Assembly (NCBI GenBank): GCA_052327205.1
Contig: CM126204.1
Coordinates: 327,918,001 to 327,982,000 of the forward strand
Direction: 5' to 3'
Source of the DNA: Somniosus microcephalus
Lineage: Eukaryota
DNA: 64,000 nt
Part shown: positions 1-64,000 of the stretch, piece after piece
Position numbering within the stretch: the first letter of the stretch is position 1
How the letters are laid out: each line of letters begins with the position of its first letter
The notes under the pieces: generated by a model
What the model was told of the DNA's origin: nothing
The model's database searches: none
The model's input: only the letters and a program-made list of their open reading frames with translations
Made by a program: the position numbers and the translations under genes

Positions 1-216
1 ACAAAGCAATATTTTGGCCAATTATAACTAGCATCGCCTTAAAGATGACAGCTTTTCTTAAAGTGAGAATTTCACTGGCACTGTAGTAATTTTTTTTTAC
101 GGGTGTTATAATGTTATTTTTAATATTATGTTAACATCCTTGCCATCCTCCAGTGTATTTCTATATGATGTTAAATAAAATTGTTAAAATACTGAGCACA
201 GATGGTATTTAAGTGG

Positions 217-390
217 AATAAAAACAGAAAATGCTGGAAATACTCAGCAGGTCAGGCAGCATCTGTGGAGAGAGAAACAGAGGTAACGTTTCAGGTCGAT
301 GACCTTTCATCAGATGTTGCCTGACCTGCTGAGTATTTGCAGCATTTTCTGTTTTTATTTCAGATTTCTAGCATCCAATGTATTTTGTTT
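217..390. mobile_element. Palindromic Penelope-derived repeat with a hammerhead core on the minus strand
   Basis: Arms of about 45 bp (AAAACAGAAAATGCTGGAAATACTCAGCAGGTCAGGCAGCATCTG and its inverse). CTGATGA-AAGGTCATCGACCT-GAAACGTT lies at 313-285. Confidence 0.65.
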
Positions 391-494
391 TGGTATTTAA
401 GTGGAGACTGGTTCAGAAGAACTCCTGAACACCACAATGTGAAGTAGCTGAAGTGACATGACCTGTGTTGCAAGATCCAGAGCTCACCTGGGTT

Positions 495-813
495 AATCCC
501 AGAGGGGATCGATAACCTTTCTCAATCCCAGAGCGGATCGATAACCTTTCTCAATCCCAGAGCGGATCGATAACCTTTCTCAATCCCAGAGCGGATCGAT
601 AACCTTTCTCAATCCCAGAGCGGATCGATAACCTTTCTCAATCCCAGAGCGGATCGATAACCTTTCTCAATCCCAGAGCGGATCGATAACCTTTCTCAAT
701 CCCAGAGCGGGTCGATAACCTTTCTCAATCCCAGAGCGGATCGATAACCTTTCTCAATCCCAGAGCGGATCGATAACCTTTCTCAATCCCAGAGCGGATC
801 GATAACCTTTCTC
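495..813. repeat. 29-bp minisatellite, about 11 copies
   Basis: Unit CCCAGAGCGGATCGATAACCTTTCTCAAT, nearly invariant, no spacers. Confidence 0.95.
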
Positions 814-2545
814 CTGCGAGCAAAAGGCTCCCATTGGAGCTGAAGGTTTTTAAAAGAAGCTCCTTTTCTTCAGTTCGGGAACCTTACGAGATCTCAGGCA
901 GGGAAACTTACAAGGCGAATTGGGAAGGGTGCTGCTGGAACCCCCCCTTACAGGTAGCAGAGTTCTGACCCAATCATACAAATGGCCCCATTCCCGCAAT
1001 TTCAGACGGGCAGCCAGGATTTCCGCTCCGCGTAACGTCTGGTGGTGGAGTGGGACTCCTGAAAGTTCAGGCCATGTATCTTTACTGATATTAACTTAGC
1101 TCCTTCATGCTGACAGGCTTTGTATTTCCTATTTATGACAGTTCTTCTAATAACATTATTGGCACTCAGAAATAAATAGGCAGAAGGATGTTAAAGTTAA
1201 TGATAATTCTTTGAAACGTTTTGATTTTTAAAAGGAATCTTGGTGGTGAGACTGTCTCTTTAAAAGGGAATCCCAGTAATGAGATCCTGATGGCGAGGCT
1301 CCTTCTTTAACAGGGGTTCCAGTGACGAGACCCTCTTCTTTAAAAGGGACCTGATGGTGGGACTCGCTCTTTAAGAATGAAAGAGTGATGTAAGAGGCAG
1401 GATTATATGAGCATCCACTTACTGCAGCTGGCTACTCCAGAGTTCAGGTCAAAGGGCAGCACTGATTGCCCTTGCAAGGAATTCCTTTGCAGTGCGGTTA
1501 TTGGAAGGCAAATCAGCCTGATTTAGGCTTTAACTCTTTCAAAACCACTTGGGACCAAAACAAAGCAAGCCCACATTAATAAAAATAATAATTCTATGAT
1601 CGCGTAATGGCTAGTTTTCAAACTGAATGTTCTTTAGAATGTCGTCAAAGTGGGTGCAACACTTGCACAACCACCAGCGCCAGGCCTGATCAACTAATAC
1701 CTGGCAACTGTGACTGCGCCTTCCTGAAGCACCCCCAATAAGGTAAGCACACATTTTCGCCCTCATTTGTGATATACACAACCTGCTCTGGTTGACAGGG
1801 TTGGCAGGCATCCTGGAGTCCAAGTCACTACGTAACTAGCCTGTGGCAGAAGCATGGGCTCATCCTGCAGACAGAAGAGCCATGTTTCTGTGGATCAGAA
1901 TGCTGGTATTCCTATAGGGGCATCCACCTTGCCCACCTCTTAACAGCTTGTAGTTTTCACTCCCAGATTAGTTACAGCACAGGTTAACTGTAAGGCAGAG
2001 CCCCTTCAAGAATGCCAGAAATGCTATACCTTACCCTGCAATTTCAAAAGAATATCATCTGCTTCTCCACCGTGACATGTGCATTTCTCACTCCAGCCAC
2101 TCTTGCTGCCTTTCTGACTGAGTCCCCAATAGGTGTTAATTAGCGTACGATTAGAGATGGTTTTGTATTGTAGACTCAAGACTACTAGGAAATGGCCTGA
2201 GCCTCTTTAAACTCCCTGGGAGGTAAAATTCCATGGTGGATTTTCCCAATCGCCCGCTGTAACTTTGGCAGGAGAGCCACGGACACCCTGAAAAAAACGG
2301 CTTACACGGCATTTATGCCATTTTTCCAGGGTTTCCGCAGCTCTTCCGCTGAAGTTACGGTAAACGATTGGGGGAGCCCCATGGAAATTCATCCCCGATA
2401 AACTTATTAGCCACTTAAGATAGAAAAGACACATTCATATAATCAGTCTGGTATGGGTTCAAACCGCAGACTCAGACTTTTACCTAATTGCGCCACTTAG
2501 ACCCAATGCTAACTCCTCTAATTTTTCTTCTCCCTCTTGCCTTAC

Positions 2546-2667
2546 CTCAGCAGTATGTTCTGGGAATCTTTCTTCACGCCGCCCAAAATCAGCTCCTCTT
2601 GCCAATGCATAAACTTCTTTGAGAATCCATGGCAGCCTCCAGTTAATTCTGTGGGAATATTAGGAGC
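2546..2667 (-). CDS. ptch2: Patched-2 exon 7 ([30 protein letters not shown]...); the gene continues beyond the left edge of the window
   Basis: TTACAG acceptor and GTAAGG donor; 122 nt; [21 protein letters not shown] motif. No exon 8 was seen in 1-2545. Confidence 0.95.
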
Positions 2668-3434
2668 CTGTAACAATATAAAAATTATGTTTAATTTACA
2701 CTTAGTAACATAACTGTGAGCTTTCATTGTTCACACTCAAGTAACAGGTTCTAATCTCAAGTGGGGGTTCACAGAGAACAGAGGCATCACTAGTTCTCTT
2801 AAAAATGTAAGTAGATAACTGGAGCCTTTACTACTAACTTACATGTAAAGGGCCACCTTGATCTGAGTGTTCCCAGTCTCCGGATAGTCACACTTGCCTG
2901 TGCCCATATTTCTTCTGAGAGCCTTCACAAGGCATTTAATGCAGTGGATGAACAAAGCAGAAGGGACAACTTTACCTGCAACTGCCAATTTGTGCGTAGC
3001 TTTGTTCTGTGGACCCACACCCACAAGAAATTGGGTTTAGACTTTTTCCAACATAGGTCCTGTACCATTGTCGGAGGGAGGAGATTTTCATTCTATCAGT
3101 CTCGTCAGGATTCAAAAACCCAGGACCAAGAAGTGAAATGGCAGTAATATTCAACAAACTTCACCTGGTCTCTTAATGTAACTCCTCAAATGAATAAGGA
3201 AGCCATATGCTGAATACTGGGGTCCTTCACAACTAAAAAGTACACTGGCCCTAACTGTCAAAAACTACCGGGTAAATTCTGCTCTGTTGCATTCGCAATT
3301 CAGAGCTTTGCGCACTGGGACTATTCCCAAATTCCTGTATTACTCCCGCCATGTGAAGCTCAGCGCTGGAAGTGCTAAAGACTAAAATTTACCTTGAGGT
3401 CAAAAGTACAGAAATAAATTGCTAAAGTGCTTAC

Positions 3435-3630
3435 CTCCAGTGATTTTTTGTTTCGAGCAGTCATAGGGCACTCAGTGTCAACTGGTTGTAAGCAAGGTCT
3501 ATCCATGTAAGCATGTCCTACTTGGGCCTTATCTAGCATTTCCCTGAATCCCTCCAAAGATGTAAACTGCCCCAGTTCATCCAAGAGCTGCACAGGGTCA
3601 AGGTTCAGCCACTGAATATCTGGTTTTCCT
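3435..3630 (-). CDS. ptch2: Patched-2 exon 6 (GKPDIQWLNLDP...HAYMDRPCLQPVDTECPMTARNKKSLE)
   Basis: TTCAACAG acceptor and GTAAGC donor; 196 nt; extracellular domain 1 motifs. Confidence 0.95.
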
Positions 3631-6600
3631 CTGTTGAAAGAAAAATAATCCATAAATTGTTCATTTTTGCTAAGCCAACAAATATGCTCCCCCACCTCCG
3701 ATTGATACCACTGATGCACGAATCTGGAGTAGTCTGTAACAGGTAGTCTATAAACAGGCTAAGGATTCATCTCCACAATGGCTGTATTATTTACCATGCA
3801 GGTTGAGCTCTCTTCACTGGAGTTAGATGTGATAGCTCATGGACTATTTGTTGCATGCTCAACCAATGGGCTAAAAGTTCAAAACCCATTCTTGACTAGC
3901 ATTCAAAGCCAACTTTGATGGTTCTTATCAAAGCCAGTAGATGGAGTGCTCCACTAAGTTTCATAAAGGACAAATCAAAGAGAAAAAATAATTACTCTTT
4001 TTAAAACACAGCATTATAAGTATTGCAAAAGTACAATAATATTGATCATTATAACACTATGTTTTTCACTTGAGAAGAAGCATCACAGAACCAATCTCTA
4101 CCCTCACTAGTGACAATGGATCCAAAATGCCTTGGGGGTTCTGCTGGTCTCCCAGCATAACTCTGGCAGGAACCCCACAGAAAATTATGTAAACCTGGTT
4201 GCACTGGGTCTCTGCCAACTCTGTGAGTCTCCTGGTTGCCTTGTATGTGGCAGATTGATGGTTAGGTGGTAGAGGAAGGGTGGGAACTCTCAGAGCTGGG
4301 AGTTCGCACTCCTCAAGCTCCAGTGGGACCTGGCATATCAGTGGAGGCTGGTACCTTGTGTGAGTGGAGGCGTACCAGCATCCACAAGGTGTATGTGGGC
4401 TCCACCATAGGTCCCAGGTCAGGCAAGCACCCTGGAACACTGAAGACCGTGATTTTTAAAACATTTTTTATAGATAAACCTCTTTGCTCAGGGGGATGTG
4501 GGGATGATGGCTGGGGTCGGGGTGTTGGGGGGGGGGGGCGCAGGGTGTGTCACTTGGAGACCCCCTGCCCCACAGATATGCAAGCGCTGAAGTTTTGGGC
4601 GGGCGTGGGCAATTTGACACTGGAGATGCAACCAAAATGGCACGAGCACCTGACTAGCCCAAGTAAATGAGGTGCTCTCCCACTAACCGCACCAAGGTCA
4701 GCGCTGCCGGAAGGCGCCATCAGACACGATCCTAGTGACCTGAGCAACTTCAGGCCAATGTATCACGCCTCCTCTGACTAGCCCTTGCCCTCATTCTATT
4801 AACCAAGGCATTTGAATTCTGTGACTAGCTCTCGCCCTCATGCTAACTATATTGCTAGTTTCGGAATACGTGGCCAGGTGTTACAAGTTCTGTGCCAAGT
4901 TTGTTCAAAGATTCTGCTAACGTTGCTTTTTGAACTTTTTTCAATATAACCAAGCAGATGTTATTTACAGAGGATGTCTCAATATCAAGGATCTCTTTTA
5001 ATGGGCATGTTTCACCATCAAGACCTTTTTAAAATCTTTTTTCTGTCTATCCTGTTGATTTTTATGTGGGATATTGCTATTTATACAGTGAATCAGTGAG
5101 AGGGTGGGTGTGTGTTGGAGGAGTTACAAAGTGAGACAGTATAAGGGAGAGGAATTATCGTTAACCTGGGAAACCTCTGAATTTTTTGTTTTGTCTGTTG
5201 TCATTTCAACGGCAGGTGTTAATTCATCACCTCCCCACTGTCAGGTCCAGCAGTTACTACAAGTCAATTCTGTTGATGATGTTATTCCAGTTACTGTTTG
5301 AGTAAAAATATCTGCTGCCCAAAAAAAACCCAACAAAAATAGGCATTGCAGAAAGAAACGTTACTGACAATCATAAATCTTTTTAACTGTTCAGTTTATA
5401 AAGGGGGCTACTGATGACAAGACTCCCTCTTTATAGAAGTGATAATATCTGTTTCAGTTACTGTGCAGGAAGATTTCCTCTGTCCACCACTTGTAGTGAA
5501 ATCAAAAACACATGTATGAAGAATGCATGTATAACTTTGGCTACAAACAGTAAACGAAGAAATCTCCCCCATGTCACCAAGTTCTTCTGATCGCTATGTG
5601 CTTCAGTTGCTCCACACTTCTAATGTTCGTCTTAGCGGAGAAGGCAACTCTACAGGTAACTTCTGTCAATAGCAACTGTTTACCCTGAAAGGAACCAGCC
5701 CGCAATCACTTTCTAAAGACACCGCTGTCATTGATACTGTCCAAAGTCTCATGTCACTCCACCACACCTGCCCCATCCTTCACAGCAAGAAGTGGACGAA
5801 TAAATAGGGGAACCCCATAAATACAAATATTTTTCAAAATGAAAATTTTGTGTTCTCATTGCTAATTCCCCTCCCCCCCCTCAAAATATTACAAAACACA
5901 TCGAGCTAGCCTAGGAGTAAGTACTTCCTATTGACGATACTTACCCATAGCGGTACCTTCTCCTTTAAGCTTATATCATTGCCAGATGCAGAGTAAAAGA
6001 CCATGTATTATCCCATTATGGAGGAACAAAGTGAGGGAAAGCCTGATCAGGCCGCGGTGCCCACTCGCATTTCTTAACTTTGTGCAGTGAGACATGACAA
6101 TTACTGGGGATCTCGCAAATGTCTTGATATTACTGGCGTGCGGTTTGTCCTGGGTCATTTTAAATTCCTGCAGGGAACGTGGGGAAGAGACCCTCTCCTC
6201 CTCTTCTGACTTGACGTCGTTGGGGTGGTTAATGAGATATGCTTGTCAGCTGAAGAACTGACTAAACTGTAATAAGAAGCAACCTGCATGTGAGTGAGAG
6301 GAACAGGCCCTTTAAGGAGGCTTTAAGAGGCCACCCTACCTGTGAGCTTTTCTGTCTGTAGGCTTTATGTTTAAGGAAATAGGGCAAATGGCTCCCTGGG
6401 GCATTATGCTATAGTTTAGTTTTACAGGGTGTTTATTCAACAATCAAGAAAATGAAATATACCAAAACCAAAAAATAATCTTAATGTTAACACCAATAAA
6501 ATATCAATGGGAATATTAGTATGCAAACGTATTAATACGCTTGTATGATTTTGGCCTATCCAGTATTTTACTGTCTCTGTTAAAATAGTGGACGGAGGAA

Positions 6601-8638
6601 TTTCATACAAATGTGCTAACATTTCACACAGCACAATATCACCCTATTAGAAAGTAAGAGAAACATAACAATTAGCTGAACTGCAGAAAAAAATCATTTT
6701 ATAAAGCATTTTGATATCTGATGTGGCAAGACATTAGAATCCTGTTCCCACCATTCGTGTTTCTTTAAAGATGGGATTAGTGACCTCCTGTTTAAGATTT
6801 CAAACTCTGCTGCAATTAGGTGACGTTTTAATAAACCCATTTTCCTTCAGCGGGCACTCTCCACCTGCACTTATCCAGGCTATATGTCAGGCCCGATCAA
6901 ATTAATTTTTCATTAAAGGTCTTTCCTCTAAATAATCAGATTACGCCCCACAAACAGAGCTCTGCGGTCTCCAACTCTGGCTGCCACTCTTGATTGTGTC
7001 TCTCCCCCTCCCCCATTGTGCTCGTTCCTCCTCCCACTCTCCATGTAACAGCTCTCTTCTCAGCCACATTAAATCATTAATCTCTTCATCTGTAAAATAT
7101 CCTTTTGTACGGTTTTCTCCCGCAACCACAAAGAGTGTCTTTTTTTTCCTCTCTCTTTCTTTCTTCTCATTTCAGTGCATTTCAATACTCACTGCTGCCA
7201 GCTCATCACCATTTGGGAGCTGAGCGGAAAACTGCACTCAGGAAGGCAGGATAGAAGAGGTTCCTATATGGACCTCGCACCCTCCTCCCCAGACTGCCGC
7301 TCTCCATTTCGACAAGACCTAATAAAGTTCTTCAGAACTGTCAGGTCTCTTTTTACTTAGCTACTTTACTGGAGTGGGTGGAGGATGGGTGGGGGGGGGG
7401 TGGTGGGGGAGTGGTGGAAGAATAAGTCAATCTATTGTCCTTTTTATTGCAAGCCTTTCTGTAACATTTAAATAAGCTAAGTTGCTTAGGTGACCCAAGT
7501 AAATAATATAAAATGTTACTTTGATGAGCTATGGAATACTGAGTGATTATACGCTAGTATTTTAAGCATAAAGTGCGCAAGATATAAGGGTGAAGTTCAA
7601 AAACTTTCAAACTATCCTCTAATGACTGAGATCAGGTAACAATCTTAAAATTGCTCCTTACCATCTGCTCTCATTTAATATCTTATGTATATATACTATA
7701 TATATTAAAACAAATGAAGGCAGAGAGATGTTGGTGTTTTACTGCATTTCTGTGCTGCCGGTGGCTGTCAGCAGATGCTGACTGGTGGCAGACTTCAGCT
7801 CCTTAATGCGTAGTGATGTTTGCACAAGAGAAGTGACAATCTGTGACATCATCACCACAGGTTTAAGGTTTACTCGCAAACGATCAGGACAACTGAATAA
7901 GTCAAACTCTGTTTTATTGCACGGGATTCTGCGATTTTTATGGGTGTTTTGGGGATTGAATTCCAAAATACCGTCCCTTTTTCCGCGCGAACGATAAAGC
8001 CAGTGGTCTTGCAAAGAATCTGTGACACATGACATGAAATGCTATCGATCATAAATGATTTGATGGTTCAGCATTGGCCATATGTCCGTAAAGGAAATTT
8101 GAAAAAAGTGTTTTTTCAGACACTCACTTAACAAAAAAAAAGGACTTGGCTGTCATTTTAATATCTCCTGAGCTTTACAGCAGCGCCCAAGCTGAAACCA
8201 GCGTTCCGACTATCCGAACTGAAATGATTTAAAATGTTCTTTGACTATCGGTACTGCCTTGTTTTATTAGTTTTCTTTTTAAGTCTGATTTTCAATTGTT
8301 TTCTCATTAATAAAGCCTGCCAATGATTTTGATTTTTTTTTCCAAGTGAAGGGATTTAAAAAAAAAATCTGTTGGAAAGAGAGACGCGAGTGTACAGGAC
8401 ATCTCAAATAGAAGACAAGGGGGATAAAAAGTCCAACTCTGGCAGAATGACACTCCAATAATTCATGAGCAAGGCATCGCATGAAGCAAGCTCTTTCTGA
8501 TTCCCACATACCAGCAACCCCTTCTACTGCAACCAAAGAGAGGCTCCTTTATCTCCTATTTCTTGCTTGAGTGAGCCTGCTCAAGCCCTTTTGTTTTTCC
8601 ACTTTTGAGAATAGATTGCCATTCTTTGTTCTCCTTCT

Positions 8639-8639
8639 T

Positions 8640-8675
<36 letters not shown>

Positions 8676-8680
8676 GCTCT
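8639..8680. repeat. (CT)n microsatellite
   Basis: Direct observation. Confidence 0.9.
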
Positions 8681-9337
8681 CGAACTGGCTGAACTGAAGC
8701 GGAAGCTGACGGCACACACAGACTAACCCTCGGCAGTGAAGGGAAAGGGACGGGAGGGGGTGGGGTGGGGTGAGGTGGGGTGGAGAGAAGTGGGGAAAGT
8801 TCTGTGGTTCAGAGGGAGGGAGGAAACAAACTCAAAAGATGCTAAATATTGAATATGTCACACATAACACAGTGATTTTTTTTTTTAAAAGAGCATTTGA
8901 AAGAATAAGAGTCAGTGTCAGTTTAACACTACAGAGTAAACACAAAAAAAAAGCTGTGAAAAATCTTTCAAGAATGGAATGCTGTCAAGTGAGCTGATTT
9001 TAATCGAAAGAGGGCCTTTCTCTTCTCAGGGGCATTTTTTAAATCGGGCCCGTGGCATGAATAATGTGTACATTTTATTTGTTGGGCAACTTGCAGCAAT
9101 AAGGCTCAGATTAGCATGAGAATAACTTCAGTTACCGTCTGTTGACAAAGAATTCCCATGGGTCTCTCTGCTCCGCCTGACAAGTAACCACATCGCAGGG
9201 GAAGAATGCAAGCCATTGTTCAGCCTCTCACCACTTTAATTCAGACCCAAAACTTGGGAGAAACATCCAGTGTGTCGTTTTCAGAGTACCAATCCCTAAA
9301 ACCCCAGAAACATAATCATTAACGCAGTCGTACTTAC

Positions 9338-9429
9338 GGTAGATAAGCAGAACCTCCTTGAAGCTTGGCACCATCCCAGAAACAGTCCAGGGGAGTTAGA
9401 ATGACACAGGGAAAAAGCTTCTCAATCAT
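9338..9429 (-). CDS. ptch2: Patched-2 exon 5 ([31 protein letters not shown])
   Basis: CTCTAG acceptor and GTAAGT donor; 92 nt; Patched TPLDCFWxG motif. Confidence 0.95.
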
Positions 9430-10658
9430 CTAGAGGGTGCAGGGAAAGCAAGTGAACAAATATTACTATATTTTACCATAACCAAGGCAATAAAAGCAGA
9501 AAAATTGGGAGAAAACAATTCATTTAGGCTTATTTTGACTGTTGGTTTCCATTAATTAGAGTCTGTTGTCGAAGCAAAGTATTTTTAGTGATTGGGGAAG
9601 GGGGGGGGGGGCAAGACATTACCGTGTCTATAAATGTTGGTGTGTGTGCATTGACATCCTTGGTTTATGGTGGTGCAATCCCTTTACTGACCCTTGAGTC
9701 TCTCACTAAATTGCAAAGACTGGAAAAAAAATGACTTGATAAAATGTCATAGTGCTACCACAGTGCTAAAAGAAATAGTTAAAGACTGAGGTTTGGGGGA
9801 AGGCTGATCATGGCTGACCCAAGTTTGTCCAGGATGACTCATGCAAAGGGGTACATTTCCAAGGCAATGGTAATCCTTCAGTGCCTCGCCCCAAATAGTC
9901 ATTGTTCATGTGTGTTCCTGGATAGTGAAACCTCATCAGGCTATTCAATCATAAGATCCATCAGAGCTGAACCTAACCCTGCCCTCGCCCAACGTCCACA
10001 GATATGTGCCATCCAGCAGGGGTTACTGCATAATGATCGCCACTGGCTGATTTTCCACACCTTAGCCCAGGCATGCTAAAGCCAATCATAGTATCTTTAG
10101 CACCGCCCTGGCCAAGATCAACTAACTGTATATCAACCAGGGACTGAACATGTCTTGGTTAGTGTGGCTCAATAACACCCCAAGCAGTGCATTTACCCAC
10201 AGCCATTTGGGGAGCTTGCTTTTTAACAGAATTATTTATTACAGAAGAAGCAAAAGCCCTAAGAGGTTCTTATCTTTGTCAGTCCAGAATGGAGCAGGAG
10301 TGCTCCTCCAGGCCCCACAAGGAAAGTCTGAGCCTCTGCTGCCCTGGGCTCCCCCCTTCTCACCCGCGAGACCCTGCTCAGACCCGCCCCCACCTCCCGT
10401 AACTTACCTGCATGCTATCATCGCCCATCGGCAGCCAGACAGCTGCCTCTTTACACCCACTTCCTGGCAGGCAGCTGGCCAGAAGAATGTAAATAAGGCC
10501 ACTACACTCTCCTGCATCACAGCAAGAGAATTGGAGAGTAACAAATCTATCACTGCAATGGGGTGAAATTCCTTTACTGATGCAAAATGGCAGAATGCCC
10601 GTCTTTATTCAGTAATGAATTCCTCCATATGTCACTGTCCTCCTTTACTTTTAAATCA

Positions 10659-11610
10659 GGGGACTCAAATTTCCAAGCCCCGAGGAGGCGGATTTGGAGG
10701 TGGGAGTGGTGAGAAAATTGCAGAATTGGGGGGCAGGGACCCATCCCGCCCCCAACCCGCCTCCGTGCCAATGTCCCAGGAGGCGGGTACCCGACCTGTG
10801 CTGGGAGCTGCCTTCCCGAGGCGGGAAGGGGATTAGTGCCGATTAACTGCCTGTTAACAGGTAGTTAACAGGCAGTTTTTTGCCTAATCCCTATTTTGAG
10901 CCCTGAAGTGTGAGCTTCCCAATGGCTCCGAACCACGCCAAGTTAGCGAGGTGAACCGTCGGTCTGAAGGGGTTGGAGGGATCGAGATGTCCATTGTGCA
11001 GGTGAGTGATGGGTGTATGTGTGCAGAGGTAAGTGTGTGAGGTAAGTGTAAAGTGTTTTAATAAGTTTTACTTACCTTTACTTTCTCCTGCAGGCTTCCT
11101 TCCTTGAGTTCTCGGGAGTCCCTCAGCTCACCGGCACAGAAAGCAGAATGGCCGCTGAACTGTCAAAAGCTGCAGCCTCTGCTTTCTGGTCTGGAGAGAT
11201 CTCTAACTGAGTCTGAGTAGAAGGACTCAAGTTAGAAGACAGATTGTCAGTGTTTGACAGCTTTACAGAGCTGTCAAATGCTGATTTTTCATCTGTCAAA
11301 AGCTCTTGACAGATGAAATGTCAATCACTGACGTCATCAGTAACCAGGTGTCCCTTAATTGGTCTGCTGAACCCGCTGGGCGGGCTTAACAAGGTCAATC
11401 AAGGGAAAATAGCGTGGGTTGGCCACAAGTCGATGAAGGCGGGACTACAACCCAAAAAGTGGGAGTTCCGCCTCCAAAAGCTCCCCATTGACAAAATCCA
11501 GCCCCTAGGGTGTGAAATTCAATTTTGGCAGGGGTGTGAAACAGGAGGTAGTGCTTCGACCGCCCATTATGCACGCTGCCCAATTTTCCACCGAAGTTGA
11601 ATTTCACCCC
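10659..11610. mobile_element. Cluster of GC-rich non-autonomous DNA transposon remnants
   Basis: GGG...AAATT termini. A palindromic unit at about 11508-11610 reads GTGAAATTCAA...TTGAATTTCAC. Confidence 0.5.
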
Positions 11611-12867
11611 CTTAGTTGCTGTATCAGTGGAAATGTGGGGGACTGGCTCCTGACATTCCCTTAATCTGATGGTACGTCCCATAGGCCACAAGGGAGATCC
11701 TTTCAAATTCTCGGCAGGCTCTCTCACACAGTCTCTAATACGGTCCACCGCTGGGTTGACAGAATTTGATGCCCGAGCTTGTAACCAACAACTTCTGCTC
11801 TTTAACTTCCAGCCTTAACTCTGGTCTGAACGAGCTTTCCTTTTTAGCCAGATGACAAGGCCTGGATCTTCCCACATTGCAACTCATTCTCCCACAGATC
11901 CAGCTCCTCCTTTGTTTCAAATGGCGAAGAACTCGGAAAAGAATTCTTCCGTATGTGATACGGGACTAGACATGGAAGAGAAGGAATACTAAAATACGAT
12001 ATACCACTGGATTAAATTACAGATTAGAAAAGTCAAGCAAACGGCAAACTGGCGAGTTATGATGCTTAACTGAAAAAAAAAGACATCTTTATTTAACAGC
12101 ACTTTTTTATGAGTCTTGAATTCGGCCAAAAACTGTATGGCTGAGTGTCAAACCTGAGTATAACAGGACACAATAATCTGTCATAATTCTTACGTTTTTT
12201 TAAAAAAGCTAATACCTTTACATATGAAAAGACACTATACAGTACTAATTTCTTGATTCTAACAAGAGGATTTCTGATCCTCGTAAACTACAATACCCAT
12301 TGTGGTCAGTGCGGGATTGATGTTTAATCATTTGTGGTTATGTGTGTGTGTGTGTGGGGTGGGGGGGGCGGGGTGAATGGGAGAGGAGGAAGAACAGAAC
12401 ACAGAGGAGATAATTAATGATGGTGTGTGCCAAACATCCTCTTCCGCTGGAGCATATACAGACTATGTTGGCAGAGACCATGTTGAACTCCAAACCATTA
12501 GCCAGCCATAAATCAGGGCAGCCTGTCATCAGCCTTCTGCCTCTGCGTCTCGATCATACTAGCTGGCTTTGAAACCCTGACAGCAACATGCAAGTTCTAT
12601 TGTACACCATACCATAGTGTCATATCATGTCAGGATCTCCACATGGGAGCATTTTTAAAAAAAAGTCTGCATTCCCCCATCACCATATTAAATTAACCCT
12701 TTCGCCCTTACAACATAATAAATAATATAGATGCCAGTTTGCGTTTCAAGACAAAGAGATGGTTAGCCGTAAGGTGTGGGTGTGAGGGCACAGGCCCGTT
12801 AACAAAGTGCTCTGGGTATAAAGGGTAGAGATTTATGAGCATTGCTAATACTGTTAAGATATTAAAT

Positions 12868-13220
12868 GGCTTCCCCAATGGTTCAGCAAGCTTACCTGGT
12901 GAACTATACAGACAAGGTAGGTCCAGGGCTCATCTCCAATCTCTGCTGAATTAGTCGATCTTAGACGGGGTGGTTGGAGGATTGCTACAATTGACCTCAG
13001 CACCCTTAGGTTAGGGCAGCAAAACTGAGTCATGGCTTCCAGCCCCGATGCCTATCCAGTGACCTCTGCTGAAAGTAGAGGGTGCTTGGATGGGGACAGG
13101 ATTGAGTTCTCCTTTAATGCCCCCTGTGATCATGCAGCCTGTCAATATTCAGTACCAAAGCTGATATATGAATACTGGCCATTTGGACAAGGTACTGGAG
13201 GGTGACTAGCAACCATGCCC
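12868..13220 (+). mobile_element. Old tRNA-type SINE, family unassigned; a related inverted copy lies at about 9860-10213
   Basis: Shared blocks (TTAGTYGATCTT, CAGTRACCYCTGCTG, GACAGGATTG) occur in opposite orientation at the two loci. Confidence 0.5.
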
Positions 13221-13468
13221 AGCAAGGAGACATCTTATGGAGAGGAGGGGCGAAAATGGGTGCGAACAGGGGAAAAGAAAGGTACTGACCAATGCCTACT
13301 GGTGCTAAGAAAATAATCATTGTAGGGGACTGGTTGGTACAGTGAGCTTTCACCTCTGGCATGTGCTTGTGAATCCAGCCCACAATGGTAGCTGAGAATT
13401 CTCTCTATTTCAGCTCTAATAGTTGCACAGTCTAAACACAGTTCCAGCAGATTGGATTCTGGAATTAT

Positions 13469-13629
13469 GGCCTAGAAATTCGTCGCGGGCGGTGGCGCAA
13501 AACGGGCGGTGTCGGATCGGCCGCCCGTTAGACGAGGTCAATGGCACTGAATATCAGGCGCTGCGTATAACGGCCGGCCGATCCCATACCGCCCGTTCTG
13601 TGCCACTGCCCGGGATGAATTTCTAGCCC
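13469..13629. mobile_element. Short palindromic MITE
   Basis: GGCCTAGAAATTC...GAATTTCTAGCCC termini with internal inverted symmetry. Confidence 0.7.
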
Positions 13630-14008
13630 TTTGTTTCTCCTGATAGATGGGGCTAACATGGGGTACTCCACTGCTAAGTCATCATTCTAAATTGCCTCTT
13701 GATGGAAATAACTCAACTAAATCAGAGTGAAATGGGTTTTTATACCAACTTTACTTGAATGTGGTCATAGATTCAGTGCATAACAAATACTCTGGGCACA
13801 TTTGTGGGGATCGGGCTGAGGAAACGTCATTGCGTATCAGGACTGCAATACTGAAATTCAGTGCATATAAAATGGTATCCCAGCACTGATATCACTCACT
13901 TTGATCATCACCAGAAAATTCTCTGAGAATTAAGAATTAAAAACAAAAAGCTCTTGAGAGCAAAGGGACACCATTGAGATAGCAAATTATAATTTTTGTC
14001 ATACTCAC

Positions 14009-14078
14009 TCGCTCAATCATTCCATTCTCAATGATAGGCACTCCAGATTTGTAACAGATTTTGTTTAAATCCCAGGAC
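14009..14078 (-). CDS. ptch2: Patched-2 exon 4 (SWDLNKICYKSGVPIIENGMIER)
   Basis: TTTCAG acceptor and GTGAGT donor; 70 nt. The peptide is diagnostic of PTCH2 rather than PTCH1. Confidence 0.95.
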
Positions 14079-14706
14079 CTGAAAGAAAGGTTAAAGGGCA
14101 ATGACCTGGTTAAACAGTACACTGACGGAGCCAGCAATGCTAATTACTGAGTGCATGAACATACGAATTTATTTACAACTGTGGATGTCTGAACATTGTA
14201 CTGTTAAGAATTTAATTTAAATGTTCTGTAGACAATATTGTTTGTGGATGCTCCTCTCTCCCCAAAAATATAGGTAAGCAGGACAAGTTTTCAACTGTGT
14301 CATCAGATACTGAGTGGAGGCATGAAAGAATGACTTAAGAGGGAGGAACATCTATGACGTCAAGTTGAATCAGGTCGGCAGCTGGTGGGAAGGACGAAGA
14401 GGCCATCCAACTAGTGAAAACATTTTCGATGTGGGGCCAGGCCCTCCCGAAACACCACCATACACCTGGAAGCCAGCAAGAGGCCCTTGGCCGCCTGATC
14501 CTCAGCTGCCACCAGCCGCTCTGTGCCCTCTTCCTGCCCAGAATGGATGGGAAGTGCACTGGCGTCATTTAAAATGAGTTCCGGCAGTTGAAATACCCCA
14601 GACCTAAAAATTAGGGTAGCGAGTGTGTTTTCGCACTTGCCCTGCCTCCCCCGCCCGCCTGAAACCCGGCCCTCGTGTCAATATGTGATGGGAGCAGCTT
14701 TCTTAC

Positions 14707-14896
14707 TTTCCATATAGCAAGACTTGTACTTTGCTGGCTGCTAGCGCGGCATCCAGGTGCTGAAGCAATGCCTCCTGAATAAGGATATTTTCCCCTTCTT
14801 TTTTCGAGGTCTGAATTAGCATCTGTGTAGTGAAGATCGTCTCCTCGCCCAGTTTGTCTCGTGTGTACATTAACTCTCGACTCACTCTGCTTCCCA
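14707..14896 (-). CDS. ptch2: Patched-2 exon 3 ([19 protein letters not shown]...VQVLLYGK)
   Basis: TGCAG acceptor and GTAAGA donor; 190 nt; phase continues from exon 2 (G|TG = Val). Confidence 0.95.
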
Positions 14897-15064
14897 CTGC
14901 AGAAAAAAACCCACAGAAAAGTACATTTAAAACAATACTATGAATAGTATAATTAACATGTGATTACTGTGACAATAAACCTAAGAAACTTGTTCAACAA
15001 GATAGCCATTCACTTCAGCATCAGTCATGTCAACAATTACCAGCTCTAGCTTAAGAGATGTTTG

Positions 15065-15395
15065 CTAGGGTCAGAGTGGTGTACATGATTAAAAATTGTC
15101 TCTTCACCTTTGGGAACCAGGATCAAACCCAGTTTAGACTGAGGGAATGAAAGTCTCCTCTGCAAGAGTCTTAAACAAAATGAGTTTAAGGCAATCTTGA
15201 TCCAGTTCCTAGTGGGCAAGAGTCCATGGAAGAAATTGGTACTAAACAGACAATCTCACACAGAGGCCATAAAGATGGCTGGCATGGGAAATGGAAATTC
15301 TGCACAGTTTAAATGGGGTGGCTCGTCTCATCTTGGGGTTAAGGCACGGGTTGCGGAATGGAGTTTAAAGAATTTTATCCTGCATTTAACTCAAG
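15065..15395 (+). mobile_element. Ancient LF-SINE-like element
   Basis: CTTCACCT...AAATGAGTT...TCCAGTTCCTAGTGG resembles the recalled LF-SINE consensus. A similar head occurs at about 13325-13410. Confidence 0.5.
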
Positions 15396-18300
15396 ACCTG
15401 GAAAGTTTGATGGGAGAAAAATATTCCAGTCCACAGCACTAACAATCCGCAACTTTTGGAGTACAAAATTCACTCTTCCTCTTCCTTAAATCATATCTGC
15501 TGACCACAGGCTGAGCTTACAGAACTGCTGCTTGTTCCTACCCAGCTGTAGCCAGGCCCAAAGGTGCAGCACATGGACACCTACAGACTGGAATGACTCC
15601 TGAATACCTCCATCTGACCCAGAGAGGAGGGGAAGGAGACAGTGATGCCTTATGTATGAGCGGCGAACTATTTAACCCGTTCATAAAAAATATTATAGTT
15701 TTTCTTTATTTAAATTCTTCCCTTCGAGCAGTTGTGTGTAAATTAAACACTTACAACAATTAAACTGCTAAATGAAACCTGCCACATTGAGTTGAACGCA
15801 GTGTTTGAATTTTTTTACAATTTATTTTTGAACAATGGTATATTGTACCTCATCCCTCCAGAGGGCATTCTAAAAAATATGCATAATAATAATTTATGCT
15901 GTAGTGCAGCTCGAGCCCAGTTGGTCCTCCCTCCCTCCAGATTAACTGGAATAAAGTACAGCTCAACTGGAGTAAAGTAAAGTAAAATGAAACAGAGTAA
16001 AGAAGATAGGAAAGTAAGAATAGATACTCAAAACTCGTAAGTCTATTACCCACAAAAGATAAACATTATTTTTCCTGCAATGACCACGATTTGGAAATGT
16101 GGACCAGTAACTTTTCACAGTGCTTGATCCTTGATCGGGAACTGTGAATTCTTTTTGAGCCCTGAGGTAGTATTGTTGACTGTTTACACTTTGTACTGGA
16201 TTTTCGGACTCAAGATGTTAAAAGGAGTATCAGAGAAAACAAAGCACTGTGCCTTTAAAATAGGAATAGTCCAAGCCTTGATTACAGTAATGGGCTGTCC
16301 TTTCACTCATAAAAATCTACACTGAGACAGTACAGCCTCTCTTGGCCTGGAGTGCGTAAGTCATTTCCTGGCTTGCGTGGTGCATGCCTTTCACTTTCAT
16401 TCCCCGATTACTACCCTGGCTCCCACTTCCCCACAGTACGGCTCCATTTCCTACATGCTTTCATCTGCTATACAGTCCAAATTGAAGGGCTGGCAGACAT
16501 CCAGTGTGAGGTAAACCAGCATCATAGAGCAAGACCACAAACAGGGAGTATTAGAAAGCATTATTTTTAATATCCTGACAGATGTTAAGTTCCCTCCTCT
16601 TGCTGTGGGTAGCCAAACACCTCTGACTGCTTGGCTCTGTTGACTGTCAGTTTAATACTTGTGCTACTAGGGGGTGGCAGGGCCTACTCAATGAATATCT
16701 ACATCACAGCCTAAACAGAACCTTCCATTTATACAGCAACATTCCGTTGTTCTGGAAAAACAGAAATGTCACAGTCATTTTATTTTTTTTAAATATGTTT
16801 TTGAAGGTATAATAATTAGAGGAACATCCCTGGAGAGCAAGTTTGCCAATCCGGCACTCCCAGTGGAGAGCTGTGCTCGAAGGGCGAGCAGGCCGGAGAA
16901 TTAATGCTATAGTTTTGTAGCCTTGTCTCCAGTGTGCACTCCCTTCGAGAATGTCTTCCCACAGGGAGCACAGGATCAGTGAATTTATGCTTATATTTCC
17001 TTCCATTAAAGGGGCGCCGTCTTCTCATAAAACATATTGCTAAGTAAATTACAAATAGAGGAGAGGTTTGCTGAGAGACCTCCTTTACTATCAAACTCAG
17101 ATTGTAATCCACTCAGTCACTGCTCTAGTGCAGGAACAAAAATCTAATCTCAGTTTCTGTGTTTGTGACATTGTAAAGAAGAGAATAAAAGTGTAAAGTC
17201 CTCACAAGTTTTCCATATGCCTCAAACTAGAATGATATGAAATTTTGCACAACAGTTGGGAATATATTAACAAAATGAGCGGGTAAATTCTACACCAATA
17301 TATTTTGTATTCCCGCTATTGTTTGAAGTGTGGTGTATGTTTGCTTTGACTGTCAAAACAACTAAAATACTTATAACTTAGATGAAAGTGTCACTATACG
17401 CTGTGAACTAAATCAATTGGATCCCCTGCCACTGTACTGAAGAAGGGCAAAAATATAACGTTAAAGTTGGACAAGTAAAGTTATATACAGTTTTATTTTG
17501 GGAAGGCCAACCCAGTTTTGAGTCAGTGCCAGGACACAAGTGTGCACTTGGGATTTTCTCACAGGGGAGCCACTGACTTCAATCATAGAGTGTCACTGAG
17601 GAGTCAAGGGAAAATTGGAGGGAAAGTCAAACTCAGGGGCAGTGGTTGTGCAACTTGTAGCAGCCAGCCATACAGTGACACTGATCTGGAAGCAAGTCCC
17701 CTGTTCACCGTTTCAGCTGGGGGAAGACATGTGTCACTGGATGGAAGGAGGAGATAAACAATAAAATACCTTACAATTAAATGAATACATAGCAAAAGTA
17801 ATGTTTGTTTTTAGTTGGTACAGAAATGACTGAGGGCCACACCAAGCAGTCAGACCCTCAATGAAGCACATGCTATTTTATTGGAGCCTTGAGTGTGCTG
17901 TTTAAAATGACCTACATATAAATTTAAGCTCAATTTAATTTTATTAGAAATGCTGGAAATAGTGGGTACATCATGTATGGTTTTTGATCAAAACTAGCTC
18001 ACAAAGGGAAACAGTGAGAGAGAAAAATCCCTTTCATCTTAAATTCAGCAATGTGATCTAAAGTCAATCGCATGTAAGCTTGTAAAAAAAAAGGAATGAA
18101 TCCTCAAGTTCCAAAAGTTGATTAACTAGACCGAACACGACAAGGCGAGATGAAAATTAACCATCTGAAAAGCAACACATCAAAGGAGACACAGCCTACT
18201 ACTGTTCCCCCTTTAACAAGGATAAAACAAAGTTTTTGGGCCAACTGATTCACAATTAACAAAGACATCAACTGGCAGGTTGCACTCTTGAAAAGGGAGT

Positions 18301-19167
18301 GTTACCATCAGACCCCTTTAAGAGTATCTCTTCATCAGGACCCCTTTTAAAGAGGTTAGCCCCAATTGTATCACTGCCCATCCGGTGGGAATGGTGTGGG
18401 CGGGCGAGGGGGGTTTAAAAGCGTTGCCACCCCCTCTACCATTTTAACGCCCAAGTTTTCGGGAGTGTGGAGGTCTCCCGCCACGGCTACATTTTTCTAC
18501 ATTAAAGGCGCTATAGAAATGCAAGTTGTTGTTGTTAATAAAGGATGAGCCCACCTTCAGCTTCTATTTTACAAAAGCAATTTCATCATCAAGACCTTTA
18601 TTTAACTTGGGAAAGAGGAGTTTGCGCCATTATTGGGGTATCATGCACCATTCATAGCTTGGCAGAGCTGGCAGGTGACCTGTTCCCAACCTAAGCAAAA
18701 AACTCCTTATGCGTTAAAGTACATGACCTCCACTTGGTACAATCGCAAATCCCCCTACCACAGAAAATGTACCCCTCACCCGCAATGATTCTGTGGCTAA
18801 GACTGGGAAGTTACTGCATGAGCTTCGTGGCAATGTCCATCGGGGCCCCATACACACAGCACTGCCGTGTCACTTCTCAGAATTCGATACTTAAAGAAAT
18901 TACATGCAACCTTGCCAAAGTTGTGTAAAATAAAAGATTGTCTTTAATTACTTTCTTTTTGTTTAAATTAGCCAAAAGGATGGTTTAAACGGTTCACAAA
19001 ACCACGCTTCAAATGAATTATGTGCCAGGAAAGCCTTTTTAAATTGATTCTTTAAGTAACTTTGGAAACTGCAGTCTGTGTAGGCAAACAAAATGGAGAC
19101 TGTCCCTTTAATTACTGGGTTGCTGAACAAAATTACAGTTATTTGCTATCTCCTGTTCTTCCAGCTG

Positions 19168-19176
19168 GACCACCCA
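19168..19176 (+). promoter_or_regulatory. Consensus GLI site in intron 2
   Basis: Exact GACCACCCA; function is inferred only. Confidence 0.45.
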
Positions 19177-19584
19177 GAATACCCAAACATTAAAACTGGC
19201 TGACACCCCGTCATGTCAGACCCAAATGCTAGGCGGTATCCAGTTTAAAAACCAACAGAGTGATGAGAATCTGGTCCTTCCTTATAATGGCTTTGTTCCT
19301 GCAGTCACATGCTATTTTTCCAATGCTTGGTTTATGACACCATTAAGACAAGTCTGGTTCCTCCTCTTTGTCTACAGGCATTACTATATAACAAAACAGA
19401 ACCCCTCCCCACCATACCCAACTCCTTCATTGACCAAGTGAACATGCTAGAGAATTGGTCTCAGACCTCCACCAATGCGACTCCATTCCACCTGCTGGGT
19501 GGTGCATGAGCGTAATCCCATAGGTGAACACTCATCCTTTTCTGTGGGAGAAGTGCCTGGGCTCTGCTCTGTTTCTTCCCATGC

Positions 19585-19752
19585 CATCACAGAATCACAG
19601 AATCACAGAAACCCCACAGTGCAGATAGAGGCCATTTCGGCCCATCGAGCCTACACCAACACATATCCCACCCTATCCCCGTAACCCCACGTATTTAATC
19701 CCCCTAACACTAAGGGTCAATTTATCATAGCCAATCAACCTAACCCGCACCA
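19585..19752 (-). mobile_element. HE1-like shark SINE 3' fragment
   Basis: (ATTCTGTG)n tail with a CR1-type 3' hairpin, and GTGCGGGTTAGGTTGATTGGCTATG on the minus strand. Confidence 0.55.
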
Positions 19753-20362
19753 TGTATGGTTAAAACTGGGAGATCAGCAAGTGAGGGACGATGGGTATGA
19801 GCCCTTGCCCTACCCAATCTACAGTGCAGTCTGTCAAAGCACCAACAGGTTTTACCACCACAACACCCTTTATAAACAATTTTCCTTCATCCGTTTAAGT
19901 TCCTATGTATAGCAAATTTAACTCCTTGGCACAATACAGCAACACCCATCCCCTACTCTAGGCCTCTGCCAATGTTACTCAATAATTAACCACTAAATGT
20001 GATAGAATGAACTCTCCACCCCCCCAAACCTAGCCTGAAAAAAATTGAAAGTAAAGGCCAACAGCAAGGCGAGAAAGGGCGCAAGAAAATTAGGGAAAAA
20101 AATGATGAGAATGCTAAAATCCCCCCAAAGATATAAGAAAATGGAAAATGCACATTAGACTTTTAATCAGCGACAAAAGACAGTGATTTTCTTATGCTTC
20201 CAATATATTCTAAAGAGGGTGACAGTTATCATATTTATGCCATGGGAGCTATGGCAGTGCGGAGAGATGAGATTCCGAAGGTACATCACATCAAATAACA
20301 GAAAAGACTAGCGATACAGGAATATTTTTGCAGCTTGAAGATTATAATTGCTATAAATTATG

Positions 20363-20529
20363 TAGAGAATAATGGATACTTGGGGGTGATTACAAGGCTG
20401 TAGTCTAATTGAGATGTTTGGATGGTTTATATATAGAATAATGGATGTCTGGGAATGATTATAAGGCTGCAATCTAGTTAAGGGAATGAGATGGTTTATG
20501 CATAGAATAATGGATACCTGAGGATGATT
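20363..20529. repeat. Degenerate 69-bp tandem repeat, about 2.4 copies
   Basis: GAATAATGGAT recurs at 20367, 20436 and 20505. Confidence 0.75.
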
Positions 20530-21597
20530 CAAAGCAGTTAAAAGAGGGGTTCAGCTAAGCTTGAGTGGGTTTATAATTGTTATCTGAAGCCCAAAGCTTA
20601 TACTCCTGAAATTACTCTAGGTGACGCACTTGGGTGGTTTCAATCCAGTTCAGGTCCTTGTTTTTGTTCACATTGACTGTCATAGAGGACAGCCAGTGCA
20701 GAAGAGGCTAAAAAGTTAAGCTTAGGCCTCACAAGAGCGCTCCAAGTAGTTGATGCAGGATGATATCCGACTGTGGAATATCAACCGTGAGACAAACATT
20801 GAATCATCGAAATTACAGCACAAAATGAGGCCATTCTGCCCAAGTGGATGGATACATTGCAATCAAGTGCAGATCTTCCAACGCATCCTCATTTTGAGGG
20901 TGACTGTGGCTTTTCTGAACAATTACCTGCTATTTTTAAGTATTTCTCTTGAGTATTTAATAGATTTATCTCATTAGTTTGTTTACTGATATATTTTGTA
21001 TCCAACAGAATGAAGGCTTTGTGACAAACTCTTCTGTGGCCTAATACAGCCTCGATATTTCCAGTAAATTTAGCTACACCTTGCATTTTTAACACTTGGA
21101 TTGGTCTACATCTCCACCTGCAACTGTCAATATAAAAATACTGCTATTACCATAGTGACACTAGCGATCGAAACTAACTTGTTTTTTTCAAAATAGCTTT
21201 TCATTCTTTTAAATTAATTAATTTCCCATCTTCAGTTCCCCAAGCATTGAAATCTAAGACGTCATCAGGGTCAGACTGCTTCCAGGCCTCTTCCAAGACT
21301 CCCCTTCGCCCTCAATCAGCCACCAGGAAGTGCGAGAGACTGTGTATGTTCCCTCTGATTCCCCTCGCCCCTCCTCTGCCACCCCCTCCTCCCCGGGAAA
21401 CATCGTAACCTTTGCTTTGTGCCTCCCCTGTTCGAGGAAGCTCAGGTTGGGAACTGAATGGAGCAAAAATCTAAACCTACAGCTGGCCCAGCTCTATGAC
21501 TCCCAAGTACTAGTATCCCTAACACTTGGTATCACCATGCAGGCCCATTCTTATCTCCATCGCTGTCAACCAAACAGCTGCCGCCGACATGCCTATA

Positions 21598-22003
21598 TTC
21601 TCTAGAGTTTAGAAGAATGAGAGGTGATCTCATTGAAACATACAAAATTCTTACAGGGCTTGACAGGGTAGATGCAGGGAGGATGTTTCCCCTGGCTGGG
21701 GAGTCTAGAACCAGGGGTCACAGTCTCAGAATAAGGGGTCGGCCATTTAGGACTGAGATGAGGAGAAATATCTTCACTCAGAGGGTGGTGACTCTTTGGA
21801 ATTCTCTACCCTAGAGGGCTGTGGAGGCTCAGTCGTTGAGCATATTCAAGACAGAGATCGATAGATTTTTGAATATTTAGGGATATGGGGATAGTGCAGG
21901 AAAGTGGAGATGAGGTAGAAGATCAGCCATGATCTTATTGAATGGCGGAGCAGGCTCGAGGGGCCAAATGGCCTACTCCTGCTCCTATTTCTTATGTTCT
22001 TAT
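21598..22003 (+). mobile_element. CR1 LINE 3' fragment
   Basis: RGDLIETYKIL...RTRGHSL...FTQRVVTLWNSLP, followed by a CR1 3' end (GGCCTACTCCTGCTCC, TTCTTATG tail). Confidence 0.9.
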
Positions 22004-23919
22004 GTAAGCAAACAGGCTTCAATAAAAAACATAACCTCCACCTGGTATTCAATCATAAAGAATAGAAATTGGCTGCAGGAGTTATAAGGCAATACTCAAT
22101 TCTCAAGAGTTCGGCTATTACTAAAATAACCAATCACTCTTACCTATCTTAGAAAAAATGACCTGTTTTAAGTTTCAGTCTTACTCTCCAAGGAGTGAAT
22201 AACAATATTACCAACTGTGTTACCGTGATGACATTCACGATGCCAACAAAACCCCTGAAAGCAATAACTGCCTCGTGTCTTACTGCCAGCCATTTGTCTT
22301 ACAAGTTTTACATCACTCCTCCTCCTCCGTGCACGAGAGAGAAAAATTGGCTACCATTTCCTTTTCAACACATTCCAGTCAAGCCGCTTTAAGCAGATTT
22401 GGACTCCTTGACTTGCTATTTCCTTTTGACTTATTTTTAAGTCAATGGTGTCAATTTTGGAAATACAGTACCAAAGACCCTTATCTGGCGATTTCACTGG
22501 GATTTACTGAAGCCGACACTCTAACTGCAGCTGTACTCGAGCCTCAGGGGGCACTGAGCCAAGACAAGTGCACAAGGCAGCATCTTCACTTCTTCAACAG
22601 ACAAATGAGCTGTAAAAATGTTTTGTACTGGGGAAATCAAAAATGAATTTTTAGATTTTTTTTTTTAATAAGCACTTTGACCAGCTGGTTATGATGGTGC
22701 TATTGCTCTCTACTCAGTGCTAAGTTCTGGCTTTTATGTTGGAATTTTGATTCTCCTCCTCATTATTACTGATTATAATAATAATTTTGTTACTCTTTGA
22801 TATCTTAATTTTAGTAATTTCCTTCCCCAACCCCCCCCGTCCCCACCCTTTCTTTTCAGTTCCCTAACCCACGGACCATACTAAAGTTAATGAAATAGGC
22901 AAGCAGCACTACCATTCCAGCTCAGTGAACAACTGTCATATAACGCACAGAGCCTTGCCCTGCCAATGTTTCCATTCCTTCCTGTGGGTAAGCACTTAGC
23001 CTCTGCTCTGCACCTTCCCTGCAGTCAGAAAGTTGACAGATGTGATCTGGCACCCTATCAACAAAGTAGTTCAGGACAGTGGTGCACCAAATCTGATGTG
23101 CCATTGGGCTGCCTAATAGCCGGTAATTATTTTACTAAGTTGCCACATTTTCTACGGATTTGTATCCGGTTTATTTATATTGGATCCACTCAGTGACACA
23201 ATTTTATTGTTCAAATCCAAAATTCGATGATTTCCAGGCAAGCAGAAAAATAGGATTATGCTGGTTGGGCCTGAGCTGTCACTATTGATAAGATTTTTGA
23301 CAGGTAAGTGTATGAAGGGGTATGGAGGGTAAATGGGATCGAGGTAGCGATCAGCCATGATCTAATTGAATGGCAGAGCAGGCTTGAGGGGCTGAATGCC
23401 CTACTCCTGTTCTATGTTCCTATATTAAGGTAAGAAGTCTTTCAATGCCCTAGTGGTCAAATAATAGATAGGCATTCAACATAGAATATACAGGAACAGG
23501 TCATTCAGTCCAACTAATCTGTGCCGGTGTTTATACTCCGCACGAGTCTCTCGTATTAATATGGTCAAATTTGTGGATTTAGCTCATGTCTTAAGTGTCT
23601 CTTTATTTTTTTTTAAGGATTAGTTTGAGTGCACCTCCGCTTGATACCTCCTGTAGATCTGTAGGACAGTAATTCCACTAGCTAAGTGTAAGGTGTAAGG
23701 TGGGTCGAGGATTACTCACACCCCCACCTCCAAAATCCTGCATTCTTCTTAAATTTACAACCGGATGTGTGAAGGAAGAGATGAGACTGCTTGTAAACTG
23801 TGCCAATGAGACTGCCGCAGCCTCAGAAGTCCTAATTCATTGTTGAATGCAGAATTGCTCTATGACTAAACAGCTCTGTGTTTTATTTTGTGCAACTATT
23901 TTACATCCAACAAGACATG

Positions 23920-24399
23920 GGCCTAGAAATTCGGTGGGCTGCGCCACCAGTTAGTGCCCAAAGAGGGCACTTAGTGGGTTTAGCGCCACTGGCCACGCCT
24001 CCCGCGAAATTTAGCGGGGCGCTAATGGCGGCGCTAGCCGTTAGCGCTGCGCCGCCACCGATGACGTCATCGGTGTGCGCAGCGCCCCGCTACCGCCCCA
24101 ATCGCAAAATTTGGTAGCGCCCCCTGCTGTAACGCCAGTCGCAATTTGCGACTGGTTCAGGGGGGCCTACCTGCGGCGGTAGAGGTGCTGAGGTGTGGGG
24201 CGGCCATTTTTTTTGCTGGCCGCCTGCCAGCACCTCCTCGCGCAGCTGCAAGACGGATGCGGGGTGCCTCGAGTAGCGCCGTGCTTCCGTTTGGGGCGCT
24301 CAAACTGAATTTCCGGCGGGCGCTTGTGACTCCTTCCGGGGCGGTACTTCCGGCGCCCTGGCGAGACTGGTGCATGGGGCGCCACCAAATTTCTAGGCC
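23920..24399. mobile_element. MITE, Harbinger-like
   Basis: TIR GGCCTAGAAATT...AATTTCTAGGCC, 3-bp TSD ATG, CpG-rich interior. Confidence 0.8.
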
Positions 24400-24651
24400 A
24401 TGGACTTTTGAAATTTGATTTTAAAGTCAGGAAATGTCCCGAGTGTGGCTCCTTACCGTTAGTTATCAACTGGCCCAAAAACCAGACAGGTACTAACAAC
24501 CATATCAGAAACACAAGTCAGATTTCACTTCGCATTATTCCTCTCAACACAGAGAGGGTGATTTGTAAGATCATTTTACGCTTGCACACAGTGGTGTACA
24601 CAGCAACCTGATTGATAGCGTGATCATGTCTCCGTGTTCCCAGTCGCTTCT

Positions 24652-25130
24652 GACATAGAACTACATAGAAATAATAACACAGAAACAGACCGTTTGGCCC
24701 AACATTTGGTTCCACTGGAGTTGTCGTCCTAATCCCATATACCCCTTCTGTTCCCATAACCTTTTATCCCCCTTTCCTCCAACCACCTGTCTAACCGTTT
24801 CTTAAATGTTGACATGGTCTCTGCTTCAATCACTAACTCTGGTAGTACATTCTACGGCCTCACAACCCTAAATGTAAAAAATATTTCTCCTGCTCTTTGT
24901 CCTAAATCTCTTACCATCATCCTTACATTTATGTGCCCTCATTCTAGACCCTTCAGTCCATGGAGACAGTCTGTTTCCATCTACTCCGTCCCATCCCTTC
25001 ATAATTTTAAACACCTCTATGAAGTCACCCTGTAATCTCCTCGGTTCTAATGAAGACATAAGACTTTCTTCATATTTGTATTTCTTCATACCAGGCAGCA
25101 TCCTAGTGCATCTGTGTTGTATCCTCTCTA
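24652..25130 (-). mobile_element. Degenerate CR1 LINE 3' fragment
   Basis: RRLQGDFIEVFKIMKG motif and a CR1-type tail. Boundaries are approximate. Confidence 0.75.
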
Positions 25131-25400
25131 CTACCAGAAATGACACCAGCAATGGATTTATTTAAAAGAGAATCTTGTTTTAAAGAAAAGACAGCAATCT
25201 GAAAACTGAACTGAGAAAGTTAGTACTGAAGTAGATTGTAGGTTGTGCACTTGCCATGGAGTCTGATGTGGCTCAGTAGCAGTTTTCAGAGAGAGCTACT
25301 CTACATATTGAGCCTCCCAGAACAACTCCCTGACACAGCAACTCTGCCCCTTTAAAAGTTTACCTAAACTCGTCAGTGTAAAACCTCAATAATCACCAAG

Positions 25401-27127
25401 AGGGGACTTTTTCAGGGGGTCAGCGGGCGTGTTTGGTGACGGGTGGGATGGGAAAAAATGTTTTGACAGTGGGTAGGGAATCCACTGTCAAACCGCCTCC
25501 ACGTTAGTTTCCCAGATATTGGGTCTGTCATCGCTGTACAGACCCGACAGTAAGCGGGGGAGGCAATTTAGATTATTAAGAGCTTGTTAACAGGCACTTA
25601 AAAACTATTTTAAGCTCACCTTTAGATATTAAGAGTTCGCCCATAGCTTCCCCACTGCTCGGGGATCATGTCAGGTAAGCAGGTCAGGAGTTGTGGCACC
25701 ATGGGATCATTTCTTAACTTGACAGCTGCAAATGGTCTATAAAAACTCCCATTTCATAGGTGTTCACTTTCCAAGGTTAGAAGCTGTTGCTTATTGCATT
25801 TGGAAAACAGGTTGAGCTTTATGCAGCTTGCAAGTGTTTGGAGCAAACTCTGTATCCAGTGTCACCTCATTGGAACAACCTCTCTCACCATTGACAGATC
25901 GCTTCTGCCATCTATTCCATCAGCATCGGTGCCCTTGAAACTATCTCACCTTGGTCCTCAGAATCCCACCACAATCAGCCCCAATACCAACAGCACTGGG
26001 CACACCAGCAGCACCAACAACAACACCAACCTTCTCCGCAACCAACTGATGCCGCACAGGACACAGGGCATCAGCACCCGATCACATAGCCAGATTTACT
26101 TCACTTGATGCTGTACACCCTGGCTGCCACATGATGCGCCAGGTTGGCACCACCCTACACCAACACCACAAAGCATCCCTACAATGCCCAAGCCATTCCT
26201 TTCACACTCATCGCCATTGCGGGGGGTACCGTCATGTCTCACCATTCACTGCAACTCTCTAAGCCACTTTCAAAGGTGCACACAAATCTGTCCAAAAATG
26301 CAAAGTGTTGAAAATAAAGATTTCAATGTTTGACAGCACATTAACAGAAACTTCACATGAACATTGGCTAAAACACCCCAGTGCCTACCCTTGTGCGTTG
26401 TTACTTGGTATGAGTGGACTAGGATGAGGGTGAGTGTGAGGGGTGGCTAGTGAGATGGGGAAGTGATAATGTAGATTGCGAGGGATGGGTGGAGGTGCAA
26501 GGTAAGTTGGTGTGAGTAAGGATGTGCAGGAGTAGGGTAGGGAAGGCAGAGTGATGGGGATCTGATGAGTGGCACAGGAGGATGAGGTTGAGTGTGACCT
26601 TGCAGTAACGTTTTGTGATCTACTGAGATCATTGAAAGGTTTGCGCTACTGCAGCCTGGTCCTCCTGAGGACATCCCTGCTTCTGTCCTCCTGTGCAATG
26701 TGCAACCAGGCTGCATTGATCTCCTAGGGGGGTCTCTTCCACCCATTGGAAGGGAAGAGAACCTCCCTGCGTGCTGTGACTCCCTCCAGAAGCATATGGT
26801 GAAGTCATGCGAGAGCCTGGGTGCAGTCATGCAACTCTGTGCAGTGCTCGTAAGTGTTTGTAGCACCTTAACGCTGTAGAACACTGACAGCACAACTGTC
26901 AAAATGAATTTGGGCATGGTCCCTTTAAGGAAACTAGCTGATGACGTGTCACCAAGTGACGTCTTCAGACCCGCTTCCTTCAATTGGCCGGAAATGTGCT
27001 GGCCGGGCTTAACACGCCCAATCAGCGTAAAATCACTTTGGATAGCGGGCTGGAGCCAGCAGCAAGTCGCACCCCGCCACTGACCCCGGCCGCACCTGAC
27101 CCGTTGAGGTAGGGTAAATGGCGGCCC
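25401..27127. mobile_element. Degenerate PIF/Harbinger transposon with a Myb/SANT-like ORF remnant (about 26612-26830, minus)
   Basis: A frameshifted translation APRLS...MLLEGVTARREVLFPSNG...AWLHIAQE...RKPFNDL is typical of Harbinger SANT/trihelix proteins. GC-rich subterminal regions are present; the ends are approximate. Confidence 0.65.
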
Positions 27128-30100
27128 AAGTGTCTGAGCGTAGCTGCTATAAAGGTCACAATGAATGGAGAAGATTTCCCGTGTGCTGCATAAGAAAATT
27201 ATGAACCTGTTCTCACTTAAGTCATTTTATAGAAATTAAACTTTATATAATATATCAAACCTCTGCACACATTTCTACAGTATAGGATAGCACTTTCTAT
27301 GATCCCAGTCCTGTGTGAAAATACAATCTCAAGAACACAAGTACTCAAAAAAGTTTTGCAGCTGAGAAGTTTGAGACCATGAGCCAGGGCATCAGCCCAG
27401 ATTTTTTGACAAATTTGAGCTGGCAGGAACAGAGACATTGGACTAAAATGCAGAGGCTCCGAGGAAAATTCTCAAGAGTGCATTCCCTGTTGTATATGTC
27501 AGGGTTTGCTTTCTGCCATGAGTGGCTGCTCGCTAGCCAGGGTAAATTCTACAGGACCCATCAAATTTCACTTATTGGGGTAATTTTGACTTTGTACGAT
27601 AGTGTAAAGTGGTTGATAGTGAAGCGACAGCTCGCTTTATATCTCTCCCGATTTTTATTTCCGTTCTTTTTTCTGATACTGCAGTCATTAATTTTGCCAA
27701 ATAAAATGATAAACCCTGTGATTATATGGCTCTTTGTTCAAATGCATAAATAAGCACGGCTCTATTGATTTCAGTGGCAGTGCAATCAGCTTCACCCATT
27801 TTTTTCCCTGGTGCTGTTTGTTTGCTGCTGGTATTTTCTATTCCTGGTCAGTCTCGCTGGTTTTGGACTGTGCTTACCATCTCATTGAAAATATCCCCAA
27901 ATTAGATGTGCAACCCTATGTTAAAACACTGATTCTCTACACTGCAAATGTTACCGGTGTCCAAAACGCAGCAATTTCATGGCAGAAAGCCGACAATGGA
28001 GCACGGAAACATTGGTTTTAACACCTAGCACCCATGTGGTGAGGGTGAGGAGGAGGTGGTGGTGAGGTTTGAAAATCCACTCCCTCCAATAAACATTGCC
28101 ACCTGTGGAAATTGTTTCCACTCAGTCTTACTCCCTTTCCCCCCGCCCCCCTTCCCTTCACTGTGAACACAGAAATGAAATTGTTGCTGCTGAATATTAA
28201 TAATCATATAACTGCCAAGAAATGTTATGCTTGGTTCAGGATTTCTATAAACCCTGGATAAAAATAGCCAATTGGCAGATCTTTGTATCTTCGCTCATTT
28301 AAAGCTCTCAGTCAGCAATTCAATTTAAATAAAAGCAGCAGAAACCACTTAACAAAAGCATTACTTTATACAACACTGATTAGACTTCTAATATGTGGTG
28401 AAATTTGGCAGTGTGGAAACCATACTTAGTACAGATAATTAAGATTTTAATGATTCGTATCAGAATTTTGTATTTTGAAGGAACTGGAATTTCTATACAA
28501 CAGGGGTGACTAGTTTGTATATTGGAATTTCTAAACCTGGATGAGGCATTGATTTACTTGGAGTTAGCCTCTTTAGTACTGCATCAATCTGATCACTCTA
28601 TCACAACTTATAATGCAAGGCAAGATATCCTGAACTTCTGGGCACACCTACCTTTGGGGGATTCTTTAGTCCCTCAGTACAACAAAATACCAAATATCCC
28701 TGAGGGGAATGCACCTGCAAATCCCTCTAAAATGAACAATGAAAATACCAAAGCACCAATTGTGAAGATTCAATCTTTTCATACATTTAAGACAATTGCT
28801 GACAGTCACACGTAATTTATTCCATTCCTTTCCGAAAACAAATTGGGCCTGTCACTAACTGCTTTACAGCAGACAGCTGTCGATGTAAGGGAGAGAGGAC
28901 ACAAAAAAGTTTTAAGCGTTTAATCGCACTGCTAAGAGTCCGTTATATTTGTGATGGGTTATATGGGAAAGCATACAGCTGACTCCTATTAAAACACATT
29001 AAGAAGGTCTATGAAATGCTAGCATAGGTCACTTTTCCCCTTCATTGGGTACTCAGCCCCTCCCCCCGCCTATGTAACCATGCACTATTCCTCACCATAC
29101 AAGATGCAGAAAGGCAGTCAACCTGTTCCGAGAACTCTTGGAATGCTGCACTATGTTGGAAACACTATGGCAGGGATTGGAGAGAGGAAGAGGTGACTCA
29201 ACTTCCCTTCTCTCCCTTTAGGGAAGTGTCAAGCAATTTGCTGCCCATCTTTTCCCCAGAGCACCCTCACTGATAGGAGAAATAAGATCAGGAACTTGGG
29301 CATTACAACAGTGACTACACTTCAAATAGTACTTCATTGGCTGTAAAGCGCTTTGCAACGTCCGGTGGTCATGAAAGGCGCTATAGAAATGCAAGTCTTT
29401 CTTTTCTTTCATTGGGGAATTATCAGCATGAGCCTATATCCCGTTGCTCCATGGCACAGTGCAATGATACATAAAACAGTGCCACCATGCTATTCTAGAC
29501 CAAACACAGGTGACTCCAGTCAATTCTAATCCAAACATAACATTATAATGTACCAAACTGCTCCCATTCAAATTTGCAATATCAAATCCCTATCCAGGCA
29601 GAACACTTAAAATAAATCCCAACTCCTACCACAAATTATTCTCCCATTATACCTATATTTTTATTACTCATCCTACTGACCATCATCAGTCCATCACATC
29701 ATTTATCGTTTGCTTACTAATAATCTTTTGTATTTAACAGTTTAAAGTTGGCTTCCAAATTGTGTAAAGTTTAGATACAAATTGTGTAAATTGGTCAATT
29801 TTAAATGATTTTTTTTAGTATTCCTGCTTCAAGCTGACGTAGATCCAGGAATACTATTTCTTGGGAAGTTATGTTATGCACGTGCAATGGAAAAGAAAAT
29901 CCGGAGGGATGTATAACGGGTGGCTGATTCCATGTCGGCCATTTTACACTATCGTCCAGAGTCAATATTACCCCCACTGTATCACTGAAGCATGATGTCA
30001 TTCACACTCAGAGATGAATGACATCATTACCGATTGTGTGATAATGAATATGTGAGAATGACTAAAGTGTGGAAATCACAGCAAAAAGATCAGATGGCAT

Positions 30101-30856
30101 CATTAAGTCAAAAATGAGCTTATTGCCATAAATGAGTTCATGGTAGATTGGCTAATACCCTGTTTTATAAGGACATAGGTGTTATACCATGTAATATATA
30201 ATGTATTATTCTGCTAAAGTGGATTATGTCTGTTTAAGGCCATTGTCTAAAGGGTCGATTTTAACCCTGCCCACCCGGCGGGAACGTCCTGGGGAAGGTC
30301 AGAGTTTAATTGTTCCTCAGGCGGTAAGACAGACTCTCCCTTTCTTTCACTCTTTTTAAGTGTAATTGGTCATTAAGTCAGGGGTTGCAACAATACATTC
30401 TGTTATACTGTGTACGAACATTTTCTAAATGTAATATTAGTCTACTGAGAGCAATTGTAAGGCAGTAATTTCATTGAGGGGTTCAGATGACTTCATAAAC
30501 CTCAAGAGTGAAGCTCAAACAGCTTCTAACCACATCTATACCCAGATATATGAATATTAAATCTATTCCATGTCCCATTATTCTTAAATACATTCGTGAA
30601 GTTGATATTTGTATTTCATTTCTGCTCCATTTCTTTTTCCATTGTCATGTACAGCCAGGATTTGCTATGCAACTGATATGAGATAATGGGCCTAGATTTT
30701 CATCTGTGGTGGATTTAGTACCAAAATAGTACCAAAGCTGTACTTTTGCCAGTCAGTGTAACACCTCCCAGAATCAGTCCAATTTTCCTCAGTTCACCTT
30801 CATTACATATTCATGGTGGATTTCTGGTGCTATTAGCACCCTCTATAGACAGTACA

Positions 30857-31683
30857 AATCAAATCAAATCAAATCAACTTTTATTGTCATTGTTAGTGCA
30901 CAAGTGCAGTACAACGAAATGTAGGCTTGCGGCTCCCGAGAGTGTACAATTTGGATTAGGACACTTAACATTTCAACATACATTTGTACATATATATTAG
31001 CATAAATATGACCATAATAAAGTGCATTGGCAGATGTGCAGGCTTTAGAGTTTATTTGTGGAGTTCAGTAGGATGACAGCCCTGGGAAAGAAGCTGTTCC
31101 TAAATCTGGTCGTACGGGTGCGAATGCATCTGTAGCGTCTTCCAGATGGTAGGAGGGCGAACAGACTGTGGCTGGGGTGGGTAGGGTCTTTGATGATGGA
31201 CCGTGCCCTCCGTAGGCAGCGTTTCTGATATATATGTTCTATGGTCGGTAGCCGGGTGCCGGTAATGCGTTGGGCAGTTTTGACTACCCGCTGCAGGGCT
31301 TTCCGGTCATGGGAGCTACAGCTGCCGTACCATACCGTGATACAGTTTGTCAGGATGCTCTCTATAGTGCAGCGGTAGGAGTTAGAGAGGATCGGGGGTG
31401 ACAGATTACATCCCTTCAGCCTCCTCAAGAAATATAGGCGCTGCTGGGCCTTCTTCACCAGAGAGGAGGTGTTGAGGGACCAGGAGAGGTCTTCCGTGAT
31501 GTGGACTCTGAGGAACTTAAAGCTGGCCACCCTTTCCACTTCCGCCCCATTGATGTGGATGGGGGTGTGACTTCCGCCTTTGGACTTCCTGAAGTCCACG
31601 ATTATTTCCTTTGTTTTCTTGGTGTTAAGGGCCAGGTTGTTGTCGGCGCACCACTTCACGAGATGCTGGACCTCCTCCCTGTA
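30857..31683 (-). mobile_element. Second, more 5'-truncated Rex1/Babar LINE copy with (GATTT)n tail
   Basis: Near-identical to 31949-32755; 204-codon open frame. Confidence 0.9.
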
Positions 31684-31930
31684 CTGATAGGTTTAGATGA
31701 AGTAGGTTGGGAGGAGGCTCGTGTGGAGCATAAACACCAGCACAGACCAGTTGGGCTGAATAGCCTGTTTCTGTGCTGTAAATTCAATGTAAATCCAGTG
31801 CTGCTACAACAGCTGAAAGGGCTAAGGCAGCCATTGTTATTGGTAACTAGGTGGCTCACAAGTTCGTGTGGAGCATAAACACCAGCACGGACCTGTTGGG
31901 CCGAATGGCCTGTTTCTGTGCTGTAAATAC

Positions 31931-32902
31931 TAATCATAATCATAATCAACTTTATTGTCATTGTTAGTGCACAAGTGCAGTACAACGAAATGTAGGCTTG
32001 CGGCTCCCGAGAGTGTACATTTAGATTAAGACATTTAAACATTCAACATTCATTTGGCTTGTAATACATTAACATAAATATAACCATAATAAAGTGCACT
32101 GGCAGATGTACAGGCTTTAGAGTTTATTTGTGGAGTTCAGTAGGATGACAGCCCTGGGAAAGAAGCTGTTCCTAAATCTGGTCGTTCGGGTGCGAATGCA
32201 TCTGTAGCATCTCCCAGATGGCAGGAGGGCGAACAGACTGTGGCTGGGGTGGGTAGGGTCTTTGATGATGGTCCGTGACCTCCGTAAACAGCGTTTCTGG
32301 TATATGTGCTCTATGGTCGGTAGCCGGGTGCCGGTAATGCGTTGGGCAGTTTTGACTACCTGCTGCAGGGCTTTCCGGTCATAGTAGCTACAGCTGCCAT
32401 ACCATACTGTGATACAGTTCATCAGGATGCTCTCTATTGTGCAGCGGTAAAAGTTAGAGAGGATCAGGGGTGACAGGTTACATCCCTTCAGTCTCCTTAG
32501 GAAATATAGGCGCTGCTGGGCCTTCTTCACCAGAGAGGAGGTATTGAGGGACCAGGAGAGGTCTTCCGTGATGTGGACTCTGAGGAACTTAAAGCTGTCC
32601 ACCCTTTCCACCACAGCCCCATGGATGTGGATGGGGGTGTGACTTCCGCCTTTAGACTTCCTGAAGTCCACAATGATTTCTTTGGTTTTCTTGATGTTAA
32701 GGGCCAGGTTGTTATCGGCGCACCACTTCACGAGATGCTGGACCTCCTCCCTGTAGGTTGACTCATCGTTGTTGGTGATCTGGCCTACTACCGTGGTATC
32801 ATCCGCAAACTTGATGATGGTGTTGGAACCATGAACAGCCACACAGTCGTGGGTGAAGAGGGAGTAGAGGAGGGGGCTCAGCACACATCCTTGTGGGGCC
32901 CC
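31931..32902 (-). mobile_element. Rex1/Babar-type LINE, 3' part (RT C-terminus, 3'UTR, (GATTAT)n tail), split by the LTR element
   Basis: APQGCVLSPLLYSLFTHDC...KFADDTT...KTKEIIVDFRK...KKAQQRLYFLRRL; 255-codon open frame; microsatellite tail. Confidence 0.9.
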
Positions 32903-33158
32903 TGTAAAATCTGTGGGTTATATTGCAAATTATTACACAGACTACAAGAGTAAACTTTAACAGGACTTTACTATTCGAAGGTCAGGGCGAATCTGCCCAA
33001 TCACTCATTACACAGCACTTATATACCGGTGTGGTCACCACCGGTATTACAGTATACCGCAGCCAAGATAAGTAGTGCAACACCTAAAATAGTTCTCTTA
33101 AAGGTGGACGGTTACATACAATAGTTCTCTTAAAGGTAGAACAGTTACATACACTACA
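32903..33158 (-). repeat. 3' LTR
   Basis: Direct repeat of 37304-37559, preceded on the minus strand by the polypurine tract AAAAAGGGAGGAT (33159-33171). Confidence 0.95.
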
Positions 33159-33233
33159 ATCCTCCCTTTTTAGCTTACAACATACTTATTCCCCATTAAA
33201 CATAACATCATAACATATATCCAACTTCATGTA

Positions 33234-33349
33234 AAAACAGTTCACAGATGTAGTCTCTGCGGAAAACAGTTCACAGATTCAGTCTCTGCGGAAAACAGTT
33301 CACAGATTCAGTCTCTGTGGAAAACAGTTCACAGATTCAGTCTCTGTGG
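33234..33349. repeat. 29-bp tandem repeat x4 in the LTR element's 3' region
   Basis: Unit AAAACAGTTCACAGATTCAGTCTCTG(C/T)GG; reads PQRLNL-stop on the minus strand. Confidence 0.9.
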
Positions 33350-34038
33350 AGGCGCCTCCTGTGCTTCTTGACTCGGTCTGGACAACGCCTCGGTGGTGTA
33401 GCAGTTCCCTGTGGTGTAGTCGGTTCACTTTGCTGGGGTGACTCATCCAATAGTCCTTCACTGGACTTAACAGCTTGAACTTCCGTCACTTCTGAACCAG
33501 CATTGCTGACTTCTAAAAGCTTGAGTACCTTGGGAAGTTTTTCTACTTCCAAACTGATTTGGTTCCGTTCGGAGGGACCATGTGCGTGATCTGGTAGGGG
33601 TGATAATGGTTCAGATGGGTCATCTTCTTCTGTTTCGTCTTTTCCTTTCCTGCTTCTTGGAGACTCTCTGTGCTCCGCTGCCAGCCGCATGCACAGTTCC
33701 TCCTCCTCTTTCTCCTCTTGCCTTAGCAGCGCCACCATCTCCCGGTGTTTCTTAGACTTTTTGTGATTCTTCAGGGTTTTTGCACTTCGGAAGATTTCCC
33801 CACAAGCTGGGCAGAACAGGTCATCGTTATATTCGGTGTCGTTCAACAGGACGTGGTAATAATCGGTGTCGTCCTGAGCTAGGCCAGCGAGAGGGTCTTT
33901 TATTTCCTCCATGCCCAGCTGGACGTTAGTCAGCTTTTGTTCCAATTCCAGACATCTCTCCTGAAGAGACTTCTTCATGTGTTCAGCTTCCTCCAGCTTT
34001 TTCTGGGCTTCCTGCAAGTCTCTTACTAATGACCTCAT
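33337..34038 (-). CDS. In-frame continuation after a single TGA: rest of the optineurin-like coiled coil, a DNAJC21-like C2H2 finger and a remnant pol tail
   Basis: [23 protein letters not shown] continues the OPTN alignment. [34 protein letters not shown] matches the recalled DNAJC21 zinc finger. Confidence 0.8.
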
Positions 34039-35553
34039 TCATGATTTCAATACTTCAACTTCATTCGGAGATTGATTGATCGTATTATTCAATCCCTCTA
34101 CTGGAGCAGTTGTTTCAGCATTCTGTTGTTCAACATTGACGTGAGTCAGCGTACTTTTGGCATCCAAGGGTTGCTCTGCTGCCATCTTCTCAGTCTGTGT
34201 TGCAACCTCAGCTATTTCAATAACTTTTGAGCGCTCCAACCCCCTCTCCTTTGAAGATTTAAGCTCATGTTCAAATTGTTCCCATTTCAGAGTCTTGTCC
34301 CTCAGCATATGAAGGAGTTGGCTGACCGTTAACTCTTCTGACATCATCCGTTTCCCAGTAGCTGCAGGGATGTTTATAACCTTGCCCTGGGGCTCCTTTG
34401 CTGTTTCTACTTCGCCATCATCCGCAGCCTCCACCATTCGAATTTCCACAAATGAATCGTCCGGTGATGCTGCACCCAACTTCAGTAGGAGCTCGGAATT
34501 CATGGCGACCAAATCAGCCTTTTCTGCCTGCAACCTGCTAACAAGCGCCTTCAGTTGCTGAACATCTTGCTCCACCAGATTAGCGCACGCACCTTCAGAA
34601 ACCGAATCAGCTTTGATTCGTTTGGCCTCCTCGCGCAGACGGTTTGTGTGCTCCTGCTCCCTTTTCTCCATCAGCTGCTTCTGTTGTCTTTCCAGATTCT
34701 CCCACTCTGTGTCAAAGAACGTTTTCATTGCTTTCATCTCTTGCTCAAGACGGCAACTCAATTGTTCTAATTGCTGTTGTAATTTGAAATGGAGTTGAGT
34801 TCGAGCCCGGTGTTCCTCAGAATTGTGCATGTCTGTAAACTGGACAGACTCAGAATTCTCTGTCAAACTATGTTGTTGTTGTTCAGTGGAATTCTGTTCT
34901 GAAACTTTGTTCTCCTCTGAAGCATAAGCATTTATGCGCTCCTTCGTTTTTCCAACCTTAGTCAGCAAGTCCATTTTAGACTTGTCTTTCGCACCTGGGC
35001 TGGTCTTATCGTCATCAGTTTCAGAGTCTGAGCTGATTGTCTTCACCGAGTTCTCACTCGTTATTGCTTTTAGGTAGTGCCATTCCATGTTTATTTCCCT
35101 GATCCACTCCCGTCCCAGAAGTGGTGGACCTCCCTCAGGTAGTACATATAAGTCCATTCCTTGGTGTTCTTTGCCCTTGTCTCTCACCTTGACTTTTATC
35201 TTTCCGATGGGGTATACTTTATGCCCCGTGTATGTCTGCAATACGATCTTTGTATCTCTCAAGGGTATATGTGAGAATAGCTGGTTGTAATCCCTTCGAT
35301 TTATGACTGATAGGGCTGATCCTGTGTCCAATTCCATTTTTACTTGGACTCTGGCTATTTTTAGCATGACCCAGATAGTTTGTAGGTCAGCTTCCTTACT
35401 CACATTGTGAATTCTCAGACTACCCAGTTCCTGGCCGTTTGGGTCTGAATCCGAATTCTGTTCATCCGAACTCTTCTCAGCCACCTTGTGTACCTTGCTG
35501 TACTTTTCCTGCGGTGACTTTTTTTGTTGCTGGTCTTCTTTCCTGACCGGCAT
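34039..35553 (-). CDS. Aspartic protease ([12 protein letters not shown]...LLGREW) fused in frame to an SLK/STK10-like coiled coil and an optineurin-like segment
   Basis: Catalytic DTG at 35320-35328. [16 protein letters not shown] and RLQAEKADL...DSFVEIRM...EELTVSQLL were recognised from recalled SLK/STK10 and OPTN sequences. Confidence 0.85.
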
Positions 35554-36221
35554 ACTTTAGCTATGTGACCAAGCTTGCCACATTTTCTACATTCCTGGTT
35601 TTTAAACCAGCATTGGTTCTGGTCGTGTGTTGTCTTCCCACAACGATAACATTTCATTGTACCCGAAGTCATTTGATCCACGCTGAGTACCGCTGCCTTC
35701 AGCTGCATTTCTGCAGTGCCTCTCGCTGCGGCTTCGTGCGATGCTGCAATAAGGACAGCCTTATCAAGTGTAAGATCGTTCTCTTCTAACAGTCGCTTTT
35801 GTGTTCCTTCCTTCGACAACCCGCACATGAACTTGTCTCTCAATGCCTCTGTCAGATTTTCCCCAAACTGACAGTATTTCGCTAATCTACGCAGTTCAAC
35901 CAAGTATTCCGCATTGCTTTCCTCTTTCCGTTGCGTTCTCGCATAAAATTTGAATCGTTCCGCCAACATCAGCGGTGTGGGGTTCAAATGATCCTTCAGG
36001 ACAGCAACAATATTAGCGAAAGTCTGATCTGCCGGTTTAGCTGGTGATAGAAGACGCTTCAATAGCCTGTATGTCTTCGCCCCCATTGAGTTTAGTAAGG
36101 TTAGAGCTTTATCATCATCTGCTATTTTATTGGCCTCACAATATATCTCGATGCGTTCTACATACGTGGCCCAATCTTCCACCTCGGAATCGAAGTCTTT
36201 GATGTTACCATGCTTAGGCAT
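35415..36221 (-). CDS. gag: Gag of Mag-type Gypsy element
   Basis: ATG at 36221 (MPKHG...). [21 protein letters not shown] and LRDKFMCGL are Mag-like motifs. Two CX2CX4HX4C knuckles lie at 35550-35651. Confidence 0.9.
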
Positions 36222-37292
36222 CTTCACTATCTTTCTGAGAAACAACAACGAATTTGTTCGTTACTTTTTTTTTCCAAAAATGGCGGTTTCTCGCGCTTGT
36301 CTTCTTCCCCGCCCACTTTCAAAATGGCGGTTTCCCACTCCTGTCTTCTTCCCCGCCTACTGGCGGCTTCCCGCGTTTCTTCCCCTGGCAGGAGGGGTAA
36401 GCTTTGCTCTCGGGCGACGACCGCTGGCTTTCGGGGTTCGCAGCCTGCGCGCCGGCTTCAGTGCGTTCTTTGTTCCCTTTTCTTGGCAGGGCAACCGGCG
36501 CTGGGGACAACCCTTTGGCGGCGAACAGTTCCAGCCGCTGGGCGGAATCTCGCTCGGTCTCCCTCGCTCGGTCCCGTTCCCCCTCGCTCGGGCTCTGTCT
36601 CTCCCGCTCGCTCAGGCTCTGTCTCTCCCTCAGCGGCTTCCAATCGCGCCTCCCGGCCCTCTCGCAGTCTGGTCCTTTCCTCCCCCGGCTGCGGCTGAGT
36701 TCTCCGCGGTTTTATTTATTTATTATTATTATTTTTTTTATTTCTTCTCGCGCCTTACGATCCCGGTCGCAGCGCCTCGCGGCCTCGGTAGCTGCCCGGC
36801 CTTTTTCGCCGGTCGCGGTCGAGCTGTCTCACGACGCTGTTGCGTCTCCCAGCCCGCTTGTAGCCCGGTCTCTCACACCAGCTGCATTCCCGCTTGTAGC
36901 CTGGTCTCTCACACCGGCTGCGTTCCCGCTTGTACCGCGGCTTCCGTGCCCTACGCTGCCCCAGTCTCAGTGTCTCTGGCCCCGACTTCTGTCCGGCTCC
37001 TTTCCCCAGACCGTGGTCGAGTTCACCGCCCTTATCCTCCGTTTCTTTTTATTTCCCCCCTACTCACAGTCAACGTGGCCGACTTGCTTCTCGTGGCTGA
37101 TCGGCTCACTCACCACCGTGACAGAAGGGACGATCACTGCCTGTTGCTGATGGAAGGCTTCATGTCTGAATTCTTCCTTCTTCCTTGCTCTGCAGACTCG
37201 AGTCTTCTCTCAGCAGAACGACGAGGGCGGATGCCTCTTCTCGACGCTCGTTAACTGCTTCGGATGTATCGCTGCCGCAGGGTAAGAGCGAA

Positions 37293-37302
37293 CTCGTCGC
37301 CA
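37293..37302 (-). promoter_or_regulatory. Primer-binding site TGGCGACGAG, complementary to the tRNA-Ser(GCT) 3' end
   Basis: Lies 1 nt inside the 5' LTR. It matches the recalled ...CTCGTCGCCA end of vertebrate tRNA-Ser(GCT). Confidence 0.8.
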
Positions 37303-37303
37303 C

Positions 37304-37559
37304 TGTAAAATCTGTGGGTTATATTGCAAATTATTACACAGACTACAAGAGTAAACTTTAACAGGACTTTACTATTCGAAGGTCAGGGCGAATCTGCCCA
37401 ATCACTCATTACACAGCACTTATATACCGGTGTGGTCACCACCGGTATTACAGTATACCGCAGCCAAGGTAAGTAGTGCAACACCTAAAATAGTTCTCTT
37501 AAAGGTGGACGGTTACATACAATAGTTCTCTTAAAGGTAGAACAGTTACATACACTACA
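37304..37559 (-). repeat. 5' LTR
   Basis: TGTAAAATC...CACTACA; identical to 32903-33158 apart from one mismatch I could find (AAGGTAAGT vs AAGATAAGT). TATATAA and AGTAAA are present on the minus strand. Confidence 0.95.
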
Positions 37560-37564
37560 GCCCC

Positions 37565-37704
37565 CATGTTCAGGGTCGGGGGGGGGAGGTGTGGTTATCT
37601 AATTTGACAGACTGGAGTCTGTTTGTTAGGAAGTCCAGGGTCCAGTTGCAGAGGGAAGTGTTCAGGCCAAGAGTGTGGAGTTTGGTGGCCAGCTTGTTGG
37701 GGAC
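37565..37704 (-). mobile_element. 5' remainder of the same Rex1/Babar LINE
   Basis: Translates as [33 protein letters not shown]...TLNMG and joins APQG on the far side of the LTR element. Confidence 0.88.
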
Positions 37705-38233
37705 GCAATGTCAGAATGTCTGTGCCTGGTGCAACTTCAGGGCACCAAATCCTTAACTTTAGAGGCTCTTCAGTTGAAGTGTTACTGTTATAAACCAGTA
37801 AAGGAAGATCCAGTGTTTTGTCCCACAGAAGGAAGAGGCCTTAGGAGCCACCTCCTCCCCACTAAAGGATGCCTTCTTAAATCTGAGTTATATTTCACAT
37901 GACAGCACAGAATGCCTTCACTCCACTTTCTTCTTAAAGGGGGAATGGTCCACAACCAAAGAGCTGACACCTCAATCACCCGAGGGGTGGGGGGGAGGGA
38001 AGAACGAGGAAAATCAATGAGGCACTTTTCTGGGGTGCGAATTAGGCAGTAGACCCCTCTACACCATTTTAAATTTCCAGTTAACTCTAATGGACAGCCC
38101 AAAAATGAACGGATTCCCAGAGGAACATCCAAGCCAATGCCCTTTGCTGAAGGATTAATTATCATAATCAGTGCAAGTTTGTTGAGTGATAATCTGGAGT
38201 TGATTACCATTAAAGTTATCAGTGGGTAATAAT

Positions 38234-39121
38234 GGGGGGAAAATTCGGTTGCTTTGCGCCTCCCGTTAGTGCCCTAAGAGGGCGCTAATGGGGTGCAAAG
38301 CAACTAGCGCACGGGCGCGGTGATATTTGCGCCGCTTACAAAATTGACCAGACATTTTGCAGTGGCGCTAAACACTACTTCCACGATCTCCTGCGCCAGC
38401 AGATTGTGACATCAGTTGAGTGTGCAACGCCCCGGTAGCGCCCCGGACTGGATATTGAGTGGCACCCCCTGCCTTTCCACCTGCCGCTAGCAACGACAGG
38501 TTGAGGGGAACGTTTTGCAGTCGGGAAGAGACTGGGGGAATGCTATTTAAAGGTAACCGCTTTCTGCCTTTTTTTGTCGGTGACATTTTTGCACCACGCA
38601 TTCTGAGAGAGAGAGACTTCTGGAAAAATTCAACGCTGTGTGAAGGTGTTTTGGGTACCGAGCAGCACTTTGCAGGTTCATTTTGATTTGACCTTCCTTG
38701 CATCAATTTAGAAGAGACTATGGGGGCTGCACTCTGAGCTCTTTCCCTGGGCCTCTCCATTGTTCTTTCCAGCAGATTTGATGTACAGGTCTCTCCAGGC
38801 CGAGATTCAAGGCTGCAATGAGCAGGATGTGGATGGAGAGCAAGATCGACCCTCCCCTTTAAGAACTGGCCGGCGCCAGTGTGTCTGTGTTCCATTGCTG
38901 ACTGACATCACATGAGCTTCGCCAGCGCTCTGAGGTAGCGCCTTGCTCCTCGGCGTTAGCGCCTTAAGAGAGGTGTCTAGCGCCTGATTTAGCGCTCCAA
39001 TCACCTCCAGGGGCGATAGAAGCCAAGTTTGCAGTCGGAGGCGATAATTAGCGCCAGGCGCTAAACCTTGCACCCGGCCGATAATTGCGCCCCAAACGGG
39101 GCGATACCGAATTTCTCCCCC
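38234..39121. mobile_element. Non-autonomous DNA transposon, Harbinger-like
   Basis: TIR GGGGGRRAAATTCGGT, 3-bp TSD AAT, repeated TAGCGCC subterminal motifs shared with 23920-24399. Confidence 0.8.
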
Positions 39122-42100
39122 AATGCCTTTTGCCAGGTTATATCAGAGTACTGCATACAGTAGCAGCACTGCCCTTTGTTGGGTTATAACTTTCTTGTGT
39201 ACATTATACACTTTTCTCTTTTACTGAGTTACAGAACTACTGAATATATCACAAGAATTATACTACGGCCACACTGCTCAGTTAATGTATTTTCAAGCAA
39301 TGAAAGAGCTTTTATTTTAAAGCTATGCATCTATTTTAATTGGTGATAAAAACAAGCGTGTCTCTGTCATCTAGCAGTATCGAGAGAAAGACAAAAAATG
39401 ACATGCCCTGCTCTCGGGCTTTTCTTCCAATCATATGGCGTACATGGTTAAGGCCACCTTCAAAGTGTTGTGGGTAGGATTAGCTGGATTAGGGCTCCAC
39501 TGAAAAGACCCATGCTGCTTTGGAGGAAGTCTCACTGTGGACTAGTTGAAAGAGACTTTTTTTTATACCTGTCCAAGCCACTCCTGCCTTCTATTAGAAG
39601 GGGAGGGGGGGGGGGGAAGAGAGAGAAATAAGCCCAAGGGGCTCCTAAGTGCTCTCCAGCCAAGTGCTGTCACAACATGTATTGGCCAGAATGTTTTTTT
39701 TTGTTTTACATCATTGTTCAATCCGGACCTTTCCCAGAACCACCTTCTACATTTTTAAGGGGACTAGCGTTGGGGGCGGGGGTAAGAAGCGAGAAAGAGA
39801 GAGAGAGAGAGAGAGGCCTTTAGGAGAAGCTTTGTTGAAAATAAATCTTTCCATTCCCTGAATCGAGTAGCAGATGTGTGCTCCACCTCAGGCCCAATAG
39901 GCTGGGCTCATCGAGCCTCCACTGAATGAATGCAAGGCTTTGTCACTCCCATGAATGTCCGTCAGAGATGTTCTGTAACAAACAGGGGGAAAAAAAGAAT
40001 TCTCTACAACAAAAGCAGGAGACCAAAGCCTCCACATAAAAAAAAAATAAACCAGGGAAAGTGGGTGGAGGAGAAGAGAAGGAGAAGGTCGGGGCGGGGG
40101 GTGGGGGGGGGGAGGAATTATATAGAAGACAGTCAAGATCCTTGTAAAATTAGGAAGGGAAGGAAAGGAAGAAGTTGAGTGATTAAGGGTGCAAGGAAAG
40201 TGCTGCTGTCTAGTTTGTTTTACAAGCCTAAGCACTCAATCCCATCTGGCTTTAGTCGCTCCATACTTAGATTCAGAAACCAAAGACCCTGACTGGGTTG
40301 GGGACAGTGTGACCCAAAGAGGTACAGCTGGGAACTATTGAGCCCTGAGACTCCTGTCAGCCTTGACATAAATTTCCACTGGTGCTGGCATTTACGCAGT
40401 TGGCATTTCCATATGTATAGACTTGCCTGTACTAATTATGCTAATCATCTCCTCTGTTGGCTCCTGTGAAAAATGGCCACATTAAGCACTCCACTGCCTG
40501 CTAATGCGGCTTAATGTGTGGCTGAGATATACATTCATCCTGCTCTGAAAGGCAAAATTTTTCCACATTGCTGGCTTCATTCACGGAAAAAAATGAATTT
40601 GTTGAACTCAGATCAGTCCTCTGCACCAAGGCAAGTGAAATGCTGGCTAAAATAAAAAGTTACTGTTGATTTTTCTTTCTCTCAATCCTTTAAAAAAAAA
40701 TACCCAAGATACACCCACTAACTAACAAAATAATACATGCATTAAAAAAGGAAATTACTTTATGCCAGACAGTCTTCCCGATCTTCTGGCAGTCAGAGCT
40801 GTGCAAGGGGAAGGGAAGCTCCTCAGCTCTGTCAGCCCCCCCCCCCTCCCCCATGCTTTACCCCCCCCCACCCAACCATCCCTGTTTCAAGCAAGATCAC
40901 ACATTTCACATTAGCAGGCTAGGCCCTGTTTAAATTGTGTCCTTCGCTCTACACCCTCCCCCACCAAGTGAAAGTTGTTGGGATTCTATGTTAAAAAAGG
41001 ATGTCATGGACAGTTTAACGATTAATATACAGGGGTGAAGGATTAAAAAAAGTGCCTGTCTTTAAAAAAATAACTCATGTTAAAAATAAACAGCCTTTGG
41101 GACAATCCGGCAGCTACAATAGGTATCAGGCAGCAGTCAGCAGCTCAAAAGTCTCTCTCACTCAAAAAATCTGGGGAGAGATGTGGGAAGTGATCATCCT
41201 GCTTCTGGATGGACAGGGTCAATGCTGTTAAGGATTGGCGGGGGGTGGAGGCGGGGGGGGGGGGGGTGAAGAGAATGATACGTCAAACAATCTAAGCAAT
41301 AACAGAGTTGTCGACCCACCCACACACACACAGGCAGACAACAGTCTCAGTTAGAACAGCTGACCCTAGGCAGACCAGCATGCAGTATCTTCCCAATGTA
41401 TACAGTGCTATCCAGATTTCATCAGTAGACAGGAATCCTCCTATACGTGCAAGCAGTCACAAATACTGACACCATCTCGTGCACTGGGTCATGGTAACCC
41501 AATAATTTCAGAACACTCTACCCCTCCGTCTCAGAACTAATTCATCCGTGGTCTCTTAATCAACACACACACACACACACAAACATATCTTCCACTAGAC
41601 AATTCTAGCTCAAGCAGGTCTTTGCTGGACTAGCCTATACTACTAACCTGATCTTTATATATGTCGCTATAGTACTCACAGCCAAAACCTCCACTCATAC
41701 CTTTTTAATATCTGGTGTGAGATCCCAAACCTGGCAGTTGTACTATACATACTGCGATGTTCCTCACTGGCATGTCAGAGGACAACAAACAGATGGTAAT
41801 AAATGTTAAATGTAGCATAGCAGCGTCATTAAAATAACACCAATGCAAAATATATTTTTAAAGCTGAAAAATGCTGCCACACCCCCTTAAAAAAAAGCAC
41901 TGCTTCCCACTAAAGAATGCAATTAAACAGGTAAAAATACTAAACTTCTATCTTTAATCTGGCTTAATTTCTGCCCTGATTATTAATGGCATTTAAAAAA
42001 ATATATGTAAGTATATAAGTACATTGCAACTCTGATAAAGATCATATAGTACAAAATGTCTCAAAATCCCCATTTTCAACTTGATTGCCAAATTGATACC

Positions 42101-44596
42101 TGTCGTCGCTCTGATGACGTCAGGGCCTAAATTTTGGTTTATCAACAGCACTACATCAATTAGTAATACACTTGTATTTTATTGCCTTCCAACTGGAATC
42201 TCTTGCTGCTTTCTCATAAGCAGAAATGAACCATATCAGCACTGCCACCAATCCCTTTGCTAGCACACAAAGGACTCGCTCCCTCTAAACCCCTCACTGC
42301 ACCCCTATCTGGAGCCCCAAGGCTGTTGCCTCTTTTGTTTATACTTACTGCTGCTAAGGTATGCAGTCCTGCAGCAACAGTTTATTTGTGTAGCTAGTGC
42401 CCCACAGTTCATGGGCCATGGCTACAGCCTGTGTTAATAATACCAGCATGAACTGGGCCTCCTGGTTGAGTTGTTAGAGAGACCAGAGTCTTTCTATAAC
42501 TTTACCTCAAAATTAGAATAAACTCTATTAAGGTGGCACAACACATTGGGTGCTCCAATACACTATGGCTGGGAAATTCCACAGGGGCTCTCTGCTAGTG
42601 TCCCGCTGTAACTTTGGCAGTAAATCGGCAAAACTGCGAAGGAAATGAGGGAGAAAACGGTTACGTCAGGTCTTCACCGTTTCTGTGAGTTTCTGGGTTG
42701 CCTTGTAAGAGGCGGAACCTCTGTGAACCCCTTAGAAAGGAAATAACAGGCTGAGGACATGCCGTGGCAGGGACCCCATAAGCTGGGAATTCCAACTCCT
42801 AGCCCTGGATGTGGATCAATATGCTGAGTAAGATGAGGTGTGTCGGCTTCACTGAGGGCACATGTGGGCCCCACAGTTGGGGTCCATAGGCCTGGCAATC
42901 ACCCTGGGGGAACCCCAAAGAGGAAACCTTTTTTAAAAATTTCCTGATTGACCCCCTTGCTTGAGGGTCAACGGGAGTAGTGCTGGAGTTGGGAGGGTTG
43001 GCATGTGTCTGGACAAAGAAACCCTCCCCATCTGCCCCCCACCACTCCCCCCCCACCCCGCCCTCCGAGGGCAGACAGCCAACCAAATTTCTGCTGGCAT
43101 GGAGCAGGCAGGAGCCAAAGAAGTAAGTACCCAAGTGGCATTTCTGCCTCCCACTCCCCAGTCCCATGCAAATGAGGCACCCTCCCACTAACCCTGCAAA
43201 CTCTAGCAGGGGTCAGTGTTGGAGGGCACAATCCTGGCGCCACCTGTGGAATTTTGGTGCCAATGGTGTGGAGTGGTAGGAGATGAAGTCACAGCCCTGA
43301 TTTTACATCCCAGGAAAGGTCACAAAACAGTGTCTTACCCCATAAAGTATAGAGGCGGAAAATAAAAATGGGAACTATCTCCATGCTGCTCTCGTACACC
43401 CTCGTCTTTGCTTCAGTTGGAGGTTCAAACTCTAGTTCAAGGCTTGAGCACATAATCTAGGCTGACACCTCAGTGCAGTACCGAGGAAATACTACTTTGT
43501 TGAGGCTGCTGTCTATCAGCAAATTGCGGCATTATCCACCTGCTGAGGTGGCCATAAAAGATCCTATACCAGTCCTCGAAGAAGAGCAGGGAATTCTATT
43601 GGTGGCCTGGCCAACATTCAGCCAATACCACCAAAACAGATTAACTGGTAATATACAACGTTCCCACTAAGCTGTGGCCGCCTAGCTGTCTGCTGGTCCC
43701 GTGCAGCCCGGGACCGGCTTTCCCAACGTACGATTTCACACATGCGTGAAATTTTGAATGGGCCGCGCAGCCCGTTAAAGGGATCGCGCACCCAAATTTA
43801 AAATTAGGGGGAGCATCGGTCATAAACCTTACTTGTTGTTTCTGGGATCATGCTGTGCATAAATTAGCTGCCGCAATTGCCTAACAACAACTGGATACAT
43901 TTCAAAAGCAATGCATTGACTGTGAAGCACTTTGTTACTTCCTGAGTACATGAAAGGTGCTAAATCAGTGCAAGTTCTTTCTTACCTTGTCTAGCTCAGT
44001 CTCCTGTCCGCCTTCTGAAATGTGAGGTGAGCATAATGCAGAGAAATGTAGCTAAGAGCAAATGGTGAAACGCAGACAACAACTTTTAGGAGCCGGGGTG
44101 AATGCACTAGTTACAACTTTCTGCCATGATTTTGATTTGCGGATCTGTGGTAAATAAAATCCTCTGCCACTGCTGTTTCCCTTTCACTCTTGAGAATGAT
44201 TTTTAAAAAGAACAGAGCCCAGGAATAAACTGAACATGTCTCTGTCACCTGCAGTACATAATTTTATTTGTGACCATCACTATAATAATCAATTTGGTGC
44301 TCGCTGGGTACAAATTTAGGTTCACTTACCGCATAGAAATAAAAATAAATTGTATCCCAAATCTGGTAGCAGTCTATATTGCTTGTGTGTACTGGCAACT
44401 AAAGAGACATTTCCTGTATTTCCGCCACAGTTAAAATACAAAGACTAAGTGGTATCACCTGCCATCTTGCAATGGTTTTCATGCTGTTTGAAAAACCTAA
44501 TGAAAATTGCATCAAACTACATTAAGTATCATGAAAAACAAAGCTCAATGCTTCCCTGTGGAATATAATTTTCAGTTCTACACATGAAGCAAATTG

Positions 44597-44985
44597 TCAT
44601 AGGAGCAGGAGCAGGCCATTCAGCCCTTCGAGCCTGCTCCGCCAATCAATCAGAGCATGGCTGATCTGTACCACAAATCTATTTACCCACCTTTGCTCCA
44701 CATCCCTTGATACCCTTACCTAACAAAAATCGATCAATCTCAGTCTTGAAAACACCAATTAACTCAGCTTTTTGGGGGAGAGAATTCCAAATTTCTACTA
44801 CCCTTTGTATGAAAAAGTGCTTCCTGATTTCACTGCTGAATCTCCTAGCTCTAAGTTCCTTGTTCTTGATTCCCCCCACCAGAGGAAATCATTTCTCTGG
44901 GTCTACCCTATCAAATCCTGTTAACATTTTAAACACCTCAATCAGATCACCCCTCAATCTTCGATACTTAAGGGAATACAAGCCA
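44597..44985 (-). mobile_element. CR1 LINE 3' fragment
   Basis: RKHFFIQRVVEIWNSLPQKA...FKTEIDRFL and a CR1 3' hairpin. Confidence 0.85.
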
Positions 44986-47900
44986 ATTGCTCTTTATATT
45001 AAAGTCAGCCTAGATTAGTAATTCATGCCTTAGCCTCACTCGTGAAAATAGAAACATTTCCTTTAAGTGTACTGACTGAGTATCTTATATTACAGTTTTA
45101 ATCAATCAATTCAAAGGTAAATGAGGCAAATAGGCCTCCATCTTTACTCCAACCTGTATGAAATTATATTTTAAAAAGGCAGGTACGGAACTTCTAAGTT
45201 ATCAATTGCAAATAATTTCTAGATAGTACTTGTTTTCTGTGTTGAAGGAGATTTTATGGAGGCATGAGTCTAAAAACTAGTGCTGCATTTTATTAGTAGA
45301 CAACCACTCACTGGGTTTGTATGTGGTGTATGGTATGTTACAATGTTTAGTGTTATATACAGTGTACAGTATATGTTCCACAATGATGTTGTGTGATGAA
45401 TCTAAGTCTCGCTCTTTCCATTAGCCATTCACTTTTTGACAAAATTAGTGCAACAGTTTAAAGGGGTGCAACATAATTTGGGCAAAAATTAAATTGAAAG
45501 GGGTCATTTTTAATTTTTTTGAAGAAAGGCTTTTTATTCAGGACACATTTACTGTGAGATTTTAAAAAATATACACACTTTAGATGGGTTTGAGATTTAT
45601 TTCAACAATGTACAATACCAAAATGGTGCAGTACAGTTAATGCCATTTTACTGCAAGTTTTTAATATGTTTACACAACTTTTACATTAGTTAAAAGTGGT
45701 TTGTTTTGTTCCCTCCATCACAGTTTTTGTCAGAAAGCTAAAATATTCAGTTTGTTTGCATGAAATCTTTACAGATGCTGATCTGACCATCTATATCCAG
45801 CCACGCTCATTTTGTTTGGTTATAGTCAAAATAGAGACAACAAAACTAAATTAAATAATCTTATGTAGATAACACATTGTCTTACCAAAAAACTTTTAAA
45901 TGATTAAATTCCCCCTCCCCCCCTCCCAAGAAACGCGGAATCTTTCTGATTTAAAATTTCCCAAGCAATAGATGATTTCAGCTTCAGGCACTGGACTGGC
46001 ATCAGCCTTCATCCTGCATCGAAAAATCTCTGCTTTTTTAAGCTCCTTTAAGTTGCAAATCTAATACTAAACACGTACCCCCTCGAACTGGGCTTCAGTG
46101 CAGCCAGCTCCTCTTCCAGCCTTCCCTTTTCTTCTCTCTAACAATGGTCCCTTGGCTCTATTATTCCCTCCATCCAAACCTTTCAATGCTTGAGCTCAGA
46201 TGGCCAGCATTTTCTTTTCTCACTCAGTAGTTTTTCCAACAACTCATTTACATATCCTCTTCTTTTTTGCCAAAAAGCCACAAATTCAAATTAAAGTTGC
46301 ACATTCCCTGTTTTCCCTAAGCCTTCCGCAGATCTATATTGAAATGCAGAACACTACAGTAGTATGCTGTCAATGCTTGACCATCTGTAAGTAGTTCTTT
46401 ATTCCTCTTGAGTGATTATTAATAATCAGTAAATATATAAAACTGTCCTAATAAGGAATTAGGATACATATGCTTTGTTCTATATGTGTTTTCATATACA
46501 CACACACACATTGAATAAAGCAGATACCTGTCAACACTGACACCTGCTGCTGACACAAAACTGACCTAATACGGAATAATGTCACCACGAAAGATCACTG
46601 CAGTATGTTTTATGAAAAAATAACAGACGCATGAGTGAGATTTCAAGAGGCGATGAAATTATTGCTTTGTGGCCATTCCCAGCTTTATTTTTAATAATTG
46701 AAGAACAGATCTTCTAACCTTTGCATCCCTGGCTCCCTTCCGCTGGACCAACAGATGTGATGCAATCTTGCCTCCGACCAACTCACACACAGCCTGGAAA
46801 ATGGGCGTCAGGCTAAAGTGGCTGGCTGTAAGTGATTCTCGCTATGCAAATGCTGATCCCGACACAAAAATGCCCTTAAAATCATTTTTAAAAGTTACGT
46901 GCTTTTATTTCCCCTACTTTCTCCGCATTGCTCTACGGCCAATTCTAGCACCACAGCTAAAATGGGGTGTTGGCTGAGAGAACCTTCATGATGGGCTTCT
47001 CACTTCTAAATGGGGACCAGAGGTCTGATTCTACGCAGATCCCTGTTCATCTGTAAGGAATCTCCAACAGCCAGAGCATGACAGGAGACGACATGGATGA
47101 GGTAGCTCCCTCTAAAGGTGATGCCAGATCTGCCTAATCCAGCTGGCTTCCTCAGAGGACTGAACAAGGGGCATGGAGAAGATTAGCCAACTGGTTGGGG
47201 AAGGGGAGAGCAAAGTACTGGTAGAAGTTGCAGGACAACTTGATGGCCCAGCACAAAGAAACTTGGCACCACAGCCTTGTCCAGAGGCCCCACTGAGGAG
47301 CAGTGAACTGCCACCATACTTATCTGGGTATCTGCAAATGGAGTTACACTGCAAAATGCAGTTGAAAATATGAGCAGCAAGTAGTACACCAAAGATAATA
47401 CAGATATAGCTATGTGAAAAACAATAAAAAAAACTTTAAACACAATGCTAAACAGTTAATTACATCTTTAGAATCAAACTCCAAAAGACTGGAACAGGAA
47501 ATCCCAGCAGCCTCCATTTCATAAGGGTGAGCAGAGTGAACAGATGAAAAAGAAAGATTACTGATTTTGGCACAGGACCAGTTTACATAGGTTTGCCTAA
47601 AATTATGGGGTTAATGAGGCATTTACACATTCTGTACAATGTCTCTAGAAAATTTGCTAAATTTACAGCTGACCGTCTTTGGCGTTCCACGAATAGGGCA
47701 TTTGGGCCTACTTGCCTGGTATAGCGAGGTGCACTCTTGGAATGTAAGTCCACCATTGCGGAATTGGCCCTTATATTGTATTAATGTGGTTCACCTGATA
47801 AGAACATGCATAACTGGAATGTGAGTTTCGGCCAAATTCAGCAGTAATCATCACTAAATCTCACTCACAAAGGTCACACGGATGCCGAGTGTGAGAAATG

Positions 47901-48301
47901 AAATGCCACTCTGAGTCTCTTCTGAGATTGGGGTTAAGGTGATTGTTGGAGCCATGTAGCTTTACTCTGCATCTTCGTGCTACACCTGCCGTCAATGCAT
48001 GGGGTGGGGGGAAGATAAACATATTCAGCTTCTCAGCATTGACATCCCTCACCTTGCCAAACACAAATAGTTCACCAAAATGATTAAGAAAATGTAAAAT
48101 ATGTTTGTGCGATAGGTGGCCATACTACGTGAAACTTTAATCAACTGGTTAGGAGTTGAGCTACATCAACTCTTGACCTGTTATGGTTTAAATTAGGCAG
48201 TCATAATCTTGAGCTAGGTTTATACAAGTAGCCTTTTCAAGCACTCTTAGTTGGTAGCCCCATTCAATGCGCAAGGAGTCCTTTTTCATAAAGCTTCACT
48301 C

Positions 48302-48570
48302 GAGACGTTAAACCGAGGCCCCGTCTGCTCTCTCAGGTGGGTGTAAAAGATCCCATGGCACTATTTAGAAGAGCAGGAGAGTTATCCCCGGTGTCCTGGC
48401 CAATATTTATCATTGCTGTTTGTGGGAGCTTGCTGTGCGCAAATTGGCTGCCGCGTTTCCCACATTACAACAGTGACTACACTTCAAAAGTACTTCATTG
48501 GCTGTAAAGCGCTTTGAGACGTCCGGTGGTCGTGAAAGGCGCTATATAAATGCAAGTCTTTCTTTCTTTT
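48302..48570 (+). mobile_element. Deu-domain SINE (SacSINE1/AmnSINE-like), 5'-truncated
   Basis: GAGACGTTAAACCGAGG...AAAGATCCCATGGCAC...CCCCGGTGTCCTGGCCAA core and GCGCTATATAAATGCAAGTCTTTC tail. Related pieces occur at about 43410-43983, 29301-29410 and 18500-18535. Confidence 0.75.
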
Positions 48571-49469
48571 AAGAAGGAATCTCATCATTGGCACGGGTCA
48601 GGAATGAAAAGCCAGATTAAGATAACCCATCACTGCCACAGAACCATTGCCCGCCCGGGCTGCTGCCTCAGATCTTAGCTGCAGCTTCTCGGCTTCCCTG
48701 TACCCTCTGGGTCTGGCTGCTGGGCTTCCCACTCCATCAGCCTGCTCCTTCGGGCATCAAACAGAAAAGAAAGAGCAGGCAAAAGAAGAAAAGGGACAGA
48801 AGGCAAAAAGAACAAAAGACAGGACCAAGAAAGATCCAGAAAATAAGACAAAGAGTGAGAGAAACACAAAAGAGGACAGAGAGACAAGTAGAAAAAAAAC
48901 CAGGCAGAAACAGAAAGAAAGGGAAAGAGAGAGGGAACCAGCAATATGAAGACAACACACACACATGTATGGTGCTGTTCAGGTTCACTTCGATGGTGAA
49001 GTATTTCATATGGAAAGGGGTGTTATGCTATGTAACACACAATGTATTACTGTGCTAAGGTGGCACTGTGTCTCTTTAAGGGCAGAAAGTCTAATTCTTA
49101 AACAAACACGGGCTGAGGTCAGTCAGCGTATAATTGTTTGGTTAAGGAATTTTGAAGCTTGGCAGGTGGTTGTCATTTTGAAGCTGTGATTCAGAAGAAT
49201 GTGGGATTAACACAGAGTGACGTGTGGAGTGTGACGTGTGTGTACACTAGATGCATCATTTGTATTATATTAAAATAATTATAGACATAGACATGTGCAG
49301 ACATGTATAATCAGTAATGCATATTTAACACAGAAATTTACATTTAGCAGTTCTTAATGATGCCTTAATATATTAATTAATTAAGAGATCCTCAGGCCTC
49401 TTGATTTTGGTGCACGCTGCCTCCGCAGTGCGAGTCTGGGCCCAAAAATGGGCCTAATTTCTATATATA

Positions 49470-49885
49470 TCATGTAGCAAAGAATGAGGGTATTGGGCCC
49501 ATCATGCCTGCTCTTTGGAAGACCTATCCAATTAGTCCCATTTCCCTGCCCTTTCCCCATAGGCCTGCAAATTTGTCCTTTTCAAATACAGTATTTATCC
49601 AATTCCCTTTTGAAAGTTACTATTGAATCTGCTCCCACCACTCTTTCAGGCAGCGCATTCCAGATCACAACAACTCGCTGTGTAAAAATGTTTCTCCTCA
49701 CCTCCCCTCTGGTTCTTTTGCCAATTACCTGTATCTTAAACCTGTGTTCTCTGGTTACCGACCCTCCTGCCAGTTTCTCCTTATTTACTCTATCAAAACC
49801 CCTCATCATTTTGAACACCTCTGTCGAATCTCTCCTTAAGCTTCTCTGCTGTAAGGAGAACAAACCCAGCTTCTCTAGTCTCTCT
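49470..49885 (-). mobile_element. CR1 LINE 3' fragment
   Basis: RRNIFTQRVVVIWNALPERVV...FKRELDKY. Confidence 0.85.
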
Positions 49886-52800
49886 CTCGTCTGACATTCT
49901 GCACTTCCAGTAGGAAAACTGAGCGGAAAGGCATCACAAGTCAGAGAACGGGATCAAACGTTATCTCTTAAATTCTCCAACCTGTGCTCCCTGTGAGTGT
50001 GGTTCTCTGCTGGGATCCGGGGGTTGATTATGAAGTCAATTCCCTTATATTTCCTCATATTTGTAATAGATTTTAATCCATTTATTGTAGGATTAACCAA
50101 TCTAAGATTTAAAATAAATTGTAGCTCCCACTGAATGAGCTAAGGGTAATCTCCATTCTGAAAAATTGAACATTTTGTGACTTTTTGACCTCTTTTCCCC
50201 CACTACAAGCATTTACACTCCCAGACCATGTACAGCAAAGGCTCGGTACAAAGTAAAGCTCCTTCTACAAAGCCATGACAGAAGAGCACCACAGGAGTGT
50301 GGTTTTTTTTGTATTTCCCACACTGGCCATCTTGTTACCTTTCTGGGTGACACTGTCAATTTAATAATGATCTCTGGGCATTTTTATGGTGTGGACCTCC
50401 ATCTTCTGGGACTCAAACCTCTGGCAGAGATGAAGGTTAATGAACAGCTGGACAGGATGCCAGGAAGGGTGTTTGAAGCCAGGACATTAGACTAATTTGA
50501 GAAACACTGTAATGCACTGTATTCTGTAAGAATGAGATAGGTAGGGCTGTTATGTTATGTTCTATTATGCTATGTTACCTACTCAGAACGACAAAAGGTC
50601 ATCAGGCCCAAAAGTGCTCATCTCACTTCTTAATGAACTTGTCCCTGTATTCCCACCCATCTTTCTCTCCCTCCGCCACCCCTGGGAGACGCAATTCAGG
50701 AACCTATGTCAAAAAATTCCTCTCTGCCCCTCAAGGAGATCAGGCAACCCCCAGGAGGCCCCAAGGATGAGATCAAATGAACTGAAGGGCCTTTATTCAT
50801 AAAATTGACTGCAAAATGATTAGGAATCTAATCAGATTGCAATCAATTCCTGTTATTTTCTTCCACTCTGTAAGGAAAAGATATCTATATGAGAATTAAT
50901 TGCTGTTTCCCTCATTCACAGACAAAGCTTTAGGTAAAGGCCAACTAGAGTACAGATGCCGAAGACAGGACTGTTATTACAGTTCAAATGGCTAACTAGA
51001 GAAGTTTTTAGACAACGTTGAGCACCTGAATACTTTGAAAATATTTTATTCAGATTAAAATAAAAAAAGAACATGGCTACTCTAGAACCCAAAAAAAAGA
51101 ACTAAATTGTTAGTTGAGCAATTAAGAGACTGAACTATTGAGCTTTCTTTTCATAAAGTCTCATGCGCTTGTGTGTGAACTTTTAGTTGAAACCAATTAG
51201 GAAGAACCTGTCAAATGGCATTAGGAACATCTCTAAGATTGATGCTGAATTATGACATGTAACTCATCCAAATTTGCAACACATCTTTGCCAGTTTCTTG
51301 GAGCTGTTGGATAGCCTCATTTCTTGTGATCATGTGTACATGATAGGACCTTTACTAATTAGAACCTATCATCACAGCTACAGCTTACATATTAAAAAAG
51401 CACAAAAACTGCAAATGCAGGAATCCTGAAATAAAATGAGACAACACTAAAAAAAAGACTGCTTTATGTGTAGAGCATTTTTCAGAATGAGTTCTGACGA
51501 AGAATCTATACCCAACATGGTAACCTGCCTTTTCTCTTTTCAAATACTGATGGACCTCTTGTATCTTCCCAGCAATTTCTGCTTTTCTTTTTGTGCTATT
51601 CCCAGTACAGTAGTGAAAGAAAACCCAATTTCGTTGTCATACAAATCAGGTATTACAACAGCACGCCAGTTCAAATCATGAGTTCACCATAGTTGCAATC
51701 TCTTACTGTCTGCCATGACACCAGCCTCTAGCACACAAAAAAGCTCCACTAAAGATGTAATAAAAATGCTTCTGCAAACTCCACATAGTTCTACCACAAG
51801 GAATTACACAGGATACAGTGTGTTTAAAAAACACCACACGGTTCAGTGCTCAGGTAACTGATCATCCCAAATTTGTTCTTGCAGTTTAGTGTATCACCTG
51901 AATAAGCCTGCAATATTTTTCAACTGTAACTTGCAGTTTTAACCACACAATGAATGATCCAGTAATATCAATGTTGGACCCATTACCTAATGTGCTGTCC
52001 ACAGAACACACTGGATCATTCATTATAGCATCATTATGGCATTTTTAATGACTAAAAATAAAACTTAAATTAAAATAGGGTTTTGTCATTCTAATTTGTT
52101 TTGTTCCCACATATAATATTTTTAAAATATCTTAAAAACTTGAAAGATAAACCCCATGGAATCCAAAGTGACATGAGGTTTCCTTAACATTCTCTTAATA
52201 TGTTTGCCCTCAATAAAAAAAAAATTACTTTGTGCAGCAGTGTGAATGCTGCAAGAGAATACACAATACACTGAGGTCTCCTGGGCACGTATTCAACAAA
52301 AACTACGGGTTACTTTCCAGACAGATTGTAATCAACTCAAAGATTTGCTCAGAGTCCTTTCAACACTGCTTAACAGAAAAGTGCAGTATTTGTGAGAAAC
52401 TGGCTGGTGAACCACTTAAACCTGATTCAGATAGCAACCCTTTGAACAAGCCATGGGGGATTGCAGGGGCACTAGCTCCACCAAGACAAGCCTCTGTTCC
52501 TTAAATGCAAAAATATCAACTCTTCCACATCTTCACTTGTGTTGTTTTAAAGCTGCATTTGAAATATTTACATAGATATATATGTTTTTGAAAAAGTTAC
52601 AGGATTACTGAAATTTGCACATGATAAGTTGATATTCCAATTTACTTCAATCATTAGCATTGTGTGTAAACTCTTCCAAGCTGTTTTGGCCCACTATCTA
52701 GAGTCATCCTCAGCTTCTCGTGGTACTCAGTACATAGTGACTACATAGTGGGACACGTGCAAAGGGTATTCGAAAGAAGTCAGAAGCTGAGGAAGACACA

Positions 52801-55800
52801 AAGTAGAGAGAAGACTCAAGGAAATTGCTGGAAATTTTACACAGATGCAAAGGCAGAAATGAGACAAACTCCCAATTCAAATTTAAAATACATGAAACAA
52901 TACACACTAAGCAAACTAAATCATGATGAAGTATTATGTAAATCAATCTGATTAATATCCTCTTTCATTAACGGTGTATGTAACATGGGTTAGGAAATAA
53001 GTTACACTGTAACCTATTGAAGTGGTTCACTGCTCTCCCTGTTTATAAGGTGGATTATAGCATTATAATCATGATCCCTTATTTTCTATATAAACCAGCT
53101 GCTCCCTTTAACAGAAACACTCCCTTTTAACTCAGTTCCATCTACTTTCTATACAAATAATTCTCATCCCAAGTATTTTGTTTCCAAATATACATCTAAA
53201 ATAACTCAGGCGCAGCAACATATTATAAATCACCGCAAAGCCATTTATAATTCCCAGAGAAAATTCAGAAATTTGAAAAAGTAATTATATCAAATATAAA
53301 AGTACTAAGTTATCATCAATCAACCTTTTTGCACCCTGAAGACTTTAATCCAAATCTAAATTCTTTAAAAAGTTACTCGTTTGTAAATTGTCACCTGTTA
53401 CACACACACACGAACTCCAGGTCTGACCCAGAATGGTTGGATGCGGGTTTCTCCACAGAGATCTCCAGTGTCAGCTAGCCACAGGAGGCGGCACTGAGAA
53501 TGAGGGAGACCAAGAGCTTACTCTAAGGGAAGGGAAAACTGCAAGGTGAGTGACTTGCTGGGGAAATGGGAGGGGGGCGGCATGTTCTGCCAGTGAGTTA
53601 CAGAGCACCATGGTGAGTAGACTGCCTGTCTTCTTTTTTGCACTGGAGAATGTTTCTGATGTTGATGGGAAGGACCTAAAAGCGGGTAGAAAACTTTCCT
53701 TCTCAAGGGGAGAAACTACAGGATTCATCAAACCTGTTTCATAAAAGCCCAATGACATAGAGGGAACACTATAAAAATAATATTCTCAAAATATAAAACG
53801 GCTGCAGTTCCCTAATGATATTGTCATTACCCGTCTTAATCTGAAGCAGCAGGGAGGGTTAAATATTGACATACAAGCCTAGCAGACAAATGCTTAACAA
53901 GTTTGTATGACATTCCTCTTCTGATATTTTAACATAGGTGTTAACCCATTTATGCTGGCGCTCTATAAATTCAACTTATTGGTAGTGCCTTTGGTAAAAT
54001 AGGAAACAGAGGAATGTCAGACAGGCACGTCAAAATTAATCCAGCAGTAATTTCTAGGCTGCATTTTTTCAACTACTTAAAGTTTTTTTTTAACAAAAAG
54101 CTACTCAGCTCAAAGCACCACAAACACATAAATCTCAATTGAAAGGAGTCACAATTTAAAATGTTATCAAACACCTTCCTGATGAATAGTTTAAGAGTAT
54201 TTTGGTATTTTTAAAATTCCAATACACAAATATTAAGAAAAGCCAAATTGTTAGTTTGTTACTGGAAGTTCATAGTCACATTTTCTATTGAAATTTTATA
54301 TTCCTGACACTGTTATGAAGTAAGAAAAGAAACATAAAAAGCAAAAAAGAATTAACACTTTTTTCACAGCAGCATTTTCAAAAGATATAAACTGTAACTT
54401 CATTTGTAAATTCTACCGTGTTCCTCAAAGGGTTAACACATATTTAATGTAGTTTGTGCGTTCTTGCAAATGCAGCCCATTAAACAAAAAAAAAATGCAG
54501 TGCTTTGCTTTAGAACATAAAAGTAAGAACAGCTGCTCTTCCCCGTGGTGTTGTTTCTAGAAAAAAAACTTTAAAAAAAAGCTAGATGAAAGAATTAGGA
54601 GAGGCATCAGTCTCCTCTTTTTTCTTTTTCCAACTGCTGTGAAAACCTTGTGTGCAAACAGGTGGGTAAACTTTAATGGCATTCAGGTTTCGTAAGAGAG
54701 GTTCCCTCTATTGTTGAATGGAGTCCAAGAATAGTTTGGGACCACACACACACACACACATACACGCACACACACACATACACACAGCTCCATGCAGGGT
54801 CAATAGCTCAAAATGGCGTAAATTTCACACACCACATCTGCTCCTGAGAGCAAAACAGCAGAAGTTTTTCGGGGGGGGGGGGGGCGGGGGGCAGTCAAAA
54901 GCAGGACTTAGAAAGGGTTGGAGTGTGAAAACTGAATTGAACACATGGCCCTGAACTGTCTGAAACAGAAAGGGAGGTGGGGGAGTATCAGGAAGCACAG
55001 CACACAGGAAGGGAAGGGAGAAAGTCATGGAGAGGAAAAAAAACTCAGTCAAAGGTAGCAATTAGCATACAAATGTTAAAATAAAAACAGCAGTGTGGGA
55101 GAGACTGGAAAAATAGGAAAGAGAGGAAGAATGATCAGTTAAGAGACAGAAAAGGGACACACAAGTAGCTTCACAGTTAAAACTAGACAAATTAGATGCA
55201 TTTTACAACTAGAAATGGCTGCAAGCGGAGTCTGCAATAAACCACTCACTACTGCTGTCTAAAGCTATGCTACATTTCTACCAGTAGATGACTATGTTAT
55301 TGTAAATGAAGTCTGGAAGCTTAACACAACACAAGATGAACATGGCTGCTTCAAAGCAGATTTAACCCTTTGAGGACTGCAATTGTATTTCTGTATCCAA
55401 ATAACTTTTCTCTCCAAATTATTGAGGTAAAAAGTACATTTTATTTTTCATTTTAAGAATGCAATGAATTAACAAATGTTTATTAGTTTTTGAATGCCTA
55501 AAATACTATTTCTGAAAAACACTCAAGCTTTAGAAACTTGCGGAAAATCACTTTTGCAGGTTACCTGAGAGAAATAAATCATAACGTCTCAGTGCTAAAC
55601 GCTAACCATGCAGAATCAAGATAAAATTGTTCCAAAACTAGCAATTTTTAGACTAAGTCAATCACTTCACTAAACTGCCTTGAAAACTGAATTGCCACAC
55701 CATGCTGGTGCTGTGGTAGAATTTTTTTTTTTAAGTTATTTTTTTTAAACTAAGATTAACAATAATAAATTAGTAACGCCAGAAGTGATGTACAATGCAT

Positions 55801-57105
55801 TATCATTGGGATTGCATGGTGATTGCGGCATCTTCTTGTTCACTGATCTGTCAAGCCTCCTTGCGACACAATATACCAGGTGAGAATGCCACTTTAACAA
55901 GAATGACTTCCGTGTAGCAGCAAAATTCTGCTTAAGGTTTGAAGGTAAGTTCAATGATAAGGTTGTCCCTACCCCACCAATACAACATTGACAGAAACAG
56001 AATTTGAAGAGATTGTGTGCTATGTAAGTGGTGCAAAAATGTCCAGTTCTCCTCAATGAGACAAGGGAAGAAAAATATTAAAAGCAAAAAATAATAAGAA
56101 CTTCTATACTTCTGACTACTTGTTCAATGTGCCCTGCCATTCTGATGTCACTTGCTGCCTCCTTGTATTCAACTCCTTGCACAGCTGCAACATGGATACC
56201 ATCTGGAGTACTCCCACAACCTGGAATAACGGTGGGAATGACAACAGATGGAATCTTTAGTAGCAAACCAGTTAAAAGGCATTTTATAGGCCCCTGAACA
56301 TTTACATGTTCAGATTTTTAGATAACCTATAATTCCCTCCCTCCCCCCGCGTTCTTTTAGCCAGAGGAAATCTTGGACAACTTCACAGCCCAGAGGTTTT
56401 CGACCGTGCTGTTTAAATGTGAACAGCGAAGGGTAAATGGAACCAACAGAGCGTCAATTCACCAATGTACCACAGATACCAAGAATTCTCTGCTTCTACA
56501 TGCAAAACAATTAAATCAGTTTGCTCATGAATGGAAGCCTTGCTGGAGCTGCTGCTCCTCAACTCATCTCCGCTTTGAACCAAAATAAAATACATAAAGC
56601 TTTGTTTCAATTCAACCAGCCCAATGCAAAACCTGAAGTATTACCTGCCTTCCCATAAACAATCAAGAAAATATGTCCACAAGTAAAAATTACTGTTGCT
56701 CTCCATGGCAATATCTGCAGTACAATGAAGAACCAGTCTGAATGTGTATTGGTGATGTAGGTGGTTTTGCAAACATTACATTTGCGCCATTGAGATTGGC
56801 ACTAGGACGGGGATGAAGGGGAGTAGGTGAAATTGGGCAGTGTGGATAAGGTATTTCCAGGGATTTATAGTGCAGACCAACTGCCAACATATTCTGGGTG
56901 GGTGAATAGAACACATTGTAAACAGTCATTTTAAAGTCTCCAATAAGAAGGTTTATCAATAAGGGGAGGCAATAACAGAATGGAAGAACCAGGAGGCTAA
57001 AGGAAGATCTATGCAATACAGAAGAGAAATGGAAGAAATACTACAATGAAAATCATACATTTATGATTTTGCTTTGTTTGTTCTCCATTTCTTACTCTCT
57101 CCTAC

Positions 57106-57298
57106 CTTCCACCCAAAGTTGCTCGATGTCAGTCTCAATGCTAGCAACCCTCAGGCCAACAGCAAAAGCTCCAAAGACCAAAAGACCGATGAAGAGGAAC
57201 TTGCCACAGTGCCGCTGGATGCTGCAGCCCAGCCTGAAGAGCTGGGCCTGGAAATGGGCTCGCAGCCATAGTGGAGCCCGGCGCCCCTCTGCCTTCCC
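57106..57298 (-). CDS. ptch2: Patched-2 exon 2 ([17 protein letters not shown]...[17 protein letters not shown], includes TM1)
   Basis: AG acceptor at 57300-57299 and GT donor at 57105-57104; 193 nt. Translation gives the Patched APLWLR...[10 protein letters not shown] motifs. This exon is absent from the ORF track in this frame. Confidence 0.95.
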
Positions 57299-57829
57299 CT
57301 ATGGATAAAAGACAAAAGCAGCGTCAGACCAGGGGCTTATTGGGAGAAGGGAAGGGAAAAGCGAAAAAAGGAAGAGAAAAAAGCTGAAGGATAGAGTGGC
57401 TACAGAGAGCGAGAGAGGGGCAAAGGACATGGAGACGTAGGAAGGGGAAGGACGGGAAGTGGGGGAAAAAGAGAGCTGAGATGGATGCAGAGAGAGGAAA
57501 CAAATAAGGAAAGGAAAAGGGGAAGGATGGGGAGAGGGAAAGAGAGAGAGAAAGGGGAGAGAGAAAAATGATGATGAGGTTAATTGAAGGGAGAGTTGTA
57601 ATGTAAGAGTGAAAGGGAGAGAGAGAGAGACAAGGTGAAGAAGGATAGTGGGAGAGGGAAAAGGGAGACAAGAGAAGAGGGAGGACTGGGAAAGGGAGAT
57701 CAAGGGTATTGAGGGAGTGACTGAAAGAGAAAAGAGAACATGGGCAAGGAGCTAGGACAGAAAGTGAGACCATGGAAAGCAGAGAGAGCAAAGAGAAGGG
57801 GGGGAGAGATACAGGAAAAAGAGGGGAAA

Positions 57830-58023
57830 TGGCAAAGGTAAAGAGGGAGACGGCAAAGGTAAAGAGGGAGACGGCAAAGGTAAAGAGGGAGACGGCAAAG
57901 GTAAAGAGGGGAAATGGCAAAGGTAAAGAGGGAGACGGCAAAGGTAAAGAGGGAGACGGCAAAGGTAAAGAGGGAGACGGCAAAGGTAAAGAGGGAGACG
58001 GCAAAGGTAAAGAGGGAGATGGC
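57830..58023. repeat. 21-bp minisatellite, about 9 copies
   Basis: Unit GGCAAAGGTAAAGAGGGAGAC. Confidence 0.92.
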
Positions 58024-58095
58024 ATGGAATCAGATAGAGAATAAAGAGAGGGAAAGGAACAGAAAATGATTGAGCAAGAAAAGAAAAGAGCAGTC

Positions 58096-59514
58096 AGAAC
58101 AGGTACAGAACAAGGAAAGAACAGGCACAGAACAAGGAAAGAACAGGCACAGAACAAGGAAAGAACAGGCACAGAACAAGGAAAGAACAGACAAAGAACA
58201 AGGAAAGAACAGACAAAGAACAAGGAAAGAACAGGCACAGAACAAGGAAAGAACAGGCACAGAACAAGGAAAGAACAGGCACAGAACAAGGAAAGAACAG
58301 GCAAAGAACAAGAACAGGCACAGAACAAGGGAAGAACAGGCACAGAACAAGGGAAGAACAGGCACAGAACAAGGAAAGAACAGGCAAAGAACAAGGAAAG
58401 AACAGGCACAGAACAAGGAAAGAACAGGCACAGAACAAGGAAAGAACAGGCACAGAACAAGGAAAGAACAGGCACAGAACAAGGAAAGAACAGGCACAGA
58501 ACAAGGAAAGAACAGGCACAGAACAAGGAAAGAACAGGCACAGAACAAGGAAAGAACAGGCACAGAACAAGGAAAGAACAGACAAAGAACAAGGAAAGAA
58601 CAAAGAACAAGGAAAGAACAGGCACAGAACAAGGAAAGAACAGGCACAGAACAAGGAAAGAACAGGCAAAGAACAAGGAAAGAACAGGCAAAGAACAGGC
58701 AAAGAACAAGAACAGGCACAGAACAAGGGAAGAACAGGCACAGAACAAGGAAAGAACAGGCACAGAACAAGGAAAGAACAGGCACAGAACAAGGAAAGAA
58801 CAGGCACAGAACAAGGAAAGAACAGGCACAGAACAAGGAAAGAACAGGCACAGAACAAGGAAAGAACAGGCACAGAACAAGGAAAGAACAGGCAAAGAAC
58901 AAGGAAAGAACAGGCACAGAACAAGGAAAGAACAGGCACAGAACAAGGAAAGAACAGGCAAAGAACAAGGAAAGAACAGGCACAGAACAAGGAAAGAACA
59001 GGCAAAGAACAAGGAAAGAACAGGCACAGAACAAGGAAAGAACAGGCACAGAACAAGGAAAGAACAGGCACAGAACAAGGAAAGAACAGGCACAGAACAA
59101 GGAAAGAACAGGCACAGAACAAGGAAAGAACAGGCACAGAACAAGGAAAGAACAGGCAAAGAACAAGGAAAGAACAGGCAAAGAACAAGGAAAGAACAGG
59201 CACAGAACAAGGAAAGAACAGGCACAGAACAAGGAAAGAACAGGCACAGAACAAGGAAAGAACAGGCACAGAACAAGGAAAGAACAGGCAAAGAACAAGG
59301 AAAGAACAGGCAAAGAACAAGGAAAGAACAGGCAAAGAACAGGCAAAGAACAAGGAAAGAACAGGCAAAGAACAGGCAAAGAACAGGCAAAGAACAAGGA
59401 AAGAACAAGGAAAGAACAGGCAAAGAACAAGGAAAGAACAGGCAAAGAACAAGGAAAGAACAAGGAAAGAACAGGCAAAGAACAAGGAAAGAACAGGCAA
59501 AGAACAAGGAAAGA
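58096..59514. repeat. Purine-rich 22-bp (2 x 11-bp) minisatellite, about 1.4 kb, in ptch2 intron 1
   Basis: Unit AGAACAAGGAA-AGAACAGGCA(C/A); essentially no T on the plus strand. Confidence 0.97.
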
Positions 59515-60982
59515 AAGCATCAGGGAGAATAACTGACAAGTAAAGAATGAGAGAAAACAATGTTAAGAGAAAAAAGATATAAAATGCCAGTGGCACTTAT
59601 ATAGTAGACACTGGAGAGAAAAATAACTTGATTCAGTACATTCACGCCACGCTCCCCGTATGCCTCTTGTATTCCTGGTTTCCTTTTTCATTTCTTCCCT
59701 CCATAATTCATTATTTCATTCTGCTGTTCTTTCCCGTCTCCTTCAGTGCTTCCCCATGCACTCTTTTTTCCATATCCTTTCAATACTCCCATTTCCTCAC
59801 ATTCCTTAATTCTCTTTCATCCCTCTTCTCCCTTCACTACTTTACCCTTCTTTCTTTCTCTCTGATGTCATATCTTCGCAGTTTTAGTCAGTATTTATTT
59901 TTCAGAGTTTGATTCACTTATCACTTTTCTCTAACTTTTATGTTATGCTTGTTTTCGCCTTCTGTTCCCCCCCCCTCTCTCCCTCACCCCCCCTCTCTCC
60001 CTCACCTCCCCATTCCCCTCTCACTTGCTTCTGCCCGTCAGTCCTTTCATTCCTATTGCCATGCTGTCTTTTGCTCCTGGACATTTTCTCATCCTTCCTC
60101 CTTTTGTCATCTTTGCCTCTCCTTCCGTCAACTCTCATCAAATGCTCATTGGCTGGATCCTCTCTCCCGCTTCAGAATTGTCAATATATTCTCACTCTGC
60201 AGGCTAATCTCCTTACCGCCTCTCCCTCCTTCTCTCCCCATTTCCAGTGAGAAATTGCTCTCCTCCCACCACGGATTGTTATACATTTCCCCGAGTAACA
60301 GCCTCCATTTAGTTCAATCAAAAATCCTGACACTCTTCCAAGGTTTCCTCAAGTTCAGCGATCACTGTGCCAGATTTAAAAAAAGAGCTGCCTGGACCCA
60401 CAACATCGTAATATCCAGGTCAGTTACACACAAGGACACTCACAGGCTGGGGGGTATACAGAGGCACATGCACACCTGTGCACACTTTCTCACACATACA
60501 CACTCGCTCTGTGCACACACACACATACAGAGGTGCACACACACACACACACACAGAGTGCGTGGACTAAACACACCCCACTCACTCATAAACCCCAGGC
60601 ACCGTCTTCACCAACATCTGCATTAACTGTTATCCGGAGACACGCTCAGTCAATAAACCTATCCCCCCATCGCCTCTGGAGGGAAAGCAGTTTCTGAAAA
60701 TATTGACAACTTTTCCTACAGTTACTTTCAAAACATCCAACCACACTTCCTTTGGCTGGGAGACGTGCAGTTTCTTAATAAGAGAACAAATCTTACATTA
60801 AACACGCGCCTGAATCAGCAGCGGTCCGAGCTCGATATTACTCTTATTAATAAGAGCAGTAACAAACAAAAAAAACTTCACCAAGGAGCCCTGCCGACCT
60901 CCCGGCGTGATTAATGCATTATTACAGGCTTCCTATTGCAAGGGAGAAACTTAACAATCATAATATTCTCTTTTTTTTGCAC

Positions 60983-61123
60983 CTTGGAGATCTGTTTCAA
61001 CGCAAAAGCAGCGTGGCAGTAGCTGGGTCTCCGCAGCAGGTCGGAGCAGGCGCCCGGGGCTTGGTGGCTGTATCTCGGGGGCAGAGCTCCATCGTTCCGG
61101 GGAAGGTCAGAAACCGAAGCCAT
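60983..61123 (-). CDS. ptch2: Patched-2, coding exon 1 (MASVSDLPRN...LLRRPSYCHAAFALKQISK)
   Basis: ATG at 61121-61123 in strong context (GACATGG). RPSYCHAAFALKQISK is the Patched N-terminal motif as in fish Ptch2. GT donor at 60982-60981; 141 nt, phase 0. Confidence 0.93.
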
Positions 61124-61571
61124 GTCGCTGGAAACCAGTCGCAGATCGTTCGGTTCAGCAATAACAACAGTAATAATCCCCCAAAAGTGACAAGTAAAAC
61201 AGCTGGAGAATCCCTAGTCTCTTCCTGAGCGAAAGCCTGATATTTCCATCCCAACATTTCGCGCAGAAATCCTTGAGGATCTTGACTCTACATCCACGTG
61301 TAGTTTCGCTCTCTCTCTCTCTCTCGCTCCCTTTACCCGTCCTTCTAGCAACACGGAATAAAAAAGAAAACCCCCTCTTCCAGCTCAACCTTTACTTCTG
61401 TCCCCGATCTCAGACATCCAACATTTGGAGAGAAAAACCCGCCTCCAACCCATCAAAAAGAGTTGATGGAAAGTCCTCTCGACCGGATTCCCATTGGCTA
61501 AGGAAGAAGCAAATTACTTAGCAAACATCTACTATTATCAGCTGCTAAGCAACAGCTCACCAAAGTGGACG

Positions 61572-61580
61572 GACCACCCA
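61572..61580 (+). promoter_or_regulatory. Consensus GLI-binding site GACCACCCA in the ptch2 promoter
   Basis: Exact 9/9 match about 450 bp upstream of the ATG, with a CCAAT box (AGCCAATGG on minus) near 61491-61499. Patched genes are established direct GLI targets. Confidence 0.8.
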
Positions 61581-63429
61581 GGCTTCAGGAGCATCAATGG
61601 GAGGTAGCGAGAACTTCTGCATACAAGATCTTTGCGGATCTTTCCAAAACCCCTTGCATTTTTTTTAAAAAATGCCAAGCTTCCCATCTGATACTCGAGA
61701 CTGCCAGCTAAATACGATCATATATACTTTAGGTACAGGCACACATAAAGGTCTTTATGGTTGCAAATAAAGTTTGTTAAAGAGCTTTTTTTTTTAAAAA
61801 CAAAAATGAAAGTAGTGGGAACGGCAGCCCTGGCTCTCTCTCACACACACACAGAGCCACACACAAGTCTGTGTATGTGTATTTATATTAGGTATGTATG
61901 TATGTATATATAAAACGCCGTGAATTGCCTCGTGAGGTACCCGGGCCCCCCTTAACCCAACAAACGCATGGGGAGGTCCCAGTTGAATTCTGGAGACTGC
62001 ATAAATAAACCAAGGGCAACTAGATCTGAACAAATGTTGTGCAGAAATCTGCCATTGCTAATGCTGTTAATAAAGTGGAGCGAAAATGAATGAGGGAAAC
62101 GTGTAGTGAAACTGCATCCAGCCATTTACAAGGCTGGGGATCTGAATATTTTATTGGCTGAGGAATAAAAGGATGACAATAAAGAGAGAGAGAGAGATGG
62201 GACTGGAGCTGATCTTATTTCCAATACAACAATTCAATTAAAACAATTTTTAAAAAATATGTAAAAGTGGATCATACTCTTTTAAGACTTTAATATTACT
62301 CAAAAGAGCAGTACTAATAGAAAGCTGGGATAGGGAGTTGTGTGAAATATGAATACGTGTTAAAAATTCCCGAATCAGACGGGCAAGTACTTGCGATTTC
62401 TGATTTAAGACACTTTATAATGAGACTTGCACACGTGTGTCAGCTTGTATGATTTTATATAAATTGTGTTTGACTTCAGAAAATGTTGTTTTCGTTGCAG
62501 CCAGCAGCTGCACTCTGTTTTTCCTTCCCCGAAGGTTGTTTACCAAGCGGCTAAACTCCTGTGGAAGCCCTGACTGCCTGCTTCCACAAAAGCATGTGTA
62601 TCTGTTAACATTACTAGTGTCCAACATTACCTTAAAGGACACACAGCATGCCACCCACCAGCACTGATAGGATTAATTATGATAATTTATTTCTTTTCCC
62701 CTTTGTCGACCTAATGAATGGTCTTCTTTAAGATTTTTAAGGTCTTTTGTTTGTCTTTTAAGGATGTATTGTCGGATTGCAGATAGCAGGTGGTTATTCC
62801 AAACCCGCCTTTGTCTCCATTGGGGGCTTGACGGAGTTTCGGCCGGACGTGGGTTTACTCCTAACTTGCTTCTGCACAATCCACGGTCGTGTTAAAATGT
62901 AACAGCAGAAGGAGCATTATTGTAAAATCTTCTCCTCTGTGGGGCTGTTTCACAGACCCGGCACCACCACTCAGTGGAGTCTTTTTTTATCATAGAACCT
63001 ATGTGCCGCCACAATCTTAGCAATATCGCCAGATATTTCACTGCTCCACTCCTTTATGTTAACAGCATGTTTTTTTTTTAATGATCACTACTTTAAATAG
63101 CGTATAAACTCGAGCTGGTTGTGTTATTTCAATAAAACCTGAAATAGAAGCAATTGCTTTCCTTTTTCGCACATTTTAAAAAAATGTTTAGATCCCGCAC
63201 ACTGCATAATATTAAGCGAAGGTGTATTCCAGCTACAAGTTTAACAGAGACATATAAACTACACGCGTTGCCCTGCTCCAAATGGTCTCCAATTAACCTT
63301 TATAATAAATGTGAGATCCAGATGAGTTCAATCGCACAGTCGCCCGTTTGTGCAGCTGGAAGGCCCGGTTCCAGCTACTACAGCGACCTCTACGGGGCAT
63401 ATAAGATAGACAGCTCAGCCAATGTATTT

Positions 63430-63822
63430 ATGATGTGGAGATGCCGGTGTTGGACTGGGGTGGACAAATGTGAGAAGTCACACAGCACCAGGTTATAGTC
63501 CAACAGCTTTATTTGAAATCACAAGATTTCGGAGCGCTGCTCCTTCGTCAGCTTGTGATTTCAAATAAAGCTGTTGGACTATAACCTGGTGTTGTGCGAC
63601 TTCTCACATTTGTCCACCCCAGTCCAACACCGGCATCTCCACATCATGGCTACTATCGCCACCACAAACTGCCGGCTCAAAGTGGAGAGGATCTCCAAGA
63701 AGATCGCGCATATCGACACAGACAGTTTCTACACTTCACCTGACGAAGGAGCAACGCTCCGAAAGCTTGTGATTTCAAATAAAGCTGTTGGACTATAACC
63801 TGGTGTTGTGTGACTTCTCACA
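63430..63822 (+). mobile_element. Internally deleted Penelope-like element (inverted plus direct pseudo-LTRs)
   Basis: 63430-63525 is the reverse complement of 63552-63647, and a direct repeat lies at 63766-63822. There is a stub ORF MATIATTNCRLKVERISKKIAHIDTD, and the flanks read AATGTATTTATG / AATATATTTATG. Confidence 0.8.
63736..63772 (+). ncRNA. Minimal type-I hammerhead ribozyme motif
   Basis: TCAC-CTGACGA-A-GGAGC-AAC-GCTCC-GAAA-GC-TT-GTGA: both catalytic boxes, stems I and II, and a palindromic AAGCTT stem III. Confidence 0.7.
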
Positions 63823-64000
63823 AATATATTTATGGCCGGCAAAGTTCTTCGGAGTTGCTCCCATTTCGCCAGCGGTACGCGCGTAATTGGGGTTTTCCGG
63901 CGAAGTCACGCCGGCGCAGCGGGAGCAGCTCCGAGGGATTTCCCGGCCATATGTTTATCAATTTATATTTTGTGGCCAACAAGCGATTCCCGACACTGCG

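Follow-up and report, generated by a model that had tools for sequence, protein, structure and literature searches.

The element described here lies on the reverse strand of a 64,000-nucleotide stretch of the genome of Somniosus microcephalus (contig CM126204.1), referred to below as the window. It occupies positions 32903..37559 and is a broken member of a Gypsy-type family of LTR retrotransposons that is not autonomous. Its features are given in the direction of the element.

37560..37564, no strand: target-site duplication GCCCC, 5 bp, 5' side of the element
37304..37559, minus: 5' LTR, 256 bp, TG...CA
37293..37302, minus: primer-binding site TGGCGACGAG, 10 letters identical to the parent copy
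36222..37292, minus: long 5' leader, indel-rich across copies
35550..36221, minus: gag with two CCHC knuckles, under purifying selection between subfamilies
35519..35550, minus: frameshift of the window copy in the gag/protease interval, at a single-base run, common to 1 of 27 other copies
35059..35364, minus: aspartic protease, LDTGS at 35317-35331
34816..35058, minus: STK10 residues ~400-478 (sawshark numbering), 80% identical
34609..34815, minus: STK10 residues ~616-686, the first part of the PKK coiled coil
33898..34608, minus: optineurin residues ~131-385, spliced, FVEI at 34441-34452
34039..34041, minus: stop codon of the window copy, inside the optineurin block
33637..33897, minus: DNAJC21-derived C2H2 zinc finger block, probably the latest addition (limits approximate)
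33442..33636, minus: STK10 residues ~316-388, whose last codons are those that open the first STK10 block in less deleted subfamilies
33340..33441, minus: pol tail of the parent, 84% identical in nucleotides over 64 bp to a parent copy, last ~8 codons in a shifted frame
33205..33349, no strand: tandem array of four 29-bp units where the 3' UTR begins
33159..33172, minus: polypurine tract
32903..33158, minus: 3' LTR, 256 bp
32898..32902, no strand: target-site duplication GCCCC, 5 bp, 3' side of the element

A sequence-only reading of this DNA had described intact LTRs, target-site duplication, primer-binding site and polypurine tract, and each was confirmed in the letters, including the single mismatch between the LTRs over 256 bp. 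The insertion target is a LINE RT fragment, and reads of the flanking repeat give the empty site, joining 32897 to 37560 with five shared letters. The primer is presumably tRNA-Ser; no tRNA genes were found in the 64-kb window. Zinc knuckles and LDTGS likewise bear out the reported gag and DTG protease. As that reading had also noted, RT, RNase H and integrase are missing, with no similarity in the window element at E<=1. Neither this element nor its sister element L046 has an env-like ORF or an env family match. The window copy holds ORFs of 504 aa and 233 aa, and the last ~34 codons of its ORF are the parent's pol tail.

About 1.7 kb of coding sequence had been described as running in the protease frame. 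The window copy is not one open frame and carries both the frameshift near 35519-35550 and the stop at 34039-34041. Of 28 close copies, 12 have a single open frame of 961 aa running through gag, protease and cargo, and 16 are broken. A programmed gag/protease frameshift or read-through stop was rejected, both breaks being missing from most copies; at 34041 the RNA reads depart from the window's letter in 481 of 481 and 292 of 293 cases. Every one of the 28 scored matches spans the full length, at 97-100% identity and on many contigs, and 22 of the 28 copies have their own 5-bp target duplication. The average difference within an LTR pair is 0.9%, and the closest two of the 28 copies are at least 42 differences apart, so recent transposition, as originally suggested, stands only in a relative sense. 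Indels among 27 copies number 0 in the 1,718 nt of cargo versus 34 events in the 1,082 nt of leader. The sole shared frame change sits in the last ~8 codons. Subfamily B copies were gathered with a protein query, which favours open frames. Shared stops as proof that stop-bearing masters had spread were also considered and dropped, as the four copies broken at codon 535 do not form a clade.

The cargo consists of four blocks, not the three first recognized, since STK10 residues ~316-388 come after DNAJC21. The PKK match was recovered (PF12474, E = 1e-13), as were the central region of optineurin (71% identity to a sawshark protein, E = 2e-62) and the zinc finger of DNAJC21 type (61% to an avian protein called DJC21, E = 4.5e-9). 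The PKK coiled coil had been assigned to SLK/STK10; its donor is STK10, whose best shark matches reach 76-93%, and SLK was ruled out at about 69%. STK10 occurs twice, in permuted order, flanking optineurin and DNAJC21. The STK10 kinase domain and the optineurin UBAN and zinc finger exons are absent. The proposed lack of introns is supported at one optineurin exon boundary and one STK10 acceptor. The host DNAJC21 gene was not singled out among 107 and 139 scored matches. No annotated full chimera was found, and among the best 150 profile matches only a Mustelus optineurin fits the cargo; Gag and host domains were not joined in one protein in the 120 listed of 596 matches or in 85 of 85 STK10-type matches.

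The family is made up of nested subfamilies. A back-splice-type STK10 joint occurs at 919 sites, the optineurin junction at 3,764 and the DNAJC21 junction at 378, so that the copy count once called for comes to thousands of sites. Sense-strand RNA, counted at the level of the family, is abundant in two runs; a third run, from another organism, gave 14 short low-depth pieces only and was left out of the counts. The 15 read joints listed of 82 include two well-supported ones, of 291 nt and 231 nt, with 350+214 and 65+66 reads across the two runs; both delete the optineurin zipper/LIR block in frame. The RNA reads support transcription of the family, with the LIR block deleted in expressed variants. 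All four listed joints inside the ORF are multiples of 3, but so are 3 of 4 large leader joints, and this control does not discriminate.

Selection differs between the two parts of the frame. Gag-protease has a dN/dS of about 0.23 (protease 0.26-0.29) and is under purifying selection, a signal that may partly come from helpers by recombination. The cargo is not detectably constrained, though its frame is kept: dN/dS is 0.77-0.92, with wide confidence intervals (0.47-1.59) that include 1 and limited power, and the PKK block reaches 1.06-1.33. Between subfamilies, 45 synonymous and 30 nonsynonymous changes in gag-protease compare with 22 and 52 in the cargo (Fisher P 0.0003). Spread would need a frame open to the 3' end, with cargo residues drifting almost freely. 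The cargo may be a translated spacer that holds the stop near the 3' LTR, avoiding nonsense-mediated decay, while the element makes its own Gag-protease. This is the most likely reason for frame keeping, by a modest measure on balance.

Could the element instead benefit from its cargo protein? Autophagy or trafficking would then be the target of the optineurin leucine zipper/LIR or of the coiled coils, or these parts would stand in for RT/integrase by dimerising Gag-protease, and the conserved protease may release them. Optineurin copies do outnumber back-splice copies (3,764 versus 919), the family is transcribed, and coiled coils tolerate substitution. A 60-codon zipper/LIR block has 0 nonsynonymous and 3 synonymous changes between subfamilies (P about 0.02-0.03, in a window chosen post hoc), and FVEI, which we take to be LIR-like, is kept in 27 of the 28 copies printed (1 of 29 was unparsed). 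Against these points stand the cargo and PKK ratios given above, the two supported joints that delete this same block in frame, a founding subfamily that has no optineurin, and the uncaptured UBAN and zinc-finger exons. We regard this alternative as unlikely. It is similarly doubtful that the chimera is translated and aids the element through protease dimerisation or by steering or evading autophagy, with the optineurin and DNAJC21 swaps as improvements that led to thousands of helper-dependent copies; if true, it would amount to an evolving cargo slot in a selfish element. A working autophagy/signalling chimera, as in the sequence-only reading, is not supported, as cargo dN/dS is indistinguishable from 1, the kinase, UBAN and zinc finger are absent, and the LIR is deleted in expressed variants.

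The permuted order of STK10 around optineurin and DNAJC21 is explained by a simpler subfamily with STK10 as its only cargo, which carries a non-colinear exon-exon junction at splice sites. At 919 sites the end of a downstream exon is joined to the start of an upstream exon. In L050, STK10 residues 425-704 (264 of 281 identical to the sawshark protein) run directly into residues 291-388 (92 of 98). Residue 704 is an exon end, since isoform pairs insert a cassette exon exactly there, a boundary read from the isoforms of other sharks and not from S. microcephalus DNA. An exon begins at residue 291, where the host locus (C8:167,198,415) shows a pyrimidine tract and CAG just upstream. Besides the host locus, 919 sites match at 291, and all 99 listed have the downstream-exon end in place of these. 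The protease motif is joined to undeleted STK10 at 72 sites, that of L050 included, and 9 of 9 such sites on C1 coincide with back-splice sites. All STK10 blocks seen fall within 291-704; in a strict first look at 92 scored matches to STK10 residues 1-475, long copy-type matches begin at 329 or later. The blocks meet at 386-389 on both ends, so that entry and exit share the same codons, as expected if reverse transcription went once around a circle of 414 codons. The founding cargo was very probably a back-spliced STK10 circular RNA of residues 291-704, as read from the genomic copies. In the window's subfamily the back-splice junction is lost and the permuted order alone is kept.

STK10 could also have been permuted through a linear template: an mRNA with trans-spliced or repeated exons, a tandem duplication in the genome, or a single mRNA copied twice through template switches. 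Non-colinear junctions can arise in other ways, as Dong et al. (2016; PMC4897178) warn, and either side of the joint ends in AG, giving a match of 2 nt. The joint nevertheless coincides exactly with the end of one exon and the start of another, and a linear template would leave the shared codons of entry and exit unexplained; one host acceptor site was found, not two (<=1 mismatch). We find such a template rather improbable. One particular version, in which the same linear STK10 mRNA served twice during one capture that also took up optineurin, was given up once the STK10-only subfamily appeared.

The order of capture can be read from simpler subfamilies; in all likelihood it ran from the STK10 circle to optineurin and then to DNAJC21. 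Subfamily B matches a host optineurin exon (L049, 544-735, cag/gtaagt) at 96.4% identity and continues into the preceding optineurin exon. The 7-nt GCAGAGG is common to both sides of the optineurin-to-STK10 joint, and GATGAGG is common with the parent at the protease-to-STK10 joint, where the host side is inferred from protein. Serial capture of spliced host mRNA by RT switching, with every junction kept in frame, had been put forward at the outset; the short shared sequences at the testable junctions support it, and all capture junctions are in frame. That account missed the back-spliced circle as the probable founder and the order legible in simpler subfamilies.

The replacement by host sequence of part of the internal ORF between two LTRs leaves the family without its own RT. 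An RT-bearing parent lineage occurs in the same genome, at 4,366 sites with the same 20-nt linker followed by RT, and the parent copy has the same 10-letter primer-binding site. These sites answer the search for an autonomous partner and agree with the idea of a trans-mobilised gag-pro element. A parent copy and subfamily B share 95.8% identity in gag-pro and 95% across 65 nt of tail; the parent and subfamily C elements were read in part, and the direct parent is seen at the RT start and integrase tail only. Similarity in gag-pro varies patchily from copy to copy, a pattern that recombination with helpers would produce. We infer that the family borrows RT and integrase from this lineage. L046 has the order PR-RT-RNase H-integrase and is 69% identical in gag-pro nucleotides, but it was rejected as the direct parent, being a sister family with a different LTR.

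Two further readings of the copies fare worse. They might be retrogenes maintained by the host for extra optineurin or STK10 dosage; sense RNA is abundant, and passages of a shark genome preprint list single-exon OPTN copies among lineage-specific duplications (bioRxiv 10.1101/2024.09.09.611499). Private changes, however, are alike in cargo (97 nonsynonymous to 45 synonymous) and gag-pro (64:31), stops are scattered on a star-like tree, 16 of 28 copies are broken and only fragments of the genes are present, which makes host maintenance highly improbable. An assembly chimera or one-off pseudogene, as the two breaks of the window copy could suggest and as had been named as a possible refutation, is refuted by the full-length matches on many contigs with their own duplications, by junction motifs at 3,764 and 378 sites (reversed-pattern control 0), and by public runs of three organisms that contain 0.2-0.7 of the element's words.

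The proposed explanation is a non-autonomous Gypsy-type family that keeps Gag and protease and would take RT and integrase from its parent. In a first step, the parent's RT would have jumped from the pol tail to the back-spliced STK10 circle (291-704), made exactly one turn and stalled at its entry point. It would then have returned to pol just before the RT domain, giving gag-pro-STK10(389-704 | 291-388)-tail. In a second step, spliced optineurin mRNA would have replaced the back-splice junction, with STK10 479-615 lost in frame. In a third, a DNAJC21 piece would have replaced the optineurin/STK10 joint and, with in-frame deletions, produced the window's subfamily. Taken as a whole, from circle capture through the optineurin and DNAJC21 additions to helper dependence and spacer cargo, this explanation is judged reasonably likely. 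The family would hold a direct genomic record of circular RNA retrotransposition, with a template switch in an LTR particle, one turn and a forced exit. Its serial exon shuffling would have intermediates kept in hundreds to thousands of copies, which allows the succession of steps to be measured, as well as how selection on the frame compares with that on the residues. The family also offers a natural experiment, on a large scale, into why open reading frames are retained by non-autonomous elements. For annotation, expansions of OPTN, STK10 and DNAJC21 in sharks may be transposon cargo, and STK10 back-splice reads could arise from genomic copies.

Acutely transforming retroviruses also fuse Gag to captured host sequence and depend on helpers. 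The shark family differs in having no env and no sign of selection on cargo function (dN/dS 0.77-0.92). TR-GAG elements, to our knowledge, keep Gag without pol and carry no host cargo.

The capture route is already known from LTR-mediated retroposition, Bs1 and circRNA pseudogenes. In maize Bs1, an LTR element, a chimeric ORF combines parts of three host genes, and re-mobilisation has taken place with shared switch points; it is a plant element of one to five copies, and the passages on it in PMC5131818 and PMC13317346 describe no circular template. The planarian giant Gypsy elements Burro/GYPSM1 are described as having thousands of copies and cellular regulatory domains in frame in the Gag polyprotein (PMC6431247). 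These planarian elements are giant and autonomous, and their old domains have no known donor, whereas the shark family is without pol and its donors are the host's own genes (96% in nucleotides at the one exon compared). The single-exon OPTN copies in the preprint are intronless, lie within 1 kb of LINE/LTR sequence and occur in one shark only among those compared; its passages on them treat them as gene duplications and leave Gag fusion, chimera, DNAJC21 and copy numbers unmentioned (bioRxiv 10.1101/2024.09.09.611499). In the circRNA pseudogene sections of Dong et al. (2016; PMC4897178), flanks are LTR-enriched, the mechanism is called mysterious, and 33 circRFWD2 copies are reported in mouse. 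The non-colinear exon junction, circle-resident exons only, lack of poly(A) and LTR association are shared; the shark circle differs in lying between pol sequences of a two-LTR element, as one turn, in frame, amplified and re-edited. In the literature searched, no match was found for an in-frame circle capture amplified thousands-fold. The closest framework is that of LTR-mediated retrocopies from fly to mouse, in which internal ORFs are replaced by partial spliced mRNA with microsimilarity at switch points (Tan et al., 2016; PMC5131818). Host sequence between LTRs, a partial intron-less copy, microsimilarity, and mobilisation with sense RNA are all found in the shark family. As described in parts of that study, multi-gene chimeras, sense co-transcription and secondary rounds as non-autonomous elements are common to both. 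The shark family differs in the back-splice junction of its first template, in-frame fusion of cargo to a kept Gag-protease, pol-tail closure, and thousands of copies in nested subfamilies.

The element lies within a LINE RT fragment (32117-32917, - strand) as follows:

32903-37559, - strand: LTR element with 256-bp LTRs, a 5-bp target duplication, a PBS, and a PPT

Its two 256-bp LTRs differ by 1 base, and its coding content consists of gag, an LDTGS protease, and approximately 1.7 kb of host-derived cargo. When the RT-RNase H-integrase region of a related autonomous element was used as query, no match was found in the element at E<=1. This copy is broken twice: its frame shifts near 35519-35550, and a stop codon lies at 34039-34041. 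The LINE fragment at the insertion site and a second one (31045-31692, also - strand) both have an ALKBH8_N-like C-terminal profile and have a 300-bp stretch in common that is 94% identical. The window also contains a 29-bp tandem array (428-871), a purine-rich tandem array of 21/22-bp and 11-bp units that opens several long spurious frames (57776-59600), and inverted repeats of 105 and 83 nt that are 94-96% complementary (63430-63822).

The element belongs to a large family. All 28 scored matches were full-length at 97-100% identity; a perfect 5-bp target duplication was found in 22 of them, and in 12 a single open frame of 961 aa spans gag through to the end. Genome-wide, the STK10-to-optineurin joint occurs at 3,764 sites and the optineurin-to-DNAJC21 joint at 378, with 0 for each reversed control (up to 1 mismatch). 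The 28 LTR pairs differ at 65 positions (~0.9%), and the tree of copies is star-like with pairwise differences of 42-133. Substitution rates in sharks are slow. The copies are young in relative terms. Some copies occur in pairs (L016/L029 at C28:6,678,638-6,685,561; C1:10,173,486 and 10,177,881; C34:15,114,493 and 15,118,824), and their spacing of ~4.3-4.4 kb is as would be expected of tandem elements with a common LTR. The small contigs C44, C45, C53, and C151 carry several equal-score matches with an 864-aa open frame, which may represent a segmental array or collapsed duplicates.

The best-matching donors of the cargo are shark proteins. The optineurin block is 71% identical to shark optineurin, and the kinase-derived part reaches 93% with STK10 vs. 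~69% with SLK. The zinc finger is 61% identical to a bird protein named DJC21 and also matches an unnamed catshark protein, itself 56% identical to the bird protein. In the 6.45-Gb host genome, the C-terminal exons of optineurin, which lie outside the captured cargo, were found at one locus (3 matches among the 150 scored of 176 candidates). Over the one exon compared, host optineurin is 96.4% identical to subfamily B (STK10 and optineurin cargo) across 194 nt. Where an intron interrupts the host gene, subfamily B continues into the preceding exon, and it departs from the optineurin exon inside a 7-nt stretch common to STK10.

The arrangement of STK10 points to a circular template. Comparison of subfamily B (12 of the 67 scored loci) with sawshark STK10 gave the order pol, STK10 386-478 and 616-686, optineurin 131-428, STK10 308-388, and pol tail. 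The STK10 pieces come in the reverse of their normal order, and their limits coincide at residues 386-389. In the third subfamily, which lacks optineurin (one locus read, L050), STK10 425-704 runs directly into 291-388, each 94% identical. Residue 704 is an exon end, because isoforms of several sharks carry a cassette exon inserted there, and residue 291 is an exon start, because a pyrimidine tract and CAG precede it in the host gene. The host exon starting at 291 follows another STK10 exon of the same orientation at a distance of 20 kb. The residue-291 search returned 919 further sites, with the downstream-exon end at that place in 99 of 99 among the matches listed. The protease motif is linked to undeleted STK10 at 72 sites, including that of L050, and all nine such sites on contig C1 coincide with back-splice junctions. 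Together, these features bear the mark of a back-spliced circle of 414 codons, of which one turn was copied. Given the way RT and RNase H act, RT would stall on coming back to its entry point on the circle. By exact motifs, the undeleted turn is present at only 72 sites vs. 919 back-splice sites; therefore, the majority of STK10-only copies probably contain additional deletions or variants.

What the cargo replaced can be read from an RT-bearing parent lineage. The 20-nt linker of the cargo elements is followed by an RT motif at 4,366 sites. For one such copy, both ends were compared: in gag-pro it shares 95.8% identity with subfamily B and 88.8% with the window element, and its pol tail is 95% identical to subfamily B over 65 nt. 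Its LTR is ~77% identical; the LTR start, 10-nt PBS, and PPT core are identical. The cargo therefore occupies the place of pol between a point shortly ahead of RT and the integrase tail. Identity in gag-pro is uneven among copies: over a single 100-nt stretch, it is 71-74% to the parent copy for two cargo copies but 96-97% for two others, a pattern expected from exchange with helper lineages. A sister Gypsy family, L046, has an unbroken gag-PR-RT-RH-IN frame. It is a second large autonomous family (C13:54,481,900-54,487,950; 180-bp LTRs, long open frames, 102 scored matches).

Relative to B, the window's subfamily added DNAJC21 and carries in-frame changes of -31, +2, and -9 codons. Further DNAJC21-bearing copies (e.g., C7:126,902,290; C11:112,561,676) match residues 36-100 of the catshark protein at 63-69%, in frames up to ~1,200 aa; therefore, more DNAJC21 subfamilies with different joints probably exist. 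At the 3' end, L050 resembles autonomous pol. The optineurin-bearing subfamilies (L034; window 33340-33360) have an arginine-rich tail encoded in a shifted frame, which one might speculate to be a nuclear or RNA-binding signal.

Selection was compared between 21 window-type and 8 B copies staying in one frame, over the sequence outside the DNAJC21 block. Group differences in gag-pro were 45 synonymous and 30 nonsynonymous (dN/dS 0.23-0.27), vs. 22 and 52 in the cargo (dN/dS 0.77-0.92, interval 0.47-1.59; Fisher P 0.0003), and net pairwise estimates agreed. In gag-pro and cargo alike, private changes look neutral. The frame runs on across every capture junction. Among 27 copies, the cargo has 0 indels and gag-pro 2, against 34 events (~18 places, some in simple repeats) in the leader, which is shorter than the cargo. 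The four listed read joints inside the ORF measure 291, 231, 66, and 51 nt; however, lengths divisible by 3 also occur in three of the four leader joints listed, which counts against frame keeping. The reading frame is kept although cargo residues are barely constrained. No nonsynonymous change was found in the optineurin zipper/LIR block, but two of the read joints inside the ORF delete it. Most likely, the cargo is a translated spacer in a helper-dependent Gag-protease element. Such an element would supply its own Gag and protease and borrow RT and integrase, and the spacer may serve to avoid nonsense-mediated decay. A useful cargo protein is possible but unlikely.

For organism B, two RNA runs (X16 and X17; 24% and 31% read) yielded 38,010 and 32,763 aligned reads, counted from 88% likeness and mostly 90-95% alike. 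First-mate depth over the cargo in X16 was 180-1,165 on + vs. 13-58 on -; with the usual stranded library design, this is the element's sense strand. The bias in X17 was weak (~1.2- to 2.3-fold). Reads also cover the flanking LINE. The signal is family-level rather than specific to the window locus.

In the open literature, neither a description of the cargo family nor a circle captured in frame by an LTR element of high copy number was found; most subscription papers and repeat databases lie outside that scope. A shark preprint describes single-exon OPTN copies near LINEs or LTRs (bioRxiv 10.1101/2024.09.09.611499). The main text of a second does not mention OPTN, STK10, or DNAJC21; the supplements of both may list such copies. 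Pseudogenes derived from circular RNA are already known, with LTR-rich flanks and no mechanism given (PMC4897178). Cellular domains in frame are known from Burro elements (PMC6431247). The capture route here is that of LTR-mediated retroposition (PMC5131818) and also that of Bs1 (PMC5131818; PMC13317346).
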